DNA from: Solirubrobacterales bacterium
Lineage (GTDB): Bacteria > Actinomycetota > Thermoleophilia > Solirubrobacterales > 70-9
Direction of reading: 5' to 3'
Length of the DNA stretch: 55,969 nucleotides
Assembly (NCBI GenBank): GCA_033856335.1
Contig: JAWVFG010000051.1
Coordinates: forward strand, 1-55,969
Part shown: positions 1-55,969 of the stretch, piece after piece
Position numbering within the stretch: the stretch's first letter is position 1
How the letters are laid out: every line of letters begins with the position of its first letter
Notes under the pieces: generated by a model
Told to the model about the DNA's origin: nothing
Seen by the model: only the letters and a program-made list of their open reading frames with translations
Databases searched by the model: none
Made by a program: the position numbers and the translations under genes

Positions 1-2043
1 CCGGAATTGGCCGGTCTGCTGGTCGAGCACCCTGAGGCGCAGGAGATCGCCGGGGTGAAGCGAGTAGTCGTTGATCGTCTCGAGCGAGACCAGGATCCCG
101 TCAGGCGTCGATGCGAGCCGGCTCATCATCTGGTCCGCGGTGCCGCCGACGAAGTAGGAGTCGCGCAGGCTGGTGGCGCTTCGGAAATGGGCGGGGTCGA
201 TACCGAACGTGTCCTGGAGGTCGGGGCCCACGTAGGCGTAGGAGTGGTTCACCGGGGTCGTGGCGGTCACTCCGGGCACAGAAGCGACCTTGGCGGGGAG
301 GCTGCTGGACGCGGCAACGCCGGGAGGCGAGGTGACCGTGACATCGGCGCCGAGGGTGAGCTGAGCGTCCACCGTGGCCTGCTGGTTATAGGTGGCGGTG
401 AAGATGCTGAGGCTGACGGCGAACGCGAGCAGCAGCCCGATCACCACGAGCCCGCGATTGACCGGGGCCGCGCGGCGCCCCAGGCTCGACACGAGCAGCG
501 TGCCGAGGCTCCCGGGCCTGCGCGCGACTCGCCGCGCGAGCGCGCTCATGAACCGGCCCCGCAGCCTGATCAGCAACAGCGTCGCGCCGATCCAGAGCAG
601 GGCCGGGCCGAAGAACATGTAGACCGAGAGAGACAGCGTCGGATTCGAGTCCGGGCTGATCACCGCAGAGAACCCGGTCCGGATCGTGAGCCAGTAGATC
701 AGCCCGCTGAACGCGAGGGCGACGAAGTCGAGGTAATAGCGCCGCCAGGCGGGCGACCGCTGCTGGACCGTGGCGCTGCGCCCCTCGCTGACCTCTGCCG
801 CGAGCGCCCCCCGCGTGCTCGCCAGCCTGGCCGCGGCCGAGCCGGCGATCGCCAGGCCGACGGCGGCCAGCAGCGTGCCGGCGCCCCGCCAGAAGGTGAG
901 CTGAGCCCCGCCGCTGACCAGCAGCTGCACGGCGGCGAACCCGAGCGCGGCGCCCGCGACGCCCGCGATCAGGCCGATCAGGACGCTCTCCACCGCCGCC
1001 ACGAGGAGGAGATCGCGCGGGCGGGCGCCCCGGGCACGGAGCAGCGCCAGATCGCGCCGGTCGCCGTCACTGGTGCCGAGAGCGGCCAGGTAGGCGACGC
1101 CCAGGGCGATCAGCGCCCCCGGGACGGCCAGCAGCAGGAAGAGGGTCTCGGCGTACAGGGCATCCCCCGCCGCGCCGTTCAGCGAATCCGACAGGTTGTC
1201 GACGAACTGGACCTGGCCGGGGAGCGCGCTCTGCAGCCTGTTCACGGTCTGTGTGGCCCGTGTCAGCGCGCTTGACGGGCTGCCGGCGGCGAGCGGGCCC
1301 CGGTCGAGCTGCGCCTGAACCTGCCACTGGGTCCCCGTCTGCGCGCCCGGCTGAGCGCTCGCCCCAGAGGCTCCCGTCGCGATCGTGGGCAACTGGGGGG
1401 CCAGGGTCCGGGCGAAGGTCCCCGCGAGCATGATCGCTGCGTTCTGGGGCGGCTGTGCCGGGGCGGGGCCGAGCAGCGGGTTGAGCGGCTGGAAGAGCTG
1501 GTCGGGGGCCGTGATCAGCGCGACGCCGCTGACCGGGTAGGTCTGCGGCGGCGCGTTGGGCCGCGGTCGCAGCCTGATCGTGTCGCCGACCTTGGCCTGA
1601 AGCGTCGCCGCCATCTGCTGGTCGAGGACAACGCCGCCCGGGGTCAGGGTTCCTTGCAGCATGCGGAAGGCGTGGACGTGCGCCGCGTAGTCGCGGGGAA
1701 CGGCGAGCAGCGAGCCGTTGGAGGTCTGCGTCGACTGGCCACCGGCGCTGTGCTCCGCCGAGGCAAACGGAGCCGTGGCAGCCGCGGCCGCATAGGCAAC
1801 CCCACTCTGCTTCGAGAGCTCGGCGGCGACCTTCTGATCGTTCGAGAACGAGGTCACCGGGGCCTGCAGATCCAGGGGCACCTGGCGCAGCGCGGTAGCC
1901 GAGGCCGTTCGCAGCGAGTTGCCGATGAACAGGATCATCCCCGCGAGCAGGCCGACCGACAGCATGATCACGCCGATCCGAAGCGCCGTTCGAGCCGGCT
2001 GGCGCCGCAGGCCGGCGACCGCGAGGTGGATGGCGGGGTTCAT
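1..2043 (-). CDS. ABC transporter permease, FtsX/MacB family (3' end lies beyond the window)
   Basis: The minus frame is open from ATG at 2043 to the window edge, so it has no stop and is absent from the ORF track. The ATG overlaps the upstream ATPase stop at 2040-2042 as ATGA. Hand translation begins [43 protein letters not shown], a typical FtsX-family N-terminal TM helix. The 422-aa plus ORF 7..1275 is its antisense shadow. Confidence 0.75.
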   Translation of the reverse strand, partial: MNPAIHLAVAGLRRQPARTALRIGVIMLSVGLLAGMILFIGNSLRTASATALRQVPLDLQAPVTSFSNDQKVAAELSKQSGVAYAAAAATAPFASAEHSAGGQSTQTSNGSLLAVPRDYAAHVHAFRMLQGTLTPGGVVLDQQMAATLQAKVGDTIRLRPRPNAPPQTYPVSGVALITAPDQLFQPLNPLLGPAPAQPPQNAAIMLAGTFARTLAPQLPTIATGASGASAQPGAQTGTQWQVQAQLDRGPLAAGSPSSALTRATQTVNRLQSALPGQVQFVDNLSDSLNGAAGDALYAETLFLLLAVPGALIALGVAYLAALGTSDGDRRDLALLRARGARPRDLLLVAAVESVLIGLIAGVAGAALGFAAVQLLVSGGAQLTFWRGAGTLLAAVGLAIAGSAAARLASTRGALAAEVSEGRSATVQQRSPAWRRYYLDFVALAFSGLIYWLTIRTGFSAVISPDSNPTLSLSVYMFFGPALLWIGATLLLIRLRGRFMSALARRVARRPGSLGTLLVSSLGRRAAPVNRGLVVIGLLLAFAVSLSIFTATYNQQATVDAQLTLGADVTVTSPPGVAASSSLPAKVASVPGVTATTPVNHSYAYVGPDLQDTFGIDPAHFRSATSLRDSYFVGGTADQMMSRLASTPDGILVSLETINDYSLHPGDLLRLRVLDQQTGQFR

Positions 2044-2756
2044 GCCGGCTCCCCCACGCGGACCGCGCCGTCGGCGAGCTCGACCGTCCGGTCGGCGCGC
2101 TCCGCCACGCTTGGATCGTGGGTGGCGGTCACGATCGCGAACCCGAACATCTCCCGCACTGACTCGATCAGATCCAGCACCCGGCGCCCGGTATCGGAGT
2201 CGAGGTGGCCGGTGGGCTCATCGCAGAGGAGCAGCTCGGGCCGCTGAGCCAAGGCGCGGGCGATCGCCACACGCTGCTGCTCCCCGCCCGACAGGTCGGA
2301 CGGCAGTGCGCCGGCCTTCCCATCGAGGCCGACGAGTGCCAGGAAGTCGGTCGGCGACTCCGGGGTGCCGGTGCCGTTGCGGCTTTGCGGCGCGTCCTGG
2401 CTCTGGCGCGCCGCCAGGATGGCGAACGCGATGTTCTCGCGCACGTCGAGATTGGGGAGCAGGTTGGCTCCCTGGAAGACGTAGGCGATCCCCTTCACTG
2501 GGCCCTTCCGGCGTGCCACCCGGTCGAGGCTTGCGAGCTCCTCCCCGCGCCACGTCACCGTCCCGGACGCCGGGGCGACCAGGCCTCCGAGGACATGCAG
2601 GAGCGTCGTCTTGCCAGAGCCGGATGGGCCGACCAGCCCGCAGTGCTCGCCCTCCCGGATCTCGAAGTCGACTCCGGCGAGCGCGCGGACGGCGGTCTCA
2701 CCTGCGCCGTGCACGACAGTCACCCCCCTGCACTCGATCAGCGGGCCTCCGCTCAT
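2040..2756 (-). CDS. ABC transporter ATP-binding protein
   Basis: Walker [10 protein letters not shown], signature LSGGEQQR, Walker B LLLCDEPT. The ORF track starts at 2786. ATG 2756 ([12 protein letters not shown]) is preferred because it lies 10 nt after the upstream stop and follows a GAGGCGG SD. Confidence 0.9.
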
Positions 2757-2766
2757 GAGAACCGCC

Positions 2767-3501
2767 TCATCGGACGGCCCTTCCATCGGCGAGCTCGATC
2801 ACCCGGTCACATCCGTCGGCGACCGCCGCAGAGTGCGTGATCAGCACGACGGCTGACTGGTAGGTGTCGCGCAGCATTCGGAGGGTCTGCAGGACGATCG
2901 ACTCGTTCTCAGCGTCGAGCTCCCCCGTCGGCTCATCGGCGAGGACGATCCGCGGCCGGCGCGCGGCAGCGGCGGCGATCGCGACCCTCTGCTGCTCTCC
3001 GCCCGAGAGGCGGTCCGGAGTGTTCGCGGCGCGGCGCTCCAGACCGAAGATGGCCAGGGTCTCCTCGGCGGCCTCGCTCGGATTCCGATCCAAGCCGGCG
3101 AGGCTCACTGATATCGCCACGTTCTCGCGCGCCGAGAGGGTGGGCCACAGGTTGTCCGATTGAAAGACGACGGCCATCTCCGTGGCCCGGACTCGGGCGA
3201 GCTCGAGCTCGTCGAGGCGGGCAAGCGAACGCCCATCGACCCTGACCTCTCCCGCGGAGGGGACATCCATCGCGGCGGCAACGGAGAGCATCGTGCTCTT
3301 GCCGCTCCCTGATGGACCCACGACGGCGACCATCTCGCGTGGCTCCACCTTCAGGTCAAGGCCGCGAAGGGCCACCGTCTCGGTCGACCCGCTGCGAAAG
3401 ATCTTGAAGACGTCGATGAGCTCGAGCGCAGGCGGCTCGCTGTCCTGTTTCGGTCGATCCGGCTCGACATAGAGGCTCCTGAGCCGCGGTGTCGCCTCCA
3501 C
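2767..3501 (-). CDS. ABC transporter ATP-binding protein (second, distinct NBD)
   Basis: Walker [10 protein letters not shown], signature LSGGEQQR, Walker B VLADEPT. It sits directly upstream of the other ATPase gene. Confidence 0.9.
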
Positions 3502-3505
3502 CGGA

Positions 3506-4192
3506 TCAGCTCCAGCGAAAGCTCTCGCTGATCATCCGGTAGGCGTCGACGTTGTCGACACCGACCGGAGTCGCGAGATCGACGGTGGCGACCTTGCCTC
3601 CCTTGAAGTACACGTAACGGTCGACGTTGATCTTCGGGCGCTGCCCCGTCACCGGGCTCTTCGGCCCCTGGGTCGAATAGGTCACCTTGACCACCTGGTT
3701 CGGCCCCGCGGCGGTGGCCTGGGGCTGGCCGGCCTGCATGCACGGGTCCGCGGTCGCCTCCTGCTTCAGCTCCGCGGTCACCGAGGCCGGAGTCGGTTGC
3801 GGGCCCGAAGCCACCCTGATCGTGATGGTGTTGCTCTGCTGCCGGAAGGTGACCTGGTTCCCGTTGCCCGACCGTGCCCAGCCCTCGGGATAGGAGAGCG
3901 AGTAGCCGCCGGCGCGGTTGCGGAAGGTGAGGAACTGCTGGTTGTCAGGAATGTCGCCCTGTGCGGTCGAGGCCGCCTCGGAGGCCCCGGCGGAAGAGGT
4001 GCTCGAGCCGCAGGACGGCTTCGCGACGGGTGTGAGTGCCGATGAAGTTGCGGTCGGTGACGTCGCCGACGCGCCGGTGGACGTGGAGCTGCCGCCTCCC
4101 GACCCGCAGCCGGTCAGAAGGACCAGGCCCGCCAGGCAGGTAGCCGGCACTAGCGCGAAGCGACTACGAATGCTGGGGCCTCGGTTGATCAC
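3506..4192 (-). CDS. Lipoprotein of unknown function (first gene of the ABC cluster)
   Basis: Signal peptide with lipobox LLTGC, followed by a Ser/Thr/Gly-rich linker. No recognisable catalytic motif. Confidence 0.7.
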   Translation of the reverse strand: MINRGPSIRSRFALVPATCLAGLVLLTGCGSGGGSSTSTGASATSPTATSSALTPVAKPSCGSSTSSAGASEAASTAQGDIPDNQQFLTFRNRAGGYSLSYPEGWARSGNGNQVTFRQQSNTITIRVASGPQPTPASVTAELKQEATADPCMQAGQPQATAAGPNQVVKVTYSTQGPKSPVTGQRPKINVDRYVYFKGGKVATVDLATPVGVDNVDAYRMISESFRWS

Positions 4193-4264
4193 GGTGCCAG
4201 CATGCCGCCCCGCTGCTGAAAAGCTCCTGAAAGCCGTTGTCAGAGAATGTTCAGGAAGCCGCGG

Positions 4265-4432
4265 TCAGTGCTCTCGGTGGGAGAGCCAGGCGGCCCAGCC
4301 GAACAGCGCGAGAGCACCGAACATCATCAGGGCGCTCGCGGCAAGGGAGCCGTGCATCAGGGTGCTGAGGGCGAACAGCGCGCAGATGAATCCACTCCAC
4401 GCGCTCAAACTCCAGATCGGTCGTCCGTGCAT
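4265..4432 (-). CDS. Possible small two-TM membrane protein (55 aa)
   Basis: Hand-translated: MHGRPIWSLSAWSGFICALFALSTLMHGSLAASALMMFGALALFGWAAWLSHREH. A GAGGCG motif lies 4 nt upstream of the ATG. It is below the ORF-track size cut-off. Confidence 0.3.
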   Translation of the reverse strand: MHGRPIWSLSAWSGFICALFALSTLMHGSLAASALMMFGALALFGWAAWLSHREH

Positions 4433-4575
4433 GATCGCCTCAATCCGGTCTACTCAATCGTAGGCCCAGGTTCGACCCGCCAGGTAAATCCCACGTGAAA
4501 GCTCCTTCATGGGTCGCGGCCACCGTTCTCAGGCGGAAGGTGGCAGGGCCGACCTGAACCGCTCCTGACTATTGA

Positions 4576-5655
4576 TCAGGCGGAGATGTGAATCGAGGAG
4601 TCCGCGACGAGCTGCGCGAGGACCTCGGGCTCGGCCTCGCGGCGGAGCTCAATCGAGGCGATCCGGTTACGGCCGGCGTGCTTGGCTTCGTACAGGGCCT
4701 GGTCAGCGGCGTTGAAGAGCCGCTCGAACTCGATCTGATCGCCGGCCGCTACCCCGACGCCGAGCGAAACGGTCATGTCGACGCCCGCGGGCTGGGTCCT
4801 CTCGACCGCGACCCTCATCCGCTCGGCTAGATCACGGCCGTCCGCGATCCCGGCGCCCGGAACGACGACGAGGAACTCCTCGCCGCCAAGCCGATAGAAG
4901 AGCTCGAAGGAGCGCAGGCACTTGCGCATCTCGTAGGCGGTCTCCTGGAGCACGACATCGCCGGTGTCGTGGCCGAAGGTGTCGTTGACGTCCTTGAAGT
5001 GGTCGAGGTCCACAGCGATCATGCAGATCGGGGCGTCCTGCTGGTGGGCCTGCTGTTGGAGCTCCTGAAAGCGGGGCAGCAGGGATTTTCGGTTGAGCAG
5101 TCCCGTGAGGGGATCGAGCACCGACTCGAGTCGATGCTGCATCTCTGCGCCCTGGATCGCAATGACGATTCCGGCGATGGAACACGTCAGGGTGATCGTG
5201 ACCGCGGTCAGGCCCGGATGGGCGAAGAGGCCATGGGCATCGACTGCCAGGCCGACTGCCAAGACGAGCAGGGACGTGATCACCACTCCCACGGCCACTA
5301 CCTGCACGCGGAACCGGGCCGCCGCCATCGCGACCGGGACGACCATCCAGGGCAGGATCGGGCTGACCGGTCCGCCAGTGATCGCCGCGGCGAAGGCGAC
5401 GATCAGCCCAGTGGTCAGCATGCCGGCAGCCGCGACGCGCTCGGGGTGCTCGGAGCGGCGCATCCCGGGGTCGACCGTCGCCAGGACCATTGCCGCTATC
5501 GCGAAGGTGGGGATGAGCCACCAGCTCAGGACCGGAGCGAGGACGAGGATGCCCAATCCGGCACAGGCGGCGCCGAAGGTACGTGCCTTCCGAACTCGAT
5601 CGCTCGTGTCGACTGCGCGCCTTCGGTCAAGCTCTGTTGGGCAGAGCCAAGCCAT
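4576..5655 (-). CDS. Diguanylate cyclase (GGDEF domain) with a multi-TM N-terminal sensor region
   Basis: C-terminal GGDEF domain with active site RLGGEEF and flanking DHFKDVNDTFGH. The N-terminal ~170 aa form several hydrophobic helices. Confidence 0.9.
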   Translation of the reverse strand: MAWLCPTELDRRRAVDTSDRVRKARTFGAACAGLGILVLAPVLSWWLIPTFAIAAMVLATVDPGMRRSEHPERVAAAGMLTTGLIVAFAAAITGGPVSPILPWMVVPVAMAAARFRVQVVAVGVVITSLLVLAVGLAVDAHGLFAHPGLTAVTITLTCSIAGIVIAIQGAEMQHRLESVLDPLTGLLNRKSLLPRFQELQQQAHQQDAPICMIAVDLDHFKDVNDTFGHDTGDVVLQETAYEMRKCLRSFELFYRLGGEEFLVVVPGAGIADGRDLAERMRVAVERTQPAGVDMTVSLGVGVAAGDQIEFERLFNAADQALYEAKHAGRNRIASIELRREAEPEVLAQLVADSSIHISA

Positions 5656-5723
5656 CTACTTAAAACGTCGACCCCGTACGAGTGAGGGGCATCCGTCTTA
5701 ATCACCCCACCTGACTAGGTGGT

Positions 5724-5834
5724 TTACCGCAAGTGGGGCTTCCAGATGCCGAGGAACGCCATCACGCCCGGGACGATCAGACGCAGGTTGATCGCGGCGA
5801 TAAGGACGAGCGGGACGAGCCAGATGCTCGGCAT
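5724..5834 (-). CDS. Possible 36-aa hydrophobic peptide
   Basis: ATG preceded by GAGGAGG with a 5-nt spacer. Sequence MPSIWLVPLVLIAAINLRLIVPGVMAFLGIWKPHLR has one TM helix. It lies just downstream of the hydrolase gene on the same strand. Confidence 0.35.
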   Translation of the reverse strand: MPSIWLVPLVLIAAINLRLIVPGVMAFLGIWKPHLR

Positions 5835-5866
5835 ATGGGCCTCCTCGACCATCAGGGGGTGGGACT

Positions 5867-6677
5867 TTAGGTGAACCGCTGCACGAACTCGAGCGCGGTG
5901 CCAGCCACCGCGCCCCAACCATTGTCGATCGTCAGGGCGTGGCCACGGTTCGCAATCTTCTTGATCTCGGTGACGCCCGGGTTCCGCTTCTGCTTCCCGT
6001 ACGACGCGTTGACGATCGCCCATGGCACGGTGTGATCGGCCTCACCGGAGATCAGCAGCATGGGCCCGCGGTCGGGGTTCTTCGTATCGACCTTGAGCTC
6101 GCTCGCCGGATTCGCATTTGCGAAGCCGCCCTGGAAGAGAACCTTGCCGGAGCCCGGGACGTGGAACTCGTCGTAGATCTGCTTGGCCTCGTCCTGATCG
6201 AGCGCGTTCGCCCAGCCGTACTTGAACTGGTCGAAGGTCAACAAGATCGGCCCTGCCGCGGTTGAGCGGGTTCGCGAGCACGGGCATCGCCGACCGCAGA
6301 GTCGACACGGGAAGGGGCAGGACCCCGCGGAACGGCGCCGGGTCGATCGCCACCGATGCCACCGAGAGACCACGCCCGGCCATCATCTGCGTGAACGCCC
6401 CGCCGAAGGAGTGGCCGACGATCGCGGGCTTCCGCTCGAGGCGACCGATCACCTCCGCCGTGTGCTCGGTGATCTGCCCGACAGACTTCTTGGCGAAGAC
6501 GTCGGGATTCGCCCTGGCCTCCGCGACGGTATCCGGGTCGTCCGGCCAACCGGGAGTCACCGTGGCGTATCCGGCGTCGTCGAAGATCTTGGCCCAGCGA
6601 TCCCAGCTGCTCGGCAGCAGCCAGAGCCCGTGGATGAAGACGACCGGCGTCTTGCCCGAGCCGTTCGCCTGATTCAC
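5867..6677 (-). pseudogene. Alpha/beta hydrolase split by a 1-nt frameshift
   Basis: The N-terminal half is in the frame of ORF 6042..6677 and reads well to ...MPVLANPLNRGRA (VVFIHGLW, nucleophile elbow GHSFGG). The C-terminal half continues in the frame of ORF 5867..6373 from ...GPILLTFDQFKYGW to ...GEADHTVPW...RGHAL. The frame switch maps to about 6245-6258. Confidence 0.75.
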
Positions 6678-6731
6678 CTGCTCTGACTCGCGCTCCGTGA
6701 TCGCTATGGGAAAACCTCTCCTTCGAATTAA

Positions 6732-7093
6732 TGGAGCCGGCCGGGTTCGAACCGGCGTCCTCGGTCACGAACGATCGGCGTCTACAGGTATAGCCGGCGC
6801 TTTGTTCTCGCCCTCTGACCTCCGCAGCCGGCGGGAGATGCCGGAGGGCCAAGTCCCTTAGATGTCCCCGGACGGTCGAGACGAGCCGACCGGGTGAGCC
6901 CGAATCTGATGCCGGTGATCCCTTCCCTCGGGCTCGGAAGGGCCGACACTCACCGTTTAGCTACTAACTAAGCGGCGAGGGCGAACTCATGGTCCGCACG
7001 TATTGGTTGGTCCCGGTGTTTAACGAGGCCTCCGGGAACCTCGACCTGCAACCTGATCGCACGGATGACCAAGTCGAATCCAATTTCGGCCCC
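6732..7093 (-). ncRNA. ssrA: tmRNA (SsrA), 362 nt, CCA not encoded
   Basis: 5' end GGGGCCGAAATTGGATTCGAC. 3' end GGACGCCGGTTCGAACCCGGCCGGCTCCA (T-arm plus acceptor). The acceptor stem GGGGCCG/CGGCTCC carries the G3:U pair used as the alanine identity element. The internal tag frame ends ...GCG GAC CAT GAG TTC GCC CTC GCC GCT TAG TTA GTA G, giving (A)DHEFALAA followed by stop. Confidence 0.95.
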
Positions 7094-7138
7094 GTGCTAT
7101 GTGAGGCAATGGTAGCCGTGGGGCGGCTCAGCGCCCGG

Positions 7139-8137
7139 CTAACAGCCCGCCGTCACGTAGCAGCGCAGCGGAGGCTCCTTCGGGACGTGCGGGTAGGCGG
7201 CGACCGTGGCGGCGACATCCGCCACCGATGAGGCCTCGTCCGTGGCGAAGGTCGCGGGGTTGACGCCCGGCATCAGGAGCTGGCGGCAGAGGCCGGTGCC
7301 GATCAGGCGCGATGGGTCGGCGGGCCCGGGATGGCTGAGCGCGTCGATCGCGATCGCGTACGCGACCGGGTCGTAGGTGCCGATCGCGAGGTGGTCGCTG
7401 ACGTCGAGCGGGCAGATCTGCTGGATCGCCACGTTGGTGATCTGCCCACCCCCTCCGTGCAGCGAGCTGCCTTGTCCGGTGATGTTCGGGAAGACGACCT
7501 CGTCCGTCCGCGTGTACGCGGCGGTGTAGGAGATCCCGGGGAAGGTCTCCTGATAGGAGTTGAGCGCCTGGATGAAGTCGGCGTTGTCGCGCTGCTGCCA
7601 GAAGGAAGGGGCGCAGCCGGGGATGCAGGCAGGGACCGAGTCGAGCGTCCCGTGGTTGCTCGGCGACAGCCCGATCTCGTCGTCGACCATGGTCCGCGTG
7701 TCCGGCCAGAACCGAAAGGCCCAGCGCGGCACCATGCCTCCCTGGCTGTGGCCGATGATCGCGATCCGCCGGCCCGCTCGCGCGTACATCGTGCGGATCC
7801 CGTTGACGACGTACTCGGCGGCGGTCTGGATGTCGCCCATGCCGTTGCCCGGCAGGGCAACCACGCACCAGGGGATACCGAGCTTGGTGAGCGCCGGCTC
7901 CCAGTTCCACGAGAAGTCCGACTTCGGGCTGTAGGCCGTTCCCGGCACGAGGAGGACCGGACCGCGCGATCCGGCTGCGAGATTGCCGGCGCATGTGAGG
8001 CTGGCGTCGAGGTCGGCCTGTGGAACGCTCAGCGCCGGGCCGGGCTGGTCGGGCGGCGCGTAGGTGATCGCCGCGGCTGAGGTGGGCACCAGCAGTGCTG
8101 TGCCGATCACCACCAGTGCTGTGAGCGTCCTCTTCAT
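7139..8137 (-). CDS. Secreted lipase, Candida antarctica lipase B (CalB)-like
   Basis: Signal peptide MKRTLTALVVIGTALLVPTSAAA. Blocks LTCAG..PVLLVPGT..NWEP..LGIPWC..GHSQGGMVPRWAFRFWP..VDDEIGLSPSNHGT..FWQQ..TDEVV are colinear with CalB as remembered. Start ATG 8137 follows AAGGAGGG; the track's 8275 start would overlap the upstream paralog. Confidence 0.85.
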   Translation of the reverse strand: MKRTLTALVVIGTALLVPTSAAAITYAPPDQPGPALSVPQADLDASLTCAGNLAAGSRGPVLLVPGTAYSPKSDFSWNWEPALTKLGIPWCVVALPGNGMGDIQTAAEYVVNGIRTMYARAGRRIAIIGHSQGGMVPRWAFRFWPDTRTMVDDEIGLSPSNHGTLDSVPACIPGCAPSFWQQRDNADFIQALNSYQETFPGISYTAAYTRTDEVVFPNITGQGSSLHGGGGQITNVAIQQICPLDVSDHLAIGTYDPVAYAIAIDALSHPGPADPSRLIGTGLCRQLLMPGVNPATFATDEASSVADVAATVAAYPHVPKEPPLRCYVTAGC

Positions 8138-8162
8138 CGTTCGCCCTCCTTGGCGTGTGTCT

Positions 8163-9302
8163 CTAGTGCCTTCGCTTCTTGTGCTTCTTGCAGGAGCGCC
8201 GCTTGCTCTCCGCAGCGCGGTGCTTGCGCTTGTGCTTGCACTTTCGGGACTTCGCGGTGGCCGGGGCTGTGGCACCGGCCGGGCAGCTCGCCGTCACGTA
8301 ACAGGCGAGCGGTGGCTCGGAGGAGACCTGGGGAGCGGTGGCCGTGTTGAGCGCCAGGTCCGCGCCCGCGGAGGCGAGGTCGGTCGGATAGGTCTCCGAA
8401 TTGATCCCGGGCATGAGCTTGAAAGGAGTGCAGATCCCGGGGTCGCCGGCCGCAGCCCGCAGTGGATCGGCAGGCCCGGGATGCTCGAGCGCATCGACCG
8501 CCAGGTCATAGGCGACGTTGTCCTGTGTCCCGATCGCCAGGTGCTCGGAGAGGTCGCCGGGACAGAGGTCCTGGATCGCCACGTTGGTGATGGCGCCGCC
8601 TCCGCCGTGCAGAGACGAGCTGCCGGTGTTGTCGTTGTTCGGCGTGACGACCTCGTCGAAGTGGGTGTAGATCTCGGTGTACGAGATCCCGGGGAAGGTC
8701 TCCTGGTAGGAGTTGAGCGCCTTGATGAAGTCGGCTATGTCGCGCTGCTGCCAGTCGGCGGCCGCGCAGCTGAAGGTGCAGAGGGGATCGGCGCCGGTCG
8801 TCCCGTGGTTGCTGGGGGCGAAGCCGATCTGGTCGTCCACCATCCCTCGCGTATCGGGCCAAAAGCGAAGCGGCCAGCGCGGGAGCATCCCACCCTGGCT
8901 GTGGCCGATGATCGAAATCTTCCGGCCGGCGCGCTGGTACATCGTCCGGATGCCGTTGACGACGTACTCGCCGGCGACCTGGACGTCCCCGAGCGCGTGG
9001 CCGGGGAGCGTCACGGCGCACCAGGAGATCCCGAGCTTGTTGAGCGCCGGCTCCCAGTTCCAGGAGAAGTTGTGCTGCGGTTCGCTGCCGGTCCCGGGCA
9101 CAAGCAGCACCGGCCCGTAGCTGCCGCCGGCCAGGTTGCCGTTGCACTGGAGGCTTGCGTCGAGCTTGCTCTGGGGAACGCTCAGGGGCGGTCCCGGAGT
9201 GTCGACCGGCGCGTAGGTGATCGCCGCGGCGGACGCAGGCACGAGCAGTGACGCAGCCGCAACCGCGCCGATGAGCCCTCTGCCCAGGAGCCCTCTCCTC
9301 AC
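8163..9302 (-). CDS. Secreted CalB-like lipase paralog with a 40-aa polybasic two-Cys C-terminal tail
   Basis: Same blocks as the neighbour (GHSQGGMLPRWPLRFWP, FAPSNHGT). After the shared ...CYVTASC end it continues CPAGATAPATAKSRKCKHKRKHRAAESKRRSCKKHKKRRH. The start is probably GTG 9302 (VRRGLLGRGLIGAVAAASLLVPASAAA); the track start is 9380. Confidence 0.85.
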   Translation of the reverse strand: MRRGLLGRGLIGAVAAASLLVPASAAAITYAPVDTPGPPLSVPQSKLDASLQCNGNLAGGSYGPVLLVPGTGSEPQHNFSWNWEPALNKLGISWCAVTLPGHALGDVQVAGEYVVNGIRTMYQRAGRKISIIGHSQGGMLPRWPLRFWPDTRGMVDDQIGFAPSNHGTTGADPLCTFSCAAADWQQRDIADFIKALNSYQETFPGISYTEIYTHFDEVVTPNNDNTGSSSLHGGGGAITNVAIQDLCPGDLSEHLAIGTQDNVAYDLAVDALEHPGPADPLRAAAGDPGICTPFKLMPGINSETYPTDLASAGADLALNTATAPQVSSEPPLACYVTASCPAGATAPATAKSRKCKHKRKHRAAESKRRSCKKHKKRRH

Positions 9303-9392
9303 GTCAGCGACAGTACCAATTCCTGGGTATGGCTGAGACACCTCTCCGGCTCTGTCTCGCGGATTAGGGCCGCTTAGCACTCGGCGCTAGAT

Positions 9393-10238
9393 TTGAATCG
9401 AGACATGGAGGCTCACCAGCACACCGAGATGGAGCCGATCCACCCAGGGTCAGGCCGGCGCGAAGGGCTGCTGAAGCGAATCGGAAGCGCACTCGCGGCA
9501 ATCGGGCTTCTGCTCGCCAAGATCGGCGCGAAGGCGAAGCTGCTCCTGGTCGCATTGCCGAAGCTCAAATTGTTCTCGACCTCGGCCTCGATGCTCGTCT
9601 CGATCGCCGCCTACCAGTTGCTCTTCGGCTGGCTCTTCTCGATCGGCTTCGTGGCGCTCCTGCTCCTCCACGAGCTCGGCCACGTCTTCCAGCTCCGCCG
9701 GGAGGGGATCAAGGCATCGGCGCCGATGTTCATCCCGTTCATGGGGGCGGTGATCTCCGCCAAGTCGATGGGCGACGATGCCGCGGCGGAGGCCCGGGTC
9801 GGGCTGGCCGGCCCGATCCTCGGATCGATCGCCACTCTGATCCCGCTCGGCATCTGGCTCGCCACCGGCAGCGACTTCTGGCGCGCCCTCGCCTTCATCG
9901 GCTTCTTCCTCAACCTCTTCAACCTGCTCCCGGTCGTCCCGCTCGACGGCGGCCGGGCCATGGCCGCCCTCTCCCCCTGGGTCTGGCTGGTCGGGTTCGC
10001 CGGGCTGGTGGCGATGGTCTTCTTCTTCCCGAGCCCGATCCTGATCCTGATCCTCGCCTTCGGGGGGATGGAGACGTGGCACCGCTGGAAGGCCCGCAAC
10101 ACACCCGAGGGACGCGCCTATCACCGAGTGCCCACCCGCACCCGGGTGATCGTGGCGGTCACCTATCTGCTGCTGATCGCCGCCCTGGCGCTCGGCACGT
10201 CGTTGACGCACCTGCCGCGCGGCCTCTCGGGCGTCTAG
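9393..10238 (+). CDS. Site-2 protease (peptidase M50) family membrane metalloprotease
   Basis: HELGH zinc motif within a TM helix, second motif NLLPVVPLDGG, multiple TM segments. The start could instead be ATG 9405. Confidence 0.85.
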   Translation: MNRDMEAHQHTEMEPIHPGSGRREGLLKRIGSALAAIGLLLAKIGAKAKLLLVALPKLKLFSTSASMLVSIAAYQLLFGWLFSIGFVALLLLHELGHVFQLRREGIKASAPMFIPFMGAVISAKSMGDDAAAEARVGLAGPILGSIATLIPLGIWLATGSDFWRALAFIGFFLNLFNLLPVVPLDGGRAMAALSPWVWLVGFAGLVAMVFFFPSPILILILAFGGMETWHRWKARNTPEGRAYHRVPTRTRVIVAVTYLLLIAALALGTSLTHLPRGLSGV

Positions 10239-13075
10239 AGGGTCAGCTTCGGCTTGACCTCGCGCAGGAACTGGCGGGGCATGCCAGGAACGTCAGCGAG
10301 GTCGTCGAGGGACTTGAAGCCCTTCTGGCGCTCGCGGTAGGTGATCACGCGGGTCGCCTGGGTCACCGAGAAGCCGACGTCCCGGAGATGCTCGAAGGTC
10401 GCCCGGTTGAGGTCGATCCGGTCGGCCGCGTCAATCTCAGGCTCGGGCTCGGGCTGGGTCTCCTCTTCCGCCGCCTCGGCCTTCTCGTCGGGCTGCGGCG
10501 GTTCCTCCGCGGGCTTCGCCTCGTCCTCTTCTCCTGCTCCTTCGTCGCGACCGGGTCCCACCCCGAGAATCGCTCCGACCGTGCGGCCGAGGATGCCCCC
10601 CTGCTCTTCCTGATCTGATTCCGGCTCCACGGCCTTCTCGGGCTCGGGCGCCGCGGGCGCCGCGGGCGCCGCGGGGCCCTCCGAGCTACGCATCGAGACG
10701 ACCCACTCGTCGCGGTCGTCCTGGGCGGTCTTTGAAGGCTCCTCCTCCTCCGGCTTGGCCTCGGGTGGCGCGGGCGGAGGTGCGGGCGTTGGCGGAGCGG
10801 CGACCGGTGGCGGAGCGGCCGGCGGTGATGGCGGCGGCGAGATACCCAGCTCCTCGGTGGTCCGGACGCTGGTCGCGGCGGCGCTCTCCGCTTCGCGCGC
10901 CTTTCGCTCCGCCTCCTTGGCGCGCGCCTCGGCGGCGCTCACCCTCTCCAGCACCTCACGAAGCCGGCGCTCGCGCTCGGCCTCCTCGATCTTGAGCTGA
11001 GCGAGGCGCTCGGCGTCTGCCGCTCGCTGCTCGGCCTCCTGAGCACGCTGCTCGATCTCCTCAAGTCTCTGCAGGGCGTCCTCCATCGTCCGCTCGCGCT
11101 GCTCGCGCTCGGCCTTGAGGCGGCGCTCGGCCTCCTCGACGGCGCTGGAGAGACGGCGCGTCTCGCCGCCCATCTTCTCCTCGGCCTCGGCCATGGCGCG
11201 CTGCTCGGCGTCCTGCTTGAGGCGGGTCGCCTCGGCCCCGAAACGCTCCTCGGCCTCGGCACGTGCCCGCTCCTCGGCCTCGCGCCGAGCCTGGTCGGCC
11301 GCCTGCTCTACTCGGGCGTCCGCGTCACGGCGCGCCTCCTCGATCGCCTGCCTGGTGCGCTCCTCCACCTCCTTGCGCACGCGCTCCGACTCCTCCCGGG
11401 CGCGCTGCTCGCTCTCGAGCCGCAGGCGCTCCGCCTCCGCCCGAAGCTTCGCCTCCGAGGTCTCTCGGGCCTCCTCCTGCGCCTGGCGCCTGGCCTGGTC
11501 CGCTGCCATCTTGATCAGCTGCTCGGTCTCCTGCTCTGCCCGCTTGACCCGCTGCTCGGCGTCGTGCTCGAGCTCCTCCGCCCGGCGGAGGCGCTCCTCG
11601 GCTTCCCTGCGCACCTGCTCCTCCTCGTCGTCCGCGAGGGACGACGCTGGAGAGGCAGGGGCTGCGGGCTCCGCCGGGGCGTCGTAGGGCCTGGGCGGCG
11701 CAACGTCGGGAGGCAGTCCGGAACCCGCCTCGACGGGCTCGGGCGGCTCGGGTGTGACGGGGTCGGGTGTGGGCGACTCGGGCGCCGGGGGCGACGCCGC
11801 GGGCTCCTCGGACTCGCCCTCTCGAGCCAAGCGATCGATCTCATCCTGAAGTGACCCACCGCCGGCGGGCGGGGTGAGCTCGACGGGCTGCTCGGACTCG
11901 GGAGAGCTCTCTGCCGAGGCAGCCAGCTCCACGCTGGATGCATCCGGAATCGGGGTCTCGGCAGCCTCCTCCTCCGGGGAAGTCCGGGAGAAGCCGCCGG
12001 GGGCGCTCTCGCGCTCGGGTGCGATCGGCGTCAGGGCCGGCTCATCCGGCCCCTTGCGCTCGGGGCCGCTGCCCGGTGGCACCCACTGAGACGGTGCCGG
12101 GGCCGCGGGTGGGCTTGGCTCTTCCGCCTCCACCACGTCAGGCTCATCCGGCTTCTTTTCCTCAGGCTTCTCCTCTTCGGCTTTCTCGTCCGCAGGCTTG
12201 TCCTCTTCGGGCTTTTCGTCCGTGGGCTTCTCGTCTTCGGGCTTCTCATCCGCGATCCCGATCGGGACCACCTCGTGCTCCTTCTCGGCCTCGCCCTGTC
12301 CATCCCCGTCAGCATCCTCTGCAGATTCCTTTGACCCGGTCTTGGGAAGGCCCAGGGCGGCGGAGAGCCTCGTGGACCTCTCCTCCTCGCGCTTGGCGCC
12401 CGTCTTCACCTCGGCGCCCTCTGCGGCCTTCTCCTCCCCCTCGGGGACCTCGTCCTCGGGCTGAGCCTCTCCCTTGCGCTCCGCCTTCCGGCGCTCACGC
12501 TCCTCCTTGCGCTGCTGGCGCTCCTCGCGGCGGCGCTTTCGCTCGTCCTCCCACGCCCGGCGATCCTGGTCCTCGGCGCGGCGCTTCTCGTCCGCGATCT
12601 GCTGGCGCTTGGCCTTGCGCTCGGCCCGCCGCTGCTTGCGGCTCGGCTTGCCGTCCGCCTCCTCACCTGCCTCCGCTTCGTCGCCATCGGCCTCGGTGTC
12701 CGGCTCGTCAGTGTTGGCGTCGGGCTCGGCCGCCTCGGCCGCGACTGCTGCGTTCGGCTCGGGCGACTTCGTGACCCTGCCCTCGGCCTTGGCCTTCTTC
12801 TTGGCCCGGCGCCGGTCCGCGCGAGAGACACCGCCCCCTGCCGGGCCATCCTTGGTCCGGCGCCGCCGGATCATCAGGAAGAGGATCAGCAACAGGATCA
12901 CGGCGCCCGCGATCGCGTACGCCTCCGTCGGATGGTCCTTGACGAAGTCCGAAACCTTGCTGGTGTCGATTGCAGCAAGCATCGCTGCGCACAATCCTTG
13001 CACGGGACTTTCGTTCTCGTGCACTGACCGTTGCCCTGACTGTGGGTTCTTGCTTGCCGATGACGGCTTCGCCAT
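10235..13075 (-). CDS. 946-aa membrane-anchored, highly charged coiled-coil protein with a C-terminal ComEA-like helix-hairpin-helix domain
   Basis: There is a single TM helix (AYAIAGAVILLLILFLMI) followed by RRRR. Long E/K/R/A-rich heptad-like stretches and P/E-rich linkers follow. The last ~65 aa (IDLNRATFEHLRDVGFSVTQATRVITYRERQKGFKSLDDLADVPGMPRQFL) match the ComEA-type HhH pattern. ATG 13075 lies inside a repeat element, so the N-terminus is uncertain. Confidence 0.75.
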   Translation of the reverse strand: MAKPSSASKNPQSGQRSVHENESPVQGLCAAMLAAIDTSKVSDFVKDHPTEAYAIAGAVILLLILFLMIRRRRTKDGPAGGGVSRADRRRAKKKAKAEGRVTKSPEPNAAVAAEAAEPDANTDEPDTEADGDEAEAGEEADGKPSRKQRRAERKAKRQQIADEKRRAEDQDRRAWEDERKRRREERQQRKEERERRKAERKGEAQPEDEVPEGEEKAAEGAEVKTGAKREEERSTRLSAALGLPKTGSKESAEDADGDGQGEAEKEHEVVPIGIADEKPEDEKPTDEKPEEDKPADEKAEEEKPEEKKPDEPDVVEAEEPSPPAAPAPSQWVPPGSGPERKGPDEPALTPIAPERESAPGGFSRTSPEEEAAETPIPDASSVELAASAESSPESEQPVELTPPAGGGSLQDEIDRLAREGESEEPAASPPAPESPTPDPVTPEPPEPVEAGSGLPPDVAPPRPYDAPAEPAAPASPASSLADDEEEQVRREAEERLRRAEELEHDAEQRVKRAEQETEQLIKMAADQARRQAQEEARETSEAKLRAEAERLRLESEQRAREESERVRKEVEERTRQAIEEARRDADARVEQAADQARREAEERARAEAEERFGAEATRLKQDAEQRAMAEAEEKMGGETRRLSSAVEEAERRLKAEREQRERTMEDALQRLEEIEQRAQEAEQRAADAERLAQLKIEEAERERRLREVLERVSAAEARAKEAERKAREAESAAATSVRTTEELGISPPPSPPAAPPPVAAPPTPAPPPAPPEAKPEEEEPSKTAQDDRDEWVVSMRSSEGPAAPAAPAAPEPEKAVEPESDQEEQGGILGRTVGAILGVGPGRDEGAGEEDEAKPAEEPPQPDEKAEAAEEETQPEPEPEIDAADRIDLNRATFEHLRDVGFSVTQATRVITYRERQKGFKSLDDLADVPGMPRQFLREVKPKLTL

Positions 13076-13161
13076 CAGATCGCGGCCACAGGCGGCCGCC
13101 CCACATAAGTCGCTTCGGGCTATGCCCTCCGCTCCGAAGTGGAGCGGTCTGGTGGCCGCTA
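13062..13161 (-). repeat. Palindromic intergenic element, copy A (smpB 3' end to the start of the 946-aa gene)
   Basis: Minus strand: TAGCGGCCACCAGACCGCTCCACTTCGGAGCGGAGGGCATAGCCCGAAGCGACTTATGTGGGGCGGCCGCCTGTGGCCGCGATCTGATGGCGAAGCCGTC. The TAG is the smpB stop. Near-identical copies lie at 20748-20847 and 29854-29973. Confidence 0.85.
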
Positions 13162-13644
13162 CCCCAACCGCTGCTTGAAATCGCGCTCGACCTCTCGGCT
13201 CATGTCGCGGTCCGCGATCTCTCTGCGGCGGTCCCGGCCCTCCTTGCCCTTCGCCAGCGCCAACTCCACCTTGGCTCTCGAACCCTTGAAATAGATCCGG
13301 GTCGGAACCAGCGTGAGCCCGCGCTCGGCGGTCTTGCCGATCAGCCGCTCGATCTCCCGGCGGTGCATCAGCAGCTTTCGGGGCCGATCCGGATCGTGGT
13401 TCTGGTCCGACGCGGGCAGGTAGGGAGGGATGTGGGCTCCGCGCAGCCAGACCTCGCCCCCGTCGATCACGGCGTACGCCTCGTTGAGCTGGGCCTTGCC
13501 GTCCCGGAGCGACTTCACCTCGCTGCCGCGCAGCTCGATCCCCGTCTCCACCTTCTCCAGCACCTGGAACTTGTGCCTGGCGCGGCGGTTGGTGGCGACG
13601 TCCCCGCTGACCGGGGTCCTCGGGGCTTTTGCCTTCCTGGCCAT
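13159..13644 (-). CDS. smpB: SsrA-binding protein SmpB
   Basis: Full-length match to the SmpB pattern (NRRARHKFQVLEKVETGIELRGSEVKS...LLMHRREI...). Basic C-terminal tail. Confidence 0.95.
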   Translation of the reverse strand: MARKAKAPRTPVSGDVATNRRARHKFQVLEKVETGIELRGSEVKSLRDGKAQLNEAYAVIDGGEVWLRGAHIPPYLPASDQNHDPDRPRKLLMHRREIERLIGKTAERGLTLVPTRIYFKGSRAKVELALAKGKEGRDRRREIADRDMSREVERDFKQRLG

Positions 13645-15363
13645 CTAGTCCTCGACGGGCAGCAGGTCGACCCGCCCCCGGGGGGCCTCGACGCGGTCGA
13701 CGGTGATCGTCACCGGGTCGCCCATCCGAATCGCAGGGCCTCCGCGCGCGCCGGCCAGCTTCGTCTCGGTGGTGTCGAGCTCATAGCGCTCGCGCCCGCC
13801 AATCCGGCGAGCCGGCAGGAACCCCTCATAGACGTCGGCGAGCGCCCCGCCGAACCGGACGAAGCAGCCGGCGCCGACCACGCCGGAGACCTCCCCCTCG
13901 AAGCGGGTGTCCTGCCCTCTCTCGAACAGCTCCCGCTGGAGGAGGAAGCAGGCGCAGACCGAGTCGGCATCGCGCTCGGTCCTGGTCGCATCGCGCTCGC
14001 GCTCCGAGCAGTGCGCGCCGAGCTCGGCAAGGCCCTCGGCGCGCGGAGCGTCCTCCCCGGCGCCGATCGCAGAGAGGAGCGCGCGATGTGCGATCAGGTC
14101 CGGGTAGCGGCGGATCGGGGAGGTGAAATGCGCGTAGGCGGGGCTGCCCAGGCCGGCATGTCCGAGGTTGCGATCCGTGTAGTGGGCGGGCTTCAGCGAG
14201 CGGAGCACAAGCGATGTATACGCCTCGCGGCCATGGCCCCGGCGCTCGGCCTCGCGCGCGACGAGCCGGCTCGCCTCCCCGGCCAGCTCGCCCGCCTGCT
14301 GGGGAGAGATCTGGTCCGGCAGCGGCGGGGTCGGCACGTCGAGCGCGGCCAGCTGCTCCATCAACCAGCGGATCCGCTCCGGATCGGGCTGCTCGTGCAC
14401 CCGGTAGAGGGTGGGGACGCGACGGCGCCCGAGCAGCTCCGCGACCCGCTCGTTGGTGAGGATCATCAGTTGCTCGATCAGCTCGTGGGCCTCGGTCTGC
14501 CGGACCGAGTGGGCGCCGGTGACCTGGCCATCCTCGAAGCGAAACTCGGGCTCGAAGCTCTCCACCTCGAGGGAGGAACGCGGCCGGCGCCCAGCGAGCG
14601 CCGCGGCGGCCTCCCTGGCGAGCCGGAGGGGCTCCGCGATCGACTCCGGTGGCTTGGAGCGCCCGGCGAAGATCTCGTCGAGCTCCTCGTAGTTCAACCG
14701 GGCGTCCGACCGGATCAGGCTGCGATAGAAGCTTGTGGAGAGCGGCTCGCCCGCGTCCGAGAGCTCGATTTCCGAAGTGACCGCCAGCCGGTCCTGCTCT
14801 GGAGCGAGGCTGCAGGCGTCGCTCGAGAGGACGTGCGGGAGCATCGGCGCAACCCGGCCGGGGACGTAGGTCGAGTTCGCCCGCCTATAGGCCTCCTTCT
14901 CCAGGGCGCCGCCCGGCCGGATGTGGGCAGCGACGTCGGCGATGTGGATCCAGAGGCGCGTGCCCCGGTCTGTCCTCGAGGCCGAGACGGCATCGTCGAA
15001 GTCGTGGGCGCTCGCCGGGTCCACGGTGAAGGTGTCGAGCTCGCGGAGGTCCCGGCGGTCCAGGTCGAGCGCCGCCGCCCGAGCCGGCGCCGCCGCGGCC
15101 TCCTCCTCGATCCGCTTGGAGAAACCGGTGCGCACCTCCCTGTCCGCGAGCATCGCCTCGATCACGTCCACCGCCAGACCGGGATCTCCCAGCTCGCGGA
15201 CGACCCTCGCGCGACCGCGTCCCTGGCCGAGCTCCACCAGTGCCATGCGTCCGGGTGTGGCGGCCCGCGGCCCGCCGCCGAGCTCCACCCGGCCGCCACG
15301 CTCGAACAGCAGCTCGCCGACCAGGAACCGGCCGCGCTTGGAGACGACGACTACGCGTCTCAG
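13645..15363 (-). CDS. rnr: RNase R / RNB-family 3'-5' exoribonuclease with a C-terminal S1 domain
   Basis: RNB motifs DFDDAVS, HFTSPIRRYPDLIAHR, and a C-terminal S1-like domain (GEVSGVVGAGCFVRF). The track begins at GTG 15288. The upstream in-frame sequence RRVVVVSKRGRFLVGELLFERGGR looks like a genuine N-terminal cold-shock-like segment, and the only start-like codon there is CTG 15363-15361. Confidence 0.85.
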   Translation of the reverse strand: MRRVVVVSKRGRFLVGELLFERGGRVELGGGPRAATPGRMALVELGQGRGRARVVRELGDPGLAVDVIEAMLADREVRTGFSKRIEEEAAAAPARAAALDLDRRDLRELDTFTVDPASAHDFDDAVSASRTDRGTRLWIHIADVAAHIRPGGALEKEAYRRANSTYVPGRVAPMLPHVLSSDACSLAPEQDRLAVTSEIELSDAGEPLSTSFYRSLIRSDARLNYEELDEIFAGRSKPPESIAEPLRLAREAAAALAGRRPRSSLEVESFEPEFRFEDGQVTGAHSVRQTEAHELIEQLMILTNERVAELLGRRRVPTLYRVHEQPDPERIRWLMEQLAALDVPTPPLPDQISPQQAGELAGEASRLVAREAERRGHGREAYTSLVLRSLKPAHYTDRNLGHAGLGSPAYAHFTSPIRRYPDLIAHRALLSAIGAGEDAPRAEGLAELGAHCSERERDATRTERDADSVCACFLLQRELFERGQDTRFEGEVSGVVGAGCFVRFGGALADVYEGFLPARRIGGRERYELDTTETKLAGARGGPAIRMGDPVTITVDRVEAPRGRVDLLPVED

Positions 15364-16589
15364 AGCTGTTGGCCCAGCACCTGAAGCGCGCGCTGCAGCC
15401 CCTCGTCGGGCTTGGTCGAGGGAATGTCCTTCGCCCTCACCTGCGGCGTGATCCCGATGCCGTTGATCGACGTCCCATTACGAGTCAGATACTCCCCCAC
15501 CGTCAGATCGAGCGCGCCGCCGTTCTTCAACGGGATCACCTCCTGGAAAGTTCCCTTGCCGAAGGAGGTGGTCCCCACCACCTTGGCGATCCCCGCCTGC
15601 TCGAGGGCCGCGGTGACGATCTCGGATGCGGAGGCGGTGTCCCCGTTGATCAGAACCGCCATCGGGTGCCGCGGCAGGGCATCGCCGGTCGCGTCGAAGG
15701 TCCGGGTGTGCTGGGTGCGCCCGTGTGTGGAGACGATCACGCCGTTGGGAACGAAGATGCTCGAGACGAGCACGGCCTCGGTGAGCAGGCCCCCTCCATT
15801 CCCTCGCAGGTCCAGGATCAGCCCTTGGGCGCCGCGCTGGTAGAGGTGCTCCACCTCGTTGCGCAACTCGCCGTGCGCCCCTGGGAAGAACCCCGCCAGG
15901 CGCACGTAGCCCACATCGACCCCGTGGACCTTCTCGATTCGCCCGACCACCTGCGGGATCTCCACCTCCCTCCGGGTGAGTGTGACGTCGCGGCTGGTGC
16001 CGTCCCTGCTCGCGATGGTCAGCGTGACCTTGGTGCCGGCGGGCCCCCTGATCTGGCCGGTGACCGCGTTGGCGTCCTTGCCGGCGATCGAACTGCCGTT
16101 GACCGCCGTGATCACCTCGCCCTGCTGGATCCCGGCGTCGCGGGCCGGCGTGTGCTTGTAGACGGTCGCGACCCGCAGGCCGCGAGCGACCTCGTTCACG
16201 GCGATCCCGACTCCCGAAAGGCTGGAGCCCTGCCTGAAGCGGTCGTACTCCGAAGGGTTGAAGTAGTGGGAGAAGCGGTCGTGGTAGCGCTGCTTGATGT
16301 GGGCGATGATCGAGCCGATTGACGCGTTCTCCAGGTCCTTGGAGTCGGTCGTGTGGAAGTAGTCGTCGTGGATCACGTCGATCGCCTGGGCCGTCGCGTC
16401 CTGGCTCTTGTTGCCGAAGACGTCGTTGACCCCGTTGCGGATCGCGTCGACCTGCCCCCCGGCGACGATGCCCACGACGAAGGCGACCAGAACGACAGCC
16501 GCGACAGCGAGTTTTGGCCGGGTCAAATCTTCAGGAAGCGACGCAGCGTCAGGCCGCTGCCCATCGCTGAAACGCCCATGGCCACGCAC
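15360..16589 (-). CDS. S41 family C-terminal processing peptidase with PDZ domain
   Basis: N-terminal TM helix, PDZ region (GDVITAVNG-like: GEVITAVNGSSIAG), and S41 motifs LILDLRGNGGGLL and SASASEIV. An alternative TTG start at 16526 overlaps the ftsX stop as TTGA. Confidence 0.9.
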   Translation of the reverse strand: MRGHGRFSDGQRPDAASLPEDLTRPKLAVAAVVLVAFVVGIVAGGQVDAIRNGVNDVFGNKSQDATAQAIDVIHDDYFHTTDSKDLENASIGSIIAHIKQRYHDRFSHYFNPSEYDRFRQGSSLSGVGIAVNEVARGLRVATVYKHTPARDAGIQQGEVITAVNGSSIAGKDANAVTGQIRGPAGTKVTLTIASRDGTSRDVTLTRREVEIPQVVGRIEKVHGVDVGYVRLAGFFPGAHGELRNEVEHLYQRGAQGLILDLRGNGGGLLTEAVLVSSIFVPNGVIVSTHGRTQHTRTFDATGDALPRHPMAVLINGDTASASEIVTAALEQAGIAKVVGTTSFGKGTFQEVIPLKNGGALDLTVGEYLTRNGTSINGIGITPQVRAKDIPSTKPDEGLQRALQVLGQQL

Positions 16590-17482
16590 AGCAGGACGAG
16601 CGCAAGATTGGCGAAGCCGATCGTATGCCCCGAGGAGATCAAGTTGAAGTTGTTGGCGAGCGGATCCACGATCACCTGCTTACCGATGAAGAGGAAGCCT
16701 ATTGCGATCGCGGCGCCGAAGAGCCCGCAGACGAGGCCCTCCACCATGAACGGCCAGCGAATGAACCAGTTGGTCGCCCCGACCAGTCGCATCACCTCGA
16801 CCTCGCGGCGGCGCGCATAGATCGAAAGCCGGATCGTGTTCGCCACCAGGAGCAGCGAGGCGACCAGCAGCAGCGCGGAGACCGCCGCGAGGACCCAGCG
16901 GATCGCCGTCGTGGCTCCGCTGATCTTGCTGGCGTCGTCGCGCGAATCGCCAATGTCGCTGATCAGCGGGCTGATCGGCGCCGGCGCCCCGGTGGGACCG
17001 GGCGGAGTGATCGCCGCGCGCACGCTCGACAGGTTGGACAGATCGTCCGGGGTCACGTTGAAAGAGGCAGGCAGTGGGTTGTGCGAACCGGGCAGCTGCG
17101 CCGTGATGTCGCTCCGGTTCTGCTGCTTGAGCCGGTCGCTGAGGATCGCGATCGCCTGGTCCTTTGAGACGAACTGGACCGACTTCACATGCGGGATCGC
17201 CGTGAGCTTGGCCTGAAGAGCCTGGATCTGGGCCGGTGGCGCCTGGTTGCCGACTCCGCCGGTCACCGGCACGCCGGAGCTGTTGACGTCGTTCAGGAAG
17301 ACCCGCAGGCCGACCTGGTCGCGAACCTGGTTGGTCTTGCCGTTCGTCGTCTGCAGAACGGGAATCAGGACGCCGAGCAGTAGCACGGTGATGCAGACCG
17401 TGACGATCGCCGCCAGGCTGGGAGCCGCGCTGCGCCTGAGCGCCCGCACCCCTTCCCCGATGAAGAAGAAGACTCGCCCCAT
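16523..17482 (-). CDS. ftsX: Cell division permease-like protein FtsX
   Basis: Topology is TM helix, large extracellular loop, then three C-terminal TM helices (FtsX domain). It lies immediately downstream of ftsE. Confidence 0.9.
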   Translation of the reverse strand: MGRVFFFIGEGVRALRRSAAPSLAAIVTVCITVLLLGVLIPVLQTTNGKTNQVRDQVGLRVFLNDVNSSGVPVTGGVGNQAPPAQIQALQAKLTAIPHVKSVQFVSKDQAIAILSDRLKQQNRSDITAQLPGSHNPLPASFNVTPDDLSNLSSVRAAITPPGPTGAPAPISPLISDIGDSRDDASKISGATTAIRWVLAAVSALLLVASLLLVANTIRLSIYARRREVEVMRLVGATNWFIRWPFMVEGLVCGLFGAAIAIGFLFIGKQVIVDPLANNFNLISSGHTIGFANLALVLLCVAMGVSAMGSGLTLRRFLKI

Positions 17483-17491
17483 GGAAGCCGC

Positions 17492-18340
17492 CTAGTAGCG
17501 GGGCTCCTCGCCCTCGACGCCCATCTCCTCGCGAAGCCGCAGAGCGAACTCGCGGGTCGATTCGTCGTCAGAGGTGTACGTGCCGGCGGCCTGGTCGCGG
17601 ATCACTCGGCCGTCCTGGAGGGCGATCACGCGGCGGCGCATCTTGTCCACCATCTCGCGGTCGTGGGTGACGACGACGACCGTGGTGCCGGTGCGATTGA
17701 TCCGGTACAGCACCTGCATGATCCCGATGGAGGTGTTGGGATCGAGGTTGCCGGTCGGCTCGTCCGCCAGCAGCAGCGGCGGGTGGTTGACGAACGCGCG
17801 CGCCACGGAGAGGCGCTGCTGCTCGCCGCCCGAGAGCTGGTCGGGGAAGCTCTTGACCTTGTCGGCGAGCCCGACCAGGCGGAGCGCGTCGGGCACCTTG
17901 CGGCGGATCTCCGAGCGCGAGGCCCCGATCACCTGCAGCGCGTACGCGACGTTGTCATAGACGTTGCGGCTCGGCAGAAGCTTGTAGTCCTGGAAGACGG
18001 TGCCGATCCGGCGCCGGAGCTGGGGGACCTTCTTGTCGGAGAGGGACGCGATGTCGCGACCCGCGATCAGCACCTCGCCCTCGGTGGGCTGGAGCTCGCG
18101 GATCAGCGTCTTGATCAGGGTCGTCTTGCCGCAGCCGGTCGGACCGACCAGGAAGACGAACTCGCCGCGGTCGACGCGCAGGCTGACGTGCTCGAGGCCG
18201 ACGTGGCCACCCGGATAGACCTTGGTGACCCGGCGCATCTCGACGATCGGCGGGCGGGCCCGCTGCTCGGTGAGATGCTCGGGACGGCGCTGTGCCTTCG
18301 GGCGCGCGCGGAGCAGTTCCGATGTCTGTCGTCTTGCCAT
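17492..18340 (-). CDS. ftsE: Cell division ATP-binding protein FtsE
   Basis: Walker A GPTGCGKTT, signature LSGGEQQR, Walker B LLLADEPTGNLD. ATG 18340 (MARRQTSE...) is preferred over the track start at 18448. The exact start is uncertain. Confidence 0.9.
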   Translation of the reverse strand: MARRQTSELLRARPKAQRRPEHLTEQRARPPIVEMRRVTKVYPGGHVGLEHVSLRVDRGEFVFLVGPTGCGKTTLIKTLIRELQPTEGEVLIAGRDIASLSDKKVPQLRRRIGTVFQDYKLLPSRNVYDNVAYALQVIGASRSEIRRKVPDALRLVGLADKVKSFPDQLSGGEQQRLSVARAFVNHPPLLLADEPTGNLDPNTSIGIMQVLYRINRTGTTVVVVTHDREMVDKMRRRVIALQDGRVIRDQAAGTYTSDDESTREFALRLREEMGVEGEEPRY

Positions 18341-18999
18341 TGAGAGTGATGCCGTCAGGCGCCCCCGCCGAGCCGGCCCCACAGCGATCCACAGGGTAGG
18401 GAACGCCCTAAAGCACAGCGCAAGTTCTCGTTCGCCTTGCAACACCACTCCCCGCGGTTAGTCGCGGCTAGTGGGTGATGTAGCGGCGGCGGGACCGTGT
18501 GGCGTCTACACGGCCCCGCCAACCGCCTTGTCGCACTCCGGTGGCGTCCGATGACACCGGAGATACGCGTTCGCCCCGGTTATCCCCCGGGTGTGGCAAC
18601 GCCGCCGAATCAACAGAACTCGGCGGCGAAGTGGATCGATCTTGAGAGTTAGACGAGCTCATCGGGTCGGATTCGGTCTTCCGCCGGCCCGCGTCGCCCC
18701 CCAACGACTTGTTCCTGCGCAAATAGCGGGAAGGCGCGATGCGAGAACTCGGCCTCGCGACTACCCGGTTCTTTTAATTCTGCGTCAGCCGAACTAGAAT
18801 AGCCGAAGGTTTGGAGGAGCGAAGTCAACGACGCGAATGGCGCCGGCCGCGACTCCACAAAAGGTTGGAGGCACGCCCTGCACGGGGCAGGGTCGGGTTT
18901 CCTCGGCAAGCACGGACGAGCAGAACCGAGGAGCACTTGTGAGCACCAGCGACTCTCTTTATTCGACCCCCTTGCGAAGACTTCGAATCTCCCTGCCCC

Positions 19000-19470
19000 A
19001 TGGGAGCTGCGCACCACAAGGGGATGGCGCGTCGAGGCGAGCGGGTGGAGCGGTCTAGCGGGGCCGCTCCACCCCGCCGACCAGGCGAGAGCGGCGACCA
19101 GGGGACTGCGAACGACCAGCTGCTGACGGTGCGGGTGGAGGCGGTGGGCGCCGACGCATCCATCGTCTCACTGGCCGGCGAGCTGGATCTCAGCACCATC
19201 CCGAGGGTTGAGAGCCTGCTCTTCGAGCAGCTTCGATCGCGTTCCGGCGTGGTCCTGGATCTCAGCGGGCTGAGCTTCATCGACTCATCCGGGATCGGGC
19301 TGCTGATCCAAGGGTTCCGGGCCGAAGACGCCGGCCGTTTGCACACGGTGATCGCCACCGGATCCCAGGTCGAGCGGGTGTTCCGCCTCGCGGGGATCGA
19401 TCGGGCCCTGCCGCTCTTCATCGAGCGAGCGCAGGCTCTCCAGGCGCTGAACGGAGCGGCGGCGGACTAG
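19000..19470 (+). CDS. STAS-domain protein (anti-sigma factor antagonist, SpoIIAA-like)
   Basis: LAGELDLSTIP...VVLDLSGLSFIDSSGIGLL...VFRLAGI matches the STAS fold pattern, with the phosphorylatable Ser in DSSG. The start is ambiguous (ATG 19000, ATG 19024, or GTG 19045 with a GAGG SD). Confidence 0.8.
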   Translation: MGAAHHKGMARRGERVERSSGAAPPRRPGESGDQGTANDQLLTVRVEAVGADASIVSLAGELDLSTIPRVESLLFEQLRSRSGVVLDLSGLSFIDSSGIGLLIQGFRAEDAGRLHTVIATGSQVERVFRLAGIDRALPLFIERAQALQALNGAAAD

Positions 19471-20321
19471 GCGGGATCGTCGCCGTCGACGCTTGCTGCG
19501 GTGGCGCCACCGTCGACGCTTGCGGTGGGCTCATCGCCGTCGACCGACGCAGCGTGGTCGCCGTCCACACCCAATGCGGACTGGACGTCCTCCGCCTCAT
19601 CGAGAGGCTCCAACACGAAAAGCTCCACCGCGAGATCCGGGTCGACGTGAATCGAGCTCATGTAGGCGATCACCTTGCGACCCGTCGCCTCCTCCACGAC
19701 CTGGCGGAACTCCTCCTCCATCGCCTGCTGGAAGCTGCGCCTCATCTGGTACACGGACTCAACGTTTCCGGTGTCGAGCAGCGTTCGCTCCACCCGGGTG
19801 AAGCCGCCGCGCAGTATGGCCACGACCGTGTCGTTGACCTGGTGGGTCTTGGCCTTGGTCGGACCCTTCCCGTAAAAGCGGGAATGAAGCTGGACGAGGC
19901 CAGTCGATATCTGGGCAAGGGTCTCCCCCCTTGCAGGTCCAGGCACTGCTTCGTGCGGGGTAACGGCAAACCTCCAGGTATCGGTTGCCGCCCCTCTTAG
20001 GGTGAGCGATGAAGCGCGAAGGGAAGAGTTGCGGGAAGACCCAACGAGCGCGCGTAATCCTAGGGAGTCAGGTGCAGCAGACGCCGCGCCGCCTGTGTCC
20101 AGGGTACTCCTATCCCCGAGGCCCGTTGGAGCGCGCTCCAGGAGGGAGATGTACCCTGGTATAGCCGCCGGCGGCGCGAGTCGACGTTTCGGCGGAGATC
20201 TGAGAGCGATCGGACGAACACCCTCCCCTCGGGACGGCTGAGCGGACAATCGCCCCTCTTCGACGGGGTTCCCGTCCGGCGTGAAAGAGGTGGTTCCGAT
20301 CACAGATCGATCCGAAGACAC
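19467..20321 (-). CDS. MpsC/DUF2294 family protein with a repetitive acidic C-terminus (N-terminal extent doubtful)
   Basis: Core ISTGLVQLHSRFYGKGPTKAKTHQVNDTVVAILRGGFTRVERTLL...MRRSFQQAMEEEFRQVVEEATGRKVIAYMSSIHVDPDLAVELFVLEP. The first ~130 aa of the track ORF are low-complexity and may be non-coding. Confidence 0.7.
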   Translation of the reverse strand: MSSDRSVIGTTSFTPDGNPVEEGRLSAQPSRGEGVRPIALRSPPKRRLAPPAAIPGYISLLERAPTGLGDRSTLDTGGAASAAPDSLGLRALVGSSRNSSLRASSLTLRGAATDTWRFAVTPHEAVPGPARGETLAQISTGLVQLHSRFYGKGPTKAKTHQVNDTVVAILRGGFTRVERTLLDTGNVESVYQMRRSFQQAMEEEFRQVVEEATGRKVIAYMSSIHVDPDLAVELFVLEPLDEAEDVQSALGVDGDHAASVDGDEPTASVDGGATAASVDGDDPA

Positions 20322-20724
20322 CGAGGACGTCGGTCCGCGGGGCCCCGAGGATCCGAGTGATCCCCGAGACGCTCGCGAGCCACCAACGGGTGTGGAGGTC
20401 CGCGACGAGATCGCCCGCGAGATCCTCCGTATTCACGAGGAGTCATACGGCAAGGGTGCGGGCCGGGCTCATGCGCTCGTGATGGAGGACTGGGTCACGG
20501 TGGTTCTCGACGACCTGGAGCTTCTGCCCAACGAGGAGTTCCTGGTCGGCAAGGGCAGGCACGAGGTGGTGACCCAGGTGAGGACTCAGTACCAGCAAGC
20601 GATCCGGTCGAGCTTCGAAGCGGCGATCGAGCGCGCCACCGGGCGTCGGGTGGTGGGCTTTGCGAGTGCCGTGAGCCTCGAGGACGAGCCCCGGTTCGTG
20701 GCGGAGATCTTCAAGCTCGCCTAG
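20281..20724 (+). CDS. MpsC/DUF2294 family protein (divergent paralog)
   Basis: IAREILRIHEESYGKGAGRAHALVMEDWVTVVLDDL...VRTQYQQAIRSSFEAAIERATGRRVVGFASAVSLEDEPRFVAEIFKL has the same architecture as the neighbour. Start uncertain. Confidence 0.75.
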   Translation: MKEVVPITDRSEDTEDVGPRGPEDPSDPRDAREPPTGVEVRDEIAREILRIHEESYGKGAGRAHALVMEDWVTVVLDDLELLPNEEFLVGKGRHEVVTQVRTQYQQAIRSSFEAAIERATGRRVVGFASAVSLEDEPRFVAEIFKLA

Positions 20725-20747
20725 CCGGCTCGCGTAGCTCGCTCGGG

Positions 20748-20847
20748 CCGGCTTCGCCATCAGATCGCGGCCACCAGCGGCCGCCCCACATAAGTCGCTC
20801 CGGGCTTCGCCCTCCGCTCCAAAGTGGAGCGGCCTCGGTGGCCGCTA
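20748..20847 (-). repeat. Palindromic intergenic element, copy B (follows the stop of the transketolase C-subunit gene)
   Basis: Minus strand: TAGCGGCCACCGAGGCCGCTCCACTTTGGAGCGGAGGGCGAAGCCCGGAGCGACTTATGTGGGGCGGCCGCTGGTGGCCGCGATCTGATGGCGAAGCCGG. The TAG is the stop of gene 20845..21864. Confidence 0.85.
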
Positions 20848-21864
20848 GGACCAGGGGCCGCCCTGGATGGGCGGGTGCTGCACGATGGGCTTCTTGAGGA
20901 GGGCCTCGCGAGCCAGATCGGCGATGCCGCTGGCGGTGAGGCCGAAGTGCTCCATGCATGCCTCGGCGGTCCCAGAGACGCCGAACTCGTCCTGCATTCC
21001 CAGCGCAAAGACCGGAACCGGATGCTGCTCGGCGGCGACCTGGCGTATCGCGTCACCCAGCCCGCCGACGACGCGGTGCTCCTCGGCGGTCACAGCAACG
21101 CCGGTCTTGGCCAGCGAGCGCAGCACACTCTGTGAGTCGATCGGCTTGATGATCGAGACGTTGACCACCTCGGCCTCTACCCCGTCCTCTCGCTCGAGGG
21201 TCTCCGCTGCCTCCAGCCCGCGCCAGACCATGTGACCGCAGGTGAAGATCGAGATGTCCTTGCCCTCCCGCAGAACGTCGACGCCGGTGCCGAGCGTCTC
21301 GGGGATCTCGCTGTAGACGACCGGCGTCTTGGGCCGGCCGAAGCGCATGTACATCGGGCCGTCGAAGCGCTCGTAGGACTCGATCACCGCCGTGTAGGCC
21401 TGGTTGTAGTCGGCCGGCACGATGACCTGCATCTTGGGCATCGCCCGCATCAGCGCGATGTCCTCGATCATCTGGTGGGAAGCGCCGTCCTCGCCGAGCG
21501 AGACTCCGCCGTGCGACGCGCCGATCCGGACCTTGAGCTCGTTGTGGGCGATGCCGAGGCGCACCTGGTCGTAGGAGCGAGAGGTGGCGAAGATCGCGAA
21601 GGTCGATGCGTAGGGGACCTTGCCGCTGGCGGCCAGGCCGGTGGAGATCGACATCATGTTCGCCTCAGCGGCTCCGATGTTGAAGAAGCGCTCGGGGAAC
21701 TGCTTGCCGAACTTGATCGACTGAGTGGAGACAGCGAGGTCGGCGTCGAGCGCGACGACCTCCGGGTAGGTCTCGCCAAGAGCGACCAGCGCGTCGCCGT
21801 AGGCCTGGCGCGTCGCCATCGATTCGGTCTGCGGCTCCGCCGCCGCAATCAGCTCGCTCGCCAT
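20845..21864 (-). CDS. Transketolase, C-terminal (pyrimidine-binding) subunit
   Basis: Typical split-transketolase C subunit (TRQAYGDALVALG..., EANMMSISTGLA, GASHQMIEDIALMRAMP). ATG overlaps the stop of the N-subunit gene. Confidence 0.9.
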   Translation of the reverse strand: MASELIAAAEPQTESMATRQAYGDALVALGETYPEVVALDADLAVSTQSIKFGKQFPERFFNIGAAEANMMSISTGLAASGKVPYASTFAIFATSRSYDQVRLGIAHNELKVRIGASHGGVSLGEDGASHQMIEDIALMRAMPKMQVIVPADYNQAYTAVIESYERFDGPMYMRFGRPKTPVVYSEIPETLGTGVDVLREGKDISIFTCGHMVWRGLEAAETLEREDGVEAEVVNVSIIKPIDSQSVLRSLAKTGVAVTAEEHRVVGGLGDAIRQVAAEQHPVPVFALGMQDEFGVSGTAEACMEHFGLTASGIADLAREALLKKPIVQHPPIQGGPWS

Positions 21865-22838
21865 CAGGCCCCACCCTCCAAGCTCTTGGTCTGCTCCTTG
21901 TAGGTCGCTTCCAGCTCCTCCATCGCCTGCTCGGCCTGCTCGGCGCTCGGCGGCTTGCCGTGGAACCCGAAGCGGTCCTCCATGAATGAGACACCGCGGC
22001 CCTTCTTGGTCTGGCAGACGATCGCCGCGGGGCGGTCGATGGTGCGGCTGCGCTCCAGCGACTCGACGATCGCGTCCATGTCGTGGCCGTCGATCTCAAC
22101 GGCGTCCCAGCCGAAAGCCTCGAACTTGGCGCGGACGTCGCCGGTGTCCATGACCTCCTCGGTGGTGCCGTCGGTCTGCAGGTGGTTGTAGTCGACGATC
22201 GCGGTGAGGTTGGACAGGCCGAAGTGCGCGGCGGACATGGCCCCCTCCCAGCTCTCGCCCTCCTGGCAGTCGCCGTCCGACATCACGGTGAAGACCTGGG
22301 AGATGTCCGAGAGCTCGTCGAGCCGCATCGCCAGGCAGATGCCGACGCTCATCGAGAGGCCCTGGCCGAGCGAGCCGGTCGAGACCTCGATGCCCGGGGT
22401 CCGGGTCATGTCGGGGTGGCCCTGCAGATGTGAGCCGATCTGGCGGAGCCCCATCAGGTCCTCGGCCGGGAAGTAACCGTGCTCTGCGAGCGCGGCGTAC
22501 TGGATCGGCGCTGCGTGCCCCTTGGAGAGGACGAAGCGGTCGCGCTCCGGCCATTTCGGGTTGGACGGATCGTGGCGCAGCACCCGGTAGTAGAGGGCGG
22601 CGACGATGTCCGCCGCCGAAAGAGAGCTGTCCAGGTGTCCGGACTTGGCGACCGCGAGCATCCGCACGCACTGGATCCGCAGGACGGTGGCGTAGCGGTT
22701 CAGCTCGGCGACCGAGGGTTTGCCTCCCGCCTTGCTGGGTGGCTCCGGAGTGGGATCTGGGACGGGCTTCAGGTGCGCCATTGATGGCTCAGCTTGCGCC
22801 TGGTCGTACGGAATGGCCTTGGGCTGCGGCTTGCTCAA
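21864..22838 (-). CDS. Transketolase, N-terminal (TPP-binding) subunit
   Basis: GHLDSSLSAADIVAALYY, SKGHAAP, and GSLGQGLSMSVG...MSDGDCQEG (TPP motif). It has a ~45-aa N-terminal extension, so the start is uncertain. Confidence 0.9.
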   Translation of the reverse strand: MSKPQPKAIPYDQAQAEPSMAHLKPVPDPTPEPPSKAGGKPSVAELNRYATVLRIQCVRMLAVAKSGHLDSSLSAADIVAALYYRVLRHDPSNPKWPERDRFVLSKGHAAPIQYAALAEHGYFPAEDLMGLRQIGSHLQGHPDMTRTPGIEVSTGSLGQGLSMSVGICLAMRLDELSDISQVFTVMSDGDCQEGESWEGAMSAAHFGLSNLTAIVDYNHLQTDGTTEEVMDTGDVRAKFEAFGWDAVEIDGHDMDAIVESLERSRTIDRPAAIVCQTKKGRGVSFMEDRFGFHGKPPSAEQAEQAMEELEATYKEQTKSLEGGA

Positions 22839-22927
22839 GACCGGGCGGCGAGGGTAGCAGCGGGCGGCACCGGCGAACAGCCTAGATATCGCCGCCGACG
22901 GAACTCGCTCGCCATAGCCTTCAGTCC

Positions 22928-23632
22928 ATGAGGATCGCGGCGATCGGGATCACAGCGGCCGTGCTGGCCCTCGCCGGCTGCGGAGGATCGGACGGCGGAG
23001 ATCAGGGGACGGCTGCAGCGACCCCCACCGCGGTCACCGCAACCGGGACCGGCAACGCGAAGGTGAACGGCAAGCTGCCGCCGGGGGCGGTCGGCCCGGT
23101 TGACACCGCGGAGCAGGCGGCCGAGGGGCCCGCCGCCACCGAGGCGAGCCCCGAGGCGGCCGCGACCGGACCGCGCTCGACGGGCAACCTGCCCGACGCC
23201 GACAGCACGGCGGTGACGGCAGTCGTGAGCAGCTACATCGCGGCCCTCGACGGCCACGACGCCGGGCGCGTCTGCACCCTGATCGCAACGGGCGGCATCG
23301 ACCTGAACGAGCTGCCGAAGCACCGCCGCGGCTGCCGATCGTCGGTGCGCGCGTCGATCGGCTCGCGGCCACGCGGGGGTGGCCCCGCCTGGCGGCGCAC
23401 CCGGCTGGTCGAGGTGAAGGCGGAGGCGCTGGCCGACGACCGCGCCAGGGTGACGGCCACCGTCACCCATCGCTTCTCGGATCGCAAGTACGTCTCCGTC
23501 GAGGACGACGTGATCTACCTCGAGAAGACCGGCGGCCGATGGCTGCTGGCCAAGCCGAGCGGGACCTTCTATCGAGCGGTCGGGTACGCGGACCCGCCGC
23601 TCCAAGCCTTCTCTCCCCCACCCGGCTGGTAA
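22928..23632 (+). CDS. Lipoprotein, unknown function
   Basis: Lipobox LALAGC and an Ala/Thr/Gly-rich linker. The C-terminal ~130 aa have a compact-domain pattern without motifs I recognise. Confidence 0.65.
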   Translation: MRIAAIGITAAVLALAGCGGSDGGDQGTAAATPTAVTATGTGNAKVNGKLPPGAVGPVDTAEQAAEGPAATEASPEAAATGPRSTGNLPDADSTAVTAVVSSYIAALDGHDAGRVCTLIATGGIDLNELPKHRRGCRSSVRASIGSRPRGGGPAWRRTRLVEVKAEALADDRARVTATVTHRFSDRKYVSVEDDVIYLEKTGGRWLLAKPSGTFYRAVGYADPPLQAFSPPPGW

Positions 23633-23633
23633 C

Positions 23634-25118
23634 TCAGAAGCGGTGGTTGCCGCCGCCGCGCGGGCCCTGCTCGTGCAGCGCCTTCGGGTGCCTGCGGCTG
23701 ACCCCGATGATGCCGGCGTTCGCGCTGCTCGCGCTCGGGTCGAGCACGGTGACGTAGGCGACGGAATCGGTCAGCGCGTCGGACCAGAGGACACCCGCCG
23801 AGCGGTTCAGGGTGAACAGGATCCGGCCGGCGCCGTGCCGGTGGAGACCGCGAACCATGAGCCTGCTCCGCAGCGCGTCGGCGCGAACGTAGGCGAAGGA
23901 GTTGCCGTGAACCGAGGGGTCGAAGAGCAGCAACCGGCGCGAGCGCACCAGCGTTCGGTGCTTGTGCGTTCCCATGACCCACTGGACCACCCGGCTGCCC
24001 CGCGGGGTCGCGATCGCATAGAGCAGGACGTTGCCATCGACGGCGGGCGGGCTGAGCTGGGAGGCACCACCCTCGCTCGCCAGGAGAACGGGCGGCGCCG
24101 GCGATGCGGGGTTTGCGATGTATCGGATGTAGATGCCATCGCCGCCGTCCCGGGGGGCGTGATAGGCGAGCCAGGAATCCGAGACCGCGATTGCGTCGGC
24201 GCCGGGGGCGTCAATCTGCGCGATCGGCCCGAGGGTGTTCCGGTCGAGCAGCTGCACCGTGTTCCCGGTCACGGTCGCGACGTAGCGGCCGCCGATCGCC
24301 GGGTGCTTGCCGGGCAGAGGGATCTCGGGGCCGCCGCGACTGATCACGGCCGGCCCGGCAAGCCTCTGGAAGAGCAGGGCATCCGCTGTGGCGGCCGGGT
24401 CGGTGGCACGGGAGACGTTCGTCCCCTTGGCGCCCGCGCTGCCGGGGGCGATGACCAGCGCCACCGCCGCGACGAGGAGCGCCGCCGCATCGCCGCGGCG
24501 CAGCCCCAGGTAGACACCATCCCGCTCGCACATCAGCTCGGTCGCGCGAATGCCGGCGCCACTGCCCGCCAGCGGCGCCAGCGCGACGATCGGGATCGCC
24601 CTGCCGATCCCGAAGGCGGCGCCGAGCAAAAGCCCCAGCGACGGATCGCCGAGGGCCAGGCTGACGCCCGCCAGCGCCCAGACGCCGAACGAGAGGACGA
24701 ACGTGGTGAAGCCGATGCCGAGCAGGACTCCATAGAGGGCGGCGGCCACCGGCATCGGCATGACGCGTCGCCAGTGCTCCGGGAGCTGGCGGCGGATCTG
24801 CGGCACGATCCGCGCCCCTCGAGCCTCGAGGACGGCGGCGAGCAGCGCGATCGCGGCAGCCACCACGTACGCGGCGCGCCCCCCGGCACCATGGAGGAGC
24901 TGGCCGAGCCAGGCCAGCGAGCCAAAGGTGAGGAGGCCCCCGGCGATCGCGCCCGGCAGGAAGGTCGCGCAGGCGGCCGCCGTGATCCGCCGGCCGCCGG
25001 TGTGGCCGGTGGGCCCGATCGTGTCGATCGCCGAGAGCCCGCAGGGAGAGAAGGTGCCGGTCGCCCCGATCAGGAGCGCGGCGGCGGCGAGGGCGAGCTC
25101 GAGCGCTGTCATCGGCAT
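23634..25118 (-). CDS. Fusion protein: CcdA/DsbD-like six-TM domain plus an extracytoplasmic beta-rich domain
   Basis: TM1 carries FSPCGLS, which resembles the CcdA/DsbD SPC motif. About six hydrophobic helices are followed by a ~270-aa soluble region with repeated beta-strand-like segments. ATG 25118 overlaps the stop of the MauA-like gene as TGATG. Confidence 0.7.
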   Translation of the reverse strand: MPMTALELALAAAALLIGATGTFSPCGLSAIDTIGPTGHTGGRRITAAACATFLPGAIAGGLLTFGSLAWLGQLLHGAGGRAAYVVAAAIALLAAVLEARGARIVPQIRRQLPEHWRRVMPMPVAAALYGVLLGIGFTTFVLSFGVWALAGVSLALGDPSLGLLLGAAFGIGRAIPIVALAPLAGSGAGIRATELMCERDGVYLGLRRGDAAALLVAAVALVIAPGSAGAKGTNVSRATDPAATADALLFQRLAGPAVISRGGPEIPLPGKHPAIGGRYVATVTGNTVQLLDRNTLGPIAQIDAPGADAIAVSDSWLAYHAPRDGGDGIYIRYIANPASPAPPVLLASEGGASQLSPPAVDGNVLLYAIATPRGSRVVQWVMGTHKHRTLVRSRRLLLFDPSVHGNSFAYVRADALRSRLMVRGLHRHGAGRILFTLNRSAGVLWSDALTDSVAYVTVLDPSASSANAGIIGVSRRHPKALHEQGPRGGGNHRF

Positions 25119-25693
25119 CAACAGGGCACCTTGGTGTCGTAGTACTGGACGCAGAACACCTTCCGGCCGCGATAGCAGTAGCCCGTGAGCGCGGCGTCGC
25201 CATTGATCCGCGTGTTGCGCGTGGCGCAGCAGTCGCGGAGCTGGCGGACCTTGCCGCCGCAGCAGCGGTACCAGGAGCCGTCGATGTGGGCCCTGAAGCC
25301 GTAGATGTCCCCGGCTCTGTCACAGAGCCGGGTGCGAGGGGCCGGCGGTAGCGGCCGTCCCTCGGCGTCTCGGAGGAGCTGGCCGCCGTCGTCCACGGGC
25401 TGGCCCGCTTCGTTCACCGGCCTGCCGATGTCGTCGATCGCATGTCCGTCGCTCGCGCGCAACGGGAAGCCGCGGGCGTCGATCCGGGGCAGCCCGGTCG
25501 GGTGGGGGCACGACCCCGTCGTGAAGGTGTGTCCGCAGAAGTGGAAGGCCTCGGAGTCTCCGGGCTCGATCAGCGTCCCGACCGTGCGGGCGGCGGTCAG
25601 GGCCACCAGTGCCCCTCCCACGCGCGCCAGGAACCCCCGCCGCGAGGTGTCCCGGGCCAGCGAGTCAGTCAACCGATCCAGGTGCTCAGGCAC
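25118..25693 (-). CDS. Methylamine dehydrogenase light chain (MauA)-like Cys-rich protein with Tat signal
   Basis: GTG 25693 overlaps the end of the upstream gene by 8 nt. Twin-arginine signal SRRGFLARVGGALVALTAA. The mature part has 10 Cys in MauA-like spacing (FHFCGH..GSCPHP...GSWYRCCGG...RDCCA...GYCYRG..VFCVQY...VPC). The 364-aa track ORF (to 26212) is an out-of-frame overlap with the upstream gene. Confidence 0.75.
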   Translation of the reverse strand: MPEHLDRLTDSLARDTSRRGFLARVGGALVALTAARTVGTLIEPGDSEAFHFCGHTFTTGSCPHPTGLPRIDARGFPLRASDGHAIDDIGRPVNEAGQPVDDGGQLLRDAEGRPLPPAPRTRLCDRAGDIYGFRAHIDGSWYRCCGGKVRQLRDCCATRNTRINGDAALTGYCYRGRKVFCVQYYDTKVPC

Positions 25694-26642
25694 CGATCGG
25701 CAACCTCCCGAGCTGCGCCCTCGTCTCGTCCTCCGCCACATTGGCTGTAATGCCCTGGGCGCGCCGGCGCTCCGCGGTCGCCAGCACGCTCTCGAGCTGC
25801 GCGAGGTTGTTGAACGTCCCCTTGGCGAGGACGGTTCCCCGCTCGTCCAGAGTGATCGCGAACGGGCTGCCGGGAATCCCGAGGTCGCGCCAGAGCCCGG
25901 CGTCCGCGACCTCGTCGAATACGCCGACCGCGACCTGCGGATCCTTGCCCACGTTCTCGATGGCGGGCGAGAGCGTCTGGCAGAGGTGGCAGCCCTCGGA
26001 GGTGAAAACGGCCAGCCCGAGCCTCTTCTCGCCCTCCGTGGCGAGACGCCCGGCGAGCGCGGCAGCCCGTGTGCCGACATCGGGACCCTCTCCGGCGATC
26101 TCCAACGCGCCCTGCGTGCCGAGCTGAAGCCGCAGCATTCCGACCTCGCGGGCGAGCGCGAGAACCGCGATCGCCAGGCCGGCACAGGCGAGCAGTGCCA
26201 CGCCGACCGCAATCCCGAGCCACGCGTTCGTGCTCAGCGCAATGGAATCGACCTGCGGGATCAGGGCGAAGCCCGCGGCCAGCCCGAGGTTCCGAAGCAC
26301 GCCGAGCCAGGAGACCTTGGAGCGGGGGCCGAAGCACGCGCAGGGGGCCCCGGCGCGTCCGCGGAGGATGGCGCCGACGGTCATGGCGGCGAACAGAAGC
26401 ATCAACCCGCTCGCGGCATAGGCCGCCGCGTCGGAGCCGAGCACCACCGCGACGGCCAGCGCCAGCTCGAGCGCGATCATCCCCGCCCAGGCGAGAGGCC
26501 GCAGGGGCCCGCCGGCGAAGCCGAAGCTGTCCATCGACGCGATGCTCGCGCGCGGCGACGCCAGCTTCGCGAGCGCGGCGCCCGCGAGCAAGATCCCCAA
26601 CCCGACGCGCAAAATGATCTCCACAGGTCCCTCCGCCCGCAA
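25686..26642 (-). CDS. MauE/DoxX-like membrane domain fused to a thioredoxin-fold (MauD/TlpA-like) domain
   Basis: The N-terminal ~170 aa form 4-5 TM helices of MauE type, with an internal PCACFG motif. The C-terminal soluble domain has CxxC (SEGCHLCQ) and the thioredoxin-like GIPGSPFAITLD. Start is TTG 26642 or GTG 26624. Confidence 0.75.
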   Translation of the reverse strand: MRAEGPVEIILRVGLGILLAGAALAKLASPRASIASMDSFGFAGGPLRPLAWAGMIALELALAVAVVLGSDAAAYAASGLMLLFAAMTVGAILRGRAGAPCACFGPRSKVSWLGVLRNLGLAAGFALIPQVDSIALSTNAWLGIAVGVALLACAGLAIAVLALAREVGMLRLQLGTQGALEIAGEGPDVGTRAAALAGRLATEGEKRLGLAVFTSEGCHLCQTLSPAIENVGKDPQVAVGVFDEVADAGLWRDLGIPGSPFAITLDERGTVLAKGTFNNLAQLESVLATAERRRAQGITANVAEDETRAQLGRLPIGA

Positions 26643-26674
26643 ACTACCACCAGGCCGCGCGGGTGCCCCTCAGT

Positions 26675-27796
26675 TCACGCCTGGGCGCGTGCCCTCTCCT
26701 TGACCCGCTTGACGCAACGGCGGCGCTTCTTCTTGTTGTGAATGCGTTTGCACTTCTTCAGGGCCTTGGCGGGCAGGGTTAGCCCCGAAGCGGGTGGGCT
26801 GCCGGCCCCGAAGATGCCCTCTGCCGGCAGGCCATAGGTGGATTCGAGACTGGAGACGTCCGACTGGATCAGGGAGCGCATCGTTGGGCCGGCGACCCGG
26901 GTGTAGACCCCGGGCGCGTTGGACTCGGCGCAACCGTTGCCCCAGCCGGTGATCCCGACCAGCCGGTAGCCGCCGCTCGCGAGTGGGGCCTGCAGCGGGC
27001 CGCCGCTGTCGCCGTAGCAGGTGTCCACGCCACCGCTGAGATACCCGGCGCAGAGCATCGTGTTCGGATCGAAATCGCTGCCGTAGACGCTGCCGCTGGC
27101 GCAGGTCGAGTCGGAGATCACGTCGACGGTGGCCGCCCGCAGCGTGTCCTGCGTGTTCGCACTCGGTGACTCGCTGGTCGTGCCCCAGCCGCTGATCTGC
27201 TCCGAGCTGCCGTCGTCCCAGAGGGAACCCTCGTCCGTTCCGGCGATCTTGATGGGGGTCTGGCTCGAAGGGGAGGAGAGGACGAGGTAGGCGACGTCGT
27301 AGCGTGGGACGCCGTCGCCCTGGTAGTTGTCGATGTAGTTGGACTGGTAGGAGACCGCCTCAACGGAGGCCTCAGCACTCTGAGGGACGCTCGAGAGGGT
27401 GGAGTAGCCGAGAACCACACTGACGTCATTTGGATCGAGCTTGTCTTTCCCGTCGCCGCCGGGGTCGGTCAGCGAGGTGCAGATCGGTGGGTTTCCGGTA
27501 AGGGCGTTCGGCCCGCAGTCCGGGTCCGTGTCGAACACGCAGTGCGCCGCGGTGACCACGATCCTCGATGTGAGCAATGACCCGCCGCAGAATTGGCGCT
27601 GGTGGGCATTGCCGGAGTCCTTTGCGGACGAGAGCACGACCGCTGCCTGCCACGGGTACTGGGAGATGGACGCCGTGGAACCACCGACGATCCTGGGCTG
27701 CACCGCTCCGTCGCTCTGCGCGCCCGCGGTGGCGGGCGCAAGCAGGGCAAGAGCCGCTGCCCCCCCGAGCAGGACCAGTCGAGGCCGCCTCCTCAT
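26675..27796 (-). CDS. Secreted trypsin-like serine protease (S1) with a polybasic two-Cys C-terminal tail
   Basis: Signal peptide, RIVGG activation site, catalytic motifs TAAHC and GDSGGPL. The C-terminus is PAKALKKCKRIHNKKKRRRCVKRVKERARAQA. Confidence 0.9.
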   Translation of the reverse strand: MRRRPRLVLLGGAAALALLAPATAGAQSDGAVQPRIVGGSTASISQYPWQAAVVLSSAKDSGNAHQRQFCGGSLLTSRIVVTAAHCVFDTDPDCGPNALTGNPPICTSLTDPGGDGKDKLDPNDVSVVLGYSTLSSVPQSAEASVEAVSYQSNYIDNYQGDGVPRYDVAYLVLSSPSSQTPIKIAGTDEGSLWDDGSSEQISGWGTTSESPSANTQDTLRAATVDVISDSTCASGSVYGSDFDPNTMLCAGYLSGGVDTCYGDSGGPLQAPLASGGYRLVGITGWGNGCAESNAPGVYTRVAGPTMRSLIQSDVSSLESTYGLPAEGIFGAGSPPASGLTLPAKALKKCKRIHNKKKRRRCVKRVKERARAQA

Positions 27797-27838
27797 ACCG
27801 GCATTGAAGCGTCTCTGACCGAAAAAGGGTGTAAGCGG

Positions 27839-28921
27839 CTACCCGATCGCGACCATGCGCTCGATCGGGAGCGTGGCGCGCTCCGCGATCTGAGGGGGAA
27901 CCTTGACCTCGTAGCGGAAGTCCCGCAGGGAATCGCGGACCTTCGGCAGGGTGATCATCTTCATGTACTTGCAGAAGGCCATCCTGTTGGCCTCGATCAG
28001 CTTCGCCTGGGGTGCAGCCTGCTGGAGCGGGTAGAGCATCCCGTTTTCGGTGGCGACGATGTACTCGCCGTCCGGGTGCTGCTCCATGTAGTTGAGCATG
28101 CCTCCGGTGGAGAGCATCTGGACGCCGTCCGGATCGATGTCACCCGAGGCGACGTACTCCATGGCCTGGGTCGCGCAGCCGCACTCGGGGTGGATCAGGA
28201 ACTCGGCGTTGGGGTGCTCGTCACGGACGGTCTTGATGTCGGTTGGGCGGATGCCGGCGTGGACATGGCACTCGCCGTCCCAGACGTGGAAGCGGGCACG
28301 ACGATCCGGGTCGTCCTTGATCCCGGTCTCGCGCTCGACGAATGCGCCGAGCCACATGTCAGGGCCGAAGAGGATCTCGGTGTCGGGACCGTGCTCGAGG
28401 AGGATGTGCTCGACCACTGCGACCGCGTTGCCCGATGTGCAGCAGTAGTCAGTCTCGGCCTTGACCTCGGCCGAGGTGTTCACGTACATGACGACCTGCG
28501 CGCCGGGGTGCTCGGCCTTCCAGGCGCGGAGCTGATCGGCGTTGATCGACTCCGACAGCGAGCAGCCGGCGCCGAGATCGGCGATCAGAACGGTCTTGTC
28601 GGGGCAGAGGACCGACGCGGTCTCGGCCATGAAGTGGACGCCGCAAAACTCGATCACCTCGGCATCGGCCTTGGCCGCCTGGCGCGAGAGGCCCAGGGAG
28701 TCACCGACGAAGTCGGCGACGTCCTGCAGCTCCGGCAGCTGGTAGTTGTGGGCGAGGATCACGGCGTCCCGCTCCGCGGCGAGAGCGCGGACCTCCTCGC
28801 TCAGGATCGCGACTTCGTCCTCGCTCAGCTTGGCGGGGAGCTCGTTGACGGTAGGAAGCTCCAGCACGGCGGGCCGCTCCTTAACGTTTGGATGTTCGCT
28901 GCCCCGGCGCCCTACGTACAT
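27839..28921 (-). CDS. nadA: Quinolinate synthase NadA
   Basis: ILAHNYQ, FVGDSL, FCGVHFMAET and MYVNTSAEVKA motifs across three repeated domains. An alternative GTG start at 28867 follows AAGGAG. Confidence 0.9.
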   Translation of the reverse strand: MYVGRRGSEHPNVKERPAVLELPTVNELPAKLSEDEVAILSEEVRALAAERDAVILAHNYQLPELQDVADFVGDSLGLSRQAAKADAEVIEFCGVHFMAETASVLCPDKTVLIADLGAGCSLSESINADQLRAWKAEHPGAQVVMYVNTSAEVKAETDYCCTSGNAVAVVEHILLEHGPDTEILFGPDMWLGAFVERETGIKDDPDRRARFHVWDGECHVHAGIRPTDIKTVRDEHPNAEFLIHPECGCATQAMEYVASGDIDPDGVQMLSTGGMLNYMEQHPDGEYIVATENGMLYPLQQAAPQAKLIEANRMAFCKYMKMITLPKVRDSLRDFRYEVKVPPQIAERATLPIERMVAIG

Positions 28922-28985
28922 ATCTGGGCCCTCGAGGCCGACGAATGAACTGACTAAAGATTAGCGCGCCCCTACCCTTGGCCTC

Positions 28986-29855
28986 ATGCCCGAGTTGCCC
29001 GAAGTGGAGATCACCGCTCGCCGCCTGAGCACTGCGCTCGCGGGCGCGGAGGTCGAGTCCGCGCTGGCCACCGGGGTTGCGACGCTGAAGACGTTCGAGC
29101 CGAGCCTGGACTCGCTGACCGGCGCGCGGGTCTCGGCAGTCCGGCGGATCGGGAAGATGCTCGCGGTCGACTTCGACCCCGCCGGCGGGGACGGTGCGGG
29201 GCCGCTCACCCTGCTGATCCACCTGATGTCGGCCGGGCGCCTGCAGCTCTTCGACAAGCGGGCCTCGCTCCGGGACCGCCGCTCGCGGATCCTGGTGAGG
29301 ATCGGCGACGGGCGCGAGCTGCGGCTGCGCGAGTTCGGCACCAAGCAGTCGGCCTGGGCCAAGCTGTTGCCCCGCGACGAGGTCGCAGAGGACGAAATGG
29401 TTTCCACGCTCGGCCCGGACGCATGGCCCGCGCCCTCTCTGGAGGCGTTCGCCGAGGCGGTCCGGCACCCGCGTCACCTCCATCCCCTGCTGCGGCATCA
29501 GCGAGACCTCGCGGGCATCGGCCGCTCGTGGGTCGACGAGATCCTCTGGGAGGCCCGCCTCTCCCCGTTCAAGAAGGGATCCGAGCTGAACGACGATGAG
29601 ATCGAGCGCCTGCACGCGGCGCTCCATGTGCTCGGTGACGCGATCGATCACTACGAGGACGTGATCGGGGAGACGATCCCGGACAAGATGCCGATGCCGC
29701 TCCAGGTCCACCGCCGCGAGGGCGAGCCGTGCCCACGGTGCGGTACGACGATCGAGGCGGTCTTCTTCGCTGAGCACCAGATGAACTACTGCCCGAAGGA
29801 GCAGACCGGCGGCCGGGTGCTCAAGGACCGGCGTCTGTCACGGCTCCTGAAGTGA
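28986..29855 (+). CDS. mutM: Formamidopyrimidine-DNA glycosylase / Nei family (Fpg)
   Basis: N-terminal MPELPEVE and a C-terminal zinc finger CPRCG...YCPKEQ. Confidence 0.9.
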   Translation: MPELPEVEITARRLSTALAGAEVESALATGVATLKTFEPSLDSLTGARVSAVRRIGKMLAVDFDPAGGDGAGPLTLLIHLMSAGRLQLFDKRASLRDRRSRILVRIGDGRELRLREFGTKQSAWAKLLPRDEVAEDEMVSTLGPDAWPAPSLEAFAEAVRHPRHLHPLLRHQRDLAGIGRSWVDEILWEARLSPFKKGSELNDDEIERLHAALHVLGDAIDHYEDVIGETIPDKMPMPLQVHRREGEPCPRCGTTIEAVFFAEHQMNYCPKEQTGGRVLKDRRLSRLLK

Positions 29856-29973
29856 CGGCTTCGCGAGTGCAGCGGCCTTGCAGCCATCAGATCGCGGCTG
29901 CAGCGGCCGCCCAGCACAAGTCGCTTCGGGCTTGCGCCCTTCGCTCCTGAGTGCAGCGGCCTTGCAGCCGCTA
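29854..29973 (-). repeat. Palindromic intergenic element, copy C (follows the stop of SnoaL-like gene 29971..30486), with a 21-nt internal duplication
   Basis: Minus strand: TAGCGGCTGCAAGGCCGCTGCACTCAGGAGCGAAGGGCGCAAGCCCGAAGCGACTTGTGCTGGGCGGCCGCTGCAGCCGCGATCTGATGGCTGCAAGGCCGCTGCACTCGCGAAGCCGTC. The outer stem is GCGGCTGCA/TGCAGCCGC here, against GCGGCCAC/GTGGCCGC in copies A and B. Confidence 0.85.
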
Positions 29974-30486
29974 GCGGCCGGTGAGCTGGCGGACGATGCC
30001 CCGCCAGATTTTGAACGGGTGGCCAATGACGGTCTGGAGGCGACCTGTGACGCTGAGCGGATCGCGGGCGATGCCCAGTTGTCGCAGCACCGTCGTCTGG
30101 TCGAAGTAGATCCGCTCACAGGTCAGCTTCTCGCCGTCGAACATGAACATCGCGAGGATCGGCAGCTCGTACTGGTTGCCGGTAGGAGGCAGGCCGCGCA
30201 GCGGGCCCTTGTGTGTGCCGCGGATGACGGCCTCGACCAGGACGGCGTCGTCGGCGTGGTGGAGGGCGAGCAGCTCGTTGCGCTGGTCTGGGAAGGCACG
30301 CCGGCTCTCCTCGAAATAGCCCTCGACCTCCTCAGTGCCGTCGTAGACGTCGCCGGTGGCGATCAACTCGTAGCGCGGGTGCTCGAAGGTCTCGAGGGTG
30401 GCGTCGAACTCGTGCCGGTTCTCGGAGTCCATGTGCTCCCGGACGAGCTCCTCGCGCTTCTTCCTCAGCAGGGGGTCGGGGGCCAT
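29971..30486 (-). CDS. SnoaL-like / ester cyclase family protein
   Basis: 171 aa. Pattern ...YDGTEEVEGYFEESRRAFPDQ...THKGPLRGLPPTGNQYELPILAMFMFDGEKLTCERIYFD is typical of NTF2-fold ester cyclases. Confidence 0.75.
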   Translation of the reverse strand: MAPDPLLRKKREELVREHMDSENRHEFDATLETFEHPRYELIATGDVYDGTEEVEGYFEESRRAFPDQRNELLALHHADDAVLVEAVIRGTHKGPLRGLPPTGNQYELPILAMFMFDGEKLTCERIYFDQTTVLRQLGIARDPLSVTGRLQTVIGHPFKIWRGIVRQLTGR

Positions 30487-30491
30487 CGTCG

Positions 30492-31007
30492 CTATCTCCC
30501 TGTCACGCGCCGGATGACGGCGCGCGAGATCGTCAGAGGATGGCTCGCAGCCGTCTCCAGGCGGCCGGTGACGGTGGCGGGATCGCGGGCGATGCCGAGC
30601 TGCTGGAGCACCGTGGCCGTGTCGTAGTAGACGCGCTCGGAGACCAGCGCGTCGCCCTCGAAGACGAAGATGGCCAGGAATTGCTGCTCGAAGCGGCGCC
30701 CGGTGGGTGGCAGGCCGCGGAGCGGCCCCGTCTGCGTTCCGCGGGCGATCGCCTCCATCAGCACGGCGTCATCGGCGCTGTGCAGAGCGACGATCTCGAT
30801 CTCCTGGTCGGGGAACGCTCGATCGAGCTCGCGCCAGTGCGCCATCACCTCCTCCGCGCCGTCATAGACCTCGTCGGTGGCGACGTACTCGTAGCGGGGG
30901 TGCTGGAAGGTCGCCAGCGCCGTCTCGTAGTCGGCCGCGTTCTCCGCGTCGACGTGCCTGCGGACGAGCTCCTCGCGCCTGGCCGCGACCGTGTCGGAAA
31001 TGGCCAT
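30492..31007 (-). CDS. SnoaL-like / ester cyclase family protein (tandem paralog)
   Basis: 171 aa, colinear with the neighbour and more than half identical by eye (FPDQ, GPLRGLPPTG, ERVYYD, LQQLGIARDP). Confidence 0.75.
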   Translation of the reverse strand: MAISDTVAARREELVRRHVDAENAADYETALATFQHPRYEYVATDEVYDGAEEVMAHWRELDRAFPDQEIEIVALHSADDAVLMEAIARGTQTGPLRGLPPTGRRFEQQFLAIFVFEGDALVSERVYYDTATVLQQLGIARDPATVTGRLETAASHPLTISRAVIRRVTGR

Positions 31008-31017
31008 CGTCTCGACC

Positions 31018-31869
31018 CTACATCTCCAGCGTCATGCTGAGATCAAGGGCAGGCGCGGAGTGGGTGAGCGCACCGACCGAGACGTAATCGACCCCCGTCG
31101 CGGCGATCTCGCCGACGTTCTCGAGCGTGATCCCGCCCGAGGCCTCCAGCTCCGGGCCGCCGTCCGCCCCGCGCGCCGCGGCGACCGCCTCCTGCAGCTC
31201 GGCGGGGCTCATGTTGTCGAGCAGCAGCCGGTCCGCTCCGGCCTCGGCTCCCTCGCGGACCTCATCGAGATTGCGGCACTCGACCTCGATCGAGAGATCC
31301 GGCTCGGCCTTGCGCGCGAGCCCGACCGCCCCCCCCACCCCACCTGCAAACGCTGCGTGGTTCTCCTTGATCAGGATCGCGTCGTAGAGGCCCATCCTGT
31401 GGTTGGTCCCGCCACCCGCGGCGACTGCGGCCTTCTCCAGCGCCCGCAGGCCCGGCGTCGTCTTACGCGTATCCAGCACGCGCGCGCTCGTTCCCGCCAC
31501 CTCCCGGACGAACCTCGCGGTCAGCGTCGCGACCCCTGAGAGGTGGCAGAGCAGATTGAGGGCGGTGCGCTCTGCGGTGAGCAGCGCCCGGGCGGGGCCC
31601 GCCGCGCGCGCCACGGCCGCGGGGACCTCGTCGTGCCATTCCCCCTCGCCGGCGACCGCCTCGAGCTCCCCGGCGCCTGCCTGACGGAAGACCTCGCCGG
31701 CGACGTCCAGCCCGAACAGGACTCCGGGCGCCTTCTGGGTGATCGTGGCCCTTCCCGAGACCTGCTCGGGGACGACCGCCTCCGCGGTGACGTCGCCCGC
31801 GCCGAGGTCCTCGAGCAGCGCCCTGGCGACCAGCTCGCGCGTGTCGGTATCGATCTCCACGCCTTTCAC
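31018..31869 (-). CDS. nadC: Nicotinate-nucleotide pyrophosphorylase (quinolinate phosphoribosyltransferase) NadC
   Basis: LLTAERTALNLL, TRKTTPGLR, HRMGLYDAILIKENH, LLDNM and ASGGI motifs. GTG 31869 is preferred because the track start at 31956 would overlap the divergent sigma gene. Confidence 0.9.
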   Translation of the reverse strand: MKGVEIDTDTRELVARALLEDLGAGDVTAEAVVPEQVSGRATITQKAPGVLFGLDVAGEVFRQAGAGELEAVAGEGEWHDEVPAAVARAAGPARALLTAERTALNLLCHLSGVATLTARFVREVAGTSARVLDTRKTTPGLRALEKAAVAAGGGTNHRMGLYDAILIKENHAAFAGGVGGAVGLARKAEPDLSIEVECRNLDEVREGAEAGADRLLLDNMSPAELQEAVAAARGADGGPELEASGGITLENVGEIAATGVDYVSVGALTHSAPALDLSMTLEM

Positions 31870-31908
31870 AATCTCACGAAACCCCTGTGTGAGACGTTTT
31901 GTGGGCGG

Positions 31909-32409
31909 ATGAGCAATGAGACTCCCCCTCCCTTTCAGGCGCTGCTCGATCGGCACGGATCAGATGTGCTCGGATTCCTGGTTGCCTCGGTCGGGCCCCA
32001 TGACGCCGAGGACTGCTTCCAGGAGACCTTCATCGCGGCGCTCCGCGCCTACCCGCGCCTGGAGCATGCGAGCAATCTGCGCTCCTGGCTGCTCACCATC
32101 GCCCACCGCAAGGCGATCGATCACCACCGCGCCCGCGGGCGCCGAGCCATCCCGGCTGGAAGCCCCGGCGATGTCGCCGGGGGGAAACCAAGCTCCAACA
32201 ACCGCCCCGACACGAAGGTCGCCGGCGGCGACCCCGAGCTCTGGACGGCGGTCAGCGGCCTCCCGCCCAAGCAGCGGAGCGCGGTCGTGCTGCGCTTCGC
32301 CACGGACATGTCCTATGCCGGGATCGCGCGCTCGCTCGACTGCTCCGAGGATGCCGCGCGTCGCAGCGTCCACGAGGGACTCCAGAAGCTGAGAGGTGAA
32401 TTCGCATGA
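31909..32409 (+). CDS. ECF-type sigma-70 family RNA polymerase sigma factor
   Basis: Region 2 (DCFQETFIAALRAYPRL...SWLLTIAHRKAIDHHRAR) and region 4 (LPPKQRSAVVLRFATDMSYAGIARSLDCSEDAARRSVHEGLQKL). ATG 31909 lies in frame within track ORF 31543..32409. Confidence 0.85.
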   Translation: MSNETPPPFQALLDRHGSDVLGFLVASVGPHDAEDCFQETFIAALRAYPRLEHASNLRSWLLTIAHRKAIDHHRARGRRAIPAGSPGDVAGGKPSSNNRPDTKVAGGDPELWTAVSGLPPKQRSAVVLRFATDMSYAGIARSLDCSEDAARRSVHEGLQKLRGEFA

Positions 32410-33038
32410 ACCCGATGACTGACAAGCAGCTCGAGCGGATGCTGCGCAAGGCTCCATCCGGTGCCGACCTCGACCGCGCGATGGAGGGCGTCCTCGCCCG
32501 CGCCGAGCGGGACGGGCTGATCGACGTGGCCTACGCCGCGGTCGACTCGCCCTTCGGCAAGCTGCTGGTCGCACGGACGGATCGAGGCGTGGTCAGGCTG
32601 GCGCTGCCCAAGCACCGCGGCGCCCAGCAGTCCGAGGACGAGGTGCTCGAGGACCTGGCGCGGTTCGTCTCGCCACGGGTACTCGAGGCTCCGCAGAGGC
32701 TCGACGACGAGCGCCGCGAGCTGGAGGCCTACTTCGAGGGCAAGCGGCATCACTTCGACCTGCCCGTCGACTGGTCGCTGACCGGGCCCGGATTCCGGAG
32801 CCGCGCCCTGCACGCGGTTGCGCGGATCCCCTACGGGCAGACGCGCACCTACGGTGAGATCGCCAAGCAGGCCGGCAACGCCCGGGCCTTCCGCGCCGCC
32901 GGGACGGCGTGCGGGCGCAACCCGATCCCGCTGATCGTCCCCTGCCACCGAGTCGTCCAGTCGGGCGGCGGAGTCGGCAACTACGGCGGCGGACCCGAGA
33001 TGAAGCGGGCGCTGCTGGACCTGGAGGGCGCGCTCTAG
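32406..33038 (+). CDS. ogt: Methylated-DNA--protein-cysteine methyltransferase (Ogt/MGMT) with a ~40-aa N-terminal extension
   Basis: Active site IPCHRV variant LIVPCHRVV and the YGEIA helix-turn-helix region. ATG overlaps the sigma factor stop as ATGA. Confidence 0.9.
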   Translation: MNPMTDKQLERMLRKAPSGADLDRAMEGVLARAERDGLIDVAYAAVDSPFGKLLVARTDRGVVRLALPKHRGAQQSEDEVLEDLARFVSPRVLEAPQRLDDERRELEAYFEGKRHHFDLPVDWSLTGPGFRSRALHAVARIPYGQTRTYGEIAKQAGNARAFRAAGTACGRNPIPLIVPCHRVVQSGGGVGNYGGGPEMKRALLDLEGAL

Positions 33039-33096
33039 GGACCTGCGTCAAGTTCGTTTCGCTGAGCGAGGCAAACTCGCCGCAGATCAAGCGTCG

Positions 33097-33507
33097 TCAG
33101 GTCGGGAGCGGGCCCTGCAGGTTGACCCAGGGCAGCAGCAGGTCCCAGGTGCCGGGGAGGAAGCTGATCAGGATGATCACGAGCACCGCCACCGCGACCG
33201 CTGCCAGCGCGAGGTTGCGTTGGACCCTGTCGCCATTCTGGTGCGCGAAGTAGGCGAAGAGGCCGGCGATCGGGCCGCCGACGATCGGCACCGCGAAGGC
33301 CGCGACGATCAGGAGGGCGCCCAGCACCGCATCGGCGGTCGTGACCTCCGGGAACCACCTGGGTGCCTGCAGCGACGGTCGCGACGCGCGGCGCCGCTCG
33401 AGATCCCGGCGAGCGGCGACCAGGTTCGCGCCGCAGATCGCGCAGCCGGCCGCGAACTGGCTCACGGTTGAGCCGCAGTCGGGGCACTTGGTGACCGCGC
33501 GAGGCAC
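33097..33507 (-). CDS. Zinc-ribbon membrane protein
   Basis: N-terminal CPDCG...CAICG zinc ribbon followed by three hydrophobic helices. Confidence 0.7.
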   Translation of the reverse strand: MPRAVTKCPDCGSTVSQFAAGCAICGANLVAARRDLERRRASRPSLQAPRWFPEVTTADAVLGALLIVAAFAVPIVGGPIAGLFAYFAHQNGDRVQRNLALAAVAVAVLVIILISFLPGTWDLLLPWVNLQGPLPT

Positions 33508-33514
33508 CTCCGCG

Positions 33515-34633
33515 CTAGTTCGAAGTGGAGGCCGCGGCGGAGTTCAGATACTCGCGGACGAAGGCATCGATGTCGCCGTCGAGCACACGCTGGGTGTCCC
33601 CGACCTCGAAGCCGGTGCGATGGTCCTTCACCCGCTGGTCCGGGTGCAGGAAGTAGCTGCGGATCTGCGAGCCCCACTCGGCCGACTTCTGCTCGCCGCG
33701 CTCCTTGGCGAGCTCCTCGGCGCGCTCCAGCTCCTTGCGCTCGAGCAGGCGGGAGCGAAGGATCTGCATCGCCGTGGCCCGGTTCTGGATCTGGGAGCGC
33801 TCGTTCTGGGACTGGGCCACGATCCCCGTCGGGACATGGGTGACGCGAACGGCCGAGTCGGTCTTGTTGACGTGCTGGCCCCCCGCCCCCGAGGCCCGGT
33901 AGGTGTCCACGCGGACGTCCGCGTCGTCGATGTCCACCTCGACGTCGTTTTCGACGAGTGGCGCCACCTCGACCTGCGCGAAGCTCGTGTGCCTGCGCGC
34001 GGACGAATCGAACGGAGAGATCCGGATCAGACGGTGGACGCCGCGTTCCGCCGCGAAGAGCCCATAGGCGTTCTCGCCCCGAACGACGAAGGTCGCGGAC
34101 TTGAGTCCTGCCTCCTCGCCGGGTGAAGCCTCCTTCATCTCGACCTTGAAGCCACGCCGCTCGGCCCAGCGCAGGTACATCCGCAGCAGCATCTCGGCCC
34201 AGTCCTGGGAGTCCGTGCCGCCCGCGCCCGCGTTCACCGTGACGACGGCGTCGCCGGAGTCGAAAGGGCCGGAGAAGAGCCGCTCCTCCTCGAGCTCGGC
34301 CAGCCGCCGCTCGACGGAGTCGAGCTGTGCGGCGAGCTCCGTGGCCATCTCCTCGTCGTCGGCGGCGAGCTCGGACAGCTCGCCGAGATCCCCGATGTCC
34401 TGGCTCAGCGAGCGGAAGCCCTGGAGCCGGCGCTGTGCGCGCGCGTGCTGTGCCGAGATCTCGGCGGCCTTCGCCTGGTCGTCCCAGAAACCGGGCCGCT
34501 GCATCTCCCCCTCCAGCCGATCGACTTCGTCACTCAGCGCCTGCGGGTCAAAGGTAATCCGAGAGCAGCTTCAACTGCCCCCGGATCTCGGCGAGGCGAG
34601 CGGTGATTCCCTCCCTTTGAACCTTCTCGGCCA
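33515..34633 (-). CDS. prfB: Peptide chain release factor 2, requires a programmed +1 frameshift
   Basis: Frame 0 runs from ATG 34633: MAEKVQREGITARLAEIRGQLKLLSDYL, then TGA at 34549-34547. The +1 frame continues DPQALSDEVDRLEGEMQRPGFWDD... to 33515. It carries the RF2 tripeptide SPF and GGQ. Confidence 0.95.
34546..34552 (-). other. prfB: prfB +1 frameshift site CTT TGA C
   Basis: This is the canonical RF2 autoregulatory slippery sequence, read directly on the minus strand (TAC CTT TGA CCC). Confidence 0.9.
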
Positions 34634-34680
34634 TGCCCTAAGGGTATTCCGCCCCGCCCACCACCGCGTGGCTGCTGACC

Positions 34681-35589
34681 CTATTCGGGGACGGTCGCGG
34701 AGATGATCCAGGTCGAGGCCGGCGCGCTGACCTCGTCGGTGCCCTCGTAGTCGACGAGCACCTCCCGGATCTCGGCCTCGAGCTTCGGGCGGATCTTCTC
34801 GGCCTCGTCCCCGGTCAGCCTGATGATCTCGGCGGCCGGGCCGAGCGCCATGTTGAAGCGGACAGCGTGGTCGAGGTCGTTCCCGAGCTTGATCGGCAGG
34901 TCACAGCGGGTGAACGTCGGCTGCTCGAACCCCGCGATCTGCAACTGGTCGCTGACCGTGTCGGCGCTCTGCATGGAGAACGGGCCGGGGCCGCAGGTCG
35001 GCTCATCCGACTCCTCCGGCTCCTCCAGGTACTGCTCGACGACCTGCTCCGCCCGATGGACCCAGGGGTTGTCGAGCTTCCGCCGCCAGACGACGGCGCA
35101 CAGACGGCCGCCCGGCCGTAGCACGCCGCGAATGTTCCGGAGGGCCTGGACCGGGTTCGCGAAGAACATCACTCCCATACGGGAGAAGACGTAGTCGAAC
35201 GTCCCCGGCAGCTCCATCACCTGGACGTCGCCGGCGAGAAAGTCGACGTTGTCGACCCGGGCCTCCTTGGCCTCCTCGATCGACGCCGCGATGAAGGGCT
35301 CGGATACGTCGACACCCACTGCCTCGCCTTCCGGCCCGACCAGGGCGGCGAGCTGCTGGGTCGCGTCGCCAAACCCGCAGCCGACGTCGAGGACGCGGTC
35401 GCCCAGGTTCGGGGGATGGAGGGCCATCGCGGCGTCGCCGTGCAGCTTCAGGCTGTCGACGATCAGCTCGCGGAACTCGACGAAACGATCGAAGAGCACA
35501 CCGCTCCAGGCCTCGGTCGCCTCCTCGTTCTCGGGCGCGACCGCAGTCGGCGGGGCCGTCTCCTCACTCCCCAAAGTGGCCTTCTCCAC
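34681..35589 (-). CDS. Class I SAM-dependent methyltransferase
   Basis: Motif I VLDVGCGFGDAT, followed by a post-I acidic residue and motif II/III spacing. Confidence 0.85.
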   Translation of the reverse strand: MEKATLGSEETAPPTAVAPENEEATEAWSGVLFDRFVEFRELIVDSLKLHGDAAMALHPPNLGDRVLDVGCGFGDATQQLAALVGPEGEAVGVDVSEPFIAASIEEAKEARVDNVDFLAGDVQVMELPGTFDYVFSRMGVMFFANPVQALRNIRGVLRPGGRLCAVVWRRKLDNPWVHRAEQVVEQYLEEPEESDEPTCGPGPFSMQSADTVSDQLQIAGFEQPTFTRCDLPIKLGNDLDHAVRFNMALGPAAEIIRLTGDEAEKIRPKLEAEIREVLVDYEGTDEVSAPASTWIISATVPE

Positions 35590-35619
35590 GGGCCCATGGT
35601 ACGCCGAACTCCTGAGTGG

Positions 35620-36042
35620 TCAGGGGCTCAGCCTGAATTCCTCGTCGAACTCGGGGAGGAACTTCTCGCCGAGCTCCTGGGCGCTGTCCGGCCCGCTGCC
35701 GTAGAGGCGCGCGAAGAACTCCGCCGTCCGCAGCGCCGGCCTCACCTCCCAGCGCATCCTGGTGGGCCCCTCTGCGGCCATCTGGTGAGGCGTCCCGGCG
35801 GGGACCTCGAAGCTCTCGCCCGTTTCGTAGACGCGCTCCTCGCCGTCGATGAACGTCCGCATGGCGCCTTCGAGGATCTCGAACCGCTCCAGCTGACTTG
35901 GGTGAAGGTGTCCCGGGGGCATCCCGCCCTCGCCGGTGTAACTCGCCTCCATCACAAGCAGGTCCTCGCCGGTCTCGACGAAGCGCAGGCGCATGCCGCC
36001 GAAGCCCTCGATCTCCTGCCCCGCGTGGGGGTTGTGGTTCAC
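35620..36042 (-). CDS. Cupin domain protein
   Basis: The cupin motifs are GGMPPGHLHPSQLERFEILEG and VPAGTPHQM. GTG 36042 is the first start downstream of the secA stop. The track ORF to 36408 overlaps secA out of frame. Confidence 0.75.
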   Translation of the reverse strand: MNHNPHAGQEIEGFGGMRLRFVETGEDLLVMEASYTGEGGMPPGHLHPSQLERFEILEGAMRTFIDGEERVYETGESFEVPAGTPHQMAAEGPTRMRWEVRPALRTAEFFARLYGSGPDSAQELGEKFLPEFDEEFRLSP

Positions 36043-36064
36043 GGCTTCGCCATCCTGGCGGCGG

Positions 36065-38905
<2,841 letters not shown>

Positions 38906-38910
38906 TGGGC

Positions 38911-39279
38911 TTAGGTTAGCTGCCGACCCTCGTCAGACCGGCTGCCCCGCAAGCGCTGCATCAGCTTGCGCGTCCTCGGGCGCTTGCGGCGCTTGTCCCG
39001 GTGCTTCTTCACCTGGCGGCGGATGTCCTCCGCCATCTCGTGGATCGAATGGAGCATGTCGGGAGAGGCCTCCTTGGCTCGCAGCGTCACGCCCTTCAGC
39101 CCCAGGGTTGCCTCGGCGACCATCCGGTCGGCGATCCGCGGGTTCTTCTCCTCGTAGAGTTCGACCTCCAGCGTGGCGAGCTCAGAGACCTGCTTCCCAA
39201 CCCGGGCAAACCGCTGGATCACCGCTTCGCGAAGCTCGTCGGTCACCTCAACGTTCTTCCCCCGGACCTCGATCCTCAT
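38911..39279 (-). CDS. hpf: Ribosome hibernation factor (HPF/RaiA family, short form with a basic tail)
   Basis: MRIEVRGKNVEVTDELREAVIQRFARVGKQ... is the sigma-54 modulation/S30EA fold pattern. ATG 39279 follows GGAAGGAGA. The track ORF start at 39483 is unsupported. Confidence 0.9.
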   Translation of the reverse strand: MRIEVRGKNVEVTDELREAVIQRFARVGKQVSELATLEVELYEEKNPRIADRMVAEATLGLKGVTLRAKEASPDMLHSIHEMAEDIRRQVKKHRDKRRKRPRTRKLMQRLRGSRSDEGRQLT

Positions 39280-39284
39280 CGGCG

Positions 39285-39515
39285 GTCTCCTTCCGTCGGG
39301 TTGGCGGCTCCGCATCCTACGCCCGTTTGCGGCACCGTCAGGCGCGGTCCGCTGGCCATCGCCGGCGGGCTGGCGACGGCGGAGAGCGCCACGGCGGCGA
39401 CACGGGCCCCCAGATATCGACTCAACCGCCGCTTCGGCGTGCTGCCCGGATACCGCATTGGTCCCGCTCTCCTCTCTCCACACCGCATCGGTGCCGTCCT
39501 GCCGCCCAGCCTAAT
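39285..39515 (-). ncRNA. Candidate structured RNA in the comF-hpf spacer (raiA-motif-like context)
   Basis: The 238-nt spacer is non-coding. Three nested long-range helices are visible on the minus strand: GGCACCG (39495-39489) with CGGTGCC (39337-39331), GGAGAGCG (39472-39465) with CGCTCTCC (39388-39381), and CGGCGG (39431-39426) with CCGCCG (39397-39392). The motif assignment rests on genomic context and has not been tested with a covariance model. Confidence 0.45.
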
Positions 39516-39518
39516 GAC

Positions 39519-40112
39519 TCAAAGGGCCCGCGCGAGCGTGAGCGCGACGATCCGCCGGCAGCCGCCCTCGCGCAGGGCGCGCGCGCACGCCGTGAGCGTC
39601 GCCCCCGTCGTCCAGACGTCGTCCACCAGCAGCGCCTCCCGCGGAGGACACTGAGCGAGCCAGACGCTCGGCGGATCGTCTAGGCGCTCCGATCGCCGCC
39701 GCCCGACCTGGCGCGGGCCCCGGGCACGCTTCAGACAGGCGCACACCGGCAGGCCTGAGCGTCGCGAAAGGGCGATCGCGATCTCCTCGGCCGGGTCAAA
39801 GCCCCGCCACCTCCACCTCCAGGGCCCCGCCGGGACCGGCACAGCCGCATCGACCAACTCGTGTCGCGGCAGCGCACTCAGCATCGCGGCCGCGGCGACG
39901 TCCGCCAGCGCCAACCGGCGGGCGTACTTGAGGCCATGCACGACCGAGCGCGCGACGCCGTCGAAGGGCGAGGCCGCCAGGGCGACGTCCACACCGGGCG
40001 GCCCCGGCTCGACCACTCTCGGCGCCGCGGCGAGAACCACCTCGCAGCTATGGCAGAGGATCGGCCCCAGCGCGCGAGTGCGGCCGCACGCCGCGCACAA
40101 CGGCGGAGCCAC
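39519..40112 (-). CDS. comFC: ComF family protein (amidophosphoribosyltransferase-like, ComFC)
   Basis: N-terminal Cys pairs (PPLCAACG...CHSCE) and the PRT motif LLVDDVWTTGATL. Conserved-looking residues (SLVDRIVSLV) lie upstream of GTG 40112, where there is no canonical start before the upstream gene's stop at 40232. The 5' end is therefore unresolved; the track ORF extends to 40355. Confidence 0.8.
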   Translation of the reverse strand: MAPPLCAACGRTRALGPILCHSCEVVLAAAPRVVEPGPPGVDVALAASPFDGVARSVVHGLKYARRLALADVAAAAMLSALPRHELVDAAVPVPAGPWRWRWRGFDPAEEIAIALSRRSGLPVCACLKRARGPRQVGRRRSERLDDPPSVWLAQCPPREALLVDDVWTTGATLTACARALREGGCRRIVALTLARAL

Positions 40113-40231
40113 CAGGGAGACGATCCGATCGACGAGCGACGCAGGAATGGGACGACCTTCCGGCCTGAAGCGTGACGGGAGGCGCGTCCACTGCCAGGGA
40201 AGTACATGCGGACATATGAAGAGCTGACCAA

Positions 40232-41275
40232 CTAGCCCAGAGGCCGATCGGCCTCCAGGCCATAGAGGCCGCCGACGATCAGAGCCCCCGCCGGGATCTC
40301 CGCGCCGGGCAGCACCACGCAGTCGCGCAGCATCGCGCCGGCGCCGACCCGGCATCGATCGCCGACCACCACGGGGCCATGCAGGCTCGCCCCCGCCCCG
40401 ACATGGCCGTCCGCCCCGATCAGCACCGGCGCCTTGACCTTGACCGCGTCGAGGTCGGTTCCCCCGGCGGCGTAGATGCCCGGCGACACCTCGGTCGCCG
40501 CCGGCTCCAGGCCCACTGATCCCGAGAGAGCGTCGAGGTTTCCCTGCACGAACTCGCCGACAGAGCCGACGTCGTTCCAGTAGGCGTCGATCTCGTGGGA
40601 GTAAAACGGGATGTCGCCGTCGAGCAGGGCCGGGAAGACGTCCATCGCCCAGTCGACGAATCCCGAAGGCTGGTCGTCATCCTCCGCGGGGCTCTTGTGA
40701 TCTGACGGCGGGAAGTGGTCGAAGATCGCAGAGCTGAACATGTAGATGCCGCAGTTGGCCAGGTCCGAGAGCGCCTCCGCCGGCTCCGGCTTCTCCTGGA
40801 AGCCCTGGATGCGCCCGTCGTCGCCGGTGATCGCGACTCCGAATTGCGTGGTGTCGTCCACCCGCTTGGTGGCGAGAGTGGCGATCGCGCCGCGCTCGAT
40901 GTTCGCCTGGTGCGCCTCGCGCATGGCGCTCAGGTCGATGTCGGTGAGCGCGTCACCGGAGATGATCAGGAACGAGTCCGTCTCCCCCAGGAAGTCGCGG
41001 ACCTTGCCGACGCCTCCCGCCGTTCCGAGTGGCTCGGGCTCTTCGCTGTAGGAGATCCGGAGGCCGAACCCGGAGCCGTCGCCGAGCACCTCGCGGATCC
41101 GCTCCGGCATGTAGGAGAGGTTGGTGACCACGTCCTCGAAGCCGTGCTGGGCGAGCAGCTCGGCGATCCAGGCGACGATCGGCCTGTTGAGCACCGGTGC
41201 GACCGGTTTCGGCATCACGTAGGTGAGCGGTCGCAGCCGCGTGCCCAGCCCCGCCGCCAGGATCATCGCCCTCAT
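40232..41275 (-). CDS. NDP-sugar pyrophosphorylase (nucleotidyltransferase plus left-handed beta-helix)
   Basis: MILAAGLGTRLRPLTYVMPKP signature. The C-terminal region has hexapeptide repeats. Confidence 0.85.
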   Translation of the reverse strand: MRAMILAAGLGTRLRPLTYVMPKPVAPVLNRPIVAWIAELLAQHGFEDVVTNLSYMPERIREVLGDGSGFGLRISYSEEPEPLGTAGGVGKVRDFLGETDSFLIISGDALTDIDLSAMREAHQANIERGAIATLATKRVDDTTQFGVAITGDDGRIQGFQEKPEPAEALSDLANCGIYMFSSAIFDHFPPSDHKSPAEDDDQPSGFVDWAMDVFPALLDGDIPFYSHEIDAYWNDVGSVGEFVQGNLDALSGSVGLEPAATEVSPGIYAAGGTDLDAVKVKAPVLIGADGHVGAGASLHGPVVVGDRCRVGAGAMLRDCVVLPGAEIPAGALIVGGLYGLEADRPLG

Positions 41276-41311
41276 GACGGCGACAGGTTCTCAGACCGCG
41301 GCTGGAGTTGC

Positions 41312-42655
41312 CTAGGGGTTGTCGCCCCCCACTCGCTGCTTCTTTTTCCGCTTCTTCTTGCAGTGCTTCTTCTTGTGCTTCTTCTTCGCGCTCGAGGCGC
41401 GATGTTTCTTGTGGCGCTTGTGCTTCTTGCACTTCTTCTTGGCGGAAGGCGTGGCCGGGCAGGCCGGCGGCACCGACGCCGGGGTCGATCCGACGATCTT
41501 GTCGACGGCGTTGCCGTTCGTGACGTAGAGCTCGCAGCTCGAATCCTCGCCGAACGAGTGTGGACGGTCGAGCGCGCCCGGAGCGCTCTCGGCGCGGTCG
41601 CCGCCCGCCAGGGGAATGCCGAGCTGTATCGAGCGCAGCTCTCCCTGGCAGAGGTCGGTGTAGACGTAGCGCCCGACGAGCTCGGGTATCTGGGTGCCCC
41701 GGTAGACGTAGCCGCCGATGATCGCGCAGCCGAAGGCCTGGCCGCCGCCGGGATCGGAATGCGGGTAATCGAAGACCGGATCGGTGAAGCTGCCGCCGCA
41801 AGAGGTCGGTCCGGCGATGGATCCTTCGCGGCACGGCCAGCCGAAGTTGGCTCCCCGCCCGAGGCCGGTGGACACCGGGGCGACGTCGATCTCCTCCCGC
41901 TCGGTCTCGCCGACGTCGGCGATCACGAGGTCGCCGGTGAGGTGGTCGAAGGAAAAGCGCCACGGATTTCGCAACCCGAGGCTCCAGATCTCAGGGGCGG
42001 GGCTGGCGAGGAAGGGATTCGAATCGGGGATGCCGTGAGCACCCGCCCCGATGCCATGGGGGTCGATCCGCAGGATCTTGCCGAGCGGATTCTCGAGGGT
42101 CCTGGCATTGTCGCCGTTAAGCGCGTCCCCCACGGAGATGTAGAGCAGCCCGTCCTTGCCGAACTGCAGCTGGCCGCCGTTGTGAAGCGGCGCGCTGGTG
42201 TGGTTGATCGTCATCACCGGCCGGCGGCTTGCGGGGTCGGCGACGTTGGGATTCGAGGAGACGTGGTACTCGTCCACGTGGATGTCGCCGTGAGCGGCGC
42301 CGCCCGTCCCGTTGTCCACGAAATCGACGTAGAAGAGCCCGTTGCTCGCGTAGTTCGGGTCGAACGCAATGGAGTTGAAGCCGCGCTCCCCGTTCGTGCT
42401 GTCAACCATGCCGTGGATGTCCAGGAACTGGCTGATGACACCGTCGTGGACCACCTGGACGTAGCCGGGGCGCTCGACGACGAACAGCCGCGAGTCGCCG
42501 GGTGGCGAGGTCATGAAGTTCGGCTGGTTGAAGTCCCCGATCGGCTGCAGGCCGAGAGCGCCGGCGCGCGGCGCCGCCGCTAGCACCCCAAGCAGGCACC
42601 CCGCCAACAGAGCGCTCCGCACCCGCGCTCTCATCCGCCCAACATCAACTCCCAT
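41312..42655 (-). CDS. Secreted PQQ-dependent sugar (glucose/sorbosone) dehydrogenase-like beta-propeller with a polybasic two-Cys C-terminal tail
   Basis: Blocks GERGFNSIAFDP, HNGGQLQFGKDGLLYISVGD, LGKILRIDP, IWSLGLRNPWRFSFD and GANFGWP. The C-terminus is CPATPSAKKKCKKHKRHKKHRASSAKKKHKKKHCKKKRKKKQRVGGDNP. Confidence 0.85.
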   Translation of the reverse strand: MGVDVGRMRARVRSALLAGCLLGVLAAAPRAGALGLQPIGDFNQPNFMTSPPGDSRLFVVERPGYVQVVHDGVISQFLDIHGMVDSTNGERGFNSIAFDPNYASNGLFYVDFVDNGTGGAAHGDIHVDEYHVSSNPNVADPASRRPVMTINHTSAPLHNGGQLQFGKDGLLYISVGDALNGDNARTLENPLGKILRIDPHGIGAGAHGIPDSNPFLASPAPEIWSLGLRNPWRFSFDHLTGDLVIADVGETEREEIDVAPVSTGLGRGANFGWPCREGSIAGPTSCGGSFTDPVFDYPHSDPGGGQAFGCAIIGGYVYRGTQIPELVGRYVYTDLCQGELRSIQLGIPLAGGDRAESAPGALDRPHSFGEDSSCELYVTNGNAVDKIVGSTPASVPPACPATPSAKKKCKKHKRHKKHRASSAKKKHKKKHCKKKRKKKQRVGGDNP

Positions 42656-42685
42656 CCAGGCGGATCCTATGCGGAGGCAGGCAAC

Positions 42686-44167
42686 CTAGTAGCGGTAGTG
42701 GTCGCCCTTGTATGGACCCTCGACCGGGACGCCGATGTAGGCGGCCTGGTCGGGCTTGAGCTCCGTGAGCTCGACGCCGAGCGCGTCGAGGTGGAGGCGG
42801 GCGACCTTCTCATCCAGGTGCTTGGGCAGCACGTGGACCTCCTTGCCGTAAGCGTCGGCCTTGCCGAAGAGCTCGATTTGCGCGATCACCTGGTTGGTGA
42901 AGGAATTCGACATGACGAAGCTCGGGTGGCCCGTGGCGTTGCCGAGGTTGAGCAGGCGGCCCTCCGACAGGACGATGATCGAGTGGCCGTCCGGGAAGCG
43001 CCACTCGTCGACCTGGGGCTTGATGTTGATCCGCTCGATTCCATCGAAGCCCTCGAGAGCGGCCATCTGGATCTCGTCGTCGAAGTGGCCGATGTTGCCG
43101 ACGATCGCCTGGTGCTTCATCTGGGCCATGTGGTCAACGGTGATCACGTCGCGGTTGCCGGTCGCGGTGACGAAGATGTCGGCGTCAGCGACCACGCCCT
43201 CCAGCGCGCGGACCTCGTACCCCTGCATGGCCGCCTGGAGCGCGCAGATCGGGTCGATCTCGGTGACGATCACCCGTGCGCCCTGCCCGCGGAGGGACTC
43301 GGCGCAGCCCTTGCCGACGTCGCCGAAGCCGCAGATCACAGCGGTCTTGCCGCCGATCATCACGTCTGTGGCGCGGTTGATGCCGTCGACCAGGGAGTGA
43401 CGGCAGCCGTAGATGTTGTCGAACTTCGACTTGGTGACCGAGTCGTTGACGTTGATCGCAGGGAACAGGAGCGTGCCGTTCGCCTGCCGTTCGTAGAGGC
43501 GGATGACGCCCGTGGTGGTCTCCTCGGTGACGCCCTTGATCCCCTCCGCCATCTTGGTGAACCGCTGCGGCTCTTCCGCGAGGCTCACGCGGAGCAGATC
43601 GAGGATGACCTTCTCCTCCTCCGACCCGGCGGTCTCGGGGCCCGGGACCGCGCCGGCGGCCTCGAACTCGACGCCCTTATGGACCAGGAGAGTGGCGTCT
43701 CCGCCGTCGTCGAGCAGCATGTTGCAGCCGGTCTCGCCGTTGGGACCCGGCTCGGGCCAGGTCAGCGCCTGCAGCGCGCACTGCCAGTACTCCTCCAGCG
43801 TCTCGCCCTTCCAAGCGAAGACGGGGACGCCCTTCGGATCGTCGGGAGTGCCGTCCTGCCCGACGGCGACCGCGGCCGCGGCATGGTCCTGCGTCGAGAA
43901 GATGTTGCAGCTCGCCCAACGGACCTCGGCGCCGATAGTGACCAGCGTCTCGATCAGCACCGCCGTCTGGACCGTCATGTGGAGCGAGCCGGTGACCCGG
44001 GCGCCCTTCAGAGGCTTGGAGTCGGCGAACTCCGCGCGGGTCGACATCAGGCCGGGCATCTCGTGCTCCGCGAGGCGGATCTCCTTGCGGCCGAACTCGG
44101 CAAGCGAGAGGTCGGCCACACGGAAATCGAGGCCTGAGGAAGATGGCGCGCTGGTGGCGGTGCTCAT
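42686..44167 (-). CDS. ahcY: Adenosylhomocysteinase
   Basis: Full-length pattern (MPGLM, DDGGDAT, NAD site [18 protein letters not shown]-terminal YRY). Confidence 0.97.
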
Positions 44168-44232
44168 GCGGTGGTTGGTCTCCTGGTTCGAGTTGAGGAG
44201 GTCGAAGGCTACAGGCGGGTTACGGTGCGGGC

Positions 44233-44643
44233 ATGGAAGAGGGCATTCGGGTCGCTGAGGGTACGGTCATCCCGCTCAGTGAGATCGAGCTGCGCGCGAG
44301 CCGCTCGTCTGGCCCAGGCGGACAGCATGCAAACGTGACGGCCTCGCGGATCGAGGCGGTCTTCGACGTGGAGGCCTCCGAGGCGCTCAGCGACGGGCAG
44401 CGGGACCTGCTGCGGCGCAGACTTGGGGACCGGGTCACCGCCGTTGCGCAGGACGCCCGCAGCCAGGCCCGAAACCGAGAGCTGGCCCTCGAGCGGCTGC
44501 GAGAGAAGCTCACCGCCGGCCTGCGGCGGCCGAAACCGCGGCGACCTACGAAGCCCTCCCGCGGCGCCCGCGAGCGCCGCCTGGAGCAGAAGCGCAGGAC
44601 CTCAGAGCGCAAGGCGCGCCGAAGGCCGCCCGGCGAGGACTAG
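44233..44643 (+). CDS. arfB: Alternative ribosome-rescue factor ArfB (peptidyl-tRNA hydrolase, RF-1 domain)
   Basis: GGQ motif in [15 protein letters not shown], ~136 aa, and a basic C-terminal tail ([34 protein letters not shown]). Confidence 0.9.
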
Positions 44644-44649
44644 CCGTAG

Positions 44650-45645
44650 CTAGGGTCGGCCCATCTCCCGCTTGAAGCCCTCCAGCACGTCGACCGCGAG
44701 CGGGTCGACGCCATGGGCATTGGCGAGCTCGATCGCGAGCAGGTCGCCGAGCATCACCGTCTGCAGGACTCGGTCCGTGCGCGTCTCGCCCTCCGTCTCG
44801 ATCCTGATCACAGCCGCGGCGTAGGGCTCGATCGCCTTCGCGGTCAGCTCGAAGCGCTTGCGCTCGCGCGGATGCTGGTCGCGATCCTCGAGGAAGATCG
44901 CCGCAAAGCCGCCCTCCGCGCCGGACCAACCCTCGATCTCGTTGTGGTCCGCCTCGGGCAGGACCGAGGAGAAAGCCGGCAGCTTGGCGTTCTCGTTGAT
45001 TTGGGTCTTCCAGCGATAGGCGACCGGGGCGGTGAGGTCGCTGCCGTAGACGATGAGGGTCCCGTCGCCGATCTGGGCTGCCAGCTCGCTCGCGCGTTCC
45101 TGGGCCGCGTCGAAGGCCTCGCCCAGGTGCGATGCGGCGGCGTCGATCTCAGTGTGGATCCGGGGCCCCGCCAGCGCGAGCGCCGCCAGCTCCGCTGCGA
45201 CGCAGAACATGTAGCCCACGGCGGCGCGCGGCTGGAGTCCCGCCGGAAGGCCGATCACCGGGACACCGTCCGCGCGAGCGGCCTCGGCGAGCTCGCCGCC
45301 GGTGGTGGCGACGACACGGTGCGCGCCGAGGGCCTCCGCCGCCGCGTAGCAGGCAAGCGTCTCCTCGGTGTTGCCCGAGTAGCTCGAGCAGAGCACGGCC
45401 GACCCCGCCGGCGCCCACGGGGGCAGCTCGTAGCCGCGGGCGACGAGCATCGGCTTGGTGAGCCGATCGGAGAGGGCGGCTACCGCAAGGTCCCCGCCGA
45501 TCGCGGAGCCGCCCATGCCGCAGACGAATGCGGCCGGCGCCTCGATCGCGCCGGCACGAGCTGTCTCGATCCGCCAGAGCGCATCGCGCAGGTGATCCGG
45601 CATCGCGCGGGCCGCGTCCAGCATGTCGCCCCCCACCACCGTCAC
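44650..45645 (-). CDS. Bifunctional phosphoglucose/phosphomannose isomerase (SIS domain)
   Basis: Pattern: CGMGGSAIGGDL, SYSGNTEETL and a C-terminal PGI/PMI-specific domain. Confidence 0.85.
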   Translation of the reverse strand: MTVVGGDMLDAARAMPDHLRDALWRIETARAGAIEAPAAFVCGMGGSAIGGDLAVAALSDRLTKPMLVARGYELPPWAPAGSAVLCSSYSGNTEETLACYAAAEALGAHRVVATTGGELAEAARADGVPVIGLPAGLQPRAAVGYMFCVAAELAALALAGPRIHTEIDAAASHLGEAFDAAQERASELAAQIGDGTLIVYGSDLTAPVAYRWKTQINENAKLPAFSSVLPEADHNEIEGWSGAEGGFAAIFLEDRDQHPRERKRFELTAKAIEPYAAAVIRIETEGETRTDRVLQTVMLGDLLAIELANAHGVDPLAVDVLEGFKREMGRP

Positions 45646-46658
45646 GACGCGGCCTCCTCCGCTTCGCGTCCGGGGGCCGCGTCACCTCTGCCGACTCTCT
45701 CACCCTCGCCGATCACGGCGCCCTCGATCTGAGCCCCGTCCTCGACGGTCACGCCGGCGCTGAGGATGCTGTTCGAGACGACGGCGTCGTCCTCGACCAC
45801 GCAGCCCTCCAGCAACACGGAGCGCTCAATCACGGCACCCGAACCGATTCGGGCGTTAGGGCCGACGACGCACGGGGGCCGCAGCTCCGCGGCCGGCGAG
45901 ACCTGGGAGCCCTCCCCCACCATGATCGGGCCGTCCAGACGGTCGCCGGTGACCGCCGTGGCCCGGCCCTCGAGGATGTCCCAGTTCGCCTCCAGGTAGC
46001 GCTCCGGGGTCCCGATGTCGATCCAGTAGCCCTCTAGCCGGATCCCGTAGAGCCCCTTGCCGATCAGGCGCGGGAAGACCTCTCGCTCGATCGAGACGGC
46101 GCGGTCGGGTGGAATCTCGTCGAGGACCGAGCGCTCCAGCAGGTAGGCGCCGGCGTTGATCTCGTCCGTGTCGATCTGGTCCGGCTCCGGCTTTTCGAGG
46201 AACTCGGTCACCTCGCCATCCGCGTGGCGGTGGATGAGGCCGTAACCGGTGGGATCGGCGACCGGGTAGAGAGCGATCGTCGCCCGCGCGCCGGTGGCGC
46301 CGTGCTGCTCGATCAGCGCCGTCAGGTCGAGGTCGCAGAGGATGTCGCCGTTCAGGACCAGGAACCGGTCGGCGAGCATCTCCTCGGCGAAGCGGATGGC
46401 GCCGGCGGTTCCGCGGCGGTCGGGCTCCTCGGCGTAGCGGATCTCGACGCCCGGCTCCAGCGCGGCGAGAGCCTCGCGCATGCCGTCCGCGAGAAAGCCG
46501 CAGGAGATGATCACGTCGTCGACGCCGTGGCTGACGAGCCAGTCGATCACGTAGGCGATGTGGGGCCGCCCGGCCAGCGGCAGCACCGGCTTGGGGACCG
46601 TGTAGGTGAGGGGCCGCAGGCGAGTGCCCTCGCCGCCCGCCAGGATTACCGCCTGCAT
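45642..46658 (-). CDS. NDP-sugar pyrophosphorylase (mannose-1-phosphate guanylyltransferase-like)
   Basis: The nucleotidyltransferase signature is MQAVILAGGEGTRLRPLTYTVPKP, with C-terminal hexapeptide repeats. ATG 46658 was verified codon by codon. The track's upstream extension to 46832 overlaps ugd. Confidence 0.9.
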   Translation of the reverse strand: MQAVILAGGEGTRLRPLTYTVPKPVLPLAGRPHIAYVIDWLVSHGVDDVIISCGFLADGMREALAALEPGVEIRYAEEPDRRGTAGAIRFAEEMLADRFLVLNGDILCDLDLTALIEQHGATGARATIALYPVADPTGYGLIHRHADGEVTEFLEKPEPDQIDTDEINAGAYLLERSVLDEIPPDRAVSIEREVFPRLIGKGLYGIRLEGYWIDIGTPERYLEANWDILEGRATAVTGDRLDGPIMVGEGSQVSPAAELRPPCVVGPNARIGSGAVIERSVLLEGCVVEDDAVVSNSILSAGVTVEDGAQIEGAVIGEGERVGRGDAAPGREAEEAAS

Positions 46659-46663
46659 CAGCC

Positions 46664-47968
46664 TCAGCCGACCACAGAGCGGTCCGGGATGCTGGGACGC
46701 CCGATGGCCTCGTAGGTGATCCCGGCGGCCCTGACGACCGCCGGATCGAGGAAGTTGCGCCCGTCCACCAGGAGTGGATTGCCCATCCGCTTGGCCACCT
46801 CGCCCCAGTCGAGCTTGGCGAACTCGGGCCACTCAGTGACCAGAACAGCGGCGTCGGCGCCCTCCAGCGCCTCCATCGTGGAGCCGGCCATCTCCACGCT
46901 CGGCAGCAGCTCACGGGCGCGTTGCTCGGCGACCGGGTCGAAGGCGACGACCGTCGCGCCCTCGCCCTCGAGACGCGCGGCCAGCACCAGGCTCGAGGCC
47001 TCGCGCATGTCATCCGTGTCCGGCTTGAAGGCGAGGCCGAGCAGCGCCACGCGCTTGCCCACCAGCGAGTCCAGGTGCTTGGAGATCTTCGCCATCACCC
47101 TGCGCTTCTGAAGCTCGTTCACCTCGATCACCGAGTTGAGGAGCTGAAAGTGGTAACCGCTGTTGCCGGCGAGGATCTTGAGGGCCTGGGTGTCCTTCGG
47201 GAAGCAGGAGCCTCCGAATCCCAGGCCGGCGTTCAGGAACTTGTCGCCGATCCGCGGGTCCATGCCCATCCCGCGCGCAACCTCGGTCACGTCCGCGCCG
47301 ACCTCGTCGCAGACGTTCGCGATCTCATTGATGAAGCTGATCTTGGTGGCCAGGTAGGCGTTGGAGGCGAGCTTGATCATCTCCGCGCTCGAGAGATCGG
47401 TGCGGACGATCGGCGCGCCGAGGGGCTCATAGACCGACGCCACGGCGTCGGCGGCCCACTCGTCGCCGGGATCGAAGCCGACCACGACCCGGTCGGGATG
47501 CAGGAAGTCCTTGACGGCCGTCCCCTCCTTCAGGAACTCGGGGCAGGAGATGTACGCCAGGTCGGGTGCGTCGCGGTGGATCGTCCGACCTGTCCCGACC
47601 GGGACCGTGCTCTTCATCACCAGCGCCTTCCCCTCCGGCTCGCCGATCTCCGCGACGGCTCGCTGCACGGCCGAGAGGTCCGCGTCGCCCGAATAGGTGG
47701 GCGGGGTCTGGACGCAGACGAAGATCAGCCGCGGACCGTCGAGCAGCTCCGCCATCTCGGTGGTGAAGGTGAGCCGCTCGCGGTTGCGCTCGATCAGCTC
47801 AGGCAGCTCCGGCTCATGGATCGGGATCTCGCCGCGCGTGAGCGACTCGACCTTCTCGGGGACGATCTCACGGACGACGACACGGTGGCCGACCTCGGCG
47901 AAGCAGGCGGCGGTCACCAGCCCGACCCAGCCGGCCCCGACCACCCCAATCGGCTCCCTTTCGCTCAC
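46664..47968 (-). CDS. ugd: UDP-glucose 6-dehydrogenase
   Basis: Rossmann motif VVGAGWVGLVTAACFAE and catalytic region GFGGSCFPKD. GTG 47968 is preferred; the 784-aa track ORF is a read-through into the LCP gene region in another frame. Confidence 0.9.
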   Translation of the reverse strand: MSEREPIGVVGAGWVGLVTAACFAEVGHRVVVREIVPEKVESLTRGEIPIHEPELPELIERNRERLTFTTEMAELLDGPRLIFVCVQTPPTYSGDADLSAVQRAVAEIGEPEGKALVMKSTVPVGTGRTIHRDAPDLAYISCPEFLKEGTAVKDFLHPDRVVVGFDPGDEWAADAVASVYEPLGAPIVRTDLSSAEMIKLASNAYLATKISFINEIANVCDEVGADVTEVARGMGMDPRIGDKFLNAGLGFGGSCFPKDTQALKILAGNSGYHFQLLNSVIEVNELQKRRVMAKISKHLDSLVGKRVALLGLAFKPDTDDMREASSLVLAARLEGEGATVVAFDPVAEQRARELLPSVEMAGSTMEALEGADAAVLVTEWPEFAKLDWGEVAKRMGNPLLVDGRNFLDPAVVRAAGITYEAIGRPSIPDRSVVG

Positions 47969-47985
47969 GAGCGACTCTCGTCCCG

Positions 47986-49920
47986 TCAGGTCCCCGGGAG
48001 CTGCTGGAAGCCCTCGGCGATCCTGAGCATGTCCTCGTTCGGGACGGTCTCGATCAGGGAGTTGGAGACCCAGAAGGAGCCCTGGTCGGTCTGCCAGGCC
48101 ACCATCCGCAGCCGGTCGCCGTCGTAGTAGAGCTTGTAGTCGCGGCCCCCGATCGTCTTGTCTTCGTGGCTGGCATCGAGGATCGGCGGACTCTGCCAAC
48201 TCGTGCCCTCGAAGCCGTAGTAATCGCCCAGGGTGGGCAGGCTGAACACCCACTTGTAGGCCGCGCGCTGATCGTGCGGTGGTGACTCGTCCCCCTTGCC
48301 GTTGATCTTGTAGACACGCGGCTTCTGGGCGTAGTCGCTGCCGGTCTCGAGCAGCGTCGGGTAGAAGACCGGGACCTTCTCCTTGCGCGCCCTGATGGCC
48401 TGGGCGAGCTGCCGGCCGTAGGTCGTACGCGTCAGTGTGCTCGGCAGCGAGGAGCCTCCGGCCGAGCCCTTCTTCTTCGCGGGGGCCGCGGGCGTGGCCT
48501 TGGTGTGGTCCGGCGGCGGCTCGGGGGTGACGGCCTTGTTCGGCTTCGCGCTCGATCCGGCGGGCCCCGGTGTTCCGGAGACGCCGAGGAACTGGTTCAC
48601 CGCCGTGTGGATCTCGCCCTGGGTCGCATACACAAACGAGGGGCCGAGGGTCCCATTGAAGTGGATCTCCTTGATCTGCGCGCTGCGAAGGTCGAAGAAC
48701 AGCTTCAGCACCTCGAGCATCTGCGTCGGATCGTTGATGTCCGAGGACGTGTAGTGGGTGAAGATCTTGATCAGCTTGCTGCGGTCGTCGAACAGCCGGC
48801 TCGGGGGCACCTTGGCACGGGCCTCCCTCAAGAACGCCTGCTGGCGGGCCGAGCGAACGATGTCGTTGTCGGTGTGGCGATAGCGCACATAGGACAGCGC
48901 GTCGAAGCCGCACAGCGACTGGTAGCCGGGCTGGAGATTGATCTCCGCGTAGTCGGATGAGCTCGCGTAGGGGCCGTTCTGATGGAAGTAGCGCTGATCG
49001 ACATCGACGTATACGCACCCGATCGCATTGACCGCCCGCGCGAAACCGGTGAAGTCCACGTTGACCAGGTGGTTGATTTCGAGGCCGGTGAGCTGCTTGA
49101 CGGTCTCGAGCGTCAGCTTGGGACCGCCGAGCGAGTAGGCGGCGTTGAGTTTGTCGGTGCCGACGCCGGGGATCTGGACCTTGAGGTCACGAGGTAGAGA
49201 CAGCAGCGCGATCGCGTCCCGGTTCGGGTCCAGGCGCAGGAGCATGGTGGTGTCGGAGAGACCGAACTGGCCGCTGATCTGCTGATTCCGGCGATCGGAG
49301 CCGAGGATCAGGATGGTCTGGGGCCCGCTGCCGGGAGTCTTCAGGAACGGCTCCACCCCGTTGAGAACGCTGCCGTGCCTCAGCGCGCTGGCGATGTCGC
49401 CCAGGTAGAGGATCAGGCTCGCAGACGTGGCGCCGGCGATCGCGGCGATGATCACGAAGGAGGCCGTCAGGAATCGAAGCCAAAGGGGGAAGCCGAGGTG
49501 CCTGCGGACCGCCTTGAAGCCTGAGGTGACCTTCTTCCCGCCCACCTTCTCGAACCCGGAGGTGACGGCGGAGCCGGCCTGCTTGACGCGGTCAGCGGCC
49601 GAGGCGACCACAGTGGGCTCGTCGGGCTGCGCCTCGGCGGCGTCGAGTCCGTCCCACTCTTGCGTCTGGGCGGAGACGACGTGCTCGAGCTCGTCTTCCT
49701 CGTCGAGGTCCTCGTCCTCGTAGTCCTCCTCGTCGAGATCCTCTTCTGAGTCCTCGTCGTCGCCGAGGTCGTCCTCTTCAGGCTCTTCCTCCTCGCCCTT
49801 TCCCTCGTCGACGTCCTCGAGGAAATCGTCGCCGAGCTGGTACTCCTGAGTGTCGTCGGCGCGCGGCTCCTCGTCGGGCCTGCCCTTCCCGTTGCCTTCG
49901 CCTTCCCCAGCCGGGCTCAC
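47986..49920 (-). CDS. LytR-CpsA-Psr (LCP) family protein with an acidic N-terminal tail and a large C-terminal extension
   Basis: The LCP core reads ILILGSDRR...DTTMLLRLDP...LSLPRDL...KLNAAY...VNVDFTGF. It follows a TM helix and a ~110-aa D/E-rich N-terminus. GTG 49920 overlaps the upstream stop as GTGA. Confidence 0.85.
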   Translation of the reverse strand: MSPAGEGEGNGKGRPDEEPRADDTQEYQLGDDFLEDVDEGKGEEEEPEEDDLGDDEDSEEDLDEEDYEDEDLDEEDELEHVVSAQTQEWDGLDAAEAQPDEPTVVASAADRVKQAGSAVTSGFEKVGGKKVTSGFKAVRRHLGFPLWLRFLTASFVIIAAIAGATSASLILYLGDIASALRHGSVLNGVEPFLKTPGSGPQTILILGSDRRNQQISGQFGLSDTTMLLRLDPNRDAIALLSLPRDLKVQIPGVGTDKLNAAYSLGGPKLTLETVKQLTGLEINHLVNVDFTGFARAVNAIGCVYVDVDQRYFHQNGPYASSSDYAEINLQPGYQSLCGFDALSYVRYRHTDNDIVRSARQQAFLREARAKVPPSRLFDDRSKLIKIFTHYTSSDINDPTQMLEVLKLFFDLRSAQIKEIHFNGTLGPSFVYATQGEIHTAVNQFLGVSGTPGPAGSSAKPNKAVTPEPPPDHTKATPAAPAKKKGSAGGSSLPSTLTRTTYGRQLAQAIRARKEKVPVFYPTLLETGSDYAQKPRVYKINGKGDESPPHDQRAAYKWVFSLPTLGDYYGFEGTSWQSPPILDASHEDKTIGGRDYKLYYDGDRLRMVAWQTDQGSFWVSNSLIETVPNEDMLRIAEGFQQLPGT

Positions 49921-50996
49921 GCGGTCATCCCCGGGAAGCTCTTGACGAAGCCCTCGAGCGCCTGCCGATAGCTGTGCAGGGAGCTGACCGAGACCCACTC
50001 GGCAGGGCCGTGGTGGCCGTCGCCGATGGGCCCGAACTCCACAGCCGGGACTCCCGCAGCGAGAAAGGAGACCGCGTCCGACGCGCCGTCGCGGCCGACG
50101 CTCATCACCCGCTCGGGATGGTGCGGGGACGCCGCCTCGCAGAGGCCCTGCACGAAGGGCGAGTCGGGCTCCACGACGGCCGGCGGGCGGCGGAACGTGG
50201 CGACCACCCGAGTGTCGGGCAGGCTGCTGACCTGCGCGAGGATCTCATCTGGATCCTGGTCCGGCAGGAAGCGGATATCGACGTCTATGACGCAGGTGTC
50301 TGGCACTTTGTTCAGGGCATCGCCGCCCATGATTCGACCAAGATTGATGGAGGGCCGGTCGAACAGGGCGGAACTGTGGCGTGCAAACGGTAGCGACTCG
50401 ATGCCCCTGAACACCTCAACCGCCTTGACCACGGCGTTGTCCCCCAGCCACGGCGTGGCTCCGTGGGCCGAGCGACCGTGCACCTCCAGCCTCACGGCGA
50501 GCACGCCCTTGGCCTGCACGCCGACCTGGAGGTTGGTGGGCTCGCCCGTGATCGCGAAGTCCCCGATGAAGCCGCTAGCCACGAGCGCGTCGGAGCCGCG
50601 GTTCGCCTCCTCCTCCGACTCCTCGTCGGAGACGATCCCGAGCCGGAGCCTCACGTCCTCCTGGTCGCGGAGATCGTGCACGACGAGCAGCATCACGGCG
50701 AGTGCGCCCTTCATGTCATAGGAGCCGCGCCCGAAGAGCCGGTCGCCGTCGACCCGGGGCTCGAACTGGTCCAGGCCACCGGGGACCACATCCATGTGGC
50801 CGTGGAGCACCAGGGTCGGCGCGTCCTCGGGGCCCACCTCCGCGGTCGTCACCGGGAGGCCGCGAGACTCGGTCTGCTGCGCCTTGATGTCGTTGGACTC
50901 GAGCCAGCCGCCGACGAACTCCGCGGCGCGCCGCAGCCCCTCGGCGTTGGAGGTGTCAAAGGCGATCAGTCTCTGCGCGAGGGCAAGCTCATCCAT
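49917..50996 (-). CDS. M20 family metallopeptidase (DapE/ArgE-like)
   Basis: LVLHGHMDVVP, SDEESEE and GRSAHGATP motifs. Confidence 0.85.
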   Translation of the reverse strand: MDELALAQRLIAFDTSNAEGLRRAAEFVGGWLESNDIKAQQTESRGLPVTTAEVGPEDAPTLVLHGHMDVVPGGLDQFEPRVDGDRLFGRGSYDMKGALAVMLLVVHDLRDQEDVRLRLGIVSDEESEEEANRGSDALVASGFIGDFAITGEPTNLQVGVQAKGVLAVRLEVHGRSAHGATPWLGDNAVVKAVEVFRGIESLPFARHSSALFDRPSINLGRIMGGDALNKVPDTCVIDVDIRFLPDQDPDEILAQVSSLPDTRVVATFRRPPAVVEPDSPFVQGLCEAASPHHPERVMSVGRDGASDAVSFLAAGVPAVEFGPIGDGHHGPAEWVSVSSLHSYRQALEGFVKSFPGMTA

Positions 50997-51038
50997 GGCC
51001 GCGCATCGTAGGTGGATGCGGCCCCTCGGCCGCGCGTG

Positions 51039-52322
51039 CTACTTCCCGGTGCGGAGCTTGAGCTTCTTCGTCGCGGCCAGCCCGCCGTCCGGCGTGTAGC
51101 TCACGCGGACCTTGAGCTTGCCCTTCTGGGCGAGGAGCGCCGAGCCGGACTTGGTCAGCTTGACCTTGACGACGATCGTGCCGGGGCCGCCGTGCACGCT
51201 CGTCGTCTTGACGAGCTTCGGCTTCTTCTTCTTCTTCTTCTTGGCGGACGACGCGGCCTTGCTGCTGACGTCACTGACGCTGCCGGTCCCCTCGTTCGTC
51301 ACCGTGAAGATCACCTTTCTGCCCTTGACCTTCGCGGTGAAGGCGTTGGACGGCACACTCAAGACCTCGGCGCTCTGCAGAGCACTACCGTCGTAGCCCC
51401 CGGCAACCAGCGCCCTGCCATCCGGGAGGGCGGCCCCGGCGGCCTCCTCGCGCTTGCCGGCGAGGCTGCCGACCCCAGCCGAGCTGAACGAGTTCGTGGT
51501 CGGGTCGAAGATCTCGGCACTTGTGACGTAGTTGTTGCTGTCATAGCCCCCAGCAATCAACGCGCGCCCGCCGGGCAGCGAGGCGGCAGCCGGCGCGTAG
51601 CGGAAGATCGAGAGCGATCCAACGGAGCTGAAGGTGGCACTCGGCGGATTGAAGACATTCGCCGAGGAGAAGTAGATGCCCGGTCCGCTGTTGTCGTAGC
51701 CGCCCGCGACCAACACACGGCCACCGGAGACCACAGCGCCACCGAGCCCGAACGCGGCCGCGGGAAGCGGCGGCCCGGCACTGAACGTGTTCGTATTGGG
51801 ATCGAAGATCTCGGTGCTGCTCAGATTGGCGGAGCTGTTGACCCCCCCTGCGACGAGAATCCTGCCGTCAGGAAGCGGCGCTGCAGCCGCGAGCTCTCGC
51901 CGCGTTGCCATCGAGCCGACCGGCGAGAACGTCCCGGTGCTGGGATTGAAGACCTCGGCGCTCGTCACGTCGGTGGTGTTGTTGTACCCCCCGGCCACGA
52001 GCACCCGACCGTCCGGCAGCGCTGCGACCGCCGGCCCGTAGCGAATGCTGTTCATCGTTCCAACGCCGGAGGCGCTGAACGTATTCGTCGACGGGTTGAA
52101 GATCTCGGCGCTATTGAGACTGTTGGTGCCGTCGTACCCGCCGGCGATCAGAATCCGCCCGTCCGGAAGCGGCGCCGCGCCCGGGGCGTCGCGCTTCGTC
52201 GTCATGTTCCCCACCGGGGAGAAGGTGACCGGGTTGAGCGCGCTGGCGGCGGTAGGCGCAACCAGAATCGCCGCGCCGATCCCGATGCACAACATCGTTG
52301 TGGTGATCTTGCGCCTGCTCAA
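51039..52322 (-). CDS. Secreted six-bladed Kelch-repeat protein with a C-terminal Lys-rich beta domain
   Basis: Signal peptide, then six repeats of (A)PLPDGR(I/V)L(I/V)AGGYD...SAE(I/V)F(N/D)P.T..FS, then a K7 run and a Lys-rich ~70-aa terminal segment. Confidence 0.85.
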   Translation of the reverse strand: MSRRKITTTMLCIGIGAAILVAPTAASALNPVTFSPVGNMTTKRDAPGAAPLPDGRILIAGGYDGTNSLNSAEIFNPSTNTFSASGVGTMNSIRYGPAVAALPDGRVLVAGGYNNTTDVTSAEVFNPSTGTFSPVGSMATRRELAAAAPLPDGRILVAGGVNSSANLSSTEIFDPNTNTFSAGPPLPAAAFGLGGAVVSGGRVLVAGGYDNSGPGIYFSSANVFNPPSATFSSVGSLSIFRYAPAAASLPGGRALIAGGYDSNNYVTSAEIFDPTTNSFSSAGVGSLAGKREEAAGAALPDGRALVAGGYDGSALQSAEVLSVPSNAFTAKVKGRKVIFTVTNEGTGSVSDVSSKAASSAKKKKKKKPKLVKTTSVHGGPGTIVVKVKLTKSGSALLAQKGKLKVRVSYTPDGGLAATKKLKLRTGK

Positions 52323-52354
52323 GCTTGCGACCCTACCAGCAGCACGGACCTGGC

Positions 52355-52771
52355 CTAGTCCTGTTCCCCTGCGACTCCAAGGAACGCCTCGGCGCGGTCC
52401 TTGTCGCGCTGCGCCTGCCTATGGGCGCCGGAGTCCCTCTCGGACTCCTGCAGCCGGGCGTCCGCGTCCTCGATCCGGCTGCGGAGCTCGCCGGGGTCGA
52501 GGTCCTCGGGCGCGGCCGCCTCGCCGACCAGCACCGTGGCCCGGTTGGCGAACACCTGGAGCCAGCCCTCGGCCTGCGCCCAGCGCTTGACCTCGCCGCC
52601 CGGCATGTGCAGCCGGAGCTCCGTCGGGCGAAGCCGTGCCAGCACGGGAACGTGGTTGGCGAGGATGCCGATCTCGCCGACGGCGGTGCGCGTCGAGAGC
52701 TGGTGGACCTCGCCGTCGAAGACCTCCCCCTCGGGGGTCAGTACCCGGGCGTTGAGGTTGTGCTCGGCCAT
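52355..52771 (-). CDS. atpC: F0F1 ATP synthase subunit epsilon
   Basis: 138 aa, N-terminal beta-sandwich pattern (VLTPEGEVFDGEV...GILANHVPVLA). It lies downstream of atpD. Confidence 0.9.
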   Translation of the reverse strand: MAEHNLNARVLTPEGEVFDGEVHQLSTRTAVGEIGILANHVPVLARLRPTELRLHMPGGEVKRWAQAEGWLQVFANRATVLVGEAAAPEDLDPGELRSRIEDADARLQESERDSGAHRQAQRDKDRAEAFLGVAGEQD

Positions 52772-52773
52772 CG

Positions 52774-54279
<1,506 letters not shown>

Positions 54280-54306
54280 TCATCTCCTTCTCTATTCCAA
54301 GTCTTG

Positions 54307-55236
54307 TCATGAGACGCCCTCGGCACCCGCGACGACCTCGAGGATCTCCTGGGTGATCTCAGCCTGGCGGACCCGGTTCATCTCAAGCGTCAGGTCGCTG
54401 ATCACGTCCTTGGCGTTCTCGGCGGCATTCCGCATCGCGGTCATGCGCGCGCCGTGCTCTGACGCGGTGGACTCGAGCAGCGCGCGGTAGACCGAGAGCT
54501 GCGCGTACTCGGGCAGGAGCTCGGCGAGCAGCTCCTCCGGATCGGGCTCGTAGACCCAGAGGGCCTTGCGGTGCGCCTCAACGAGCTCGGCGTCACCCTC
54601 CTCTGCCTCGTCCTCCTCATCGGAGGCGCCCTCCCCCAGTACCTCTGCCTGCTGGATCGGAAGCAGCGTCTGCCGCCATACGTACTGGGTGAGCGGCGAG
54701 ACGTACTTGTTGTAGATCAGCTCCACCCGGTCGAGCTCCTCGTCGACGTAGGCGGCGACCAGCTTGTCGGCGATCTCCCGGGCGTCCGCGAACGCGGGGC
54801 GGTCGGTGAAGCCAACGTACTCGCCGTGCAGGTCCTCGCCGCGGAAGCGCATCGTCGAGGCACCTCGGCGGCCGACGACGGAGAAGCGCGCCTGCGCGCC
54901 ATTGCCCCGCAGCTCTCGCTGGAGCTGGACCCCCGCGCGGATGATCTGCGAGTTGAACGAGCCGGCGAGCCCGCGATCCCCGGTGACCAGCAGGACCCCG
55001 ACGTTCTGCTCCTCGTCGCGCTCCTGGAGGACCGGCAGGTTCCTGGCCTCCGCCCCAGCCGCCTCGGCGACCTGACGGGTCATCTTCCTGAGCTCGCGCG
55101 CATATGGCCGCAGCGCATCGATCCGCTGCTCAGCGCGCCGCAGCCTCGCGGCGGCGACCATCTCCATGGCGCGCGTGATCTTCTGCACGTTCTTCACGGA
55201 GGAGATCCGGTTCTTGACTTCCTTGCGAGTGGCCAT
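54307..55236 (-). CDS. atpG: F0F1 ATP synthase subunit gamma
   Basis: The N-terminus is MATRKEVKNRISSVKNVQKITRAMEMVAA and the C-terminus is ITQEILEVVAGAE. Confidence 0.95.
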   Translation of the reverse strand: MATRKEVKNRISSVKNVQKITRAMEMVAAARLRRAEQRIDALRPYARELRKMTRQVAEAAGAEARNLPVLQERDEEQNVGVLLVTGDRGLAGSFNSQIIRAGVQLQRELRGNGAQARFSVVGRRGASTMRFRGEDLHGEYVGFTDRPAFADAREIADKLVAAYVDEELDRVELIYNKYVSPLTQYVWRQTLLPIQQAEVLGEGASDEEDEAEEGDAELVEAHRKALWVYEPDPEELLAELLPEYAQLSVYRALLESTASEHGARMTAMRNAAENAKDVISDLTLEMNRVRQAEITQEILEVVAGAEGVS

Positions 55237-55238
55237 GG

Positions 55239-55969
55239 CTACGCCGTAGCGCCGGCCTCCTCGCGTTCAGTCGCTTTTCCCGAATCGCCGTCCTCGGAGC
55301 CGCCGGAGTCGTCGCCCTCGGGCTTCTCCTCCCCCTCGCGCGACTGGATCCGGTCGGACTCGCCTTCCTCGAGCGGGTTGCCCTCACGATCGAAGTCGGG
55401 GCCGAAGTCGTCGACCATCTGCTCGATCGACTTGCCCAGAGCCTCCTCGTCCTCGTCGGAGAGCTGGCCGGTCTCGTTGATCCGGTCGAGCAGGTCCTTG
55501 TTCTCGGCATGCAGCCGGTCGATCAGGTCGGCCAGGAACTCGCCGACCCGCTCGGTCTTGATCCGGTCGAGGTATCCGCCCGTGCCGGAGTAGATCGAGG
55601 CGACCTGCTCGGCGACCGGCATCGGCTTGCGCTCCTTCTGGTTGAGCGCCTCGACCATCCGCTCGCCTCGGGCGAGCTGCTTCTGGGTCTCCGGATCCAG
55701 CTCCGACCCGAACTGTGCAAAGGCCTCGAGCTCGCGGTACTGAGAGAGGTCCAGGCGCAGCTGGCTGGCGACCTTCTTCATCGCCTTGGTCTGTGCGTTG
55801 CCGCCCACCCGGGAGACCGAGGTGCCGACGTTGATCGCCGGCCGGACGCCCGAATAGAACAGGTCGGTCTCCAGGAAGATCTGGCCGTCGGTGATCGAGA
55901 TGACGTTGGTCGGGATGTAGGCCGAGATGTCGCCGGCCTGCGTCTCAATGACCGGCAGCGCCGTCAGGG
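55239..55969 (-). CDS. atpA: F0F1 ATP synthase subunit alpha, C-terminal part (5' end beyond the window), with ~49-aa acidic C-terminal extension
   Basis: The frame is open to the window end. Hand translation: ...[66 protein letters not shown]... Confidence 0.95.

Follow-up and report, generated by a model that had tools for sequence, protein, structure and literature searches.

A portable polycationic two-cysteine module on exported proteins of Solirubrobacterales

Polybasic tails on three secreted enzymes

In the window (the whole 55,969-nt stretch of DNA that was analysed), a secreted lipase with a polybasic tail is encoded at 8163..9302 (-). It is a class-2/CalB-like alpha/beta hydrolase that matches Pfam Lipase_2/Abhydrolase_6; translation probably begins at the GTG at 9302, and the longest ORF extends to 9380. 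The end of the gene, at 8163..8285 (-), translates into CPAGATAPATAKSRKCKHKRKHRAAESKRRSCKKHKKRRH followed by a stop codon, the first Cys of which is the final Cys of the lipase domain (CYVTASC). An Ala/Pro/Thr/Gly linker, PAGATAPATA (8253..8282, (-)), joins the domain to a polybasic core with two Cys, which reads KSRKCKHKRKHRAAESKRRSCKKHKKRRH in translation (8166..8252, (-); net charge +16) and has its Cys codons at 8238..8240 and 8190..8192. Every Lys codon in the tail is AAG. Downstream lies a tandem lipase paralog that lacks the module (7139..8137, (-)), starting with MKRTLTAL and directly preceded by a 25-nt spacer that contains GGAGGG. The two lipases are colinear, as a preliminary description of this DNA had noted: the paralog ends in CYVTAGC and a stop codon, exactly where the tail would start, whereas the other runs on past CYVTASC. 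The same pair is found with its synteny kept at a 76%-identical ortholog locus (L118), in which the untailed lipase ends in CYVTADCP and a stop codon, and the pairing of tailed and untailed paralogs is stable across species.

Similar tails had also been reported on an S1 protease and a PQQ dehydrogenase, and both are present with the sequences quoted. The S1 (trypsin-family) protease at 26675..27796 (-) has at its C-terminus the tail PAKALKKCKRIHNKKKRRRCVKRVKERARAQA (26678..26773, or 26675..26773 with the stop codon, (-)), which belongs to a short subtype with the spacing C-x11-C and has its Cys codons at 26750..26752 and 26714..26716. The PQQ-type glucose/sorbosone dehydrogenase (GSDH) at 41312..42655 (-) terminates in PSAKKKCKKHKRHKKHRASSAKKKHKKKHCKKKRKKKQRVGGDNP (41315..41449, or 41312..41449 with the stop codon, (-)), with a net charge of +23 and Cys codons at 41429..41431 and 41360..41362; a different MAG (L041) encodes a GSDH ortholog with a tail of the same kind. 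For the entry motif proposed for the three tails, A-K-x(1,2)-[KR]-K-C-K, the SAKKKCKK of the PQQ/GSDH tail is not a strict fit. The lipase, S1 protease and PQQ/GSDH ORFs have the Lys-richest C-termini of the window, and the K-C-K(-K)...C-K-K DNA patterns found no match in 100 dinucleotide-preserving shuffles of it. A MauE + thioredoxin-like gene adjoins the S1 protease and was considered as a candidate tail-processing oxidoreductase. It appears instead to be part of a methylamine dehydrogenase-like cluster, which was judged by eye except for the Pfam match of MauE.

Conservation, carriers and position of the module

A typical module is ~27 aa long (about 25-35), with a net charge of ~+18 (about +12 to +25). 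K/R/H make up ~70% of it, with 57% K and 9% R against a background of 2.8% K and 8.8% R; His accounts for 6%, and hydrophobic residues for ~2% of the common subtype. The Cys pair is invariant, typically 10-20 residues apart, with an overall spacing range of 10-22 (mode 14-16). The stretch between the two Cys, previously described as a K/R/H run, is not purely one, since it is interrupted by a conserved small-residue island (AAES or ASSA), which in the common subtype is central and has the form A-x-x-S-A. His is conserved at some positions of the lipase and S1 subtypes (H-[RH]-A and CKRIH, respectively). The module contains neither a repeat unit nor a hydrophobic or TM segment, and C-terminal copies follow linkers rich in Pro and Thr. 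The linkers in front of modules contain 26% Pro, 15% Thr and 15% Ala, the background values being 6%, 5% and 12%. Mature carriers have an even Cys count in 35 of 41 cases, while other signal-peptide-like ORFs containing Cys divide into 54 even and 59 odd counts; the even counts fit disulfide pairing. In the AF2 model of the full-length tailed lipase, the domain has pLDDT >90 and the tail is coil with pLDDT <40, whereas the tail by itself is modelled as one continuous helix (pLDDT 71), in which the Cys pair would be too distant for an intramolecular disulfide. Because the two AF2 results disagree, we make no structural claim for the tail.

The module is conserved under selection, with a composition that opposes the mutational bias of the genome: the cores keep their Cys positions, spacing and charge class in >200 orthologs. 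Approximately 105 of 120 lipase orthologs, which carry the organism name Solirubrobacterales, have a tail of the same architecture. In the alignment of the lipase tails (A1), both Cys are invariant and A, K and K almost so, and tail identity is 0.80 (at the level of charge class) versus a pairwise identity of 0.29 for the linker, the lowest of all parts. All 120 S1 protease orthologs have the tail, with a Cys spacing of 11 in 116 of them, and pairwise identity is 0.70 in the tail core, 0.72 in the catalytic domain and 0.49 in the linker. The S1 subtype is strongly conserved as CKRIH...RRRC[VI]K and is the sole subtype with conserved I/V positions. Its high conservation suggests a partner of greater specificity than bulk charge, a point against the electrostatic retention favoured below.

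We gathered carriers with a strict DNA pattern in a scan of species-representative genomes, and the matches are confined almost entirely to Solirubrobacterales MAGs. Pattern matches in Clostridia and other gut MAGs proved to be an unrelated CxxC...CxxC zinc-ribbon-like motif (PKCKKG...VCKKCG), and those in Verrucomicrobiota were unrelated acidic Cys repeats. Pfam scans of 80 carriers revealed at least 30 families, all of extracytoplasmic types, including trypsin, GDPD, GSDH, PLC-type phosphoesterase, purple acid phosphatase, GGT, PAP2, LamG, Ig-like, FG-GAP, beta-helix/PMP adhesin-like and propeller domains. The suggestion of a portable module is thus borne out by at least 30 unrelated domain families and by conservation in orthologs, and the module is not confined to the three genes of the window. 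With genes and signal peptides called by crude heuristics, a signal-peptide-like N-terminus is present in 41 of the 44 complete carriers, compared with 139 of the 413 other ORFs (odds ratio 27, p = 5e-15). This is the enrichment that the preliminary description had proposed to look for. At least two of the three exceptions resemble frameshift fragments, and no cytoplasmic carriers were found among the pattern matches. The passenger domains are acidic in 41 of 41 carriers, with a mean net charge of -20.

The location at the extreme C-terminus of signal-peptide proteins, as originally described, holds for the signal peptides but not for a strictly C-terminal position. About 80% of the copies are C-terminal, ~15% stand right behind the signal-peptide cleavage site (L001, L005, L029, L044, L048, L060 and L101), and a few are interdomain (L016 and L069). 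In the N-terminal copies, the Lys-flanked Cys is found 3-6 residues past the predicted AxA site (AxA|AKKKKCKK). These copies do not match a lipobox ([LVI][ASTVI][GAS]C with Cys at mature +1), and none of the sampled proteins with a true lipobox carries the module. Mutual exclusivity of the module with lipoprotein anchors was considered and dropped, since the counts are too low and the lipobox regex also matches falsely within h-regions. The N-terminal and interdomain copies speak for a module that binds autonomously rather than a C-terminal sorting signal that is cleaved off. Thus, between the sorting tag and the retention tag that had been proposed together, retention or binding is favoured and sorting is disfavoured.

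Scans against Pfam and against NCBIfam (at E <= 1, for any tail) gave no match to the module, and PDB sequence searches with the tails returned nothing significant; the S1-type tail gave a single insignificant match, to the alpha-hairpinin derivative 7QXJ (E = 1.7). A profile from the tail alignment retrieved just 14 weak fragment matches from 5.8 billion proteins, and an exhaustive profile search of 1.84 billion representatives gave one match at E <= 1e-3. HMMER is unsuited to so short a module of such biased composition, and these numbers are therefore no measure of its abundance. The weak fragments place the tail on other domain types as well. Full-text literature searches found no description of the module.

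Comparison with known anchors and cationic tails

The Gram-positive modules LysM, SLH, GW/SH3_8, CWB1/CWB2 and WxL are presumably the functional analogue of the module. Like it, they are portable, are attached by flexible linkers to many unrelated exported proteins and occur at either terminus, and they hold proteins on the envelope non-covalently. However, they are folded, have 40-80+ residues, are recognisable by HMMs and bind specific glycans or teichoic acids, whereas the module has ~27 residues, is ~70% K/R/H and is predicted to be disordered. Neither the window proteins nor the 80 carriers have a Pfam match to LysM, SLH, GW, CWB, WxL or PG_binding.

The C-terminal domain of mycobacterial HBHA is rich in Lys and binds heparan sulfate electrostatically. 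Actinobacterial Ku and TopA have Lys/Ala/Pro-rich terminal tails that bind a polyanion, DNA, electrostatically (PMC3553676, PMC5714199). The tails of HBHA, Hlp, Ku and TopA resemble the module in being actinobacterial, terminal and Lys-rich despite a high-GC genome. They are nevertheless Cys-free, are built of PAKKA-type repeats and belong to cytoplasmic or leaderless proteins, whereas the module has two invariant Cys, is repeat-free and is found on carriers with signal peptides.

Sortase, exosortase and rhombosortase signals (LPXTG, PEP-CTERM and GlyGly-CTERM) are likewise lineage-shared C-terminal extensions ending in a basic cluster, but the module has no signature motif or hydrophobic helix, is found at N-terminal and internal positions too and has no HMM match. 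The short linker, rich in Pro, Thr, Ala and Gly, offers no membrane-spanning stretch. The three window tails contain no LPXTG-like pentapeptide, the 506 ORFs from related loci include no LPXTG-type C-terminus, and no TLxTC-containing ORF indicative of a sortase was found in ~700 kb of sampled loci. For the exosortase, archaeosortase and rhombosortase signals (PEP-CTERM, GlyGly-CTERM and PGF-CTERM), NCBIfam gave no match, and a TM helix is absent. The tails are therefore unlike any named sorting signal, in agreement with the preliminary description.

Lactoferricin, bactenecin, thanatin, the 'Rana box' and alpha-hairpinins also have two Cys around a cationic stretch with basic flanks. These disulfide-looped peptides bind anionic surfaces and are amphipathic, aromatic-containing, free and eukaryotic; the module, by contrast, is almost pure Lys and stays fused to enzymes, and no homology between them was found. 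An amphipathic hydrophobic or aromatic face is absent from the common subtype. Finally, a polybasic region plus Cys at a protein terminus can bind anionic lipid or LPS surfaces (PMC7240152, PMC7327485). K-Ras4B and GBP1 are eukaryotic and cytosolic and have a prenylated Cys as part of a CaaX box, whereas the module has no CaaX box and is extracytoplasmic.

Possible roles of the module

As one instance of a portable module that is specific to the lineage Solirubrobacterales (class Thermoleophilia, Actinomycetota), the polycationic tail may well retain exported proteins non-covalently at the cell surface; this is the explanation that we favour, at about an even chance. The module is attached by a Pro/Thr/Ala-rich linker to Sec-exported proteins, at the C-terminus or less often at the mature N-terminus or between domains, and would be kept on the protein, disordered when alone, after export and removal of the signal peptide. 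It would then bind polyanions of the producer's own envelope by multivalent electrostatic contacts, candidate targets being anionic phospholipids, lipoglycans and wall glycopolymers. We infer the envelope target, as well as the disulfide, from the sequences; nothing on Solirubrobacterales envelope composition was found in the literature searched. Binding of this kind would hold hydrolases, periplasmic-type redox enzymes and adhesin-like proteins on the surface of a producer presumed to have no outer membrane and prevent their loss by diffusion. Adhesin-like proteins must be attached to the cell in order to function, and periplasmic-type enzymes such as GSDH, GGT and GlpQ-like GDPD escape from a single-membrane cell if unanchored. 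Repulsion would push the acidic passenger domain outward. Disulfides form in exported proteins of Actinobacteria, and the Cys pair is presumably oxidised, which could constrain or protect the module. The untailed tandem lipase paralog would be the freely diffusing version.

The same physics would serve a tag for external polyanions instead of the producer's envelope, an account that we regard as unlikely though worth weighing. Serving for immobilisation or substrate targeting, the tag would let exoenzymes adsorb to clay or humic surfaces, to eDNA of the matrix or to the debris of dead cells, which is rich in phosphate (teichoic acids, phospholipids and nucleic acids), in MAGs that we assume to be of soil origin. 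Many carriers could scavenge phosphorus or lipids (GDPD x3, PLC-type phosphoesterase x2, purple acid phosphatase x2, PAP2, lipase and proteases), and the numerous phosphoesterases are compatible with substrate targeting no less than with self-anchoring. However, adhesin-like, Ig-like and propeller carriers would gain nothing from adhering to arbitrary particles, and neither would periplasmic-type enzymes linked to the respiratory chain (GSDH and GGT). It is improbable that the tail is recognised by a sorting or attachment system peculiar to the lineage and so far undescribed, with the two Cys and/or Lys side chains serving for covalent capture (by a disulfide, thioether or isopeptide bond) or for cleavage by a dedicated enzyme. 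The invariant Cys pair, the strong preference for Lys over Arg, an S1 subtype conserved as well as its catalytic domain and the lack of classical sortase-type signals in the 506 sampled ORFs would agree with it. On the other hand, known sorting signals are C-terminal and the module is not exclusively so, the substrate has no TM segment to hold it in the membrane, the linker-module junction shows no conserved cleavage motif, and no gene emerged as a partner, the neighbouring thioredoxin/MauE gene appearing to be part of a methylamine dehydrogenase cluster. Rather improbable, too, is that the module, instead of being a passive charge patch, addresses proteins to a surface-display system specific to Solirubrobacterales, with covalent capture through the Cys pair and/or Lys side chains on a dedicated envelope receptor or polymer, from either protein end and in place of sortase/LPXTG.

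An intramolecular role, in which the tail neutralises or masks the acidic passenger domain for solubility, folding, wall passage or auto-inhibition, seems quite improbable. It draws on the acidity of every passenger domain and on domain and tail charges that almost cancel in the window (-18/+16, -20/+15 and -23/+23). Charge compensation, which this cancellation had prompted, was rejected: the charge of the domain shows no correlation with that of the module, either among all carriers (rho = -0.18, p = 0.27) or within the lipase family (rho = -0.07), and lipases with just 2-5 terminal positive charges are equally acidic. The tail is also undocked on the domain in the AF2 model, and a docking segment has no need of a long flexible Pro/Thr linker. 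We consider it very unlikely that the tail is a cationic warhead steering hydrolases to anionic surfaces of competitors, or a disulfide-looped antimicrobial peptide that is released. A lipase and proteases are among the carriers, and the order of basic flank, Cys, cationic loop, Cys and basic flank resembles peptides of the lactoferricin and bactenecin types, as well as cationic tails found on some endolysins. Nevertheless, membrane-active peptides require hydrophobic or aromatic residues, which are as scarce in the common subtype as given above (~2%), most carriers are not weapons (dehydrogenase, GGT, phosphatases and adhesin-like proteins), and no immunity genes were noticed. A metal-binding element of the Cys2His type would accord with the His content and the conserved His of some lipase and S1 positions, but is extremely unlikely given that many copies, such as KKKCKKKKKKRAAVAKKKCKKRKK, have no His at all. 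Functionless low-complexity drift is scarcely credible either: a short, compositionally biased module that HMM profile searches scarcely detect might suggest it, yet the Cys positions, spacing and charge class have been kept against the mutational bias.

Solirubrobacterales are among the most abundant and least studied soil Actinomycetota. The module is found on 3 of ~45-50 genes in the window, and if the rest of the genome is as densely tagged, a tag that current annotation misses would be present on a few percent of all genes and in a large part of the secretome. Recognition of the tag would separate surface-kept from released enzymes in these slow-growing bacteria. Surface retention by the module, if true, would add a new type to the few bacterial surface-retention devices, and the module might be of use as a very small (~30 aa) natural polycationic immobilisation tag. 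The conserved pair of tailed and untailed lipases is a natural experiment.

Lysine-rich tails in the window

The translation of 8163..8285 (minus strand) is CPAGATAPATAKSRKCKHKRKHRAAESKRRSCKKHKKRRH, followed by the stop codon TAG, and its first Cys is the final residue of the lipase domain (…CYVTASC). The tail of this lipase (8163..9302) is composed of a ten-residue linker of Ala, Pro, Thr and Gly (8253..8282, minus strand) and a 29-residue core with a net charge of +16 (8166..8252, minus strand), whose two Cys are encoded at 8238..8240 and 8190..8192. Lys is always encoded by AAG and His by CAC, the codons expected at a genomic GC content of ~69%. The next gene downstream (7139..8137, minus strand) encodes a paralogous lipase that ends, untailed, in …CYVTAGC. 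The 25-nt spacer from the stop of the tailed lipase to the start of this paralog (8138..8162) contains a GGAGGG ribosome-binding site, and the two genes are probably co-transcribed.

Translation also confirms, as first quoted, the tails of the S1 protease (26675..27796; tail 26678..26773) and the PQQ/GSDH dehydrogenase (41312..42655; tail 41315..41449), both on the minus strand. The Lys-richest C-termini of the whole window belong to these three ORFs, and K-C-K(-K)…C-K-K DNA patterns gave no match in 100 dinucleotide-preserving shuffles of the window. A secreted Kelch-repeat propeller protein (51039..52322, minus strand) contains seven Lys in a row, with no Cys (SSAKKKKKKKPK), that connect the propeller with a C-terminal beta-type domain rich in Lys and terminating in KKLKLRTGK; this polylysine element is distinct from the two-Cys module. 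Directly downstream of the S1 protease are three ORFs (23634..26642, minus strand): a fusion of a MauE-like membrane protein with a thioredoxin-like domain (CHLC), a Cys-rich protein with a Tat signal that resembles, judged by eye, the methylamine dehydrogenase light chain, and a large ORF. The trypsin-MauE adjacency is found again on another contig (L121:1249-2755). We take these ORFs for an amine dehydrogenase cluster rather than for genes that process the tail.

Conservation and composition of the module

The nearest homologs of the tailed lipase are annotated as Solirubrobacterales. Among 120 lipase homologs (66-99% identity), ~105 have a tail of the same architecture and ~10 end in a short basic stub only (e.g., CPKKRKH). 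In an alignment of 38 lipase tails (consensus AKCKK..KR.HRA..SK.R.CKK..K), both Cys are invariant, and a central Ala and two Lys are nearly so. In this family, pairwise identity drops from 0.76 in the catalytic domain to 0.51 in the tail (0.80 when K, R and H are merged) and to 0.29 in the linker. All 120 S1 protease homologs (63-100% identity) are tailed, with a Cys spacing of exactly 11 in 116 of them and a sharp motif, [AP]-[LF]-K-K-C-K-R-I-H-x-[RK]-K-K-R-R-R-C-[VI]-K-[RK]-[VA]-K; the identity of the tail core (0.70) is close to that of the catalytic domain (0.72), with 0.49 in the linker. The tailed and untailed lipase pair is seen again in the same synteny at a 76%-identical ortholog locus (M50 peptidase upstream; SmpB, RNase R, S41 peptidase and FtsX further on), where the untailed copy ends in CYVTADCP. 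The conservation of tails among orthologs and the recurrence of this pair indicate that the module is under purifying selection and that each paralog stably keeps or lacks it.

Modules average 27 residues and a net charge of +17.5, with a Cys spacing of 10-22 (mode 14-16). They consist of 57% K, 9% R, 6% H, 8% C and 10% A; the background is 2.8% K and 8.8% R, and selection for Lys thus runs counter to the bias of the genome. The 16 residues upstream of C-terminal copies are rich in Pro (26%) and Thr (15%). AF2 models the lipase domain confidently and its tail as low-confidence coil, and the tail by itself as one helix of moderate confidence. No stable autonomous fold is predicted for the module from these models, and we draw no further structural conclusion.

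Carriers and possible role

At least 30 Pfam families, all of extracytoplasmic types, are found on 80 carriers, in agreement with the preliminary description of a module portable among unrelated exported proteins. The enzymes include trypsin, GDPD, GSDH, PLC-type phosphoesterase, purple acid phosphatase/metallophos, gamma-glutamyltranspeptidase (GGT), PAP2 and Vgb lyase; other domains are LamG, Ig-like, He_PIG, FG-GAP, beta-helix/PMP repeats, DUF5122 and NHL propellers, and P-domain. The anticipated enrichment among signal-peptide proteins is evident: by a crude heuristic applied uniformly to heuristically called genes, 41 of the 44 complete carriers have a signal-peptide-like N-terminus, versus 139 of 413 other ORFs (odds ratio 27, P = 5e-15). 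Of the three carriers that do not, at least two resemble frameshift fragments in long-read MAGs. The location at the extreme C-terminus holds for ~80% of copies, whose ends are no more than 25 residues from the stop codon, but not for about a dozen (one on GGT) immediately downstream of a predicted AxA cleavage site (…AxA|AKKKKCKK…CKKK-Pro-rich linker-domain), nor for one lying between the N-terminal and metallophosphatase domains of a purple acid phosphatase.

These features are most consistent with a retention module that is autonomous, non-covalent and polycationic and would tether its carriers to polyanions of the producer's own envelope, the Cys pair probably being oxidised after export. 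This reading is favored by the restriction to exported proteins, the placement at either mature end, the Pro/Thr-rich linkers before C-terminal copies, the extreme and selected Lys content without a membrane-spanning or cleavage motif, and the presence among the carriers of adhesin-like proteins and of enzymes found in the periplasm of two-membrane bacteria. The number of Cys is even in 35 of 41 mature carriers; other Cys-containing signal-peptide-like ORFs comprise 54 with even and 59 with odd numbers. A sortase-like C-terminal sorting signal is opposed mainly by the position independence of the module. We detected neither a hydrophobic segment nor an LPXTG or PEP-CTERM-like motif in it, and Pfam, NCBIfam and PDB gave no match; the earlier statement that it is not recognisable as a named sorting signal is supported. 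The main rival is binding to external polyanions such as minerals, eDNA or the remains of dead cells, which has the same mechanism as envelope tethering and is computationally not separable from it. An intramolecular charge-neutralising role is suggested by the three window proteins, whose domain and tail charges nearly cancel, but is not supported across carriers, where domain charge is uncorrelated with module charge. Passenger domains are markedly acidic in 41 of 41 cases (mean net charge -20, versus -3.6 in other secreted-like ORFs). A more specific capture system, possibly a covalent one, would be compatible with the tight conservation of the S1-type tail and with the use of Lys in preference to Arg.

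The module is alike in presumed function to the Gram-positive non-covalent anchors (LysM, SLH, GW, CWB), and chemically alike to the Lys-rich polyanion-binding tails of actinobacterial HBHA, Ku and TopA and to disulfide-looped cationic peptides, but belongs to none of these families. Full-text literature searches found no description of it, and we rate it as a putative surface-retention tag in type, of a new sequence family and unusual design.

Distribution and subtypes

Since HMM-based searches were unable to detect the module, we used a DNA-pattern scan (AAGTGCAAGAAG-N{33,60}-TGCAAGAAG) over one genome per GTDB species, which returned at least 117 loci. The 117 matches listed comprise 75 loci from Solirubrobacterales MAGs of many different bins, three labelled merely "Actinomycetota bacterium", one from Thermomicrobiales and 38 unrelated sequences; none of the carriers in these matches was assigned to a cultured genus. 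Matches in Clostridia and other gut MAGs were rejected for their CxxC…CxxC motif (PKCKKG…VCKKCG), and those in Verrucomicrobiota (Luteolibacter, Akkermansiaceae) as chance pattern matches to tandem acidic Cys-containing repeats of ~19-24 residues, e.g., CDKCKKGDKKEEGTLAE (loci L019, L034, L065, L075, L076, L079, L080, L084, L094 and L097). The Thermomicrobiales (Chloroflexota) MAG locus (L036:4018-4563, minus strand) encodes a related four-Cys polybasic stretch, KKKCKKRCKNKNTAKKRRKCRKRCKK, directly between a signal peptide and a Ser/Pro/Thr linker; this stretch may represent convergence on, or transfer of, the module beyond Actinomycetota.

The Solirubrobacterales loci among these matches contain at least 83 module-bearing ORFs, with the usual consensus KKKCKK[HK]KKKH(R)SA[EA]SAKKK(K)CKKKKK; the strict seed pattern biases this sample to the KCKK…CKK subtype and Cys-containing tails. 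Non-seed copies and the window (3 in 56 kb) give, by rough extrapolation, a density of ~1 carrier per 20-60 kb. At least three subtypes can be distinguished: long (C-x13-20-C with a central A-x-x-S-A island, as in the lipase and PQQ tails), short (C-x9-10-C, e.g., KCKKGKxLKxGKC[VL]RK) and S1 (C-x11-C). Duplicated or extended modules with three or more Cys, e.g., KKKCKKKRRRAAGAKKKCKKKRRRAAGAKKKCKK (L073:407-1357 and L021:6006-7085, both plus strand), suggest that a half-module can be repeated. In another locus (L100:2300-6200, plus strand), six tandem pattern matches ~750 bp apart, one of them out of frame, suggest an array of short genes, all with a Thr/Pro-rich linker and a module at the end (…KKCKKKKKSGRTAAASACKKKKRK).
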